Assembly (NCBI GenBank): GCA_010909165.1
Contig: MU008194.1
Span: 496,001 to 560,000, forward strand
DNA from: Anthoceros angustus
Taxonomy: Eukaryota > Plantae > Anthocerotophyta
Direction of reading: 5' to 3'
Length of the DNA: 64,000 nucleotides
In this document: positions 1 through 64,000 of the stretch, in pieces
Numbering within the stretch: the first letter of the stretch is position 1
Layout: the number at the start of each line of letters is the position of its first letter
Made by a program: the position numbers and the translations under genes
The notes under the pieces: generated by a model
Told to the model about the DNA's origin: nothing
Databases searched by the model: none
The model's input: the letters and a program-made list of their open reading frames with translations, nothing else

Positions 1-100
1 ACATACACGGTAGCCCGGCGCCCGCATCAAATTTGTCGCCGGCATAAGATGGCATATGCTTGCCTTGATACTTTACAAAAAAGAGCTGATCCAGTAGTTG

Positions 101-1798
101 CTATGGAGATGGATCAGCAGGCAACGTAGGACTCTGGGAACAGATGCCCAAGCTGTGCAGCTGTAGTAGTTTCGAGGGGGCATCGCATAGACCTGTTGAG
201 ACGAGAAGCAATCACAAGGATGTGAATGACTCGATCAGTACGAAGACGGTAAGGATGACGAGGTGACCAAGAGACGAGATCAGATGTACTAGAACCTGCG
301 CACATGGGGATGTCCCAGACGGCGACAGATGTGGCACGACACTCGGGGTCACACAGTGCTCGGTTATCTTCATACTCAACATTCTTGGCCAGCATCCATA
401 CACCCATGGTGACATCGTCGCTCTTGAATATCCTGAGACTGGGGACCCATGGTAACGCAGTCAGTCATGTCCGCTGCCTGAAAGAAAGAAAGCTTAGCTT
501 GCTGCAAGAGTGGCAAGGTGAAGCTCTGTGAATACCTGTCGTTTCTAGCTGATGCCAAGGAAGCTGCAACTGCAGCAGAGAGGGCATAGATAGGACCATA
601 GGCATGATAGAAGTATTCGGAGCCTAGCATGTACGCGAGGGGCTCATACCTGCATACGCACAAAGCAGGGTTACGCTGGCAATGATAGTGCGGCACGACA
701 ACAACGAGTGCGCTCTCGACATGGAAGTACCATGTAGCACCTGGCTCCCTCACAACAGGTCCATTTTTCATGCAGCCCAGATAGGTCCGAGGCGAGGTTC
801 TGTCCTTGGCCAGAAGTGTGGACAACCTGTCTGCACCAGCAATGAACCTGAGTTGCACATCACACATAGGGCAGCCCTTCCCAGACTTTGCGACATGTCA
901 CAGACGCTGTTGAGAGCATGCCAGGGCAATTCACCGGTACGGACGTAGATGTTGTCATCCGCCTTGACGTAAAAATCAGCATCGAAGAGCTTGTACGCAG
1001 CCTTGAGGAAAGCCAACCTGCAACACCAATATCAAGTCAGCCTCCCTGCAACATCCAACCCAACAACTATCCTACTCCGGATCCACATCACCCATCGCCA
1101 TACTCACTCACGTTTTATACGACTGCATATCGCTCGATTCCTCAACATCAACAACCATGAAGTCATTGAAAGTCTCCACCTCCGCCTGCAACGCGGCCGC
1201 CTTCTCAGCATCCTTCGTCGACCCAATCACGAACCTGATCACCAGCCCAGTAGCCTCCTCCAACCTGGAACCGCCCACCACCCATCACCTCCCTGCATAC
1301 TAAAACGCTCACACCCCACATCCCCACCCGCGCATTCTCGCTCCAGGGAGAGAAGGGATACCTGGCAATACCTTCAGGCGTCCCGGGCACCCAGGTCTCT
1401 CTCAGAGCCTTCCTCCTAGCCAGAGCCTCGAACCCAGTATGAATCCCCACCACCCCCAGCACCTTCCGCCTGACACTACTCACCCCACCCTCCGCCTCCA
1501 GCATCTCCGCAATCACCATAGCATCCACCTCGTCGGTCAGAGCAGCAGCACTCACACTCCTCCCCCCAGCACCCACGCCCCTCGCCCCACCCACCGCGCC
1601 CGACCCCACCTGGCTCCCGCAATCCAGCTCCAGCGGCCCCCAGACTAGCAGCAGAAAGGAGAAGACGGAGAACCCCAGTACCGCCGCAGTGGGCACCCGC
1701 GCCCCGATCCCCCATGGCGGGTGTAGGAGCCCCCTCGCTACCCACCTGCTGCCCTCCAATCCTGCCTGCTTCCGAAACACCAAGACAGCCGGTGGCAT
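101..1798 (-). CDS. GT31 family beta-1,3-galactosyltransferase (B3GALT12/13/14-like), about 7 exons
   Basis: Spliced pieces read: TM segment, [37 protein letters not shown] (DxD), [33 protein letters not shown], and a final exon [18 protein letters not shown] ending in TAG at 103-101. ATG at 1798; GT-AG introns. Confidence 0.9.
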
Positions 1799-3109
1799 CA
1801 CACCGTCCGCTTGCCCAATCCCTCAGTGCTTGCTCTCTTCACACGCAGAGCGTCTGCCATCCACAGCCCAATCCTCCCGCACTCCACATCTCCACACCAG
1901 GCCCTCTGCTTCTGCGAAGCACATCAGAAAGCAACCCGCATCCTCCTTCTCCTTCTCCTTCTCCTTGTCCTTCCCGAAGCGTCGGGCCTGCTTCAAATAA
2001 TTAGAGAACCTTCCGTCGGGCCGGAGTTCCCGCCTCGACCTCCTGCGACAGACATGAATTGGATCTGCTGCCAGCCGGGGCCGGGGCACGGAGCTTCTGA
2101 CAGAACTTCGAAGGGAGAGCGCTTTTCATTAAATAGAGGGGTCGAAGGTGCGAGGGAGCTGGCCGCGTCCTCGGCTACTTTTGGTTGGTGCTTCCACAAG
2201 ACTGTAAATTTGGGACAGCCCCAAGCTGGCTGATTGCCATGTCTGGACCCTGGATCCTGGACCCTGGACCAGTTGTCAGAGCTTTGGGCTTCCTCTGCCT
2301 CATCGCACCACCCGCTCTCGAGGGCGTCGGTGACAGTGCCATGCTGACGTTGTCTCCGTCGGAACAACATTTAATAACGACCATATTTCAAAAGCTAGGT
2401 ACTATGGATTGCTTGCCTTTGTCTTGTCATATGCAGCAAAATCGTATAGATATTAGCTGGAGATTCTTTTCATGATAGGGAATTTTCAGTGCGCCAATTG
2501 TCAGGATGGCAGAGGTTACCAGGCGGAGGGGGAAAGGGTTTCTTTTTACCGGGCAACGCTCCGAGGACCAGCTCCTTCCAGGGACTGGCGGTCGCCCACC
2601 GCATGTGACCGGTTCTTTCCATCATTGTCGGTCCAATCAAATTATATTATTAATATTAAATATATTAGATATATTTTTGTCGGCAGACTTCACGGAGCGC
2701 CCCCGAAAGCGGGACAGTCGGCTAGTATTACACGGCAGCCCAGCCTTCACCCGTGTCTTTCTGCTGGCCTTTGCCCTTTTCCATCTCTTATTCCCTTACA
2801 GGAATAATCTGTTTTTGCGTTGTATGAGATTTGACTTTCTAGGAGTTCTTTCACTCTACTTTCATGGTTCTTGTGTGCGTCCTGCGAGACCTCCAAGTCC
2901 TTTTGGATCCAACCCCATTTGTGGACTTCTTTTTATCTTATATCTTATTTTAATTATAATAAAGAAAATGTAACATGGAAACAAAAATTATGGTCTTCTA
3001 TATTTTATTTCCGAAGATAGGCTCAGGCTTTGAAGCCTGGTTGCTCACAGACAGTGACTCTTTAAGAACATCATGATCTCACGAAATGGAACCCTCTACA
3101 TGGCTCATT

Positions 3110-4834
3110 TCACTTGCTGCTCCTGAAGTGGCGCAGGAAGGAGCTGTCGAAGTTGTGTCTCTCGCGGCCACGTCCCGGCAGGATAAGCGCTGCCCTCTCC
3201 CTGCGTTCCCTGATCTCTCTGATCTGCTCAACATCCACATTGAAAGCCGCAGCTGCCACTTCTTCGGGGAGATTACGGTAAACGGAAGTCCTCCCTGCAA
3301 GAGCCTCAACGAAAGGCCTGATGGAGCAAACAGTTATGGTTAGGCTGGCAATTGGTTAGGCTGCGTTGCTAAGATGTGAACTCTCTGAAGCATGAATGGG
3401 TTGGGCTGGCCGTGGAGCTTACTGGTCTGTGGTGTGGAAGGCAATCCATTCCAAGCCTTCATCTCCAGCCTGGACGCCGTGAGGGTAGAAGCGTGGGACC
3501 ACGTACGCATCACCTTCCTTGATTTCCTGGCTCTCAAGTCGCTCTCCATTGTTGCCAGCGATTTCCAGTCGTGCGGAACCTCTCAGGATGTGCACAATGG
3601 CATGGCCATTGAGTGCCCATTGAGGAGCCAGAATTGCGTTCTGATGACATAGGGTGAACATCTTATCAGACACCCTGCACAGGGCAGGAAAGACATTGCG
3701 GACTGCAACAGGAAGGAAGCAGGAGTCTGAACATACTGCGTCAAGACGACCGTATGATGCACCCAGGTTGACATTCTTGAGTATTGGGAGCTTAAACCGG
3801 TTGGCGCTGTTGTACAGACCAGCATTGCGAACTCGGACATCAGCTGAACCTTCCCGAATGTTGTAGACGAATTCGCCGTTGGCGATGTGTTCGCGCAAGT
3901 GGGTCTGGCTTGCCCGGTGTCCGCCCTGCACTGCGTTGCCGCGGCTCTCCTCGATTCTCACCTCACGCTCAGCCTGAACAATGCCCACGCCCTGCTGGCT
4001 GTTCAGGATCTCTTCCATCTGCCCCTCTTCCACGTCCCACGCGTCCGCCAAGAACTCCCTCCTGAACCCGTGCAGAATTCCGCGGAATTCCTGCTGCCCC
4101 GCCCGGCGCTGCTCGTGCTCGTGCTCGCTCTCGCGCTGGCCTCCACCGATCAAGAAGAAGCCCTGCACCGCACAAAGCCAAGGCCAGGCCGTTTTAAGCT
4201 CAAACAAACTCGCACATAATCGGATGCAGCTCAGGCTCAAACAAGTATCATCCATAGCATGCATCTCAGAGCCTCAAACTCAGTACCCTGGGCTCCCCAG
4301 CCTCTTGGTGGTACAATTCCGGGAGCAGCGAGCTCCGAATCCTTGGGCTTGCCGAGACGTCAGCGAGGAAAGGCCGCAATGTAACCACGTCGCACACGTC
4401 TCACACCAGACGACTCTCCCAAGGAGTAGCCGGTGAGAATCCCAGCATACCCCTCACCTGCATCACCAAGTTCACCATCAGCAAGGCCGGAAACAAAGAG
4501 CTGAGACCCTGGACACGTGGGATTTCTCTAAGTAGTTGAGCCAGGAAGACGTGCAGTCGTACGTCTGTATCCACCACTCACCCTCCTCGACGTAGCCGAT
4601 GTTGGCGGAGTCGGAGTACTTTGGCAGCACAAGGCCGCGCTCCCTGATGGTGATCCTGGCTGCGGCCACATTGGCGTCTCTCAAAGACCGGATGTTGGAC
4701 CAAGCCTCGATTCTGCCTCCGTCAGTCCGCAGAATTTCCCGAGGCTCCTCCAGCTGCAGCTCGGTTCTCAGTCCCACCGCGGCGCACACGCAGGACAAGG
4801 CCAAAGCCAGGGCAAGCGCCCATTTCAGCCCCAT
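3110..4834 (-). pseudogene. 11S globulin/legumin-like bicupin storage protein gene, exon 2 disrupted by a micro-inversion
   Basis: Signal peptide MGLKWALALALALSC; DGGRIEAW, LVLPKYSDS, GILHGF, LPILKNVNLGA, ILAPQWALNGHAIVHILRGSARLEI, VVPRFYP, LAGRTSVY. In-frame TGA at 4362-4360 arises from the inverted segment 4301-4368. Confidence 0.8.
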
Positions 4835-5014
4835 TGCGAACGAGTTCATCAACAATACGTCAATGACGCTGCACGTTCTTTGCAAGCTGCCGTCACAGAC
4901 TGAGCTACTCCGATGCTTGATGGGTGCTATTCCAACCCCCTGCTTAAGTACTGGGAGACTGGCACAACGGATATGGCAAACATGCCCCAACTGCCAGTTC
5001 AACATGGCACTGGA

Positions 5015-5191
5015 ACGTGGGGCCTTACAGGATTCGCGGCTTCCCAATGTCACACTCGAGCCAGGTGTCTTGGCGCCACACTTGTTCCTAGTTCAGTTCC
5101 ACTGGTTCAGAAAACGCTGAACGAACTGCCCTCATGCAGACTCTCGTTCACCTTATAGCAAGCAGGCAGCTCCATCGGCTGGCATCATGCA
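5015..5191. promoter_or_regulatory. Possible RY (CATGCA x2) and ABRE-core (ACGTGG) elements in the divergent legumin/RLK intergenic region
   Basis: ACGTGG at 5015-5020; CATGCA at 5133-5138 and 5186-5191. RY plus ABRE is the classic ABI3-type storage-protein module, but hexamers also occur by chance. Confidence 0.3.
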
Positions 5192-5573
5192 CCTGCAAAC
5201 AAATCCAACACCATGTCCAGTGTGCTCTGAGACAGGGAGAAGCTCTGGTAGGAAGGAGTGCGAGGTCAGGACCGGATCAGCGGACGGTTGAAGAAAAGAC
5301 AAAACTGGGGACAGTTAGGCCGTTGCCTGTAACCTGTCAGCTGACAAGTGACAAGTGAACGACCCCGAGCATGTAGACGAAGTAACCTTACTTTAGCTGG
5401 AGGCCAACTATAGCCCCAACGCCTCGTGGGTTCACGTCGCACAGCGGAGAAAACGTCGCACGAAGGAAGTCCGACCCTCCACGAACCCGGCCCCTCCCAA
5501 CAGGTTCACGACCGAGTGCAACTACAGGAAATGCAATGCGTTTCCAGCAAGAGGTTGAAGTGGACTTGCAGGT

Positions 5574-8419
5574 ATGGCGGATGGAAGCCGGTGGCCATGC
5601 GCTTTCTTGTGCTGCGTGGCTTTGATCCTGGCCTGCTTTCCGCCCGCCCATGGCCAGGAAGCAGGTCGAGAGCCGACTACGTACGTGGTGGGCGATGAGG
5701 GAACCTGGTGGACATCTCCGGCCGCCAGCAATCTTGCTGCGACCTATTATCAGGATTGGGCGGACAAGCAGACTGTCTACGTCAACGACAGCCTCTGTAA
5801 GCTGGCTTGGAGCATCTGGTTGAAATCTGGTTCAGGACGGATGCCTTGATCCATCATCCTGTAACGAGCCCTCGATGGACTCTTTTGCGCAGATTTTTCC
5901 TACAACAACAGCCTGTACGATGTCACTTTTGTGTATACTCAGAAGGAGCTTTCCGCCTGCGATCCCTCCAATTTCTCCGCCTACGATGGGACCGGGCAGA
6001 GCTACTTCACATTCTATGACAGCTCGACGTTCTACGTGATGAGCTCAGGGGGGGCCACTGGCGTCAGTGCAGATTGCCAAGCTGGAATGAAGTTCCAAGT
6101 GCAGGTGCTCCCGCTTGATTCGTCCCCACCCGGAGCACCTCCCCCTGCTGCTGTCCCTCCGACAACAAGCGCTTCACCGCCCCCAGGTTCCTCACCTCCT
6201 GCTCGGGGCAGCCCTCCGCCCTCCAGCACATCGGGGTCTCCAACCCCGCCGCCCAGCAAGCAGTCGCCTCCTCCCCCCAGCAGCTCGGCTGGGGTTCCAC
6301 CAGCCGGAGGACTTTTGCTTCAGATTGAGATACCTTGGGAGCCACAGGCCAACGACACCAGTTTCTACCAGAACTACCTCAGCGACCAGCTCGAGAAAAA
6401 TGGGCTCACGTTTGTACCTGTGGGGTCTTCTCTTGGTACGTAGACAGACCTCAACGTTGGATGGCCGATTTGAGATAATATGTGTTCCAGCATAAGGCCT
6501 CCAGACGGATCTCACCCCTCACTTTTACATGTTCTGCAGTGTTCAAGTATATTTCTGGGAAGAACAATGTGCTTAGGGTCAATGGAACTGACTTCGACTC
6601 ATGCACCAAGCCAGATAAACCGATCTCTCAGAACAAGGACCCAGATATCCCTATCAAGCTCCCTGACGAGGGGCAGTACTACTTTATTGATGGGTTGAAG
6701 GATCATTGCTCTGCTGGGAACATGAAACTGTTTGTACAAGTTGGTTCGGGACAGGGTCCTTCTCCTTCCCCAACAGGTTTGAAGGCCGCTGCGTGATCTG
6801 CAGTGCTGCACCACTCTTTTAGCTCTAATTCAAGTGTGCGTGCAGTTCTAAGTGCTTGAATTTTTTGTTTTGCAGGTTCAGGCTCTGGCAGCACTGGGTC
6901 ATCATCCGGGACCAAGTTTCCTATCGTAGGTAGTGCCAACTACCTTCTTCTCATGTTGATTGCTCTCCTGGCTTCAGCAAAAAGCACTTGATAACAATCT
7001 GAAATTACGAGACTAACCATCCTTGTCTCTTCTTTCTGTTTTGCAGCTGTGGTGGCACCCTCAGTCCTGGTTGTCGCCGGGTTGCTGCTTCTTATTTGCT
7101 GTTGCAGGTGCTACCAATCGAAGGCCACGGGGAAATACATCACAGTGAACACAAACCTTTCGTATGTCCCTCCTGGGATGGTGAATACTGCACAGAACAC
7201 AGAGAAGCTTACCAATATTCTGGCTGGCAATAATGGACGCAGCATCTGCAAAATTTTCACCTTCCAGGAGCTGGAGCGGGCTACGGCTAAATTCTCTGCC
7301 AACAACGAAATCGGGAGTGGAGGATTTGGCACGGTTTATAAAGGCACCCTGGACGATGGTACGCAGGTTGCTATTAAGAGGACCAAACATGCAGGGGGAA
7401 ATGATGTAGAGCAGTTCATCAACGAGATGTCAATTCTTTCCCAAGTGAACAACCGAAATCTGGTTAAGCTGTTGGGCTGTTGCGTTGTCCTGGAAGTTCC
7501 CCTCCTGGTGTATGAATTCGTCTCCAACGGAACACTTGAGGAACACCTTTCGATGGCAAATCAGGGGTTCGCCACCAAGCTTGATTGGGCCAGCAGATTC
7601 AAGATCGCTATTCAAACAGCTGAGGCTCTGAAGTACTTGCATGTTCAGGCCACACCACCCATCTTCCACAGGGATGTGAAGACTGCCAACATTCTGCTGG
7701 ATGACAACTTCAACGCCAAGGTGGCCGACTTCGGCCTATCCAAACTCGTGGATGTGAAAGCTACCCATGTGTCGACAATCGTGAAGGGCACACCTGGGTA
7801 CCTGGATCCTGAGTACTTCCACAACTTTCAGCTTACCGATAAGACAGACGTGTACAGCTTTGGGGTTGTTCTGCTGGAACTGATAACCTCAAAACGGCCA
7901 ATAGATCTTTCCAAATCCGCAGGAGAGCAAAATCTCGCGGTCTGCTCAATACCCTTGATACGAACTGGCAGAGTTGAGGAGATCATCGACAAGCAGATGT
8001 GCTCAGAGATTACGGAGGAAGACTTTCGGGAGATCGAAGGTGTCGCTCAGGTGAGTTGAAACGAGACATTCCCGAAATCTGCAGACGCGAGAAATTGCAT
8101 ATCTGGCTTCTAACTGCTCAGGCACACTCATGCTGTTCAGGTTGCAGTAGCATGCCTGATTCCTGAGCGGGCCTCAAGACCAACCATGAGTGACGTTGTG
8201 GAGATGCTGCAAAGGATAAAGGGATCCAAGCTGAGGGCAGAGGAATTCTGCAACAGGGCAGAAGCCATTGAGAGGACACACAGTCCCCTGGACATTCCTT
8301 CTTACGCCCTAACTGACGGCTTCAGCTACTACTCCAGTGGCGGGAAAACAAGTGCCAGCTCCAGCAGCAGCTCAAGTGCAATCTCCATTAACAGCAGCAG
8401 TAACATGAGACCTCGATGA
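5574..8419 (+). CDS. Receptor-like kinase: signal peptide, phytocyanin domain, Pro/Ser-rich linker, second phytocyanin domain, TM, WAK/WAKL-type RD kinase
   Basis: Exons 5574-5796, 5893-6435, 6540-6776, 6876-6929, 7047-8050 and 8141-8419 splice in frame (four phase-1 introns, one phase-0, all GT-AG). Phytocyanin motifs YVVGD..W..YQDWA..VNDSL, C..GMKFQVQV and YYFIDG..HCSAGNMKL; kinase motifs GSGGFGTVYKG, VAIK, HRDVK, DFG, GTPGYLDPEY. Confidence 0.87.
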
Positions 8420-10028
8420 CAGTGTGCCATTGAGCACCTCTTCAAAGTCAAGAACGGTTTTGCCTAGGTATGTACTCCATACATAGATGCTTTGCACACA
8501 GTCCTGATCACCCAGCCTCCCGACGTTTATGGTTTCAGACTAGGTTAGACGGGGCCATTCCATGTGTGTTTCATACCTGGCTGGGAACTATATAACCGGC
8601 TACCAAAATGCATGTTGGGTCGCAGCCCAAGATGGCTGATGGTTGAGAACAGGATGCCTCCCGTTTCCCTCAGAGTAATGATTTTATTTACATTAATGAA
8701 CAGATAATTTCTTTATTTACTAGCTATGCGAATGCATCCACTGCAGGAAAGAAGCATTGTTGAGAGTTATCTGCCAGCAAGGTCCTCACTTACAAATCCA
8801 TAGCGCCAGATATGTAGGAGGTGATACTCCAGGAACACGTGAAAGCGTGAAAGAAGGATCTGTCATACAGATGACTCAGGCCGTGAAAGCGTGAAAGATA
8901 CTCCAGGAACACGTGAAAGCGTGAAAGAAGGATCTGTCATACAGATGACTCAGGCCGTGAAAGCGTGAAAGAACGATCTGTCATACAGATGACACATGCC
9001 GTGACGTGACCTCTGCATGCCTGTACGGACTTCTGCGTCAAACATGCTAGGATAATCGACGAGTAATGGCTTGTCATGCTGTTCAGGTTGCAGTAGCATG
9101 CCTGATTCCTGAGCGGGCCTCAAGACCAACCATGAGTGACGTTGTGGAGATGCTGCAAAGGATAAAGGGATCCAAGCTGAGGGCAGAGGAATTCTGCAAC
9201 AGGGCAGAAGCCATTGAGAGGACACACAGTCCCCTGACATTCCTTCTTACGCCCTAACTGACGGCTTCAGCTACTACTCCAGTGGCGGGAAAACAAGTGC
9301 CAGCTCCAGCAGCAGCTCAAGTGCAATCTCCATTAACAGCAGCAGTAACATGAGACCTCGATGACAGTGTGCCATTGAGCACCTCTTCAAAGTCAAGAAC
9401 GGTTTTGCCTAGGTATGTACTCCATACATAGATGCTTTGCACACAGTCCTGATCACCCAGCCTCCCGACGTTTATGGTTTCAGACTAGGTTAGACGGGGC
9501 CATTCCATGTGTGTTTCATACCTGGCTGGGAACTATATAACCGGCTACCAAAATGCATGTTGGGTCGCAGCCCAAGATGGCTGATGGTTGAGAACAGGAT
9601 GCCTCCCGTTTCCCTCAGAGTAATGATTTTATTTACATTAATGAACAGATAATTTCTTTATTTACTAGCTATGCGAATGCATCCACTGCAGGAAAGAAGC
9701 ATTGTTGAGAGTTATCTGCCAGCAAGGTCCTCACTTACAAATCCATAGCGCCAGATATGTAGGAGGTGATACTCCAGGAACACGTGAAAGCGTGAAAGAA
9801 GGATCTGTCATACAGATGACTCAGGCCGTGAAAGCGTGAAAGATACTCCAGGAACACGTGAAAGCGTGAAAGAAGGATCTGTCATACAGATGACTCAGGC
9901 CGTGAAAGCGTGAAAGAACGATCTGTCATACAGATGACACATGCCGTGACGTGACCTCTGCATGCCTGTACGGACTTCTGCGTCAAACATGCTAGGATAA
10001 TCGACGAGTAATGGCTTGTCATGCTGTT
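8128..10028 (+). repeat. Near-identical tandem duplication (about 946 bp) of the RLK last exon and 3' flank
   Basis: Units 8128-9073 and 9074-10018; 10-bp TCATGCTGTT at 8128, 9074 and 10019; a 74-bp internal tandem repeat in each unit; copy 2 has a 1-nt deletion in the exon. Confidence 0.95.
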
Positions 10029-13000
10029 GCTGTGGACTGGACAAACCATACTGATGAGACATTACATTGACTGATTGGCATCCCACTTGGCATAAGCCAC
10101 TGATTGGCATCCCACTTGGCATAAGCCACTTGATTTGGATGCCGATGTGCATGTGATGTGGCATGTGCATTGCCCATGGATGGCATGCACATGGTATGCA
10201 TGCATGACGAATGGATGACATGTGATGTATGTGGACATGTCTGGATGGATGATGTGTCATGGTGCATGTAATCTATGTACATGATTGTATGTAAGGCACG
10301 GCGCTATGATGCATATATAGACAGCGGATCTATATTAGAAAATACATAAAAATCGTAAATCAAGGAAAAGGGCGAATAGATGGTTGAACTCATAAACATT
10401 ATTATTTATTCGAAGGCCAAGGAAAGTAGGATTATAAATATACCTAAAGTGCCTACCATCGAGAACGAGGAGGCACTTCATCGAGAACTCTGGGGTTTTG
10501 CCTATATGTGGGCCACCATGGATTCTTGGATTGTAGATGTTTGTCTGAATGGAAAGGCAGCCATACTTCGTCCCTACAGCTTGTCTCATTTCTCTCTTGT
10601 GACTTTTGGGAACCGCACTATCAAGTGGGAGCCTCAGGCAACCAACTTGATCTCACCACATCTACAATCCCTGTTGCTTGGAGAACTGAGACGGCTGCAT
10701 TGGAGGACATTGTGGCGCACTGGAGACCGGAGGAGGCGGAAATCGATCATCTTCCAGCCCAGGGAGCGACTACAGTCCATGGCGGAGCGCGAAGAACGGA
10801 GGCTCCACCAGATAAGCTGAATGACTTCTGATGGATAGGAATTCTACCATCGATTTCACGCAGCTTCGTTGTAGTCCGAATCTGACCATTGCAGAGTTGG
10901 CTAGGCTCACTGACAGAGTCCTGCATATGTGTGGGAACGTCTCTGGATAGAAACTGTAGACACTGTTTTTCTTAGCTAGTTGGGCAGTTGGGCGAGGATT
11001 GCCGTTTGACAACATTCCTCAGATTGTCAAGCATAGGCGGATTGACTGATGGTATTTTTGAGGTCAGGCTGGAGTAACGAGGGACACCGCCCGCCATCGC
11101 TAGAAAGGGACAAAGATCCACGGATCACCTTTCAAAAGGACGCCCGACCAAGACAGAGACAACACGCCCATCACGAGATCTCGCTTGAGACCGGAGCGAA
11201 GAGCCGATTCAAATGGAACGGAGAGTACGCCAAGAAGAATGATGTTTTCACCGGAAAACATGGGAGCATGTCACCATGGATTTTGAGGAGAAGTTCACTG
11301 GGAATGGCGTAAAACAAGATGAAGTACAAGGATCAGTTCACCCAGAGAATGGCGCTCATGAAGATGTCAGAATATCTGGCAGGTGAGGCGTTGATGTACT
11401 GAGACGAGAAGAAGGACATCTTGGCATCGGCGGAGAAACGAACAGCAGAACTTGCAGCAGGAGTTGCCGCTGGCAAGCCACTCACTCCGTCCAAGGAAGA
11501 CGAGCTAGAGCATTTGGTTGATCTCATGTTTGAAAGATTGAAGGACATGTTTCCAACATCGTCCTTGGAGAAGATTCAGGAGTTGACTCGTTTTAGCTTC
11601 AAGTCCAATGAGACGCTGAGGGCGTCATACATCAGACTGAAGATCTTGGTGGAGGACACGGATGTGAAGACCATGCGGGAGGCTGCTGAAATTTTCATGG
11701 CTGCAGCCAGACAGCGAAGGAAGGTAATGGATGCTCTTCATGGTGCTCATGGAGAAAAGTATGGTTTGACTGACGCCTACAAGATTGCGGAGAAGGTGCT
11801 AAAGGGGATGTCACCAAGCATACCGAGGATCACAATTTGATCGAGCAGCACTTACGGCTCGACAAGGAGGATCCAGATTCCAAAGATAAGGGTCAAAATA
11901 ACGATTTGGTCAGTCCTCGAATCAGCCCAAACAATCACCAGTTCAGAAGGAGAGACCAGCGAACAACGCAGGTCAGGCGGCCATCAAATGTGGTAGGTGC
12001 CGTGGTGCACACAAGTCATTTGAATGTGACTTCAGACCTGGAGGCCCGAAGGGCAAGGAGGTTTGCAAGGCTTGTGGTCGATGGGGCCACATAGAAGCCG
12101 CATGTTGGGAGGCTCATCCAGAGCTCAAGCCCAAGGTAATGGGCAGTGAAAAGGAGAAGGGCAAAGGCCCTAGTCGCAAGGCTCTTCTTGCGCAAGTTGA
12201 AGAGATGCGTATGGCTAACATGGCCGCAGTCGAGTCACGCATTCTTTTCTCTGACTCGGATGAAGAAGTGTATGGCATGGTGGCGATTCGCAAGAAGAAG
12301 AAGAAGACCCCACTTGACCTCGGAGAAGGGGTTACTGCCAAGGACACATCTGAACGAGAGCAAAGCAAAATGCCTGAAAGTTTTAGGCAAGTGGATGATG
12401 GTACTATTGCGTAGGTGGCTTCTAACCCGGAGGTGGATGTAGAAGCACTGCTGGAGAAGGCCATGGAGGTTCCTGTGGTCAATTTGCTGGAACTTGGACT
12501 CAAGAGTTCGCATTTCAAGAAGATCATGAGGAATGGATCGAAAGAGATAGAACCGAGAAGTCCAACAGAGCTTGATGTGCCCGCGAGGAGACCATCTAAA
12601 GCCCGAACGCCGGTAAAGGAGGTGTTGCCATGATTGACAAAAACCGGAAATTACCTTTGACGGATTTGCACCACCAATGTCTTTGGTGGACACCGGAGCG
12701 ATCCAAGATTGTTGGGAGCTGCAGCCGCCTCAAGCTATGGCGCAAGCTGGTACCAAGCGATGTAAGCATCACTACTCGCAGAACGAAGGAAATGGTGATG
12801 GGGATGACCAGAAACCGATCAAGATCGAGTTGAAGCTGCACACGAGGATGCGACCACAATGGAGGTTCGGTGTTTGGTGACTGTGCCACGTCCTACACGA
12901 TTGGGGCGGATGCTACACATGGCCCTGCCATGGGAGTTGATCCACTGTATGAAGAAGCCTTCTATCGACCGCTGTGGAAGCAAGGGGATTTCTCGCGAAT

Positions 13001-13369
13001 TGCAACTATTCCTCTGAACATGAGCAAAAGTGGCGGAAGAGCGATAAGGAGGCGCGCAAGCCGCGAGATGGTCGATACAGATGGCTTCCAAAGGCTCAAA
13101 TTGAGCACAGGCGCGAGATGTGGGAGGAGACAGAGGAATTGTCCTCTCAGGAAGCACCGAAACCCGCAGAGCGGAAGGGAGTGCTGAAGATCGCGCGCTC
13201 TGAGCACCTTGAGGAGGCAAGGGTTCGAGAAAATCAGCGCCGAAAGGAGAATCGCCCGTGGAATCTCACCGACACATGTCCAGAGAGATCCATACCAAAC
13301 ATGAAGCCCGCCAAGACGGAGGGAAGGCGAATCAATGATTCGGTAGTGCGATGGAGAGCAAGTTCTGAA

Positions 13370-14265
13370 GGAATTCACTTGTTGGAATTGTGCTCAGGAA
13401 TCAGCAGCGGATTGGAGGCGGTGCTTCAATGTGGCATCAAGGTTTGCAGCTACACCTGTGTGGAAAAGGACGAGAAGGCTAGAGTCGTGGCGGTAATTCT
13501 CGGTTGTGCAAATTATTTCCATCTCTGCTAAGAGAAGACGCAGTGAGAGGTTGTCAGAGCAGGCTACCCACGGATCTGAAGCTTGTGGGAAGGAAACAAC
13601 TGCAAGCTGCCCCGTCCAGTAGATATGATTATCGCAGGATGGGAGTGTAAGACCTTCTCAGTAGCAGGAAGAGGGAAAGGCGAAGGTGTTTCCCTTGCTG
13701 CTGAGGTCGCGCGGGTTGTCAGGGAGGTTCAACTTGTGAATCCCAGATGCTGGTACATACTGGAAAACGTGTGTGGAGCGTTGGACAAGCGTCCGCCGAA
13801 CGATGTATGAGGAGGTCCGATCATGGTTCGCAATGAGCTGGTCATTGATGCGGTGTGGCTCTTACGCCGCATGTGATTCGCAGCTATTGGACCAATGTTG
13901 CGGGACTTGAGACACCGAGACAACATAACACTCATGGTTCCATCACAAGACCGTAGTGAAATCATGGAACCGTAAAGGTACTGCAAAGAAGTCAAGAAGA
14001 TGGACAAACTTCCGCTTTATCCAAAGGAATGAGTTGGTGAAGCCGGAGGGCGTGGCCGACTTTGGTAAGCACGCCACAATCCCACGATTCAAAGCGAGGA
14101 GGAGATGGCATGATCCTAGACTCAAAGGGAGAGGAGCTAGGAGAGCTCAATGTTGAGGAACGCGAACAAGCCATGGGGTTTGCCAAGAAGAGTACGCAGA
14201 CCATGGGTGTGAGTGAGGCGTCCAAACACAAGTTGCTGGGACAGGCATTCGATCTATACAATTAA
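13370..14265 (+). pseudogene. C5 cytosine DNA methyltransferase domain inside pol (frameshifted)
   Basis: Motif I LLELCSGISSG; motif II VEKD; motif IV DMIIAGWEC; motif VI ILENV; motif VIII remnant RSYWTN; motifs IX/X EREQAMGF..LLGQAFD. Confidence 0.88.
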
Positions 14266-14439
14266 GGTGGTTAGTGAGCTGGATTGGCATTTCCAAGGTG
14301 AGGTGAAGGAAAGAAGAGCCATCACTTGCAGCTATCAGAAGATGGAAAGCCGGCAGAGGCGGATGAAAGGGAAGGAACCCAAGACACGTTCGGCATGGCT
14401 GCTGTGGAAACAGAGTTTGTAACCAAGAGTGTCACCAAG

Positions 14440-17000
14440 GAGGTTCACGTATGGAAGATTGATGAAGATGTCGGAGGACAAACAAAAGATCATCGACATG
14501 CTCGAGAAAACAGAGGTGCTTTTGCTCAAATGGAATGAGCTAGGAAGGTACGAAAAGATCAAGTTCAAGATTGTTACCACTAGCTCTGAGCCTATCTTCA
14601 GAAGAAGGCATAGGTTGAGTCCAGCAGAGTGGGAGATTGTGGACAAGCGTTGTCAGGAGCTATTTGAAGCAGGATTGATTCGAAAATCAAGCTCTGAGTA
14701 TGCTGCTGCAACTGTCCTCCCACTGAAGAAGGACGAAAATGGCGAGTGGAAAGATAGGCGAATGTGTGGGGACTATCGACCTCTCAACGAAGTAACGTTG
14801 ATGGAGCGGTATCCCATGCCTACTCCAGATGAGATTTTTGATGCAATTGGTAAGGCAAAGTACTTTACCACTTTGGATTTCCGCTCAGGTTTCAATCAGA
14901 TTGTGATTGAGGAGCAGGACAAGAGCAAAACGGCTTTCTGGGGAAAGGATCAGCTTTGGGAGTGGGAGACTATGCCCTTCGGCTGAAAAATGCTTCCATA
15001 TATTTCCGAGAATTGCGACTTGAGCCGCAGGATCTGCCGTTTGTGCGTTGTTACATTGACGACATCCTAGTTTTCAGCGACACCATCGAGGAACATATGG
15101 ATCATCCGGAGACTCTGCAAAGATTGTCCAAATCAGCTTGAAAGCTCATCCAAAAGTGCAAATTTGCATTCAAGGATTGAGTATCTTGGACATGAAATAG
15201 CGGAGGAATCATGCCGCAGCTTGGCTAAGGTGCAGCCGTGATGCGTATGCCTAGGCCCAAGGATGTGGCAGCTTAGAGCATTTCAGGGTTGGTGAACTAC
15301 TACAGGAGGTTTATGAAAGACCTCAGTTCCACATGCAAACCCTTGTATGAGATGCTGAAGAAGGAGGTAACTTGGAAATGGGATCAAGAACAGGAGCTAG
15401 CCTGGCAAGATCTGAGGGATCAGTTGGCTGAGAAGCCCATGCTGATTAGACCAGACTTTGAGAAGCCGTTTGTTCTGTATACGGATTGGAGTATTGCAGG
15501 GATAGGAGCAGTACTGTCACAGACTGACGCAGAAGGAATGGAGCGAGTTGTGGCTTATGCAAGCCGATCCAACAATTCTGCAGAGGTAAACTACTCCTCA
15601 TATGAAGGAGAGTGTCTTGCTGCATTTCAGAATTTATCTGTTTGGAAGGCGTTTCCAGTTGGTGACGGATCATCAACCACTTCATTGGCTCATGACCAAC
15701 ATGAAGTTGAGCGGGAAACTGGCTAGGTGGGCATTGCTGCTGTCTGAATATGACATGGAAATCGTGCATAGAGCAGGCAAGGTGCACCACAATGCAGATG
15801 GTTTGAGTAGGAATCCACTGCGAAATGCTGACGATGCCACTGGAGCACGACAAGACTTGGGACACATGGAAAATGTGCCCAGCAGTTTCATGGCACTCAT
15901 GGCGATCGAAGGTGAACAGGAGGAGAGCCGATCTTAGAGTCCGCTGTGACATCCGAGGCATTCACAAGCGCTGTACCGCTAAAGAAGGTATGTACCTAAT
16001 GTCACAAGCGGCCATCACGGAGACGAGTGGCCAGATACTCATGGCAGGATGGAGAGTTGCTGCTACAGGAAGGAGAGGTTGTAAAGAAGGTGCCAAGTCC
16101 TGAAGAAAGGACAGGATTGTGATTAAAGTGCATGAAACACTAGGTCACTTTGGTGTAAAAGGACACACCACATGTCAAGACCACATATGGTCCGCATGTA
16201 TGCGAGATGTGGAAAGAGTGGTGGCTAGCTGCGATGCAGTGAAGGCTAGGTTTAACACACAAGATGTTGTGTTACACTCTTTACCAATCCGGGGTTTGTT
16301 TTTCAGGTGGTCGGTGGACTTGATGCCGGAACTACCATTGACAAAGCAAGGAAATCGTCACTGTATGGTGATGATTGAGCACTTCTCCAAGTGGGTGGAG
16401 GTAGCATTTCTGCCTCAAAGAACCTCATATTACACCAGCAGAGCCTTTCTGCAGTGTGTACTAAGCAGATTTGGAAGTTGTGCGGAGGTGCTCACTGATC
16501 AAGGCAATGAATTCAGAGGAGAATTCCAGACGTTGCTGGACAGAAGTCTGATTGATCACAGGAGAACGTCCAGGGATCATCCTCAAGCTGATGGTTTGGC
16601 AGAAAGGTTGGTTCAGACATTCAAGGACGCCTCAGGAAGTACTGCATCACTGTGGAACCCAAGTGCTGGGATGAATTACTTCCCTATATTGTGTTGGGTT
16701 ATAGAGTGAGTGTCAGCGCATTGGGAAGCTTTCTTTTTACATTGTTCGGAAGGAATGCAGTTTTGCCCAATGTGGTGCAGGACAAATATTCTACTCCTGT
16801 AGACTGGAGTAGGAATATGGAGGTGTGCTTACAAAGAAGTGCAAGCTAGAGCGTAAATGTTCAAGGATTCGCCCATGGCTATGGACAATCTTGCGATTGC
16901 ACACAGAGACCGATTGAGATATGCTCACACGCTGGGGCTCATGGAAGCCCAAGGCCGTGAAATTCGCACGAGATTATGTGTACCTACAACACGCAAGCAA
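14440..17000 (+). pseudogene. Gypsy reverse transcriptase, RNase H and integrase (frameshifted)
   Basis: ORFs 14429-14986, 14956-15141, 15289-15726, 15602-15937 and 16119-16709 carry the canonical motifs in gypsy order (RT-RH-INT). Confidence 0.92.
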
Positions 17001-17186
17001 GCACATTAGATGTCGACCGGGTTGATTCTCGTGGTGGTAAATGTGGGAGAGCAAGGAGTAGTGGAATTCGAAGGACGGGATGGCAGAAGGTGCAAGGAGC
17101 ACATGAAACATTTAGCTCCATGTCACTTGCCAAATCTTGATGCAAGAATTGTTCCCCAAACGTGGGTACCACCAGTCGATTTGCCC

Positions 17187-17320
17187 TGTGAGGCATGCGG
17201 GCACACCACGGATGAAGAGCTTATGCTCTTATGTGACAGGTGCAACAGAGGCTATCATATTTTCTGTCTCACACCTGCATTAAAGGATATTCCAAGGGAA
17301 TTGGCTGTGTGAACACTGTG
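17187..17320 (+). other. PHD finger at the integrase C-terminus
   Basis: CEACG..DEELMLLCDRCNRGYHIFCLTPAL..IP followed, after a frameshift, by WLCEHC: C4HC3 pattern. Confidence 0.88.
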
Positions 17321-17331
17321 ATTCAACAAGT

Positions 17332-18674
17332 TTGCATGCAGCCATGGCTCTATCTACCAAGAGTAATGAAGAAGAAGTACCTTCTGTACCTGAACAGGAG
17401 TTGGAGAGTAACACTCCAGCACAACTCGTGTTGGAATGGGTACAAGAGGAGGAGAGCTGTAAATTGCAAAAGAGGAAAGTTCCTGCGGAGCGTATCTGGA
17501 CAACGGAATTCCTTGTTGCCAAGGCTAGAAGCACCAACAAGGCAGCTCGCAAGGGTACCGCTATTCTTGAAGAGTGCTCTTCTCAGGAATCACTCACCAG
17601 TTTGCAGCAGTTGTCCAGTTCCTCTGAAGAATTTCGTGACGCCAAGACCAGCAGTGTGGAAGAGAGCACGACGCCAGAAATTCAGTCTTGCCGCAGCTGG
17701 AGGAGTCTTCCTCAGCTGGGGGGCTCGACAATCACAGAGCAAGTGCTCGCTTTCTTACAGACTGTGTGCAAAGTTGGATTACGTTGGATGGAGCGAGTTA
17801 CAACCCATATGCGGAAGCAGAAGCATACCACACAAACCCTAGCACCAATTCGCGAAGAAGGTGCAGTGGTATTTGGGTTTGAAGCACCCAAGCGCAAGAG
17901 AGGGAGGCCACAAAAGCAACGGCCAGCTGAAGAGGAGATGGAGGCTCACCAACGCAGCTTCGAGCGTGGACGAGAAGCACAAAGAAGCGTGGAAGAATCC
18001 TCGGAACCAGGCGTGCAGAGCACCACAGTTCGTGATGCAACGCCACAACGTGAGAAGGAGCAGGTGCCTGCTAGGACAAGGGGCTCGGGGAGCAGAGGAC
18101 GGTTTGCTTGCTGCACACAAGACCATGAGCAAGATCGTGCACGTCTGTGAGTTGCTGCCTTGAGGTGGTACCACCGAAAGTGTGCAAGTGTGGTAACTTG
18201 GTGCAAAGACCTTCCAAAGACGATACCAATAACAAAGGCGCAAGCAAATGGGATTTGTCACTGCAGCGGGCATATCAGCCCGAGAGGGGAATTCCTCCAG
18301 TGAGTTTTAAGGAGCTTAGCGAGTTCCTATTGTATGTGGAGGCGCACCATGAGCGGTGTCGAGTGGAGTTTTACCCCACAGACCACCGTGATTTGTTTGA
18401 GTTGCACAGAAGAGGACTCCGGGCCATGTCTTGGACATGGACAGCCTACTGTGAAGGAGCCTGGCGCAAACTGCAACATCATTTCTTCATGCATCAAATG
18501 TTTGATGGTTTGAGGTTGCCCAAGGAGCTGATCATGTGGGAAGACAGGGTGCCAGAAAGGTTAGTATACTTGAAAGACAAAGCATCGCTTTTCCATCACC
18601 TCAAGACAAGCCACACCGTTGTTGGATGGCCTGGCAATTTATCGGTCAGCATAAGTCAAAATCCCTTACATTGA
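17332..18674 (+). other. Extra 3' ORF(s) of unknown function in gypsy family 1, with an AT-hook-like KRKRGRP
   Basis: Overlapping ORFs 17332-18150 (272 aa) and 18147-18674 (175 aa), same strand, inside the element borders. Confidence 0.45.
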
Positions 18675-19308
18675 GCAAACAACATGGGATTCAGCGGACA
18701 GGAAGGCATTTCGGTTGCTGCGCAAGCTTGCAGCACCACACATGACAATTCATTGCCCCAAACCTGTTTTTGATTATCCGTAGTATGACAAGGCCAAGGA
18801 CGAATTTTGCTTGCCGCATGTAGTCCTATTCTTGACAGTTTGTCAGACTTGAGTCAAGCCTGAGGAGATCAAGCCCGAACCTATTGAGGAATCGGATGAT
18901 GAGGATTTAGAGAGTGATGCAGATCCTCCACCTAACCTCACACCTGCAGAGCGCCTGCAGAAAGGATGGTTTGGTCTCTCGTAAGTTCTGTTTTCAACTA
19001 CTGGATTGTGGCTGATTTTGATGTGGAAAAGCTGTGGGTTTTTATCCCCAGATTTTCCAGGGGGGCTGTTCGCGGCCGGAGGCTATTTGTGCCTCCCTCT
19101 GCCCTTGTTCCTTGGCCAAGGCCAGGAACTTTACAGTCCTTCCGGCCCAAGGCCAAGGACGAATTTTGCTTGCCGCATGTTGATCTCGCACATAGAAAAT
19201 CGCGGCATTATGTGCCATTGCGCCGATGTGCTCGCGTTATAGATTATTATTAATCCCCAAGTCTGCGGGTGTCACCTGGTGAAGGCAAGGACCAAGAACC
19301 AAAGAGTG

Positions 19309-22090
19309 TGTTAGAACTTGGTCTCCTCGCATACCAAAAGTTTCGTAGGAATCTCATAAACCTTATAGGATTGGTGCAACACATCTCATATTAGAGTTAT
19401 GAAAATAAGTCCTAGAAGTATATAGGACAATCCCGGGATCGAGATAGGGTTCATACTATCCAGAGTATGACAAGGCCGGCTATATATCATAGCACACCAT
19501 TTCTAATGTACTGAACTTGGGACTTACTATTTTCTAACATGGTATCAAAGCATAGTTCAGGAGATGCGTAAAGTATTCTGCACCACCCTGTGTGGGACTG
19601 TTGCCACTTGCCTTCTATTGCATTTGTTTGTAGCTATGCAGACAAAGTGTTTGTGAAAGCTTGTTTGCAATTTTGTGAAGCTTGGTAGTAGTTTTGGTGC
19701 GAGGAACTTTTGTCTCGTCTTTACACGGCTTCCAAAGGCGTGCATTTGGAGACTAGGCGTCAAGTGGAGAAGTTTGATGGCAGGAACTTCACATTATGGA
19801 AGTTGAAGTTAAAATCTCTTCTCATTGACAAAGGATTGTGAAAATTTGTGGAAAATGGACTTCCAGATGGCACTTCTGAAAAGGATATAGATAAGGATGC
19901 GAAAGCCTTGGCTAATATTATCTTGAATGTGTCAGATGACGTTGTCTCACAATTGAGTAAGTGTGTCTCTTCGCAGGATGCATGGAAAATTCTGTGCACA
20001 ACGTACGAGAAGACGTGCATTGTAATCGAAATGCTGCTTGAAAGTCAATTCTCCAACTTCAAGATGCAACACCATTCAACAACATGTCAACAAGTTGAAA
20101 AGCTTGGTTGATCAAATGAGAGAGGCAGAGATCAAACCTTGAGAGGGCAAGGTGATTAGTGTGCTTTTGAGTAGTTTGCCACCATTCCGTAGGCAATTTT
20201 TATTGTCTTATAGGGCATCCATAGCGATGCGTCTAAGTGATAATCAACCAACCTTTGATGAGGTGGTTGGATTGCTCCTACAAGAGGAGCTTGATGGTTC
20301 TTTCCAGACACAAGGCAACAAAGGCTCGGCACTCTTCTCCAAGAAAAGCATATCACGATGGAAGACCTTGCAAGGCAAGTCTACAGAAGGGACAAAGGAT
20401 ATAAATGCAAAGAGAACGGTGAAAGGCTTTTGCTATTACTGCAGGAAGCCCAATCACCACACAAAGGATTGTAAAACAAGATTAGCAGACTTGAAGAAGG
20501 GGAAATCATCCCAACTTGAATGTCCACTTGGATCCTATGCATTTCCTTCCGTGAGGTAGAGGAGTGATTACCCAAGTTTTGTTCTTGAGAAGGGAGTTAT
20601 ACTAACTGTCCACGGTTTCTTTCCACTCCTTCGCCTTTAGTCCTTCCAATGCTTTCCTTAGGCTTTGTGATTCGCCAGCATTTGCCAACCATGCCTCCTC
20701 ACACACATGCATTCATAGATTCGAAGATCTTATGTGAAGGTTTTTATTGTCTTCTTAATCTTCTTAAGATTGGTTATGTCTCTCGAATATTTCGATCTTC
20801 CTTTTCTTCTTCAACTGTGACAATTTTTTGATTTTCATCTTCTACTTCAATTGCGACATTGGGAATTTCCCTTTTTCCCTTTATGTCGCGTTGTTGAGAA
20901 GGTTCTTTAGGCTCAAGAGCAGGTTGCTCAAGAGTGTCATCATGCTTAGAATCCTCATCAGGATTTTCAACATACGCCGTCGGATCCTACATAAAAACTA
21001 CTGGGGTTGGAGCTCCCACTCCTTTGCTAGGTACCACAACCTCATTAAATACAACGTCCCTGCTAAAAATGATCATCTTCCTTATAAGATCATACAACCG
21101 GTATCCCTTAACCTCATTAGAGTATCCAAGCATGAGGCACTTGATGCCTTTCGGATCCCATTTTGTTCGGGTTTGCTTCGGAATGTGAGCATAAACCGTT
21201 GAACCAAAGATCCTCAAATGGCTTATGTCAGGCTTGATGCCAGACCACGCTTTCTCTGGGGTCATTCCAACAAGCTTTGGTTGGAACTCGATTCAAAACA
21301 TAGGTCGCTGTAACAACAGTCTCACCCCAAAAACGTACTTCCAAGCCACTATGATGTAACATGCATTTAGCTGCCTCCACCAAGCTCCTAAGTTTGCGCT
21401 CCGCCACTCCATTTTGCTTCGACGTGTGAGGAATGGTTAACTAGTTGCCTTCCAATTCCATGCTCCTTGCAAAAGCATTGGAAGCTAGTGGAGATGTATT
21501 CCCCTCCATTGTCACTGCGCAAAGTCTTTAGACGTTATCCACTTGCGTTCTCCACCATGGCTTTCCATTCCTTGAAGAGCATAAATACCTGAGATTTCTC
21601 CTTCATAAGATATATTTAGATCTTCCTTGTGAAGTCATCCACAAACACCAGAATGTAGTCTTCAACGACAATCAAGGTTGAAGACTACATTCTACACCAA
21701 GAATGCTACTTTTCACGTGAGGACGAAACACATTGACGTAAAGCATCACTTCATCAGAGAGAAAGCTCAATCCAAGGAGATAGAGCTAGCGTATTGTCTC
21801 ACTGAGAACATGCCTGCAGATATTATAACCAAAGGTTGACTTTAGAGAAGCACGTTAAGTTTAGCAAGATATTAGGTTTAAAAGAGTAGTACTGATGTGT
21901 TGACTGGAAATGGAAAAAATCTATAGGATTGGTGCAACACATCTCATATTAGAGTTATGAGAAAAAGTCCTAAAATTATATAGGACAATCCAAGAATAGA
22001 GATAGAGGGTTCATACTATCGAGGTATGACAAGGCCAAGGGCTATATATGTATCCATAGCACACCATTTTTAATGTACTGTTTTCTAACC
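19309..22090 (+). mobile_element. Internally deleted and rearranged Ty1/copia element
   Basis: 5' LTR 19309-19539 (TG..CA); PBS-Met TGGTATCAAAGC at 19540; gag VEKFDGRNFTLWK and CYYCRKPNHHTKDC; integrase ([24 protein letters not shown]) inverted on the minus strand at about 20600-21660; RNase H tail RTKHIDVKHHFIRE; partial 3' LTR about 21922-22090. Confidence 0.9.
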
Positions 22091-22205
22091 TAGATATGTG
22101 CACATGACGCGGGTTTTGAAAAGCATGGAGCCCACCCACCAAGCGTTACAACCAAAGCAATGCTACACTCAGAGGGCCCCGCTTGCAACTCTTCGTGGGT
22201 GCAAG

Positions 22206-22268
22206 GAGCCAGATCCAGAGCCAGAGCCAGAGCCAGAGCTAGAGCTAGAGCTAGAGCTAGAGCCAGAG
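22206..22268. repeat. Hexamer microsatellite (GAGCCA/GAGCTA)n
   Basis: About 10 units upstream of phytocyanin gene A; a shorter array at about 26260-26286 in the paralog. Confidence 0.9.
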
Positions 22269-22367
22269 GAAGGAGGGGGATGACTCGGCCGGATGGGGCA
22301 TTTGTAGAGGCGGTCCTTGGCCTTGCAAGCCAGTAGCAGTGTATCGATGCACTGTGAGAACTGGAAA

Positions 22368-23215
22368 ATGTCCCGGGTAGGATTCCCGCTGCTGGTCCTC
22401 GCCATTGCTCTTTGTTGTGTGTGTTGTGTCTCGGGAGCTGGTTCTGAGATCACGAGCAATTGGTACTTGGTGGGAGGAGGGCAACTCTGGACCGTCAATG
22501 TTCCTGTGCCCAAAACTTACTTCCAGGATTGGGCTGACCAGTACAAGTTCTTCGTGAATGACTCGATCTGTAAGTGTTTTGGTTACTCGCCGTCCATGAA
22601 TACCTGTTGGCTACATTTGGCATCGTCTCCTAGTATTGCTCCAGACACACCTACGGGACGATACTGATGGCATTCCAAGGGTTTGTAATTGCATGGCAGT
22701 TTTCGTTCCTGCTAAGGGCTCAAGCGCTAAGGGACCCATTCAAGTCAGCCAAACCAATTATGGAAGCTGCACAGCTCTCAACATAGAAACAGGCAATTCC
22801 GTGTATGTTAACAATCTCGGGCTCTACCGAGCGGATTTCGTGTCGACGGGTAACACCTACTACATTGACAAAGATTCTGCGAGTTGCCAAGCAGGGTTGA
22901 AGTTTCAGGTGAACGTTCTGGCAGCTTCTGCACGGAAGAATGGCCTCCTCTTCAATGCTGCCGGCTCTGTCCACAACTATCTTCCTGCATTTGGTAAGTT
23001 ATCTGGAGTGGAAGGCTCTTGTAACTTGGTTCATTCTGTAAGGTTCATTCTTACTTGGAAAGACCAAGGAGGATGTCTGTTGCCACCAACATACTCACTT
23101 GAAAGTTGAGAGGAACGGTAAAGCATCTCATCAGGAGTTGTGCTGTGGTGCAGGGGCAGGTATGGCCGCCTTCGCTTCAATGGTCCTTCTAAATGCCTGG
23201 AACTTTGCGATATGA
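22368..23215 (+). CDS. Small secreted, probably GPI-anchored phytocyanin/ENODL-like protein (copy A), 3 exons
   Basis: Signal peptide; YLVGG..W..TYFQDWADQYKFFVNDSI; GNTYYID...SCQAGLKFQVNV; hydrophobic tail GAGMAAFASMVLLNAWNFAI with stop at 23213-23215. Copper ligands absent. Confidence 0.85.
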
Positions 23216-25030
23216 GGGATTCCGAATCATAGCACTGACCAGTCTGTGTGCTTAACGTAGAGGAATGTAGTGATGGAAGTCCTTCACTTTCCTCACTTCA
23301 TACATGTAGTCTGTGGTCATGAGCAAATCTCACCTGTTGTCCATCGCATAATTCATGTAGTTTTCTCCCACATCACACGCCATGTGGCACATTTGCCTGT
23401 GTGAATCTTATACCTCGTTCCTGAAATATGTACGGATTGGCAGACGACCGCGGGAATGTTGCGCTCTGGCACTGCGTAAAGGTTCAATTTCAAGCATGCC
23501 CTGTTGCTCCGAGCACCCGCTGAGTACGCGTGTCTGTTTTCCTTCCACATGTGGTAGGAGGAAACACTTTGATATCTTCGCTTTGCATATCCTCAGTATT
23601 CCTGCGGCGTTTTTGCTAACCAGAGGCTTCTCCCTAACTCCTGACGATGTCCTCCAGCTGCATGGCACAAATCGGAAGTGGCTGCCAAGCAGCTTCTATA
23701 TTTGTGCATTGGGCTTCAGGCTTGTCCAGAAAGGCCTTACATGGCCAGTTTCCGAGGACTGGCATAAAAGGACACATGACAGACACGACTCCGACGCCTT
23801 CTGGGTACATATTATCTGTAAAGGTCAAGTCAGCCATATGACTGCAAGAGGTCAGCTAGGTAGGCTGTACTACTGCCACTGCCAGAAGCGATGAACATCA
23901 TTCCTCCTCGCCCGTTGTTACAACGATCTCCATTGAAAACGGTGCGCGCGGTTGACCTAGTAGATGCTGAAAGACGTATTTAATCTGACCACTCGTATTG
24001 TAATGGGTGGTTTCTGCAATATATTACTACTTTTGGAAAATTTTTGTTTTATTTTTTAGAGTAATTTTCTAATTTAACTGTACTTGTTTACTTTGCAAGC
24101 TAATTGCATTTTTGCGATGAATAGTTGTAAATTGCATTGCAAGTTGCAATTCTCCAACTTTAAAGCATGATCGGATACCTATCAAAGTTGTCAGGCTATT
24201 TGAGGCGGATCTCCGTTTGTACTAAGTGCCGACAAGCGTGCCGGCACGACGGCCGCACTGTCGCTCTGGCGCGTATACTGGAGGACCGAGTCACTCAAGA
24301 ATCCTTGGGATTTGCTCGCTTTGAAGCAAAGCAATGAAGGAAGATGGCTTGAAGCAGGGCTCATCATGCTGCTCATGTCAACTTGTCAACTTGCCCGAGA
24401 CGGTGCCCTGATGGCGGCCTTCAAGGCGTTTCAAGATGGCTGGGGGAGTGAGAAAGCATGCACTACATATATCATATCCATGCTCATGTGGATGTCAGGG
24501 TGGCGGGGCCCTCTGCGTTTGCTTTGGTTGCAACGCTTCGCTTTGGTTGCAACGCTTCGTGGATGTGATCGGATACCTGTAAAAGGTTACAAAGGTATCG
24601 TCAGAAGCTAAGGCTGGCAAAGGTCAGAGGCTAATAAGGCTGGCAAAGGTGTCGGCACGACGGCCGGATTGACGCCCTGCTGTCACAACACTGAAGGACT
24701 TTGAGGAGTCTCACATTATCCTTGGATCTCACGCTCGCTTTGAAGCAAAGCAAAGAAGGAAGTAGCCGGTGGGAACCAGCGGTCATGCGGCTCATGTCGA
24801 CTTCCCCAACACCTATTACAATGGGGTGAGACCAAGTCCCCCTCGCCCTCGGCTTCGCGGCTTGCGTCCTTGGAGCTGATTCTGGTTTAATCTTTACCCA
24901 AGTGTATGCTCCGGGAGCACACTATTACAAAACACTGTCTTGAGACACATATTAAGACGCCCGAAAGACAATGGGCGGTGCCTTAAGACGTGCTCCCTGA
25001 CATCGGAACACGCCTTTGTAGTGTCTTTTC

Positions 25031-25850
25031 GAGGCACGTTTCCAGCTTCGATGAGCAGTCTCTCAGCCCGGCAAATACTCGACCTCAGGGAAACCAACGT
25101 AGAGGGATCCATTCCTGAAGGGTTTGCGAAGTTGTCATAGCTCAAGGAGCTTGATATCTCGTCTGCCCGGCTGAACGGAACGATCCCAAGCAATCTGCTG
25201 GAAAATATGAATTGTTGCTGGAGAGGTTCATTCTCCAAGAAAGCCAGTTGGAAGGTACTGAAACATCTCCCTTACCTGTTCTGATGTCAAGTTTATTCTG
25301 CACCTTCCAAACTTTGCATGCGTGGATGCGGAGTCCTAATGCAACACCTTGTCATGTGAACCGCAATGCCAGGCCCAATTCCAGAGAGCACATGGAACTC
25401 AACCAAGCTAAAGACCTTGGGCTTACGAGCAAATGCCTTGTTTGGTCCTATACCAACCAGTTTGGGCAATTGCAAAGATTCGTTCTCTTAGACTTTCAAG
25501 AGAACCAGCTTTGGGGAAGCATTCCCATGGAGCTTCAGCAGCTTGTGGGTCTGCGCGTGTTGAACCTCAGAAGAAACAATCTACTACAGGCACTTCTGCT
25601 CTTCACTGATGCCATTCCAAGGTGAGAGTTTTACTGGCCTAAAGGGTTTGCAAAATGCAACGGTAGATTCGGATACGGAAAAGACTTCTTTGCATGGAGA
25701 CGTCTATTTTCCTTTCAATCCGGAGGCACTTGGTTATCTCCTCAAGGCAAACACAGTATTTGATGTGTCATCTAACCATCTAGTGGGCTCCATCCCACAC
25801 GAAATTGGCGGTCACTATGGTTTGAGAGCGCTCACCTCTCCCACAATGAG
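25031..25850 (+). pseudogene. LRR receptor-like protein fragment (plant extracellular LRRs plus island and C-terminal LRRs)
   Basis: LDLRETNVEGSIPEGF, LDFQENQLWGSIP, FDVSSNHLVGSIPHEIG; stops and frameshifts; 5' end overlaps in homology with 31750-31864. Confidence 0.8.
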
Positions 25851-26391
25851 CTTATTTACATTAATTAACAGATACTTTATTTATTTACTTGTATGCAAAT
25901 GCATCCTCCCCAGGAAAGAAGCATCGTCGAGAGTTCTCTGCCAGCAAGTTTCTGACGTCTGTTCCATTCTGCCATGGCAATGCAAAATTTACAAATCCAT
26001 AACGCCAGCTATGTACGGCGTGATACTTAGGAACATGTGAAGAAGGATCTCTCCACCGTCCACAGACCGCGAGCTCCGCGTTCCTGCACCGACTTTTGCG
26101 TCAAATATGCTATGATAATCGGCGAGTAAAGGCTCGTGTTATAGATTATTATTAAATCCCAAGTTTGCGAGCCCGACGCGATTGTCACCTGGTGAGGGCA
26201 AGGAGCCAGAGCCAAAGACTGCACGTGACGCGGGTGTTATCTGGATTGAGAAACGCAGGGAGCCAAAGCCAGAGCCAGAGCCAGAGGCGAAGGAAGGGTG
26301 GGTAGGACTCTGCTGGAAGGGTCATTTGTAGAGGCGGTCCTTCGTCTTGCAAGCCAGTCGCAGTGCATCGATGCACTGTGAGAACTGGAAA

Positions 26392-27228
26392 ATGTCCCGG
26401 ATAGGATGCCCGCTGCTGGTCCTCGCCATTGCTCTTTGTGTGTGCTGTGTCTCGGGAGCAGGTTCTGCGATCACGAGCAATGGGTACGTGGTGGGAGGAG
26501 GGCAACTTTGGACCGTCAATGATCCTGTGCCCAAAACTTACTTCCAGGATTGGGCCGACCAGTACAAGTTCTTCGTGAATGACTCGCTATGTAAGCGTTT
26601 GGATTATTCGCCGTTCATGAATACCAGTTGACATGTGGTATCGTCTCCTATTATTGCTCCAGACACACCCGTAGGTGTGATACTGATGGAATTCCAAGGG
26701 TTTGCAACTGCATGGCAGTTTTTGTTCTTGCTCAGGGCTCAAGCGCTAAGGGACCCATTCAAGTCAGCCAAACTAATTATGGAAGCTGCACAGCTCTCAG
26801 CATAGACACCGGCAATGCCGTGTTTGTTGACAATCTCGGCGCCTATGAAGCAGATCTCGTGTCGACGGGGAACACCTACTACATCGACCAAGATTCTGCG
26901 AGTTGCGAGGGGGGGTTGAAGTTTCAGGTGAACGTTCTGGCAGCTTCTGCACGGAAGAATGGCGTCGGCAATGCTGCTGGCTCTGTCCACAACTCTCTTC
27001 CTGCATTTGGTAAGTTATTTGAAGTGGAAGGCTCTTATAACTTGGTTCATTCTGTAAGGTTCACTCTTACTTGGAAAGACCAAGGAGGATGTCTGTTGCC
27101 ACCGACATACTCACTTGGAACTTCGGAACGGTGAATCATGTGATGAGGAGTTGTGCTTTGGTGCAGGTGCAGGTATGGCCGCCTTCACTTCAATGGTCAT
27201 CCTAAATGCCTTGAACTTCGCGATATGA
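26392..27228 (+). CDS. Small GPI-type phytocyanin/ENODL-like protein (copy B), 3 exons
   Basis: Paralog of 22368-23215 with the same exon structure and hydrophobic tail; stop at 27226-27228. Confidence 0.85.
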
Positions 27229-28819
27229 GGGATTTCAAAGCTTAGCACCGAACGTGAGGAATGTAGTGATGGAAGTCCATAACTTTCCTCATTTCATACC
27301 TCTAGTATGAGGTCATGAGCAAATCTCCCCTGTTGTCCATAGCATAATCCATCTAGTTTTCTCCCACATCACACGCTATGTGGCACATTTGCCTGTGTGA
27401 ACCTAAATATCTCGTTCCTGAAATATTTACGGATTGGCCGACGACCGCGAGAATGTTGTGCTGTGGCACTGCGTGAAGGATCAATTGCAAACATGCCCTG
27501 TTGCTCCGAGGACTCGCTGAGTACGCGTCTCTTTTCTCCTTCCACATGTGGTACGAGGAACACTTTGATATCTTCGCTTTGCATATCCTCAGTACTCCGG
27601 CAGCGTTTTTGGTGGCCAGAGGCTTCTTCCTACCTCCTGATGATGTCCTCCAGCTGCATGGCACAAATCGGAAGTGGCTGCCAAGCGGCTTCTATATTTG
27701 TGCATTGTGCTTCAGGCTTGTCCAGACAGGCGTTACATGCCCAGTTCCAGGGGACTGGCATAAAAGGACACATGACAGACACGACTCCGACAGCCTTCCT
27801 TGGTCATACGTACTAATTCTTTGGTCAACCGTGCATGAAATGGAATCGATGGGTGTATGTGCAACGTGAGAAGCCGCAAGCTATCCCATCGCCCTGGACA
27901 TTTCTCTTCACGATCTCATTACTCACTAGTGTCTTCGTGGCCACCGTGACCATAATGCCTTCCGCTGATGGAATGTGATACCTCCTCTGCCTAGAGTGTG
28001 ATTTTCTCCTATTCTAACAATGCCGAGAGGGGGGAGCATTGAGTTTTTTTGGTTTCTAAATCTGCACTACATATATATATTATTTAGTCCTGAAAGTTAT
28101 ATTTTTTTATTTTGGAGAGTAATGTTATAATTTAAGATATGATTTGTAGTCTATAAAATTATTTCCAGTTTTCTTAGTGTAGAAGCCATAGCTTGGGAAT
28201 GTGTTCATGCTTAGCATATTGGATATGCGTCTTTTGGATTTATTCATGCCTGATTTTTCTTGAAAATCCATAACTATTATCCAAGCACTTGTCACATAGG
28301 TGGCGCCAAGACCACGTTACACATAATCACCTTTCAAATTTTAGTGATATGTAAAGATATGATTACCTGTTTCTCATGCTTGAGACACCACACTCTGCAA
28401 GTCTATAGTCCCACTTTTTGGAAGCAATGAACAGGAGATTCCCAGTTATGAAGGTGACAATGCCTCTGGCTCGCGACATCGATGCCCAAGACAATAGGAG
28501 TTCACTACACAATCCTGCTAGGACGTATATTAGGCATGTAGACCGGTTGCAATTGTTTGAGGTTGGCATTACTTATTCTGTAGAGAAGCGACAATGAACA
28601 TTTTGTACAATCCTTCAAGATGTTGGTGGACCCTTTTGAACGAGATGTTGTTGATTGTCATGAGGCACTACATAGAAAAACACAACAACCAACTTAGTGT
28701 CCCCAAGAACAAGACTCTTGTTATGTAGATACGATAGTCCAAACTTCTCAAACCAAATGTCATACTTATACTATTTCTTATTTTAATTTTGGTTCTTATA
28801 TGCCATCTATTAGGTATTG

Positions 28820-29310
28820 CTCATAGATTAGTCACAGCGAAAGTATTACTTAGTTTAGAAATTGAAAAGTCACTTGAAAAACCAAAATGCCATAGTGCTC
28901 TACTCACAGATTAGTTACCGGAAAAAACAGCAATTAGTTTTACAACTGGAAATAAGTTATAAAATGAACATAGTGCTCTAACAAAAAACAGTAATTAGTA
29001 TCACAATTAGAAAGTAAGTTTTGAAACCATATTCCAACTTGGACATGGGGCTCTATTCACACTTCAGTTATGTAAACGTAATGCTTAGTTTAAAAATTGA
29101 AAAGTAAGTCTATAAATTAAATTCCACCTTGGACATAGTCCTCTTTTCCCAGATTAGTTTCCAAAAATATTAATTAGTTTCAAAACGGAAAAATTAGTTT
29201 GAAAACCAAATCCCACCCTGGACATGGTCCTTTTTTCACTTATTAGTTTCTAGAAAGTATTATTTAGTTTAAAAACTGAAACGTAAGTTTAAAAACTAGA
29301 TTTTAACTTG
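28820..29310. repeat. Degenerate AT-rich tandem repeat, period about 90 bp
   Basis: TGGACAT recurs at 29040, 29130 and 29220; TTAGTTT..AAA(T/C)TGAAA..AAGT blocks recur about 6 times. Confidence 0.7.
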
Positions 29311-30629
29311 ATCTTATGGGTTCTAGGGTTCCACAAAATATGTGGAGGATGGAATCCAATGCCACCAATACTATGGGATACAATGTCCGGAACAAAGTCA
29401 GTCAAAGCATTTTGGATGATGGTAATTATAAGCATCAAGCACTTGTGAGAGCGAAAAGATGTAATTTCACAACCCTAAAGTCAAAAAGAGATCGATAGAG
29501 GTGAAGTTGGGTCATGAAGAAAGCCCTAGACTTGAGGACAGGTCTGAGTGGGGAGAGAGAGAAAAAATAAGAACGGGTCGGGGAGAGAGCTGACCAATAG
29601 CCGCGACCATGAATGGATATTGAATTGTTTGACCTTTCTTGTGTTCAAACTAGAAAACTTAAATAAAACTTTTTAACCATTCTTAAGTTCACCAAGAAAC
29701 CAAACTAGAAAAATTAAATAAACAAATATCTTCATTGGATAGTAATGGAATGAATCTATCTACCTCTAGACAATATGAAGGAAGTCTTTCCAATATCAGA
29801 AAACCTTTGAAAGCTATTCTCCATAAATATTGGATTAAAAATCTCCTACTTTCTTGAGATATAGTTGAAATTTGGAATGATCTACCTATTACATATGACA
29901 AGGCCTCATTGGCTCTACCTATTACGGCATTGTGCGGCATGCATGGGAAAATGGAAAAGTCGTAGATTTGTGCAAACCAGGTGAAGGCTTGCGCAAAAGA
30001 GGGAAATGCCTATGCATTATGGGGCAAGCCTCTCTGAAGAGAGGCATCTCTAACACACAAAAAAGCTAGGCTAGGGTTCATCTCTAACACACAAAAAAGC
30101 TAGGCTAGGGTTTAGGAGTGTCTTTTCGTAATAAGACATAACGTGACCGTTCTCGTAATTCATTGTTGTTCATCTGAAGAGAGTCTAAGTCTTCTTGCTA
30201 TATCTCCCTTCACTGACTGGGCAAAAGTGTGGTAGACTCGCGCAAACAAGGCCAAGTTGCATGCTTCTGCACCTGTCGTACGACGACATTGTGTGAGCCA
30301 ACCCCAACTCTTGGGCTCGAGTCTAGACCTCCGAGGTACGGATACAAACCGCGCTTCGAGCACTGCACGGCTCGAACATAATACTGTGTGCCACTGCGGA
30401 ATATAGGATTATAGCTCATCGATGCAGCTGGGATTGACCCCTGTGTAGACGTTGATGTACTTGTGATTCCTTGGTGGAGCGACCAACACATCTCGAGATT
30501 CGTCTTCGCTGCCATGATTCCATGTATGCTTCTTCAGGTTCCAAGTCTGGCCAGCAAAAGGCAACGCTGTGAACCATCGGCTGCAGGAATTGGATTTCAG
30601 GCACAGAAGCTTGTGAGGGGTTCGCGGTC

Positions 30630-31864
30630 ATGGAGGTGCTGCGTCTGCTTGTCGTTGTGGGGCTCTTGTGTCTGCATATTGGTGTCGGAATTGCAGGAGT
30701 ATCTGCTGCAGCGTCCTCACCTCAACTCAAGCTAAATAGTTGGAATGGCACGCACACGCACACAAATAGACTTGCTAACGCTGATACCTCTTGTTGCACT
30801 GCTCACCGCACCATCCAGGTAAGACAGCTGCAAGATGTCTCTGGCACCCAGTTCATGCCTTCAAACGCAACAGAGGTCGCCATTCTGCTGGAGTTTAAGC
30901 GAGGCATAGTGAAGGATTCTTCCCACGTCCTTGCGGACTGGAGTGAGAGCAAGACGGGGGCTCCTTGCTCCTGGCGGGGCGTTGGGTGCGTGGCAAGCAA
31001 CAGCACATGGAGAGTGGTGTCTTTGAATTTGTCAGGGCTACACCGAGTTGAAAGAGCTTCAACAAATACAGTGGTTCAACGTACAAGGTTGGGGAGTTGG
31101 ATTAGAAGGGCCGATTCCCAGCGAGATCGGGAACTGCAGCAACTTTGAGGTGGAACAACCTGAGTGGGCCATTCCCCACATCACTGTCCAGGCTTTCGAA
31201 GTTGTCCACTCTAGCACTTGGAGAGAGCAAATTCTGCAGCTCAGGAACCATGATCCTAGAAGTACTTAGCAGTCTCAGCAATCTGACATACTTGGATTTG
31301 CGCTCCAGCGGCCTGCATGGCAGCATCCCCCCAGCATACAGGGGCTTGTCAGCTTGAACTTTCTCGAGTTAAGCGCAAATAGGCTCATAGGTCCTGTGCC
31401 AGACGGCATAGGGAAGATGACCACCCTTAAGGAGCTCCACTTTACCAGTAACCAACTCACTGGGCCAATCCCTGCTTCGTTCGCCAACCTATTGGCACTA
31501 TCAATATTAGATATGCACAGCAACCATCTGAATGGGACGCTCCCCTCGTTCCTGGGAGATTTACCACTGACCAAGTTGTCACTTGGGCGCAACAACTTCA
31601 CTGGTAGCATCCCAAATAGGGTTCAGCAGCTTCATAACTTAACAATCCTCTCTCTGGATTATAATGACCTGTCGGGACCCATCCCCGATGTGTTTATCAA
31701 CATGACACAGCTGCAGCAACTTTTCTTGGGCAACAACGGCCTCCTGCAAGGCACGCTTCCGGCTTCCATGAGCAGTCTCTACGGCCTTCAAATACTCAAC
31801 CTCAAGGCAACCAATATAGAGGGATCCATTCCTGAAGGGTTTGCGAAGTTGTCACAGCTCAAGG
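30630..31864 (+). pseudogene. LRR-RLK/RLP 5' portion, frameshifted and truncated by an insertion
   Basis: Signal peptide MEVLRLLVVVGLL; LRRNT LLEFKRGI..D..LADW..PCSWRGVGC; repeated LxLxxNxLxGxIP; homology ends abruptly after CTCAAGG at 31864. Confidence 0.85.
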
Positions 31865-31877
31865 CGCATTCTTGTAT

Positions 31878-32330
31878 CTAAGTGACCCGATGCAAAAAAC
31901 CCGACAGAAAGCCCTCACACACACCTGTTTCTTCCCATGTGGAATCCGGTTTATCCATACTATGGGCAACAACTCCTCTTTCTTGATCGAGATCCGGATG
32001 GTCTTGCAAATCATTCTGCTCTCCTTTTGTCATGCGGAAGAATGCTACATGAATCACCTTCAATTTGGAATGGCCAACACGCTCTAAACATTTTTTGTCA
32101 CAACAATGCCGCTTTAAATCGGCGCACAACTTGGCCCTGGAACAATGCTTCTCTAAGACCAAATCCATTCTAGCTTTGGCCGGAGGTACTTTACGCTTGG
32201 CAACGTCAGTGCAGCTTGTTGCACACAAATCCTCACCTTTCGGCTTCGGATGTGCGCGAGGCATCATCTCAGGCAACTCCAACTGGATGGCATCACAATC
32301 ACCAAACAAAGATCCGGGACCACGGACCAC
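31878..32330 (-). mobile_element. Possible DNA-transposon (Sola-like) N-terminal Cys-rich fragment
   Basis: HCCDKKCLERV..FFRMTKGEQND..VCEGFL resembles the CC..C..F..EQ..VC..F pattern of such transposases; no DDE core seen. Confidence 0.3.
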
Positions 32331-33631
32331 ATTAGCTCTTGGATGACTCCCAAGATTGTAACTCCGCCATCACTGCGTGCGATATTGTTTCCAAGCCAAG
32401 CCCAAAATCAACAATGCTGTGGATCTTCTCACCAAAGTCCGAGACTCGCAACACTCTCCACATCGTAGTCTTGCCCAATGCTCTGCACAGTAGCACATTC
32501 TCGATAGTATTCTCGACCCGCCCACAAAGATCCGCCGAGGGCCGACCTTGTCGCCGGGCGTCGTGTTATTATTACGCCGCCGTGAGGTACATCTTCGCGA
32601 TGCGCCGCCATCGTGACCAAGAAGTCCGGATGGATGGTGCCGAGCCGCCTCGTGGTGGCACGGTCGGGCCTGCGTCGCTGCGTCGAGCACCGGACATCCG
32701 GTTAAACGCGCACGAGTTCTTCTTGTGCGATCCTCTCCGCCCGCATCGCATCCGGATCGCATGAAAAAGGTCGCCATCGGCAACCATATCCTCCGCTCCA
32801 CCCTCCATATCTCGGAACACGCACATCGCCATCGCTTCCACCGCTGTGAAGTCTGCCACCGGTCTCTTCAAGGACTATGCCCGCCGACGCCGCCATAGCT
32901 CGTGAATCATCCTCAAAACTACGACGCGGGTTGTGCAGCATCCGTCCGAGATCAACAATTGAGTCGTCGGACTCATGGCCACCCGTTCGAATGACATGCA
33001 TCGACCGCCCGGCTTTTTACCGTCGAACACGCCGTCGGCTATGTCGGTGGCCATTGCTCTCACACCGAGGGGCGTGTGACGTCCAGCAGGGAGGAGGAGG
33101 GGATGCGCAAGACTCGATACAATTCGCGGGCTTTCGTGGCAAAAAGAGCCTTCGCACTAAATGCTGGCAATGAAGTCGAGGTGTCCACTTTGCGGCTGGT
33201 AGGAAACGGCGGCTGTGTACAGTTGCTAGTCGGTGGATGCTGAATCGCTCTAGGTGCCCATCGTTATGCCACGGCTGAACACTATTTTAGCCGTGGCATA
33301 ACTAGCATATACCTTAGAATATGCTCAATATAACATTTGCCACATTAGCCGGGACAATGGCAAAACACGGACGCCGGCGACAAAGCATTTAAGGAGTTGC
33401 TTGATTACAGAGCCTGCCTTGCCCTGTGTCTTCCTTCATGAAGGCACAGCGACCCCACCTTCCCCTTTCTACTTGGTGTAGATTCATTCTCGCTTTGGCG
33501 GGAAGATGTGTATTTCCCTCTAGCTTATGTGTGGGCGGGAAATGCAAGAGATTGCCGCGGACTGGAGAAAACGGGTCGTTCTCACACTCACCCGCACTTT
33601 GTCCATCGGGCAGCCGGCACAGAGATAATAG

Positions 33632-35876
33632 CACACTCGACCTCCTCATCGCCAGCTGCAATGTTGCTCGAGGGTGCAGCAGCTTAGTCGTCTGTGAGCA
33701 TCAACTTCAACTCCCGCTTGCACAGATCGTCCTGTTTGAGAAGTTGCGTCATGCGTATCGCCTTTTAACAATCTAAACACTTCGTGATCTCACTTCTTTC
33801 ATAGTTGCATACGAATGGCTCCTCCGGCTCAAGCGGAAGAATGACTCCAACAAATCGCAGGACGCCCGGTGGAGAAAAAAGGCGACAAGGGCAGACTCAC
33901 GTGCCTTGAACGAGGCGACGAGCCTGCACTCCAGCCCGACTCCAAGGACAACTCAAATCACGCCACCGATGCGGGTCTTTCCACAAGAGCATCCTCCGAC
34001 CAAGGCATCTTTCCGTAGTCCTTACAAGCGGTCCGATATTGACTTGATCCACCGATGTACAAGATGATCTCGCCATTTGACATTACAAAGAGAAGTTGGA
34101 TAAGGCAACAACGACCCAATCAAGACTTGCTCTTCTTGTATGTGTCGATGGAGGATGATGCCAACCACACCAGCCAAAAGAAATGTGCGGAGCAGCTTGT
34201 TTTCACGCAATACCATGAAGGATGAGCAGTGTACGCTATATTGCCGATCCGCTCAAGCACAAGGAGCCTCTTCGTCTGGACCCGCAATGGATTAGAGTAT
34301 ACAAGGTCATGGTGAAGAACTTTGACATTGTGGCGTACAACCAGAGCGGAAAAGGCAAGAACTTTTGAGGCATTGCGACACGGTGATGGACATCGTGTCT
34401 TCCACAAGGCTTTGCACCAGCAATGTTTAGAAGGTGTGCGGATGATGCATTGCTTACATCGAAAGGGCATACTGCTGCAGAAGGCCCCTAGCATGGCATC
34501 TGGTGGAAATCAAATGGCAACTCCTAGTGCCCTAATGGGAGCAGCAAATCCATCCGCCCGCAGTGATCGCTGGCAACCGCCACCGATATGCCTAATCGCC
34601 GCTGCAATTGCAAGAAAAGGTGGTGGCACAAAATATAATTCAAGGACACGAAAGTTTAGTTTACGAAATGAAAGCCCGCCGGTAAGAGGGGTTGCGGTGA
34701 CACGGACGTCCGGTGCTTGAGTCCAAGCAACAGTCCACCCACACTCGACCTCCTCATCGCCAGCTGCAATTCTCTGTTCTCGACGCAAAGAGTCGGGTGA
34801 GCATCAACTTCTCAACTCCCGCTTGCACATGATCGTCCTGTGATTTGAGAAGTTGCGTCATGCGTATCGCCTTTTAACAATCTAAACACTTCGTGTTCTC
34901 ACTTCTTCATAGTTGCATATGTAATGGCTCCTTCAAGCGAAGAATGACTCCAACAAATCGCAGGACGCCCGGTGGAGCAAAAAAAAGTCTAGACTAAGGC
35001 ATCACTGTGCCTTGAACGAGGCGACGAGCCTGCACTCACGACTCCAAGGACAACTCAAATCGCCACCGATGCGGTCTTCCACAATAGCATCCCCTCCGAC
35101 CAAGGCATCTTTCCAGAGTCCTTACAAGCGGTCCGATATTGACTTGATCCACCAGATGTACAAGATGATCTCGCCATTTGACATTACAATGAGAAGTTGG
35201 ATAGTGCAACAACGACCCAATCAAGACTTGGTCTTCTTGTATGTGTCGATGGAGGAAGATGCCAACCACACCAGCCAAAAGAAATGTGCAGGAGCAGTTG
35301 TTTTCACGCAGTCAGTCATGAAGGATGAGCAGGTGTACGTCATATTGCTGATCTGGCTCAAGCACAAGGAGCCTCTTCGTCTGACCCGCAATGGATTAGA
35401 GTATACAAGGTCATGGTGAAAACTTTGACATTGTGGCGTACAACCAAAGCGGAAAAGGCAAGAAATTTTGAGGCATTGCGACACGGTGATGGACATCGTG
35501 TCTTCCACAAGGCTTTGCACCAAAGAATGTTTAGAAGGTGTGCGGATGATGCATTGCTTACATCGAAAGGGCATAATTGCGTAGAAGGCCCCTAGCATGG
35601 CATCTCGCTACGGTGGAAATCAAATGGCAACTCCTAGTGCCCGGAATGGGAGCAAGCAAATCCATCTGCCTGCAGGCAGATCGTTGGCAACCGCCACCGA
35701 TATGCCTAATCTGCAGCCGCGAAGCAAAACTGCAAGAAAAGGTGGTGGCACAAAATATAATTCCGCGGGGCACGTTTCAGCGTCTAGTTTACGAAATGAA
35801 AGCCTGCTGGTAAGAGGGGTTGCAGGACACGGGACGTCCGGTGCTTCGAGTCCAAGCAACAGGTCCACCCACACTC
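33632..35876 (+). repeat. Tandem duplication of about 1.1 kb with degraded unknown ORFs
   Basis: Units start at 33632 and 34740; CACACTC at 33632, 34740 and 35870; copies differ by many small indels. Confidence 0.9.
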
Positions 35877-35986
35877 CGAGCCGCGGGTTTTTCCTAGCCC
35901 ATGGCCGCTGCGATGATGTCACCCTAACCTCTCTAGCCGATGAAGACGAAGATGAGGATGCGGGTGGGGACCAGGACAATGAGGGG

Positions 35987-36510
35987 TGTCATGTCGTGTG
36001 ATACTAATCTCTGCACTTGGGTTTAGTGTTTGATTAGCATTAATTAATCTAATTACTTATCTTTAAGTAAGTAATTAGTGTTAATTAATCTAAAGTGCTT
36101 ATGTTAATTAAGCGTTGATTAGTGTTAATTAATCTATGGTGCTTATGTTAATTAAGTATTGATTAGTGTTAATTAAACATGGTTAGCAATAGCTAAGTGG
36201 ATAAGCTCAAGTAATATGCTTTGGCATATTCCTTGCATATTATAGTGTATTCTTAGGATATCTTAGAATATGCCACGCCATAGGATATCTTAGAATATGC
36301 CATGCTGTGATCTAGTATATATAGACCCTTCCATTGAGGACAAGCTCGGATCAGCCTGTCCTCTAGATATGCAATGCAAGGTGTTATGAGGAGGCCAAAG
36401 CTATGACTCCGAGAGCGATGTGTGAGGAATTTGCGTGTTGTTCTCGTGGGGAGAGTGTGTTTGTGCCACGACGTGCGAGCTACTCCCTCCTATTGTTCCC
36501 GAGCTCAACA
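35987..36510 (+). mobile_element. Isolated LTR (TGT...ACA) preceded by a PPT-like GAGGGG; truncates the PHD of gypsy family 2
   Basis: TGTCATG at 35987, CTCAACA at 36510, TATATATAG inside, internal TTAATT repeats; no TSD, so not a clean solo LTR. Confidence 0.6.
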
Positions 36511-39500
36511 GGTGGTTGAACACAAAACATGTGGTATCCCCTATTGCACCGATCACAAAGAAGCATTACATCATCATCATCAGTACGTCCACAAACCTGA
36601 CACTCCAAGTCTTTGGGTGGACGCCACATTGTAGGCCGTAGTTGAGGGTCCAAATTGGGTAAGTGGCATGGTGCGCAGTTCTTGAGGTGATCCTTCCATC
36701 TTCGCCATCGATCCTTGAGCTCAAGCACTCCATCTTTGCCTACTCGCACGACCCGCAAGATGACTCTGGTGGATACCTCCAAGGTGTTGCGCTTCCGGCG
36801 TGTAGACATAATCTCCAACTTCGAACTTGCGCACCTTGGGTTTCCATGTCCCTCCTCGTGTGTAAGCATAGCGCAGTTGATCCCTGTGTTGCGCTATGGC
36901 AAGGTTCTCCATTGCCATGGGCATGATCCGTTTGAAAAGCTCGCCTTTCCGGTCTCGTAGGCAATCATCCGCATTGCGCCAATCCACTGGTGCTTGTAGC
37001 CTTGCTTGCCTCACGTTTGGCAAAAATGGTTGTCGCCCATACAACAAGTAGTATGGTGAAAAATTGCTCAAGGCTGCTTGATTGCTCACCCTGTACCCTA
37101 GCACTAGGTATGGCATCCCTTCATCCCATGTCTTCGGGTCATTTGTGAGACAATACTTGCGCAAGGCCCGCTTGAAGGTCTGCACCAAGCGTTCAGCAAG
37201 TCCATCGGCTTGAGGATGATCTCTCGACGTACGTCGATGATCAATCAAGCTCCTGTCAAGCAAGTCTTGAAATTCCCCACGGAATTCTTTGCCCTGGTCA
37301 GTGAGAACCTCTGCACATGCTCCATATCGACTAAGAACGGAAGCCAAGAACGCCTTACTGGTAAGCCGAGAGTCACGCTTGGGTAAGATGGCAACCTCGC
37401 ACCACTTGCTGAAATGCTCCACCATTAGCATGACATGCTTGTTTCCAGTACGCGTCTCTGGCATGTCTGGCATGAGATCCACACTCCACCTGTAGAAGAG
37501 TCCTCGGATCGGCAGAGAGTGAAGCACAACATCATTGGCTGTGAACCTTGCCTTCACTCGATCGCACTCTACATTCTGCGACCAGCCTTTCCACATCTCC
37601 ATACATCCTTGCCCAAAAGTGTGTGGGCTGAGCATCAGAGGTGCGCTTAGCACCAAAATGCCCTAAGCCTTCATGCACTGGTGATGAGTCTCACCCGATC
37701 CTCCGGCTTGGGTACAATTCTATCTCCATGAGAATCACGGACATACATTATGTCCTCCTTCCAATAGTACCGAGCCACCTTCTCGTAGCTTGGCCCGCTC
37801 GAGATGAAAGCCCTTGTGGCAATTCCCCAGACCTTAGGAAGGTCACCGCTATTGCATCCGCCCAGATGTCCCTGACGGACTCTGCATACAAAGCGATGAG
37901 TGGAGGCATCTTGACATCCTCATGCGCATGGCCAACATGGTATCTGGACTACTCTCCCCACCGGTTGCTCGTCATCTGAATCTTGCCTGGCCCCTGTAGT
38001 GTCTTCGTTACGAGGTAGAGGATTCCTTGACAACCCATCAGGATTAGAGTGAACTCTACCTGCTCGGTGTTCGATGACAAAGTCATACTCCTGGAGAATG
38101 AGAGCCCACCTCGCCAGCTTTCCTGTAAGCTTGGCGTTCGTCATCAACCAGTGCAAGGGTTGATGGTCGGTGATTAGTCGAAATTGATGTCCAAACAAGT
38201 ACGGACGAAAGTGTCCGACTGCCCACACTGCTGCAAGACATTCTCCTTCATAGGCAGAGTAGTTGGACTCCGCCTGGTTGTTGCTCCGACTGGCATAGGC
38301 AATGACATGTTCCTCTTCCTTGTCATTGATCTGCGCCAAGATCGCCTATGCCGTACTTGCTCCAATCGTAAAGTACGAACGGCCATCAAGTTTGGATGAC
38401 CAAGAATTGGCGAGCTCATGAGTCTACCCTTCAACTCCATGAAAGCGACTCCTCCTCTTGAGTCCAACGCCAAGTCACCAACTTCTTCAACAAGTCATTC
38501 AATGGCGCGCAATCCTGCTCATCCGGAATGAACTTCCTGTAGTAACCGCCAAACCCAAGAATGCCCTCAACTTGAGATGTCGTTTGGCACAGGAATGCGC
38601 GATTGCCTCCACCTTGGTGGCATGCGGCGAGATCCGTCAGCGTGATCCAATGACCCAAGTACAACACCTTATCCTCTCCAAATCGACACTTCCTGGATGG
38701 GCCTTCAACCCACAAGCAGCCCTAGCAAAGGCGCTCGAAGATGTTGTAGATGCTCCTCAAAGGTATTGCTGAAGATGATGACGTCATCAATGTAGCACTT
38801 GGCGAAATGCAAGTCCTTGAGCTCATTGTCCATGTACCTTTGAACTGCGTTGGCGATGTCTTCAACCAAATGGCATGTAATTCCACTCGTACAAGCAATC
38901 TCCCAACGCCGTTTCTTCTTGTCTTCTTGGCGATCTCTACTTGGTGAAACCCTAGCCTCAAGTCCAATGTTGAGAAGAACTTGGCGAGACCCAATGGTGT
39001 CGAAGATCTCTTGACCGTCGGCATGGGATAGTGGTCATGTGGGATTCGCTCGTTCAACGGCCGATAGTCACCACACATTCTCCTCTCCGTCCACAATCCA
39101 TTCTCATCCTTCTTTTCGGAAGCATCGCGCAGCTGCATCGCGAGTTAGATCGTCGAATCAGCCCTAGCTTGAGAAGCTCTTGGCATCGATTCTCAACCAA
39201 ATCCCATGGCCAACTCCCTCTGCGGAACCTTTGGTTCATCCGTGGTCGATTCTATGTGGAACTTCCCTTTGGTGTACTTCCCCATCTCCGCAAGCGTGAA
39301 AGCAAACACATGTCGCGATGCCTCCAACAACTCCTTTAGCCGACGCTGATTGCTCTTCAACTCGATTCCTGTTAACCACTCATGTGGCTGTGGCTCAGAT
39401 GGCTTGCACGCTTCCTCTACGTGCTCGCTCTCCTTGCCCTCCAAACTCGCCTTCTCCTGTTGAGATGCGAGTGCTGGAATGTCCTTCACCCACCGAACCC

Positions 39501-40292
39501 GCTGCTTCAACCCCGCCTTCTTCTGGTTTCGAAGTTGGTAAGCGACTCCAGCGCTAAACAACCAGGTCATCATGTTCACGTCAAATGCTTGCCCAAGCAA
39601 TCGACACCGTTCCTTCTCGGTCACTCCCGGTGTCTTCGTGGCTCCGGCATCAAATCCCATGGCCAACTCCCTCTTTGTGGCTGGTGGCTCTCCCAAGGCC
39701 TCGCCATGTCATCCACCACAACGCCGGGCCATGGTTCTGGCGTAAGACTTGGACTTAGACACAAAGGTTGGCCAAGCCGCCATGGGGTGTCCAGCGTGTT
39801 CACAGGAAGTGCGGCTTGTCGGTCTTGATGACTTGTTGGGCATGCCTTCCGATGCTAGCACATCCTTGACAACATGATTAGGTCGCTTGGTGAACGACCT
39901 CGCACACTTCAAATGTTCCAAGGAGCAAGGTTAGTCCACATGGACCTCAACCTATGAGCCCTCGAACCAAATTGAGTGCATCCAATAGAAGCTCGACCCA
40001 ACACTCCTCGGATCGTGGCAAAGTCCTCCCGAACTTGCTTCTTCACGCTCATGCATCTTGGCACATTCTCCAACATGTATCCACAAGGCCTTTCTTGCCC
40101 TTTACGGATCAAGCGCAAGATCCTCATCGGTCATAGAACAATGCCGTGGATCCTTCAGACCTTGACCCTTGCCTCGCAGAGGATAGTCCTTGACACTCCC
40201 AACCTGCGATGACAAGGTCCACCGGTTGCCCAAGACAACTCAAATGGGACAACCCTATCATGCGAACATCCATCGGCAGCGCCTTCTGGTAA

Positions 40293-43200
40293 CACTACTA
40301 CATTTGAGGATCCAAAACAACGTGTAAAAACAACGCATGTTTGTAAAAAACAACGGAAAAGTTGGAAAAACAACGGCCACCCGAACCTAGCTGAAAACAA
40401 CGAAATACCATTGTTTTCGTTTTGCGTTATTTAGGAACCGTTGTTTTTCCTAACTCATCTTTAACCCATACCCCTAACCCCGTTCCCATTATTTCTTTCC
40501 GTTTTTCGTTACCGTTGGTCGTCCCGCCCACCGTCCCCGTCCATCATTGTCGTCCACCATTCCGCCCGCTGCTTCGCCCACTGCCTCGCCCGCCGCCTCG
40601 CCCGCCTGCCTCGCCTGCCTCGCCCGCTCCCATTCCCTGCTTCAATTTTTCCCATTTGGCTTATAAAATAATAATTACTCAATGAAAATACTTTATTAAA
40701 AATGGGATGATAACAGGATGCTCCGTGTTCAATTCCACCACCGCAGAAGAAGTTTTTCACGGCTAAAGAGGTACAACCGCACTTTGTTCCTTACCACCGC
40801 TTTGGCTCCCATTTTTAAGTCGTCGATGCCAAAGAAAGGAAGAAGGGCCTGCAGATTTGACCTTCACTCAGTACGTTGAAAGAGTTGATTCAGAAATGTC
40901 TGTTCCGAAAAGGTGTTGCGGTGACCCCAGAATTTGTTTAGTTACCTCAATTCATGGCTTCCGATTCTCACCGTGAAACATTTGTTGCAAGGCGTGCAAG
41001 CATATAGACTACAGCTACTTGGTAGTAGAGAGGCTTGCGCAACCAAAATAAGGGAGAGACTTTCAACTTGGCGGTTGAAACATCGAATGGTGTGTCAACT
41101 GCGGACAAGACAGAGGCTCGCATACATGACACAAGAGGATGGACTCTTTTGTCGCCGGTGTATCGCCTTGCTAAGTGTGCTGCGTAACAAACATGATACA
41201 AAAGGATCTCACCTAGGCTCGCAACACCAAGCTGAAAAATGAGCACAAACACGCAACTGTAGCAATAGCCACCGCAATCCATCCAGATCGATACCCAAGC
41301 TCAACGGTAATAAGGCATGTCGGTTGCACTTCAATCCAACCAAAGCAAGTTGTTAGAACAAAGATGAAAACCACACATGCCTCGCCATTGCACCGAGTTC
41401 GTGGTCAAGGCATGGTTTGAAAGACAAGAAAAGCAATTGCGTACAAGAAGAGGTTTGAAAGTCGCACATCACATTGCAGAGAGCATTAGGTCTCGCCTAC
41501 ATCGCAGCCCAAAATTGCTGCTTGTTCAGAGAAGGATAATACTCTTGACCATAGTGAATGAATTGCATACCGCTGAGAGCCACTCGGCTCGTCGCATTGA
41601 TGTAATGCAGTTGACCAACGACTGCAGGATCAACCCCAAAGCGCTTCACATCTCATGTACGAAGATGGTTGGTGTAATGTGCTGGCCAAATGAGGATGTG
41701 AATAATCCGAAGATGGAAGAGTCAGACATGTGCGAGACTTGGGTTCCACCACCCCACGTTGAAAATGGTGCATACAAACTAGAACCGTACACATGTCTTT
41801 GTGGTAGAGGTTGCCCCAAGGAGGTACATGTCCAGCACCTCCGAACAAAAGGAGAAGGAGATTGCCACAAGGGAACCCCGCATGCCATAGCTTAAATCTC
41901 CCAAACTTATCTATCCGAATGCAAGGAGCTCATAAGGCTTCCAGACGTTACCAAAATGAAAGGAGCACAATCCACCATGACCATGTGAGATATGAACAAA
42001 CATATAACGATGACACCACTAAGCCCACTCACCAATTGCCCGACAGAGATAGTGTGCCAATCCCATCCGCCACCGGCCCAAAGCATGACAACTCCATTGC
42101 CGAATGCAAAACCATCAAATGGTGGTCAAGACGAAGGTGCCATCAATGAACCGAGCGACAGCTCGAGATCGCCTTCAACCTCGACCTCACACCGAACGCA
42201 ATATTGAAGCGAATGTGAAGTTCGGACTAGGAGGCGATCGACATAGACATTGCAACTTGTTAATCTGGTACATTCCCATGACGAGGATGAATCGGCAAAG
42301 AGCGTACGCTTAGCCTTGATTAGATCCGAGACACCTCACATACTGAAGTTCACAAAATGATGCACACCGCCGCATAGTAGTCAACATCAACAATCCGCCC
42401 ACTGTTTTGCTTTAGTTCGTCGGGATGCTCGGTCAGACCGCTATTCCAGACGATGAGCCTCCTCGAACCCCGCATGCCATAGCTTAAATCTCCCAAACTT
42501 ATCTATCCGAATGCAAGGAGCTCATAAGGCTTCCAGACGTTACCAAAATGAAAGGAGCACAATCCACCATGACCATGTGAGATATGAACAAACATATAAC
42601 GATGACACCACTAAGCCCACTCACCAATTGCCGAGTAGTGTGCCAATCCCATCCACACGCCAAAGAAGCATGACAACTCCAGCTTTCGATGCAAAACCAT
42701 CAAATGGTGGTCAAGACGAAGGTGCCATCAATGAACCGAGCGACAGCTCGAGATCGCTCTTCAACCTCGACCTCACACCGAACGCAATATTGAAGCGAAT
42801 GTGAAGTTCGGACTAGGAGGCGATCGACATAGACATTGCAACTTGTTAATCTGGTACATTCCCATGACGAGGATGAATCGGCAAAGAGCGTACGCTTAGC
42901 CTTGACCGTTAGATCCGAGACACCTCACATACTGAAGTTCACAAAATGATGCACACTGCGCATATAGTAGTCAACATCAACAATCCCCACTGCTTTTGCT
43001 TTAGTTCGGATGCCCGGGTATCTCGCTATTCCAGACGATGAGCCTCCTCGAACCGCCGGAGGTGGCGATCGATGATCCAGCGGTTGATAAATGAGGAGAC
43101 ACATACCATGCAAGCAGCACAATTTAACCTTGGCCAATTTTTGACCACATACTGCTGGGAACTTTACAAGCTGTTAGATTTCAGAAACAAAGAGTCCATG

Positions 43201-44648
43201 AGAAATCATGAGACACCAGGGATGGACAGTGATCCATAGCAGTGGACCATAGCAGGAGCGATAGCTGTATAGTAACCTTCCTTCGCAGCTTAGGACATTT
43301 GAGCCGGCTTTGGCATTGATGGAAGTCACCTCTGATGTAAAGCCCAAAGGGAAAATGCCTCCATCAAGCTTTCGCACCATGCTGAAGTGATTAAGCATCT
43401 TGTGGGTGTTCCAATGGCTTGATACCATCGGCACATCCACCTTCGAGGTCCAAATGCTCTACCAAGCAGTTCCATTTTGTGTATCTCTCTCATTTTTCTC
43501 CGGCCTTCAGTGAGAATTCGTCACCTAACTAACTCAAACTCAGACTTGGCGACTAAACGACATCGCGCAACCTCATCATCCTGCTCTCCCGAATTCATCG
43601 GCTTCCTTGCAACTATGGACGGATCACAACAAGGCACTCTCTGGCGGACCTCTGGCTCGCTCCTTGGTGGCTAATTCGGGCCGTGCACACTGCGCACACC
43701 GCGCAACAACGCAGCATCAATGCACCGACACCGAGCAGCAGTGCCTTCCATCCATGAGCCACGGCAGAAGGCAATTCGAGAGCACAAGGGTACCTAATCT
43801 CCGCCGCTTCTCCTTCTCCCGGTCTACAGTGTTGACTCCGATTTCCGCAAGCACATCCTCCAGCACATTCTCGGAATCGGCTGCCCTCCAGAATCCGCTC
43901 CAAACCGGGCAGATCCGAGCTTAGGTCAGGAGCTTGCCGCAAGCACGAACTCCCAGTGTAGACAAGCTTGAGAAGAAAGGATCCTCGAAATACTGGATGC
44001 TTGCTGGTAGTCGTGATGGACGTCAGTGTTTTTCAAAGTGATGTATATGTAAAAAAACACCTCCTATTCCGTAACATCTATTGGTCTAGTGGCTTGTCCA
44101 GTTGTGTAGGGTCGGGAGGTCTTGGGGTCGAACCTTTCTTTCTCTACAACCCATTTTAACTATCCTCACCACACTCGGATATGCGAGACCCAGTCCGAGG
44201 GATGCATTGACGGAGCCGATCCTGCTAGGTCCGAACGGAATCTAGGATCGGACGGAGCTGAGACAAGACAGGATCCTTAGGTCGAACGGACGGATGGGCT
44301 TCTCATCAACGAGACGGATGTGCTCATGAAGTGGGGGCCCGTTGGATTCGGCCTACCGCTAAGTTCGACAAGTTGAACGGACAGACTGCTGGATGCGGAT
44401 GAAGCGCGTTAAGTGTATTCCATTGTTTACTAAATATCTGATTAATTATATACTATATTGATTAAATTTAAAATTAATAATTGAGAATTAAAATTATTTG
44501 TTAAGAACTAAAATTACTCATTAAGAATTAACTGGACCTAGTCGTACCTAAATCCACACCAAACGAGGTATGGCTCCGAACCTAAGAAACAACGCCTTTT
44601 CCAACCGTTGTTTTGGAGCGTTGTTTTGAGGGACAAAATGTAGTAGTA
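40293..44648. mobile_element. Non-autonomous CACTA (En/Spm) DNA transposon
   Basis: Left end CACTACTACATTT; right end AAATGTAGTAGTA (12/13 TIR match); 3-bp TSD TAA at 40290-40292 and 44649-44651; AAAACAACG subterminal repeats in both orientations at both ends. Confidence 0.92.
41873..43054 (+). repeat. Tandem duplication of about 590 bp inside the CACTA element
   Basis: Units start at 41873 and 42465; GAACC microhomology at 41873, 42465 and 43050. Confidence 0.9.
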
Positions 44649-47600
44649 TAACCCTTCACTGACTCCCACGTCAGGAGGTTAGGGTACTCCCCCATCAAGT
44701 CTTTTACGCGCTTCTGTGACACAATCCTTGCTTTTGGATCCGGGTCACAATGCACGTATCTTCGCACTTTGATGCCACACTTTAGCACTGCCCAAGCCGC
44801 ATCGATGCCTCCAAAGAGTTCCACGAGCACTATGCCGCCTTCCCGAGGTCGCCATGTGATGACCGGGTGTTTAGGTCACAAACAGGCTCAACCCTAGGCA
44901 AGAACTTACATAGTTCTCCCATAGGACACCGGGTCCTCTTGCACCATCCTCCATGCCTTTTGCACGGCTCATTGCTGCACCACTCCGTCCGACTGACTTG
45001 AAGAACCTCCTCTGAGGGTGGTTGCAACCCTAGCTTGTCTTCCTCCTCCTCGTCGAAATCCTCCATCAGGTCAGTTGCGGTTGTTAGACACACGCCAAGA
45101 GGTTCAAGCACGTATGGCGTGTCCTTCACCACGGCGCCAAACACTGGGTAGACGCTGTTGGCAATGAGGTTCTCATGATCCTTGCCATGCAGCTGCAGAG
45201 GGATGCGGGCAATCCGTTCATCGGTTTTGCTCCAGCTTCTCCAGCCTGGTCGATAGTAGACTGTCTCCGTCCACAAATCCACCATGACTCTGTGTTTGTA
45301 CAAAGCGTCCGCTCCCAAAGAAGACATCAAAAGTGTCTGATCGACAAGCAAAGGTCGACAAAGGTGAAGTCATTGCTTGGTTTGAATGAAACCTTCAGCT
45401 TGTACCTTGTCACCCCAACACATGCTCCGTGGTCCACCGCGGTCGGATCTTCCACTTGGTTTCCTTCAACCTTTCTTGGTGGAGACCCAACGCTTCCTTC
45501 ACTCTTCTTCCAACGATCACCGGTGTGCTCGGTGTCAATCAACACCCTCCTTGGTGCGAATCCATTGATTTCAATGTGCCTCTCCCGATTGTTGACCAAA
45601 GCCACTCCCCTCGTGCGGCTTTCCACGAGATGCTTGGTTCGGAGGTCAGCAATGACATCATTGCTACTGTGGCAAATCTTGGACACTTGCTTCGTCTTCA
45701 AGGGTTGTCAACATCCGCCGAGTCAAACCCCTGACTTCCTTCACGCTCAACCCCATGTCTTGTAGGCTGAAACATGGCATCTCCAGAAGCTTTTGTGCCA
45801 TCGTCTCCGTCAGCAATCTGCGCATGGGTTTCTCCACATCGCCCACTGGACTTTGATGTTGCTCCCACAGTTGCTCCATGGCAATGGCTCAAGCGACTTT
45901 GGCATCTTGGCATAGGTTCGGAAGAGGATCCAAGCTTCCTTCCGTGTCTTCCGTGACCGCAGTGTCAAGACATCCTCTTCTTCCTCTCGAGCTATCTTCT
46001 CTCGTAGGCGCGGAGGTTTCTTCCTGCCCTTGGATCGGTCACGATCGCCATGTATCAAGCTTGTGCTCATCTTCTTCGTCCTCGATGATGAGCTGCTCTC
46101 TCCTTGATCTTCGCCTTCCCTTCTCCAGCTTTGCGAGGCGTGCCACGTAGCTGTCCATCGTCTTCTTTGATGCTTCCCGTTTCTTTTGTCCACGGGACTT
46201 CGCCGGTGCCTCCTCCACGGCGCCTTTGCTCTTCGCTGATTTTGTGGATGAGGTTGACGCAGATGCATTGGCCGGGGTTGTTGCTCGATAACCCGTAGGC
46301 CGCAATTCCGGATGCTTCTCCCAACACGCCGCTTCATTGTGCCGTACCTCCCACCTAGGGCATGGCTCCTCACCCTTGACTCCTCCAGATGCATTGGCCG
46401 CCGTTTCGATAACCCGTAGGCCGCAATTCGGATGCTTCTCCCAACATGCCGCTTCATTGTGCCTGCACTCCCACCTAGGGCATGGCTCCTCACCCTTGAC
46501 TCCTCCGAATGCATGCTCGCACTCATGAGGGAATGGTCCGTCCTCGGCACCTCACGCAGGGCTCGTCACTTGGGCTGTGGGCTGGCTTGTCTCGCCGAGC
46601 TCCTCCACTCGACCTCCGCGTCGGTCATGTCGTCCACCACTCCTACTTGTCTTGGAGTAATCACTTGCAAAGACGAGAGAAAGTGTCGGGCCCTATCTTG
46701 TCGACCATCTCGTACACTTCCTTGAGGGTGTAGTGTTGCCCCCGTCTTTGTGCACCGCTTGTTGCACCTTCATGCGCAGGCATATGGCAATGCAAGTACT
46801 TCTCTGCGGCCAGTCGGTCACTCATGATCTTGGTGTCACGTACCAGCGGTCGATTCTTGATAAGCCATCTTGGCGGTCTCGCGACTTCATCTTGAAGTGT
46901 GTCGGCTCGGAGATCTTCTCATCCGTGCTTGCGAAACTCCGGTAGGAAGATGTCAAACATCTCTTGATGGGATCGTGCCCACTCGGTGCCACTGCTTGCC
47001 TTTGGTTCCGAGCTGCTACTCACTGGTCCTCCAGATGTGCCGCTCAACAACCTCGCCTTGTGCTCGCGATAGCACGCCAATGCTTCATCCCCAAGTACTT
47101 GGCATTTGGATGAAGCCGTATCGCTTCGTGTATCCGGTCTTCAATTCCATCTCCGCACACACCGCACTGCATTTCTCGATGAAGTCCTCCGGTGGCAAAA
47201 TGTGCGTCTGTGAACAACTCCATTCGATCCTTGTCTCCTCCCATCTTGGCGACTCCAAGAGACAAGTCCTCCTCGCCGCTCACCGAGTTGTCCGGCACTA
47301 ACGTGTCTTGTGTGTTGCCACTCACGGATCCTTCAAAGATTGTTGATTGTGTATTTGGGTTCCTCCGTGTCCTTCGCTGGTACCAAAATCGAGGTGTTCG
47401 CACTTCTCTCTCTTGGTCGGGACTTGAATTCGCTCGATGGACTTCTTTGGTTGGTAGCTCCGTCCGGATCGAGTGTGTCGAGCATGCACTCCAGGCGGTT
47501 AGTGGCTAGATCAAACCCTTAATCAAGGTTAACACACCCCGCTATCTTAGATCGTGATTAGTGAAACCTCTAAGTATCTATGCATGTTAAATTGCATACA

Positions 47601-47859
47601 AATACTGCAGCCTATTTACAAAACTGGGTGAGTTGGATAGCAAAGGCATAAGAACTCCAGTTAAGCACCCCGGGTGGATCAAGACTGGATGGGGTGCCAA
47701 CTAGAGGACTTTTGGACAGAAAGTGAAATCAAATGGACTGATGACATACCCATGTCTATCCACTTCTCCTTATCCCTTGGAATCAGGGCCCAAGGTAAAA
47801 TACTCTTGTTTCTCCTTGGTTGGTTGGCCTTAAAAGGCCACCTATGAGCCTCATTCCTC

Positions 47860-48320
47860 TCCTTGGTATGGGCTTCTTGCCTCCTCTCCTTGGCCTTGGG
47901 CTCCTTCGCCTCCTCTCCTTGGCCTTGGACTTGGCTCCTTCGCCTCCTCTCCTTGGGCTTCTTCGCCTCCTCTCCTTGGCCTTGGACTTGGGCTTCTTCG
48001 CCTCCTCTCCTTGGCCTTGGACTTGGCTTCTTGCTTAAAGAGCTAGCGTCGCCTCGCCTAGCCTCGCCTAGCACGCCTAGCATCGCCTAGGGTAGCTTAG
48101 CATCACCTAGCATCGCCTAGCGTCACCTAGCATTGCCTAGCATTGCCTAGCACGGCCTAGCATCGCCTAGGGTAGCTTAGCATCACCTAGCATCGCCTAG
48201 CGTCACCTAGCATTGCCTAGCATCGCCTAGGGTAGCTTAGCATCACCTAGCATCGCCTAGCGTCACCTAGCATTGCCTAGCATCGCCTAGCATCACACTA
48301 AGCCTAGCACGGCCTATCTA
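47860..48320. repeat. Minisatellite arrays in the family-2 LTR
   Basis: CTTCGCCTCCTCTCCTTGG-type units at 47860-48030, then 10-bp CATCGCCTAG variants at 48040-48310. Confidence 0.85.
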
Positions 48321-48351
48321 GTGTACACACACGAGATCATAGCTTGTAACA

Positions 48352-48790
48352 ACAGGGATCAACTGCGCTATGCTTACACACGAGGAGGGACATGGAAACC
48401 CAAGGTGCGCAAGTTCGAAGTTGGAGATTATGTCTACCTGCATCGGAAGCCAGGCAACACCTTGGAGGTATCCACCAGCAGAGTCATCTTGCGGGTCGTG
48501 CGAGTAGGCAAAGATGGAGTGCTTGAGCTTGAAGGATCGATGGCCGAAGATGGAAGGATCACCTCAAGAACTGTGCACCATGCCACTTATCCAATTTGGA
48601 CCCTCAACTACGGCCTACAATGTGGCGTCCACCCAAAGACTTGGAGTGTCAGGTTTGTGGACGTATTGATGATGATGATGTGATGCTTCTTTGTGATCGG
48701 TGCAATAGGGGATACCACATGTTTTGTGTTCAACCACCTCTTGACGACATTCCAGGAAGATTGGTTTTGTGCACAATGCACTACATGAGG
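48352..48790 (+). pseudogene. Second, oppositely oriented copy of the family-2 integrase C-terminus with a complete PHD finger
   Basis: Near-identical to the reverse complement of 36511-36887, but continues PPLDDIP..WFCAQC. Confidence 0.9.
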
Positions 48791-49311
48791 TGCGTCGTAT
48801 GTAGTCCTACTAATGATAATGTTCTGACTTGGAGTCTCACATTATCAGGGGGGGATTGGTTTGCACCTATATACCTGCGTATTAGATTTGTTTGCTTGGT
48901 TGTTGGTCGAGGAAGTGCTTATATGAATTCAAGTGCTTATGGGGTTTGGCGATGGCATTCTGGCTGATGGCCCAGAGGCCGGTGGAACATATCCAGGCCC
49001 CGACAACGAAGACGTGGAAGAGGACGATGGGGCAGAGGTGGATGCAACGGACCAAGGATTCGGGTCTGTCCATGGCACTCGAAGGGTTCAAGCTGTCAGT
49101 CCAGTTGCGGGTAGACCATCGAGGAAAAAGAGGGAAGGGATTGAGAGTCTTGTGATCAGCGTGGAGGACCGGGTGGGAAGGTCACAAGTCTTGTGGCCAA
49201 AGCAGTTGCCACATGATGTCCGAGAGGGGCAAGAAGAGCTCCCAAAGTTCATAGAGAAGGCCAAGGACAGTGCTGTGGCCACGGATGACGACAGGCTAGC
49301 GATGATGAGGG

Positions 49312-52300
49312 TAAAGGAATACATGTGCTAGTTATTGATTAGGGTTTGGGTTATTTAGTCAAGTTAAGCTCTTAGCATTATATATGTCTTTTCATTAGGG
49401 TTACGTCATTTGGATAAGACACGTTGATTCATAAGTCTCTTTAGTTGTCTTTTCATACAACACATAAGTTTTATGTATGTTCTTGACACAATGTAATTAT
49501 TATATATGTTTAATTGATCCGTATCTGCCTAAATTACGTTATGGTATCAGAGCATTAGATGCAGATCGCATTCTAGTGAATGCACATTGTAAAATGCATT
49601 GAAAAAGATGCATTTGCATATAGTTTCTGTTGTTTTTGATTTAGAAAAATGCTTTCTTGATCAAGAAAATAGAAACATAAAGAAAGTGCTTTGTGTTGCT
49701 TTATTTCTATAGATGCTCTTATAATTTCTAGCAGATTAGGGGAGTAATCCTAGCGCATCTCCTCTGATTTGCTACCCTAGCAAAATCAGATGAAGTGCAC
49801 TAGGACAACTACCTGATCTGCAGGTAGATTATTAGAGGCATATCTATAAAATCAAAAATGTTGAAACAGACTTTCTAGCAACACAAAAATTTGGCCCCAT
49901 GAATGGCCAATCGAGTGGATTGGCGGCCTCGCCCTGCTGAGCGGATTCTGCCACAGAATCGCCGCAGGGGGCTGGTTGCTGGTGGACAGGCACCTTGGAA
50001 CTTCGTGGCTGAGCAACTCACTGGACACGTTGCAGACTGGACAGCACGAGTACAAAACGGGCCTGTTGACGCAGTGGAAATAAGAGATTCCTTCACCAAC
50101 TTGATTGGATCCCTCTTCCCAGACCAGCGCCAAGGTGCCCTACCACAAAGAAACTACAATCAGAGAGGTTTTCTAACAACACATGCTTCCCATACACCTA
50201 GTGTTGATAAGCTAATAAACAGGATTGAGGGACATAGACAACACGTCGATAGACGTTTCAATAGCATCTCACAGAGGCTAATTGCAGTGACTGTTGATCT
50301 GCATGATCCGATAGAAAAGATAGAACATGTGGATTTCAAATTACTAACCTTGTTGAAGCCCACCTTGCTTGCTAACCCTGCACATAGGGGGGTAGCTTGT
50401 AAGCACGCTAAGAAAACAAGTAGAATCCACACATTCAACAGTCCAAACTCGTGCCGCTCCTATGCAACATACGCTTACAATAGGTGGCAAATTAGAGACC
50501 AGAAAATTGGAAACATTGCACAGCAGCAGAGGTCACTGGATGCACCTGTAGAAGACAGGTTGCCCAACTTTGTTGCTGATTGTGTATGCCAGAAGTGTTA
50601 CCTTTGATGAAAGTCGCACTTGGGCATCAGTGGGAGCTGTTGAGGATCATGTCCTCAATGAAGATGAAGACACAACAAGATTTGTTGATTCACAATTTGA
50701 TCCAACAGATCACGGAACTCAGCCTGTTCAACCTGAGGACGTTGCTCCTGCAGGTGGGGATGACATAGCAGATTTTGAGTTCGTGGACATAGATGAGGCA
50801 GGTGTAGTTGAACAAGAACACGTACCTGTGCTGGAAGATCAAAATCAGCAAGTTTTACAGGAACAACATCCTCCTGAAGATGGAAACCCTGAACAGAATG
50901 CTGAAGCAGAACTGGAGTTGGATGATAATCCTATTGCCAACCAACCTGTACAAGATCCCCAGCCTGAAGAACCACCTAGACGATATCCATCTCGTCAAAG
51001 GCAACCTCCAGATTACTACCGTGCACCAGATTTTAGAGTTACTTCCTCACAAGTGGAGGTCAATGCTGCAACGTCCCTGGATCCTGTAGAACCACAATCC
51101 TACCAAGAGGCGTTGAGTAGACCTGACCACAAAGAGTGGGAGAAAGCAATACAATCAGAGTATGACTCCTTAATTGAGAACGGTACATGGGAGCTTGCAG
51201 AATTACCACCAGGCAGAAAATTGGTTTCTTGTAAGTGGGTTTTCAAACTCAAAGTAAAGGCAGATGGTACCTTCGATAGGTACAAGGCTCGCTTGGTCGC
51301 AAGGGGTTTCTCACAAGTCCCTGGATTGGACTATCTTGAAACTTTCTCCGTCACAAGCTTGCCACCCTTAGAACAATCCTTGCCATGTCCACACACTATG
51401 ATTATGAGTTGCAGATGTATGATGTTAAAACAGCTTTCCTACATGGAAAATTGGATACAGAGATATACATGCAGCAGCCTCCAGGATATGAGGTGAAAGG
51501 AAAAGAAAATCATGCTCTCAGGCTGATCAAGTGCTTGTATGGCCTGAAGCAATCAGCCATGAAATGGAACGCTGCCTTAGACACTGAATTGCTGGAATTA
51601 GGTTTCACAAAGAGCAAAATGTGATCTTTATATCTACATAAAGGAGATGTAATGTCATTGCTTAAATTATACGTGGATGACGATTACATCCGAATGACCA
51701 AGCTTTTATAACAAGCATCACAGATATGCTGGCCACTAAATTCAAGATGTCTAGCCTCGGCCCTTTACAGAGCTGCCTCGGATTCATATTCAAAGGAACA
51801 GACAGACTCGTGTGATGACATTGACTCAACCACGTTACCTTATGGACAGTGCTGAACAGTTGGGCCTCAAGGATGCAAAACCTGCTTCTACCCCTCTTCC
51901 CACAGGACTTAAGCTTAGTCGGAGTATGTCTCCTTCTACACAAGCAGAGAAGGATCAAATGTCAAAGATCCCCTACAGACAGGGAGTAGGTAAGCTAATA
52001 TATGCATCGAACACAATGAGGCTGGAGGTGGCCTATACACCGAGTGCCCTATCACAGTTCTTAGAAAATCCGGGTCCAGAACACTGGGCTAGCTTGAAAC
52101 GTGCGTTTAGGTACTTGAAGGGAACACCAACTTTAGGTATTTCCTACAGACAGCAGATTGAACAGACCCTCGACATAGAAGCTTACACCGACTACGGCGC
52201 CGAGATGTGGACACAAGGAAATCATCTACTGCTATGTGCTTTGTTTTGCGGAGGACCTATATGTTGGTCGAGCAAGAAACAGCCGACAATGGCACTCTCA

Positions 52301-53943
52301 AGCACGTGAATATAGGGTGTTAACTGCAGCTGCTAAGGAAGTTATGTGGTGCAGATTACTCTTTTCTGAACTTGGGATTCCACATACATGCACGACTATC
52401 TACACCGATAATCATGGCTCGATGGCTTTAGCCAAGAATCCCGTGTTTCATTCTCGGACGAAACATGTAGAAGTTGAGTATCACTACATCGTGGAACCGT
52501 GGAGCCGAACCATAGCACTCAGTATGTACCAACACAAAGCAACCCGCGACATTCTCACAAAGGCACCGAGCGAGATGCTCATCGAAACATGTCCAACGTT
52601 TAGGGATGGGAGAGTCAGCAGCTCTCTTATCCAGCAGCAGCAACAATTCAAAGTAATGCTCTAAGGCCTAGAAACCCGAGTCAAAGTTGCCATGGTCAGA
52701 GGAGTAACCAAAGTCAATAGACTCCCCAGAACGAAGAGACTCGGATTCGGACTCCTCCTCGTAGGAGTCATGGCCAAAACTATGAACAGAAGAAAAACTC
52801 TCATCTGATCTTGGAGAATTGCGACGACGACGTTCTTCGTAAGAAATTCGCTCTTCAGGCTCAAGATTAGCCTCTTCCTCCAGTCTGAAGTTTGACCCTG
52901 CAAGGAGGAAGTGGGAGCGAGAGAGTTTAGTACCACAAACATAAAAGAAGGAAGAACCAGAACAGGAAAGGTTCAGGATGCTTACTGTATATGCTCACGA
53001 CATGACCAGGGCAAGGGTTGTAGATGCGCACGCTCACACGCTTCATGGTTATCTCGGTGCAACCTACCCAGACCTTGTACCAAACAGGTGAGCACGGATA
53101 CTTCATTGCCGTTCGATGATCCTAGTCTCGCGTCTCACCGGTGCTTTGGATAATTCAAGGTGGGTCAGACCATGGGTCGCCCTCACGGCAACAATTGAGT
53201 GGGCGTGATTGTTTCCAGAGTTGGGTCTTGGCGGAGGAGCGGAAGGGCCACCCATTTCGGACTTGAGGGCAGTTGCGAAGCTCAAGAAACTCCTTTGTTG
53301 TTCCTTCGCCCACCGACGCCTTTCTTGATACTCGTGTCTTCAGGTGTCTTGGGAGCAGTCTTCACGTTGCCGGTAGTTGTCCTAGCCACTGCAAATCTTC
53401 CAAGGGCGTCTCGGAGCTGGCTGCGGCGCTTAGGAGCTGGCAGCTCATAGTCGGAATCCGAGGAGGCCATGGCGGAGGAGCTCAAGATGAAAATCCTACG
53501 CTCCAGCAAGCTGAGAAGTAACTGGCAAATGAATTGTGCCAAGGTTATATAGCACGCGCTCATCATCGCCGTAAAGCATCTTTACGACACGCGAGAAAGG
53601 AGAGGACGTAACCAATTACTGCAGATGATGGCTATGGAGTTTGAGAGCGAAGACACATGAACCTTTCCACAGCTTGGTAGAGAGATGAGATCATTACTAG
53701 CAAGTGGGAGTAAAGGAATACATGTGCTAGTTATTGGTAAGGGTTTGGGTTATTTAGTCAAGTTAAGCTCTTAGCATTATATATGTCTTTTCATTAGGGT
53801 TACGTCGTTTGGATAAGACACGTTGATTCATAAGTCTCTTTAGTTGTCTTTTCATATAACACATAAGTTTTATGTATGTTCTTGTCACAATGTAATTAAT
53901 ATATATGTTTAATTGATCCTCAGATTCCGCCTAAATTACGTTA
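49312..53943 (+). mobile_element. Ty1/copia element with TA..TA LTR ends; gag-PR-INT core deleted
   Basis: LTRs 49312-49541 and 53711-53943; TSD GAGGG at 49307-49311 and 53944-53948; PBS TGGTATCAGAGC; PPT AAGTGGGAG; RT CKWVFK..YKARLVARG, DVKTAFL, LYGLKQ, YVDD; RNase H HSRTKHVEV. Confidence 0.95.
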
Positions 53944-55184
53944 GAGGGCCGAGGGTCGAGATGTTGCGAGAGAGGCAATTATGGAAAGAGAGTATTGAGT
54001 CCACGTTAAAGCCGTCCATCAGCTTGTAGACCTCCAGAAGAACTTTGTCAGTTTGGCAAGGTACGTAAGCTAGACCTGGCTTGGGTGGAGGCTTTGATGC
54101 AAAAGATGAAGCATTCCACGTGGGTGGCTGGTGTGTTGCCCATGATTGTCATTGTAGACCCGGCCCAGTGTCCCAACAAGAACTTTTTTAACATGGATAA
54201 GGTGGATTGGGGGGTGTACAAATTTTATGTATTGCGAGGGAATCATTCCTTCCAGACCAGATCTAGACTAGCCGACTTGTATCCATTGGTTCAAGAGTAC
54301 AGGTGGATGGATGCATATGTTCTTGCTCGCCTCACAAATGAGGAGATGAGGTTAGTTGCCACTGATCACAACACCATTGTGAATGCCAAGAAGATTTTTA
54401 CTTTCATCGACCGGTGAGGTACATCGAATCGAGATGAAGGCCAATGATGGGTCAAGTGTGACTTAGACCGAAGTTGAGATATATGCCCGGTGGTTCCTAA
54501 GTGGGATGCAAGCATGGACCTAAGGTCGCTTATCACCGCCTCGTGGACAACCTGATTAATCGGATTATTGCGAAGGTTGATGATGAGGTGTGGAAGTACG
54601 TGGATGAAATCTTTGAGAAGTGGGAGACGAAAAGCTGGTTCGAGCAGTGGAGGCACTGGCTCTCACACAACAAATAAGGCCCGCAGGAATTCAAGGAAGA
54701 CAACAAGTTAGAGCAAACTTGGTCATTGACACAAAGGAGCTTAGTATACCGGTGAGGGTATGGAAGTGTTTCTGTGGCATCGTACCGCAATTGGAACAAC
54801 TTGAAGACAACATGCATGAAAGTCCTGTTGGAGAATTGACATTGAAACAAATGTTCGTGGGTGGACAAGGCCAAAAACTCAACCTCATCCATGTTACATC
54901 GCCAAGCATTTGCATTGTGAGACATTTGAAGAGGTTCAGAACGATATCCCGACATCGCATGGTGAATCAAATTAGTAACTTCCACCGCCTTCAAAAACCG
55001 GCCTCGATGAACACTTAGCTATACCCAAATCGAGTTTCTCTCAGGCCGCTTCTTGTCCTTATAAGTCATGGAAAGTGGAGGCCTTAACACCGTATTCGAA
55101 CAAAGAGAACGTCCGGTTGCATTTGACGTGGGTTGTGTCTTTCATGTCTGCAGCTGCCCAACACTTGCCTTGAGTGGGTGCCGC

Positions 55185-56320
55185 CATGGAATTGATTCAA
55201 GATCCATGAATTGAGCGCACTTGGGATCCACATCACGAAATGACAGTGTCGCAGTATCATATCGGATCATCCGATCGCCCAAAGACTAATCTCTCATGGC
55301 ATCGGAATCAACCTCTTCAAGAGTCTTAGGGCCGATAGCCCGATCATCCGCAGTTGTAACACAATTTTAGTTCCATCGGCTGGCAAACAAAGTTGTCACT
55401 CCTGCCGCGCCGGTTCTCTAAGTACAACGATTGAGGCACACCTTATCATCTGCGCGCTAGGGTGAATGTGCATCGCAGTCACCTCACGACAATGTCGCCA
55501 CATTGGTTTTATGCCAAGAACATGTCGTCATAGCACCCTACACGCCCATCAAGACTTCTCTCACCATAGATGTGTCATCCAAGAATGGAAGACCACAATA
55601 CGAAATACCTAGGATGTGGTGATGCCTTGAACCGCATGATGACCCCTTCAAACTCGCTTTGGTAAATCTTGTGTCATACTCTGATTGGGGATCTAGATCC
55701 AAGCCTGGGAGGTCTAACAACAATAAAGCATACGATCGAGGCTCTACAAACCGGGCCATGTTCACCATGTTGCCACACAGTATCCCGACCTTGCTGGGTT
55801 TTTCTGGCTTGGAGTCGTTCACGATGGTCATCAACTTATCCTCAGATGTGGTCGATATCAAGGCACGTTGCGACTCCTCCATCTGCTTCCAAGATCTGGC
55901 CTTAAATATGTGCTCCTTAGGGGTGCTATGATGACATGTTACTGGCATAAAACCAATGTGACAAAGATTGTCGAGGACAGTCAGACGATGCGGGACTTTT
56001 CACTTGCGCCGCAGGAGCTTGGATTGTGTGCCTCAATCGCTTGTAGTGAGAACCGACGCAACTTGGCGTGGAGTGACAACTTTGTTTGCCAAGCGAGCGG
56101 GAACTAAAATTGTGTTACAACACCGCAGATGATCGGGTTGTTTCCTCATCGAAGCCCCTAAGACTCTTGAAGAGGTTGATTCAGCATGCAGAGGGAGATT
56201 GGCCGATGCGCGCAGGATCGGCCGGTATGATAGCAGCTGTTCAGTTATGCCGTAATGTCATTTCTGCTGATGTGGATCCCAAGTGCGCTCAATTCATGGA
56301 TCTTCGAATCAATTCCATGG
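55185..56320. repeat. Inverted repeat: arms about 55185-55540 and 55918-56320 (MTase C-terminal half present twice)
   Basis: For example GAATCAACCTCTTCAAGAGTCTTAGG versus CCTAAGACTCTTGAAGAGGTTGATTC; arms differ by indels. Confidence 0.9.
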
Positions 56321-59300
56321 ACAGCTGGCCGACGTAAGAGGAGGAGGTAGGCGAGGAGCCCCGCTATGGAGGCGGCAAAGACGCTCAATAAGGAGCCCAT
56401 GGTGAACAACATGGTCGGTGCCCGGGTTCATATGTGTCATTGAAGCGAGACCAACGAGGAAGCCCGAGACCAAGGGTCATATGGCATGTAGTGAAGCCGC
56501 AGCGATAACTCAATGGTCCTTGGGATGCGGAGCAGAAGTGAAGGATGCGTAAGAGCCCCTCCTGCGTTTGCTCGATGCCCGATGGTGGGGGATGTAGGAT
56601 TGGAAAACTTTGCTCCAGTGATCGAGGTGTGTCGGCGGACAAGTGGATAGGCTACGTGTTTGTTTCGAGGATTCTCGTAGGAGGAACCGGTCTTAAGCAC
56701 CGATACCGGTTGGTATCTCGCACTTTGGTAGAACGTGCATGCAAGCAAGGTGCTATGAACACAACAAACACATCAAAGTGCAAGGTCCCCGGAGCACTCT
56801 AGACAACGAACACGCCGGTGGAGCACGCAAGCCGGAAGCATGGGAGTGGTGACGATTCGAGAATGTGTTCGCACCGATCGGGTATTTGATGAGCGAGATC
56901 ATCATGGTCGCATGGTGCAAGGTATGGATTTCATGTAAACAAACCGATTTTCAAAGAAGCGCTGGCGGCCCATTCGCATGCATGCAGTGTATCAATACAA
57001 TCGCCAAACTGCTCCTAATCTCTCGCTAGGAAGACTATGTATGTTGTAAACCCACCGTGTACGAAGATGACAATGGATGTCATGTGACAATCCAACTTCA
57101 AACATGCCGATGTTCAATCGCTTTCACAGAGCCGCACTAACACCGCCCATACACACATGTAGCAATATGACTTTCTCCAATTTTATCCTTGACCACTAAG
57201 AACACCGACATGTCGTGCTCCTTGCCCTCCACACCATTCACACCGCCTCCAACCCCGTGAGTGGAATCCAGTGTTGATCAACACGCAACAAGAAAGACGA
57301 AGTTTGCACCGCCATCCCGCCCAAATTCCTTAAGGACCAAGCAATGAAGCAGCCGATCACTCCAGCGTGCTTGAAAGGAACCCCGCCCATGTTGTGATTG
57401 CCATGTCAACTTCCAATTTCCATCGCCCATGTGGAATTCTCGCCAGGCCCGCCGGAGGTGAGGTCTCCATCGCATGCAATATTCCGTGCAAGGCAAGCCA
57501 CTTCCAAACGATGACGGTCGCGCTGGGGTGTGGCATGAGCGGTAGATAGTCCGAAATCTTCCTCCACTCCCGCGCCGACATTGGGCAGGAGATGCAAGGT
57601 TTATGCACTGAACGTCCAATGCCACCACGACCCTCCCCACTAATGTAGAGGGGTGACCATGACGGTGGACACCAACTCAACACATGTGGACTTTCCATTG
57701 CGCATTTGCATTTTTGTTGTCCATACAAAGTTGCCCTGATTTTCAAAATCAAGGTTATAGGCAATGTACCTCTGGTTAGCCAAACTAATATGAGATGAGG
57801 ACATACAAATACGGTAAAACAGATCCCTCTATGATTTGCTCCTAGGTTCAGGGGGGTTTTTTTTTTTAAGAAATCAGGAAAACATGGTTTTGGATGGCTT
57901 TTGTATACCTTTCGACCCTGTGTACATGTAAACGATCTGGACTCGGAAACCCCTTGTTGGGATGTGCCTTGAAGTGTTTTTTTTGTTTTTTTGGTCAAGT
58001 GTGGTGTGAAAATAAGTCAAGATGACAGTAGGCAAAGGTATTTATAAAAGAAACGTCCTTGGCCTATGGTTTTTTTTCCTTGTTTTTATTTCTTAGGTTA
58101 GATAATAAAGGGCCCGAAAACTCGATGTTCCTTGGCCCATGGACTTGGGATGTCCACTAAAAGGTCTATATATGTGAGGTAGAGGGTTGGTATAATTAGG
58201 GAGTGATGGGTCTATAGGCTTGGAGTCAACCGATCACAGAGTCAACGAGTGTGGGGTTGTGGATTGGGGTGTGGAGCGAGCAGTCGTAGAGGTCGAACAG
58301 GGGTAGGGGAACCTGGGGGACTTAACCCTAGGAAGTAACAAAAGTCCGTTCAGACAATAGAGCGTAACGGTGGCTGGGACGGGAGCGAGCGGTGGAGCGC
58401 GACGACGGTTGGAGCGCGATGAAGTCGAGAAGCTGCGTCTGGGGGACATCGCGATCTGCAGGAGGGCGCGAGGCGCACCCAAAAAGGGAAGGAGCTCCGA
58501 ACCCCCATCAGCGATATCGCGAGTCGCGACGCTTAGAGGAAGGAGGAAGGCGGCGGCGTGGCCGAGGAGGTAGGAATCCTCGAGACCGACCCCGCCAGAA
58601 TGGGCGAGGTGTCATCGATTTGAGGCGCGAGACCCGGGGACTGTGGAGGGATGGCGCCCAAGGTCAAATGAGACAGCTTGCTTGCCCAATGGCCAAACAT
58701 GGATCATTGGAAAGTCCGAGCTTGGTGAAGGAGGGGCTTGGCTTCATGGAGGAACTGGAATTACATGAACTTGGGTCTGTGTGCAGAGTGTCGCCACCAA
58801 GACAAGCAATGGGCGAGGGAATTAGAGCGCCGCAGGATTGGGACCTCGGAATTGGTTAGAGAGTGTATGGGCGCAGAAGGAGGAGGTGTGGTTTGGTGAT
58901 GGAACCGTCTCGAAAAAGGAGCAAGAAGAAGAAGCAGCACCGCTCGGTTAAGGCGGCGACCGGAACCCAACGGGTCGGGTCGACGCGGATTTGGCAAAGC
59001 TTGATGGGTCCGCCGATGGCTCCTATGGCGTTTCGCAGACAAGAAGTGGATTATTTGTCCGACCACTTCTGTCATTGCTCCTCCATGAAGTGGTCAAGGG
59101 GCGAAAATCGATTGGGGACGAATTCTCTTCGACAAGTTGTGTGAAGAGAGGTTGAACTCGATTTCTCCTACCTCGACCTCTCTAATTTCACCATTTCGTC
59201 CATCTTTATGCGCATGCTAACCGCCCGCCCAGAGGTGGAATTGTGGCCTCCTTCACATGTGGAAGCCGCTTAGGAGGTGAAATGGAAGGCGGAGGAGCCA

Positions 59301-60712
59301 AGGAGGAAATCGAGGAGAAATCGGATAGCCGGGAGTCCGTGACAGCCTGAGGAAGAGAGGAAATTTCTACCAAAGAAAAGAGGAAGACCGGGGTGGAAGG
59401 CCCTCAAATAAAAAAGGTGAAGTGGACGCGCTGGCCACCGTGTCGATCGGGCGCCAAGGCAGAAATGAAGGCCAAACGGCAGATTGAGGTGGCGAGGAGG
59501 CGCGATCCGAGGAAGACAATTTTGCTGACCTGGATGCAGATGATGAACCAACCCCGAGGGATTAGGGCCGACCTCAAGCGGACCCCTCCTCAAGATGGGA
59601 AGAAATTTTCAAGGGACTCCACCGGCAGAGGTGGATGCCGAATTGGTGAGGGCGACCTGCTGGGAGGAAAGTGCTCGACATGGGATGGCGCCGCGCGGGG
59701 CCGCCACAATGTGGATTTGCAGGAGCCGACCATCGGCGATCCGCCCAAGCGGATTTGTTAGATCAAGCGGCCTTGCTCTCACATGGCCTCAGTGCAAGGG
59801 GCGGAGGAAGTGGTGAAGGCCAGTTTGACGAAGAGGAGGCCAAGTGCAAGCAACTGGAGGAAGACAAGCGGGCCCTAGAGGAAATAAGGGCCAAGATTCA
59901 GGAGGATTTGTGCAGGGCTCAGGAGAAGTTGCAGGCCATAACACGATAATTTTTGAAGGGGGGGAATATAGTAACCCTCTTGGCCGCCACAAAGACTTGT
60001 CACGAAGAACACCTTACCTAGAACAAAGATATGTGCCCTACTTTGATAATGCACACACCCTTTCCGAGGTCATACTGATAAAGACGCACTTTCAAGTGAA
60101 CACCCTAGAACTGGAGCATGAGGGTGCGGGCCTGCCTCGCTTTTGTAGAATGTTTAGAGGGCTGCCATTTTATATGTTTATTACAACCGAAAACTTTTAC
60201 TTTGAAGTGGTGGAACACAATGAAAACAATCTGCATTAGAGGGAGTCTCATTTTAATCGTCAGAAGAACATTGCAACAAACATCCGCTAAAGGAGGGAGT
60301 GGTCATCAGATCGACAATAGTCATTGAAGAGTGCGGCCCGGCGACTCATCCATGCCTTGCCGACATCGAGTCAAGAACCACCGCCATAGGATGCGGTCCA
60401 TATCGTCCGCCTCAAAGTTATCGCTCTCCTCCATTGCTTGCTCGCCTTCAATAGTATCATTCCCGGCCCACCATCCGACGGTGGACCGCCACACAAGATC
60501 TAGGGTTTGCCGACCTCATCCAAAAGGTCGCCCCGTAGTCTTCAACCTTCCGCACTCAATGCAACCACTTGGGCTTTAAGGCAATGCCGCCCTTAAATGA
60601 ACAAAGTTAGTTGCCCATGCGCCCATGCAAGCATCCTTAAAATCAACAAAGTTGAGTTATTAAAAAGATATGGGTTTTGAACCCGAACCTATTCATTACT
60701 AAACCTTTTTCC

Positions 60713-63700
60713 CAACAACAACAACAACAACAACTTTATTTATGTCCACTAAGGATGGGAAGAACCATCATGGGACGTAGATAGTACAGTAAAAGAGGTT
60801 TAAAACCGAGTACACTTACGACGTCCGAACTAGAGAAGCAGACTGTATGAGGGAAGCGTAAAAGAAGGCAAAGACTACAAGGAGTCCAACAAGGACCGCC
60901 AAGATCAAGAAGCTCGAGAGACATAGTCCAGAGCCTAGGAATGTGGAAAGAGAAAATCGCAATGAGAAGCCGCACATTCAAAAGAAGAGAGTAACGAGAC
61001 CGAATATCGGCATAGGACAATAAAAGAGGAAGTGTGATTGATTCGGATCCAAGGAGCAAAGCTTGCATCCTATCGCCTTGGGAGGGGTAGGCTTGAGCCA
61101 ACGGTCTCAATCCGAGGTGGTGGGAGCTAACACGAAATTGACCTATGAGTGCGGAGTTTGAAGGAAAGGGGGAACCGAGGTAGCAAGGCGTAGGAAATTT
61201 ACCAGAGGGAGGATTAACTCGAGCTCGCCTTTGTAAAAGAGTCTAGAAGTGAGAGGGGGGAAAAGGAAAGAGGGGACCAGTGAGGCGAAGGTATCTTAAT
61301 TTAAGGGCCTCGAATGGAGTGGTTGGGGGATGTGAGAAAGGGGAGTTGGGAGGAGGGAGAGGGCGCAGTCGAAAAGGTTCAAACTCGAATCTTCTAAGCC
61401 GCTTGGCAGCTTGAGAAAGCCAAGAAAAGAAGCTTGTGGGTCAAGATTGAGCGAGCGAGGGAGGACCTAAAGGCAAGGAGGAGGTAAGGGGATCCAAAAT
61501 GGGATTAGCAATATCAAGGAGGTGGAGGCGGTAAAGAAAGGATGAGAGACTAAAAAAGGCCATCAAGTTCGAGGGGAAAGGCTGCAAATTCAGAAAGGAG
61601 GATGGGTAATGGAGTCGAGCGCTTACAAGCAATGTGAGCGCGGAGAAAGGAAGATTGAACCCTTTCCACCTTCGCCCAAGAAGAAGGGGAAAGATCCGGC
61701 CCCAAATTTCAGCGCCATACAAGGCGGAGGGAATTACCATAGTGTTGAACACCTGCTTCCCAAGATTGATATCCTGAAGATTCATCCTCAGATAAAGAAC
61801 CAAAGCAGGATGAGCCCATCCCTTGGTAGCGGAGGAGGCAGAGGAGGTCCAATTAAATTTAGGACCGAAAATAGTGATAAGATAAGTATAGGATCGAACC
61901 ATCTCCACCTCCCGACCATCATAATAAAATTTGCAATCACCCTTGTAATCCCGAGTGTTGAACCGCATAATCTTGGTCTTGCAGATTGACAAAGAGACCC
62001 TTGGTTTTACAAAAAGGGATAAAACATCCGCTTGTGGATAGCTCCGGAATGAGATAAAGAACAATATCATCAACCCAAAGAGATTTGGGGACAAAGGGTC
62101 GCCATCAAGAACGCCAAGTTGGATAGGGATCCGTGGGAAGACAAACCACGGGAGTCTTGATTCGAGCAAAGACCCTTTGTAGAGAAGGGTAGCAAGATGC
62201 CACAAATGAGGAGGCATCTTAAGAGATTGAAGTCTCACAAACAACTTATCCCAAGGCATGAGTTGAAAGCACGCTTAAAGTCAACAAAACAACAAGAGAC
62301 GTGCTTCGATGTCGAGCCCCTTCAACAATAGCCCGGAGGGGTAAAAGATGATCCAAAGTATTCGACCGGGCGAAACCGCTTGGCCCCGAGCACGCACCTT
62401 AGCCTCCTCACCAGAAGTAGTCAAGATCTCCAAACTAGAGCTAAAGATCTTAGCATAGATAGACTCCACGGTGATAAATCGGTAATTAGAAGGGAGATAT
62501 CGCCACCTTGAGAATGGAGTGGATATCATTCTCACACCAAGGATCAGGAAACCAAAGACAAAGCATCATTAAACAGAGAGGCAAGATGCGAGGAGAAGGA
62601 GGTAGAGTCAAGAACCGGAATAAATCCCTGTGGATACCATTAGGGTGAGTCGCACTACTCCGAGCCCGGATAGCACGGCAACGAGATTGGCGGAAAACCC
62701 GAGACCAGGATCGAGGAATCGGAGGCGAGGATGTGGTAAAGACTATGAACATAGGAGAGGAGTGGAGTGGCTTTGAGAAGAATGGGTGAGCGGTGTGGAA
62801 TTCCTTCCAAAAGGCGAGCCACCGGGACGCTCAAGGAGATAAGACGGTGTGTTCACTTGGATGAATTGGGACTTTTCATGGAGATGAAGGCTTTGTAAGG
62901 CTTGACGGCTTTGTAAAGAGCGGAATGATGGGATCCGGGAGGAGATTAAGTTGGCGCAAAGTGAGATGCAATTGAGAGCGATGCGCACAATCCGCATCAA
63001 ACCAGGATGGCGGGGGTTGGTTTGCACGGGAGGATGGCAAAATTTGAAAGGAAAAGTGGAGCAGAGGTTAGAACAGCAGAGGCGAAGTGGCACAAGCAAG
63101 AAAAGGGAGGTGGGGAATGGAAGCAAGGAGGAGCAAGCTGGAAAATTGGGGTACAAGGTCTTGTGGAAAGGTGAACTGTGGAGAGAAGGAGGGGAGGGGA
63201 TCCCGAGGGGCGGAGGAACAAAGATCAAAACAATCAAGAAGATGGTCGACTCCAAACATGTGGAGTCCAGAGTCCAGAGCCTAGAAATACGCGAGAGAAG
63301 GCCGACGTCACCAATAACATAATCCAACTCGCTAGAAGAGGAACCATCGTCAAGAAAGAATTACTCATACCGCCAACGGGAGTCCGTTGAAAATGACCAT
63401 GTTGTGGGATTCAGAAAAGGGCAACACCATAGGAATTTAGTGGATGGGTATCGAGAAGATCGAGCCCGAGGTCGACAGGATCCACCGAGAAATTTTGTAA
63501 ATCAAGGAATCATAGATATTTTGTTGACACCGGTCCAAGCGTTGAAGTCCCCAACGAGAAGAATATCGCAATAGGGGAAAACTCGAGATGGACTCGAGAG
63601 ATCCGTGATATGGATTACCGCCCGAGCATATTTGGAGGACCTTGAGGGAAGTAAACGCCAACATATAAGTCACGGTGAGAAGAGAAAAGAGCAGCAATGA

Positions 63701-64000
63701 ACCTGAGGATGAGCTAAGCTCGTCATGACGAATAAGGAGATAAAAGGAGTCAAGGACTCAAAATAGCAAGCAATACCCAAAGCCTTGGGAGAGTTGCGGA
63801 GACATGGTGTCTAAAGGTAGAAAACATGAATATCCGGAGAACGGCCTAAGGGGCGTATGATGCTCATGAGTCTCGATAGAAACACAATATCCCGCAATCC
63901 CGCCCGTGAGGAGATCAAGCATTCCGCCAGGTGTAGATTGATAGATCCGCAATTCCAAGAAGCGTGGAGGATGCCATCACGGCCCCGTGATCCCTACGGA
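60713..64000 (-). mobile_element. Decayed non-LTR retrotransposon (LINE) with a (GTT)n tail, continuing past the window end
   Basis: AATAAA (60740-60735) followed by about 7 GTT repeats; RT remnants PWDKLF..L and GVLDGDPLSPNLFGL; endonuclease-end DYVIGD near 63320. Confidence 0.8.

Follow-up and report, generated by a model that had tools for sequence, protein, structure and literature searches.

The window analysed here, a 64,000-nt stretch of Anthoceros angustus contig MU008194.1, contains at 5574–8419 on the + strand a gene whose six exons splice in frame to 2340 nt, or 779 codons with a single terminal stop. Its product runs, in order, through a signal peptide, a first phytocyanin domain, a Pro/Ser linker, a second phytocyanin domain, a Gly/Ser stalk, a single membrane helix and an RD kinase. 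All five introns are bounded by GT..AG (96, 104, 99, 117 and 90 nt), with introns 1 to 4 in phase 1 and intron 5 in phase 0. Exon 1 (5574–5796, GT donor at 5797; this and all features below are on the + strand) carries the start codon, the signal peptide (5574–5654, residues 1–27, with cleavage likely after AHG) and the initial third of phytocyanin-like domain 1, which spans 5673–6113 (residues 34–148) and is interrupted by intron 1 (5797–5892). Exon 2 (5893–6435), running from phase 1 to phase 1, completes this domain and supplies the Pro/Ser-rich linker (6114–6311, residues 149–214) as well as the initial third of phytocyanin-like domain 2 (6312–6745, residues 215–324), which is interrupted in turn by intron 2 (6436–6539). 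The final two thirds of domain 2 and the beginning of a Gly/Ser/Pro stalk come from exon 3 (6540–6776, phase 1 to phase 1), and the Gly/Ser stalk with FPIV at its end from the 54 nt of exon 4 (6876–6929, again phase 1 to phase 1). Exon 5 (7047–8050) encodes the membrane helix (residues 353–372, up to 7105), the juxtamembrane region and the bulk of the protein kinase domain (7298–8218, residues about 437–713), which is interrupted by intron 5 (8051–8140), while exon 6 (8141–8419) adds the end of the kinase domain, a Ser-rich C-terminal tail and the stop codon at 8417–8419.

Contigs from four public runs, 90–96% alike to the locus, are intron-less and skip exactly all five introns. The joint 5796|5893 at intron 1 is seen in contigs of X1 and X5, the joints 6435|6540 and 6776|6876 are present in relatives' contigs, and 8050|8141 occurs in contigs of X1, X8 and X13. 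Single contigs span several joints at once, with X1 record 1 (1438 nt) joining exons 1-2-3-4-5 and X8 record 18 joining exons 3-4-5-6, and an X1 contig extends to 8661, into the 3′ untranslated region. Given their level of likeness, these contigs derive from relatives or paralogs and not from DNA of the exact locus. No read or contig at least 99% identical to the locus was found in the public runs, so the splicing seen is that of relatives or paralogs; the runs themselves are RNA by our guess, which the intron-less contigs favour. The junction 6929|7047 between the phytocyanin side and the kinase exon, which the original prediction had proposed to check, is joined in contigs of X1, X5 and X8, although these belong to the same 90–96% class and not to the locus itself. 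In one relative's contig exon 4 starts 6 nt later, at 6882 (joints 6773>6873 vs. 6773>6879), which could mean that another acceptor is used or that the relative's genome differs by 6 nt. A further candidate joint, 7869>8184, was rejected as a splice on account of its non-canonical TC..AA ends, short sides and high depth, and looks like the contigs of other kinases.

Between the locus and these contigs, coding indels add up to whole codons, including within the linker, whereas those in the 3′ untranslated region do not. In a partial sample of 40 listed substitutions, 27 are synonymous; the ectodomain has 19 synonymous and 12 amino-acid-changing ones, and the membrane helix with all that follows it has 8 and 1. 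The six exons join in frame to give the anatomy first proposed, and we are highly confident that the locus is a real, intact gene with the architecture of signal peptide, phytocyanin, linker, phytocyanin, membrane helix and kinase. Behind the gene lies a 946-nt tandem copy of its last exon and 3′ end (8128–10019), of which the second copy has a 1-nt deletion; this duplication, which may have arisen in the assembly, makes the 3′ structure slightly less certain.

It is worth asking whether one gene makes two products here, with retention of intron 4 giving a GPI-signal-like tail and hence, in addition to the kinase, a double-phytocyanin protein with a lipid anchor. Read-through from exon 4 adds 20 codons that encode small residues and then a hydrophobic stretch before a stop is reached, and in small phytocyanin-like genes of the neighbourhood a phase-1 intron precedes a last exon that encodes a hydrophobic tail. 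The hydrophobic stretch, however, is only about 12 residues long, lacks a spacer and closes with polar residues, and T-rich introns give Leu-rich strings by chance. Moreover, every contig covering the site has intron 4 spliced out, and the tail is not conserved in the related genomic contig L001, where translation past exon 4 meets a stop after two codons. A second, lipid-anchored product seems very unlikely.

The ectodomain of the kinase form consists of two recognisable phytocyanin-like domains. Exon 3 alone matches Pfam Cu_bind_like (PF02298) with 43.4 bits (cut-off 20.8) and E = 3.5e-11, and domain 2 aligns to the solved plantacyanin 1f56 (2.9e-7), to umecyanin and to mavicyanin. The Pfam run was made exon by exon and not on the joined 779-residue protein, and in it domain 1 gave no match in exons 1 and 2, because intron 1 splits the domain. 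Both domains do match a local profile of 59 phytocyanins, domain 1 with 41.9 bits, and domain 1 shares 52% identity with the first domain of the fern protein P0127 (described below), itself Cu_bind_like in Pfam at 9.8e-10. The two domains within the protein are barely alike (E about 1.7). The mature ectodomain holds exactly four cysteines (97, 136, 277 and 312), which correspond to the phytocyanin disulfide pair in each domain and fall in the conserved columns of the profile.

The copper-ligand positions, assigned by alignment to the phytocyanin profile and to plantacyanin 1f56, tell a different story from the disulfides. Domain 1 has Tyr83 in place of His, Ser125 in place of Cys and Asp135 in place of His, and retains Met140, while domain 2 has Asn264 in place of His and Asp306 in place of Cys, and retains His311 and Met317. 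The type-1 set (His, Cys, His and an axial Met/Gln) is therefore incomplete in both domains, which sets them apart from copper-binding phytocyanins, and the kept disulfide cysteines and the named ligand replacements of the original prediction are both borne out by the two alignments. The fern counterpart has the same two residues, Ser and Asp, at the copper-cysteine position of domains 1 and 2 respectively. Since neither protein has the copper-binding cysteine in either domain, a non-copper role follows reasonably, and the ectodomain probably has a non-copper binding function; the non-copper ligand put forward at the outset is a fair proposal of this kind.

This can be compared with the suggestion that such receptors sense copper or another metal. 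The metaRLK preprint (bioRxiv 10.1101/2023.12.21.572927) proposes metal as the signal for Cu_bind_like ectodomains, and another kind of metal site is conceivable in domain 2, with His311, Met317 and an Asp306 at the cysteine position. On the other hand, a type-1 copper site requires the cysteine thiolate that both domains have lost, and domain 1 is without three of the four ligands. Metal sensing by this receptor is, in our estimate, highly improbable, and a copper-less binding ectodomain is the reading we prefer.

Between the two domains, linker residues 149–214 are 79% Pro/Ser/Thr/Ala with SPP, SPPP and SPPPP motifs, and are probably O-glycosylated. A copper-less phytocyanin domain combined with such a Pro/Ser/Thr/Ala-rich glycomodule is what characterises an ENODL. 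Copper-less phytocyanins of the ENODL type are needed for pollen tube reception. Arabidopsis ENODL14 and ENODL15 resemble the window ectodomain in their copper-less phytocyanin fold, retained disulfide, Pro/Ser-rich glycosylated regions and cell-surface location. Unlike the window protein, which bears its two domains covalently on a membrane helix and kinase, the angiosperm ENODLs are GPI-anchored and kinase-less; where an ENODL ends in a C-terminal GPI-anchor signal and has no cytoplasmic domain, the spliced product here runs on into helix and kinase. An AGP census handles phytocyanin-like and kinase-like chimeric AGPs as separate groups.

The kinase part matches Pkinase (9.6e-44) and PK_Tyr_Ser-Thr (3.4e-45) in exon 5 and has all the expected motifs, namely the Gly loop GSGGFG, the VAIK lysine, HRD, DFG and GTPGYLDPEY, which make it an RD kinase. 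Its nearest named relatives in a kinase-exon word search, which reached only proteins of 184–585 residues, are WAK4, WAKL14, WAKL20, LRK10L and a “RLK-Pelle-WAK family” protein, at identities of at most 60%. The closest kinase domains are those of WAK/WAKL proteins of the WAKL14/WAKL20 type (51–60% identity), which share the single-pass layout. In a kinase tree the window protein grouped with the WAKL20-type clade (as a polytomy) and the LRK10L pair branched just outside; the tree was built without an outgroup from other RLK classes, so this placement on the WAK/WAKL branch is relative to the sampled kinases only. Judged by its motif content the kinase is catalytically complete and of the WAK/WAKL branch, and the claim of an intact WAK-type RD kinase holds on the motifs, the Pkinase match and the nearest named relatives alike. 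The difference from WAK proper lies outside the cell: WAKs carry a GUB_WAK_bind and/or EGF-type ectodomain, and the window protein has neither: none of its ectodomain exons matches GUB_WAK_bind or an EGF-type domain in Pfam at E ≤ 1.

A counterpart to the whole protein exists in ferns. The Adiantum nelumboides protein MCO5591003.1 (P0127, annotated as hypothetical protein L7F22_044979) can be aligned from one end to the other (700 aligned residues, 51% identity, 685 bits), and its 706 residues contain Cu_bind_like twice plus Pkinase in Pfam. The kinase-exon word search had missed it, because proteins of this length lay beyond its reach, and it was found by an exhaustive search with exon 3. Each window domain pairs with its own fern counterpart, with 52% identity for domain 1 and 46% for domain 2. 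The same protein occurs in a second species, Adiantum capillus-veneris (GOP47_0021510, P0283), with up to 67% identity in the kinase domain; the P0283 annotation is merged with an unrelated N-terminal part. Both fern proteins have the same order of parts as the window protein, including the Pro-rich linker, a stalk ending in FPIV and a WAK-type kinase, yet in both of their domains the first histidine is retained, while domain 2 lacks the second one, and the fern genes span 24–33 kb as opposed to 2.8 kb for the window gene. A word search with the fern ectodomain, in a collection without the window's own protein, matched only the two Adiantum proteins. The long non-kinase matches of the exon-3 search were seed-plant multi-phytocyanin proteins or unrelated prokaryotic proteins, and were set aside as not being receptor kinases.

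Related proteins with a single annotated phytocyanin-like domain, in contrast to the two of the window protein, were found in a liverwort and a moss, and these too are single-pass WAK-type kinases whose ectodomain is phytocyanin-like and copper-less. In the unnamed Calypogeia fissa protein P0003 the ectodomain reaches 45 bits against the phytocyanin profile, although Pfam does not detect the domain; in type the domain corresponds to domain 2 (25% identity, E = 1e-4), and the kinase of P0003 is sister to the window-plus-fern group. The Ceratodon purpureus proteins M758_5G193500 (P0025) and KC19_VG136400 (P0030) combine Cu_bind_like with a kinase, and their phytocyanin-like domain corresponds in type to domain 1 (31% identity, E = 2e-9). 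The kinase phylogeny proposed as a check gives a partial answer: the window protein and the Adiantum proteins form a group (support 94), to which the liverwort P0003 attaches next (99), whereas the moss kinases form a clade apart, and a common origin of the moss and window clades is neither demonstrated nor rejected (AU p = 0.449). Among the seed-plant matches of our searches the class of phytocyanin receptor kinases was not found.

The original prediction had described a lineage-specific receptor assembled by phase-1 exon shuffling. If this meant a young protein, in which exon shuffling had recently added a local phytocyanin gene to a WAK kinase exon, one could point to the phase 1 of introns 1 to 4 and to the two small GPI-type phytocyanin-like genes 14–19 kb downstream, in which one intron matches intron 1 in position and phase and another, of phase 1, precedes the tail exon. 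However, these downstream genes are just 32% identical to domain 1, the two domains of the window protein are barely alike, the Adiantum two-domain protein is collinear throughout, and the fusion is also present in liverwort and moss proteins. A recent origin is exceedingly unlikely. As the fusion occurs in fern, liverwort and moss, any shuffling would be older than the split of these lineages; the four phase-1 introns and the intron place and phase of the neighbours do fit exon shuffling, which, if real, would be ancient. The lineage-specific part of the claim does not stand, and Cu_bind_like is combined with a kinase in Adiantum and Ceratodon proteins as well. The receptor very probably belongs to an old, shared family of non-seed land plants that comprises the Anthoceros genome, the Adiantum ferns, the liverwort and, with one domain, the mosses.

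That the gene is instead an artefact or dead copy, whether adjoining phytocyanin and kinase genes misjoined or a decaying paralog of the upstream cluster, as the lack of an identical contig and the duplicated 3′ end with its 1-nt deletion might suggest, is scarcely credible against single relatives' contigs that span exons 1–5 and exons 3–6, a 779-codon open frame with all kinase motifs intact, mostly synonymous substitutions, coding indels of whole codons and a collinear fern protein.

The class has also been listed before. The metaRLK preprint (bioRxiv 10.1101/2023.12.21.572927) names Cu_bind_like as a previously unreported receptor-kinase ectodomain, and RLPredictiOme (PMC9603095) has a table row with 12 “Plastocyanin-like-RLK” entries, so that the same domain combination as in the window protein is already catalogued. 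In both sources the classes are list entries, in which we read no species breakdown, and there is no mention of a tandem form, of copper-ligand loss or of experiments. Neither metaRLK 2.0 nor a fern immune-receptor paper mentions the Cu_bind_like ectodomain, and we found no functional study of phytocyanin receptor kinases in the literature. With its signal peptide, phytocyanin domain, one helix and kinase, the window protein has every part of the catalogued Cu_bind_like or Plastocyanin-like receptor kinases. The class is thus already described to the extent that two bulk surveys list it, without functional work, and the window gene adds a member to a class already present in public proteomes and these two surveys.

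Taken together, the explanation that we consider best, and likely to be correct, is an intact single-pass receptor kinase with two non-identical copper-less phytocyanin domains and a WAK/WAKL RD kinase, belonging to an old non-seed family. In such a receptor, cupredoxin-fold domains without redox copper may serve as a binding module at the interface of wall and membrane, where they could recognise a glycan of the wall, a protein or a peptide. Through its glycosylated linker the receptor would be anchored in the wall, and ligand-dependent association would turn the kinase on. A parallel may be drawn to angiosperms, where GPI-anchored ENODLs act in trans with FERONIA, while here module and kinase would form one chain. 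ENODL14 and ENODL15 interact directly with FERONIA according to a review (PMC6726743, citing Hou et al., 2016), and they do so by binding the ectodomain of the receptor kinase, although FERONIA is of the CrRLK1L type and the window kinase of the WAK type.

This parallel might be read as a Rosetta stone, in which ENODL-type domains were binding modules of receptor kinases in early land plants, and the GPI-anchored ENODLs and FERONIA-type kinases of seed plants are the split form. We regard such a history as rather unlikely; if it were true, work on this family in a hornwort, moss or liverwort amenable to transformation would show what the ENODL domains bind to. The window gene documents a receptor-kinase ectodomain class that standard classifications omit; its protein, in which copper-less phytocyanins are wired straight to a kinase and which is conserved between bryophytes and ferns, gives a way into the question of ENODL binding partners.

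The receptor kinase gene at 5574-8419 on the forward strand can be read, over 5200-8800, as six exons (5574-5796, 5893-6435, 6540-6776, 6876-6929, 7047-8050 and 8141-8419) whose in-frame join of 2340 nt gives 779 codons with the sole stop at the end. The introns of 96, 104, 99, 117 and 90 nt all have GT..AG borders, with introns 1-4 in phase 1 and intron 5 in phase 0. The joined translation starts with a signal peptide (residues 1-27), after which phytocyanin domain 1 (34-148) and phytocyanin domain 2 (215-324) flank a linker (149-214). Pro/Ser/Thr/Ala make up 79% of this linker, which contains SPP to SPPPP motifs. A Gly/Ser stalk with FPIV at its end leads to a hydrophobic helix of 20 residues followed by basic residues, then to the kinase domain, and the protein closes with a Ser-rich tail. 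Five N-glycosylation sequons lie in the ectodomain, whose mature form has exactly four cysteines. Every element of the original observation, including the order of signal peptide, phytocyanin, linker, phytocyanin, membrane helix and kinase, is confirmed. The queries for database, family and solved-structure searches were single exons or proteins retrieved by searches, while the joined translation was used in the pairwise comparison, the local profile test and the tree.

Contigs from four public sequencing runs (four studies) were aligned to 5400-8700, and they skip all five introns precisely at the predicted borders. One contig of 1438 nt (run X1, record 1) spans exons 1-5, uniting both phytocyanin domains, the membrane helix and the kinase N-lobe, and another (run X8, record 18) crosses exons 3-6. 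The 6929/7047 joint between ectodomain and kinase exons, which the original prediction singled out for a transcript check, is present in three runs, in contigs 90-96% alike to the window. This similarity means that the source is a related species, strain or paralog and not the exact locus, so that, as judged by sequence, the evidence for transcription concerns relatives' or paralogs' contigs. The lack of introns favors cDNA, the RNA nature of the runs being otherwise a guess. Indels within the coding part of these contigs total whole codons (4+5 nt and another 3 nt, both in the linker, and 9 nt in the Ser-rich tail), while those 3' of the stop codon are of 1 or 7 nt. Synonymous changes make up 27 of the 40 substitutions listed, a partial and non-random sample of 121 in all, with 19 synonymous vs. 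12 changing in the ectodomain and 8 vs. 1 from the membrane helix onwards. All three patterns point to coding constraint. Exon 4 is preceded by a pair of AG acceptors spaced by 6 nt (6870-6882); the X1 contigs use 6876, whereas in a contig of run X8, from another organism, exon 4 begins at 6882 and Gly-Ser is dropped, which reflects either alternative splicing at tandem acceptors or a difference of 6 nt between the genomes.

Domain 2 is recognised from exon 3 by itself, which matches Pfam Cu_bind_like at 43.4 bits (E = 3.5e-11) and, among solved structures, plantacyanin, umecyanin, mavicyanin, cucumber basic protein and stellacyanin. Domain 1 is cut by intron 1 and consequently gave no Pfam match in the exon-wise scan; over its whole length it scores 41.9 bits against a local profile of 59 single-domain phytocyanins. 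Domain 2 scores 116 bits, a value inflated by the profile having been drawn from exon-3 search matches, which leaves the domain 1 score the more independent of the two. By alignment, the predicted replacement of copper ligands holds in both domains. Domain 1 has Tyr83, Ser125 and Asp135 for His, Cys and His, with Met140 kept, and domain 2, aligned to plantacyanin, has Asn264 at the first copper His and Asp306 at the copper Cys, with His311 (the second His) and Met317 kept. A metal-sensing role is unlikely, given that the thiolate ligand is missing, but conceivable for domain 2.

The kinase was predicted to be an intact WAK-type RD kinase, and this description stands. Exon 5 matches Pfam Pkinase and PK_Tyr_Ser-Thr at about 1e-44, and no catalytic motif is missing among the Gly loop, VAIK lysine, HRD, DFG and activation-loop motifs. 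The closest named kinases are WAK4, WAKL14, WAKL20, LRK10L and “RLK-Pelle-WAK family” at 51-60% identity, and the closest solved kinases are BRI1, FERONIA, SymRK and BAK1. GUB_WAK_bind and EGF had no match in any ectodomain exon in the Pfam scan.

An exhaustive exon-3 search returned 240 proteins at E up to 0.001, and among the longer matches one is a receptor kinase, a hypothetical protein of 706 residues from the fern Adiantum nelumboides (MCO5591003.1) with two Cu_bind_like domains and Pkinase. Residues 32-727 of the joined model align to it at 51% identity (685 bits), and the two proteins stay collinear from domain 1 to the kinase, with the linker, domain 2, the FPIVAVV junction and the membrane helix aligned in between. 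The same protein lies within a merged gene model of A. capillus-veneris (GOP47_0021510). Domains 1 and 2 are 52% and 46% identical to their own fern counterparts and scarcely alike within one protein (E about 1.7); since each domain pairs with its counterpart and not with its partner, the tandem layout is old and owes nothing to a recent internal duplication. At the copper-Cys position, window protein and fern share Ser (domain 1) and Asp (domain 2), which places copper loss before their split. Two moss proteins from Ceratodon purpureus join one domain-1-type Cu_bind_like to a related kinase, and a liverwort protein from Calypogeia fissa, blank in Pfam, scores 45 bits against the local profile and is domain-2-like. 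The two-domain fern counterpart and these one-domain kinases contradict the idea of a lineage-specific receptor. A related phytocyanin-kinase gene lies on a very GC-rich genomic Logan contig of SRR33208241 (positions 1-1383), with 65% identity over exon 3 and 46% over the stretch that leads from the membrane helix into the kinase; its exon 3, small exon 4 and exon 5 follow the same layout, and its membrane helix is followed by a long insert rich in Ser/Thr.

That the gene makes two products by retention of intron 4 (6930-7046) has a low likelihood. Read-through from exon 4 gives 20 codons and then a stop, with small residues, a 12-residue hydrophobic run and a polar end resembling a GPI-type tail; however, this tail is short, intron 4 is absent from every contig that was aligned across it, and in the SRR33208241 contig the corresponding frame meets a stop after two codons. 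At the 3' end, a 946-nt unit at 8128-9073, which starts 13 nt before the end of intron 5 and takes in exon 6 and the 3' region, recurs in tandem at 9074-10019, with borders marked by the 10-nt microhomology TCATGCTGTT and a 74-nt repeat array inside each copy (8823-8972 and 9768-9917). A single 1-nt deletion (corresponding to 8290), which would frameshift the second exon 6, is all that distinguishes the copies; the tandem copy may be genuine and recent, or it may be an assembly artefact. Just upstream of the gene, two long frames at 3419-5053 on the reverse strand match Pfam Cupin_1 and are probably exons of a cupin gene, of vicilin or germin type, that is oriented away from the kinase gene. 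Integrase-core and RVT_2 reverse-transcriptase matches at 36721-37656 (reverse) and 50570-51496 (forward) are retroelement remains.

The window protein groups with the two Adiantum proteins (SH-aLRT 94), the liverwort protein joining next (99), in a quick maximum-likelihood tree whose 37 kinase domains came from word-search matches of 184-585 residues plus the two ferns, without an outgroup of other RLK classes. The moss clade, the window-fern-liverwort clade and a WAKL20-type clade with GUB_WAK ectodomains form a three-way split without resolution. A tree constrained to unite every phytocyanin-type kinase is worse by 1.27 log-likelihood units (AU p = 0.449), so that one ancient phytocyanin-kinase fusion is allowed by the tree, short of being demonstrated.

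The window also holds a tandem pair of three-exon genes on the forward strand (22368-23215 and 26392-27228), spaced about 4 kb apart. Their products each have a signal peptide and a single copper-less phytocyanin-like domain, 32% identical to domain 1, and end in a hydrophobic GPI-signal-type tail that has an exon to itself. Both of their introns are phase 1, the first matching intron 1 of the kinase gene in place and phase and the second preceding the tail exon. This arrangement fits derivation of the ectodomain from GPI-type phytocyanin genes through exchange of the last exon. Phase-1 exon shuffling, as originally proposed, is compatible with the phase-1 introns 1-4 and the intron match, but given the fern counterpart any such event would be ancient. 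Between the two small genes, leucine-rich-repeat-like reading frames at 24900-26040 (forward) may be an LRR gene fragment.

The expectation that such receptors had not been described fails, since a table of the RLPredictiOme survey contains the row “Plastocyanin-like-RLK 12” (PMC9603095). The combination is not discussed in metaRLK 2.0, a fern immune-receptor study or an AGP census, and we found no functional work on phytocyanin-type receptor kinases in the literature. The nearest functional analogy is that of ENODL proteins and FERONIA acting in trans; one review (PMC6726743) has the GPI-anchored, copper-less phytocyanins ENODL14 and ENODL15 binding this receptor kinase directly. The kinase gene belongs to an old receptor class that is catalogued but functionally unstudied. 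In the probable mechanism, its cupredoxin-fold domains would act as a module that binds either a wall component or a partner protein or peptide, while the Hyp-glycosylated linker would be placed in the wall and binding would control the kinase.
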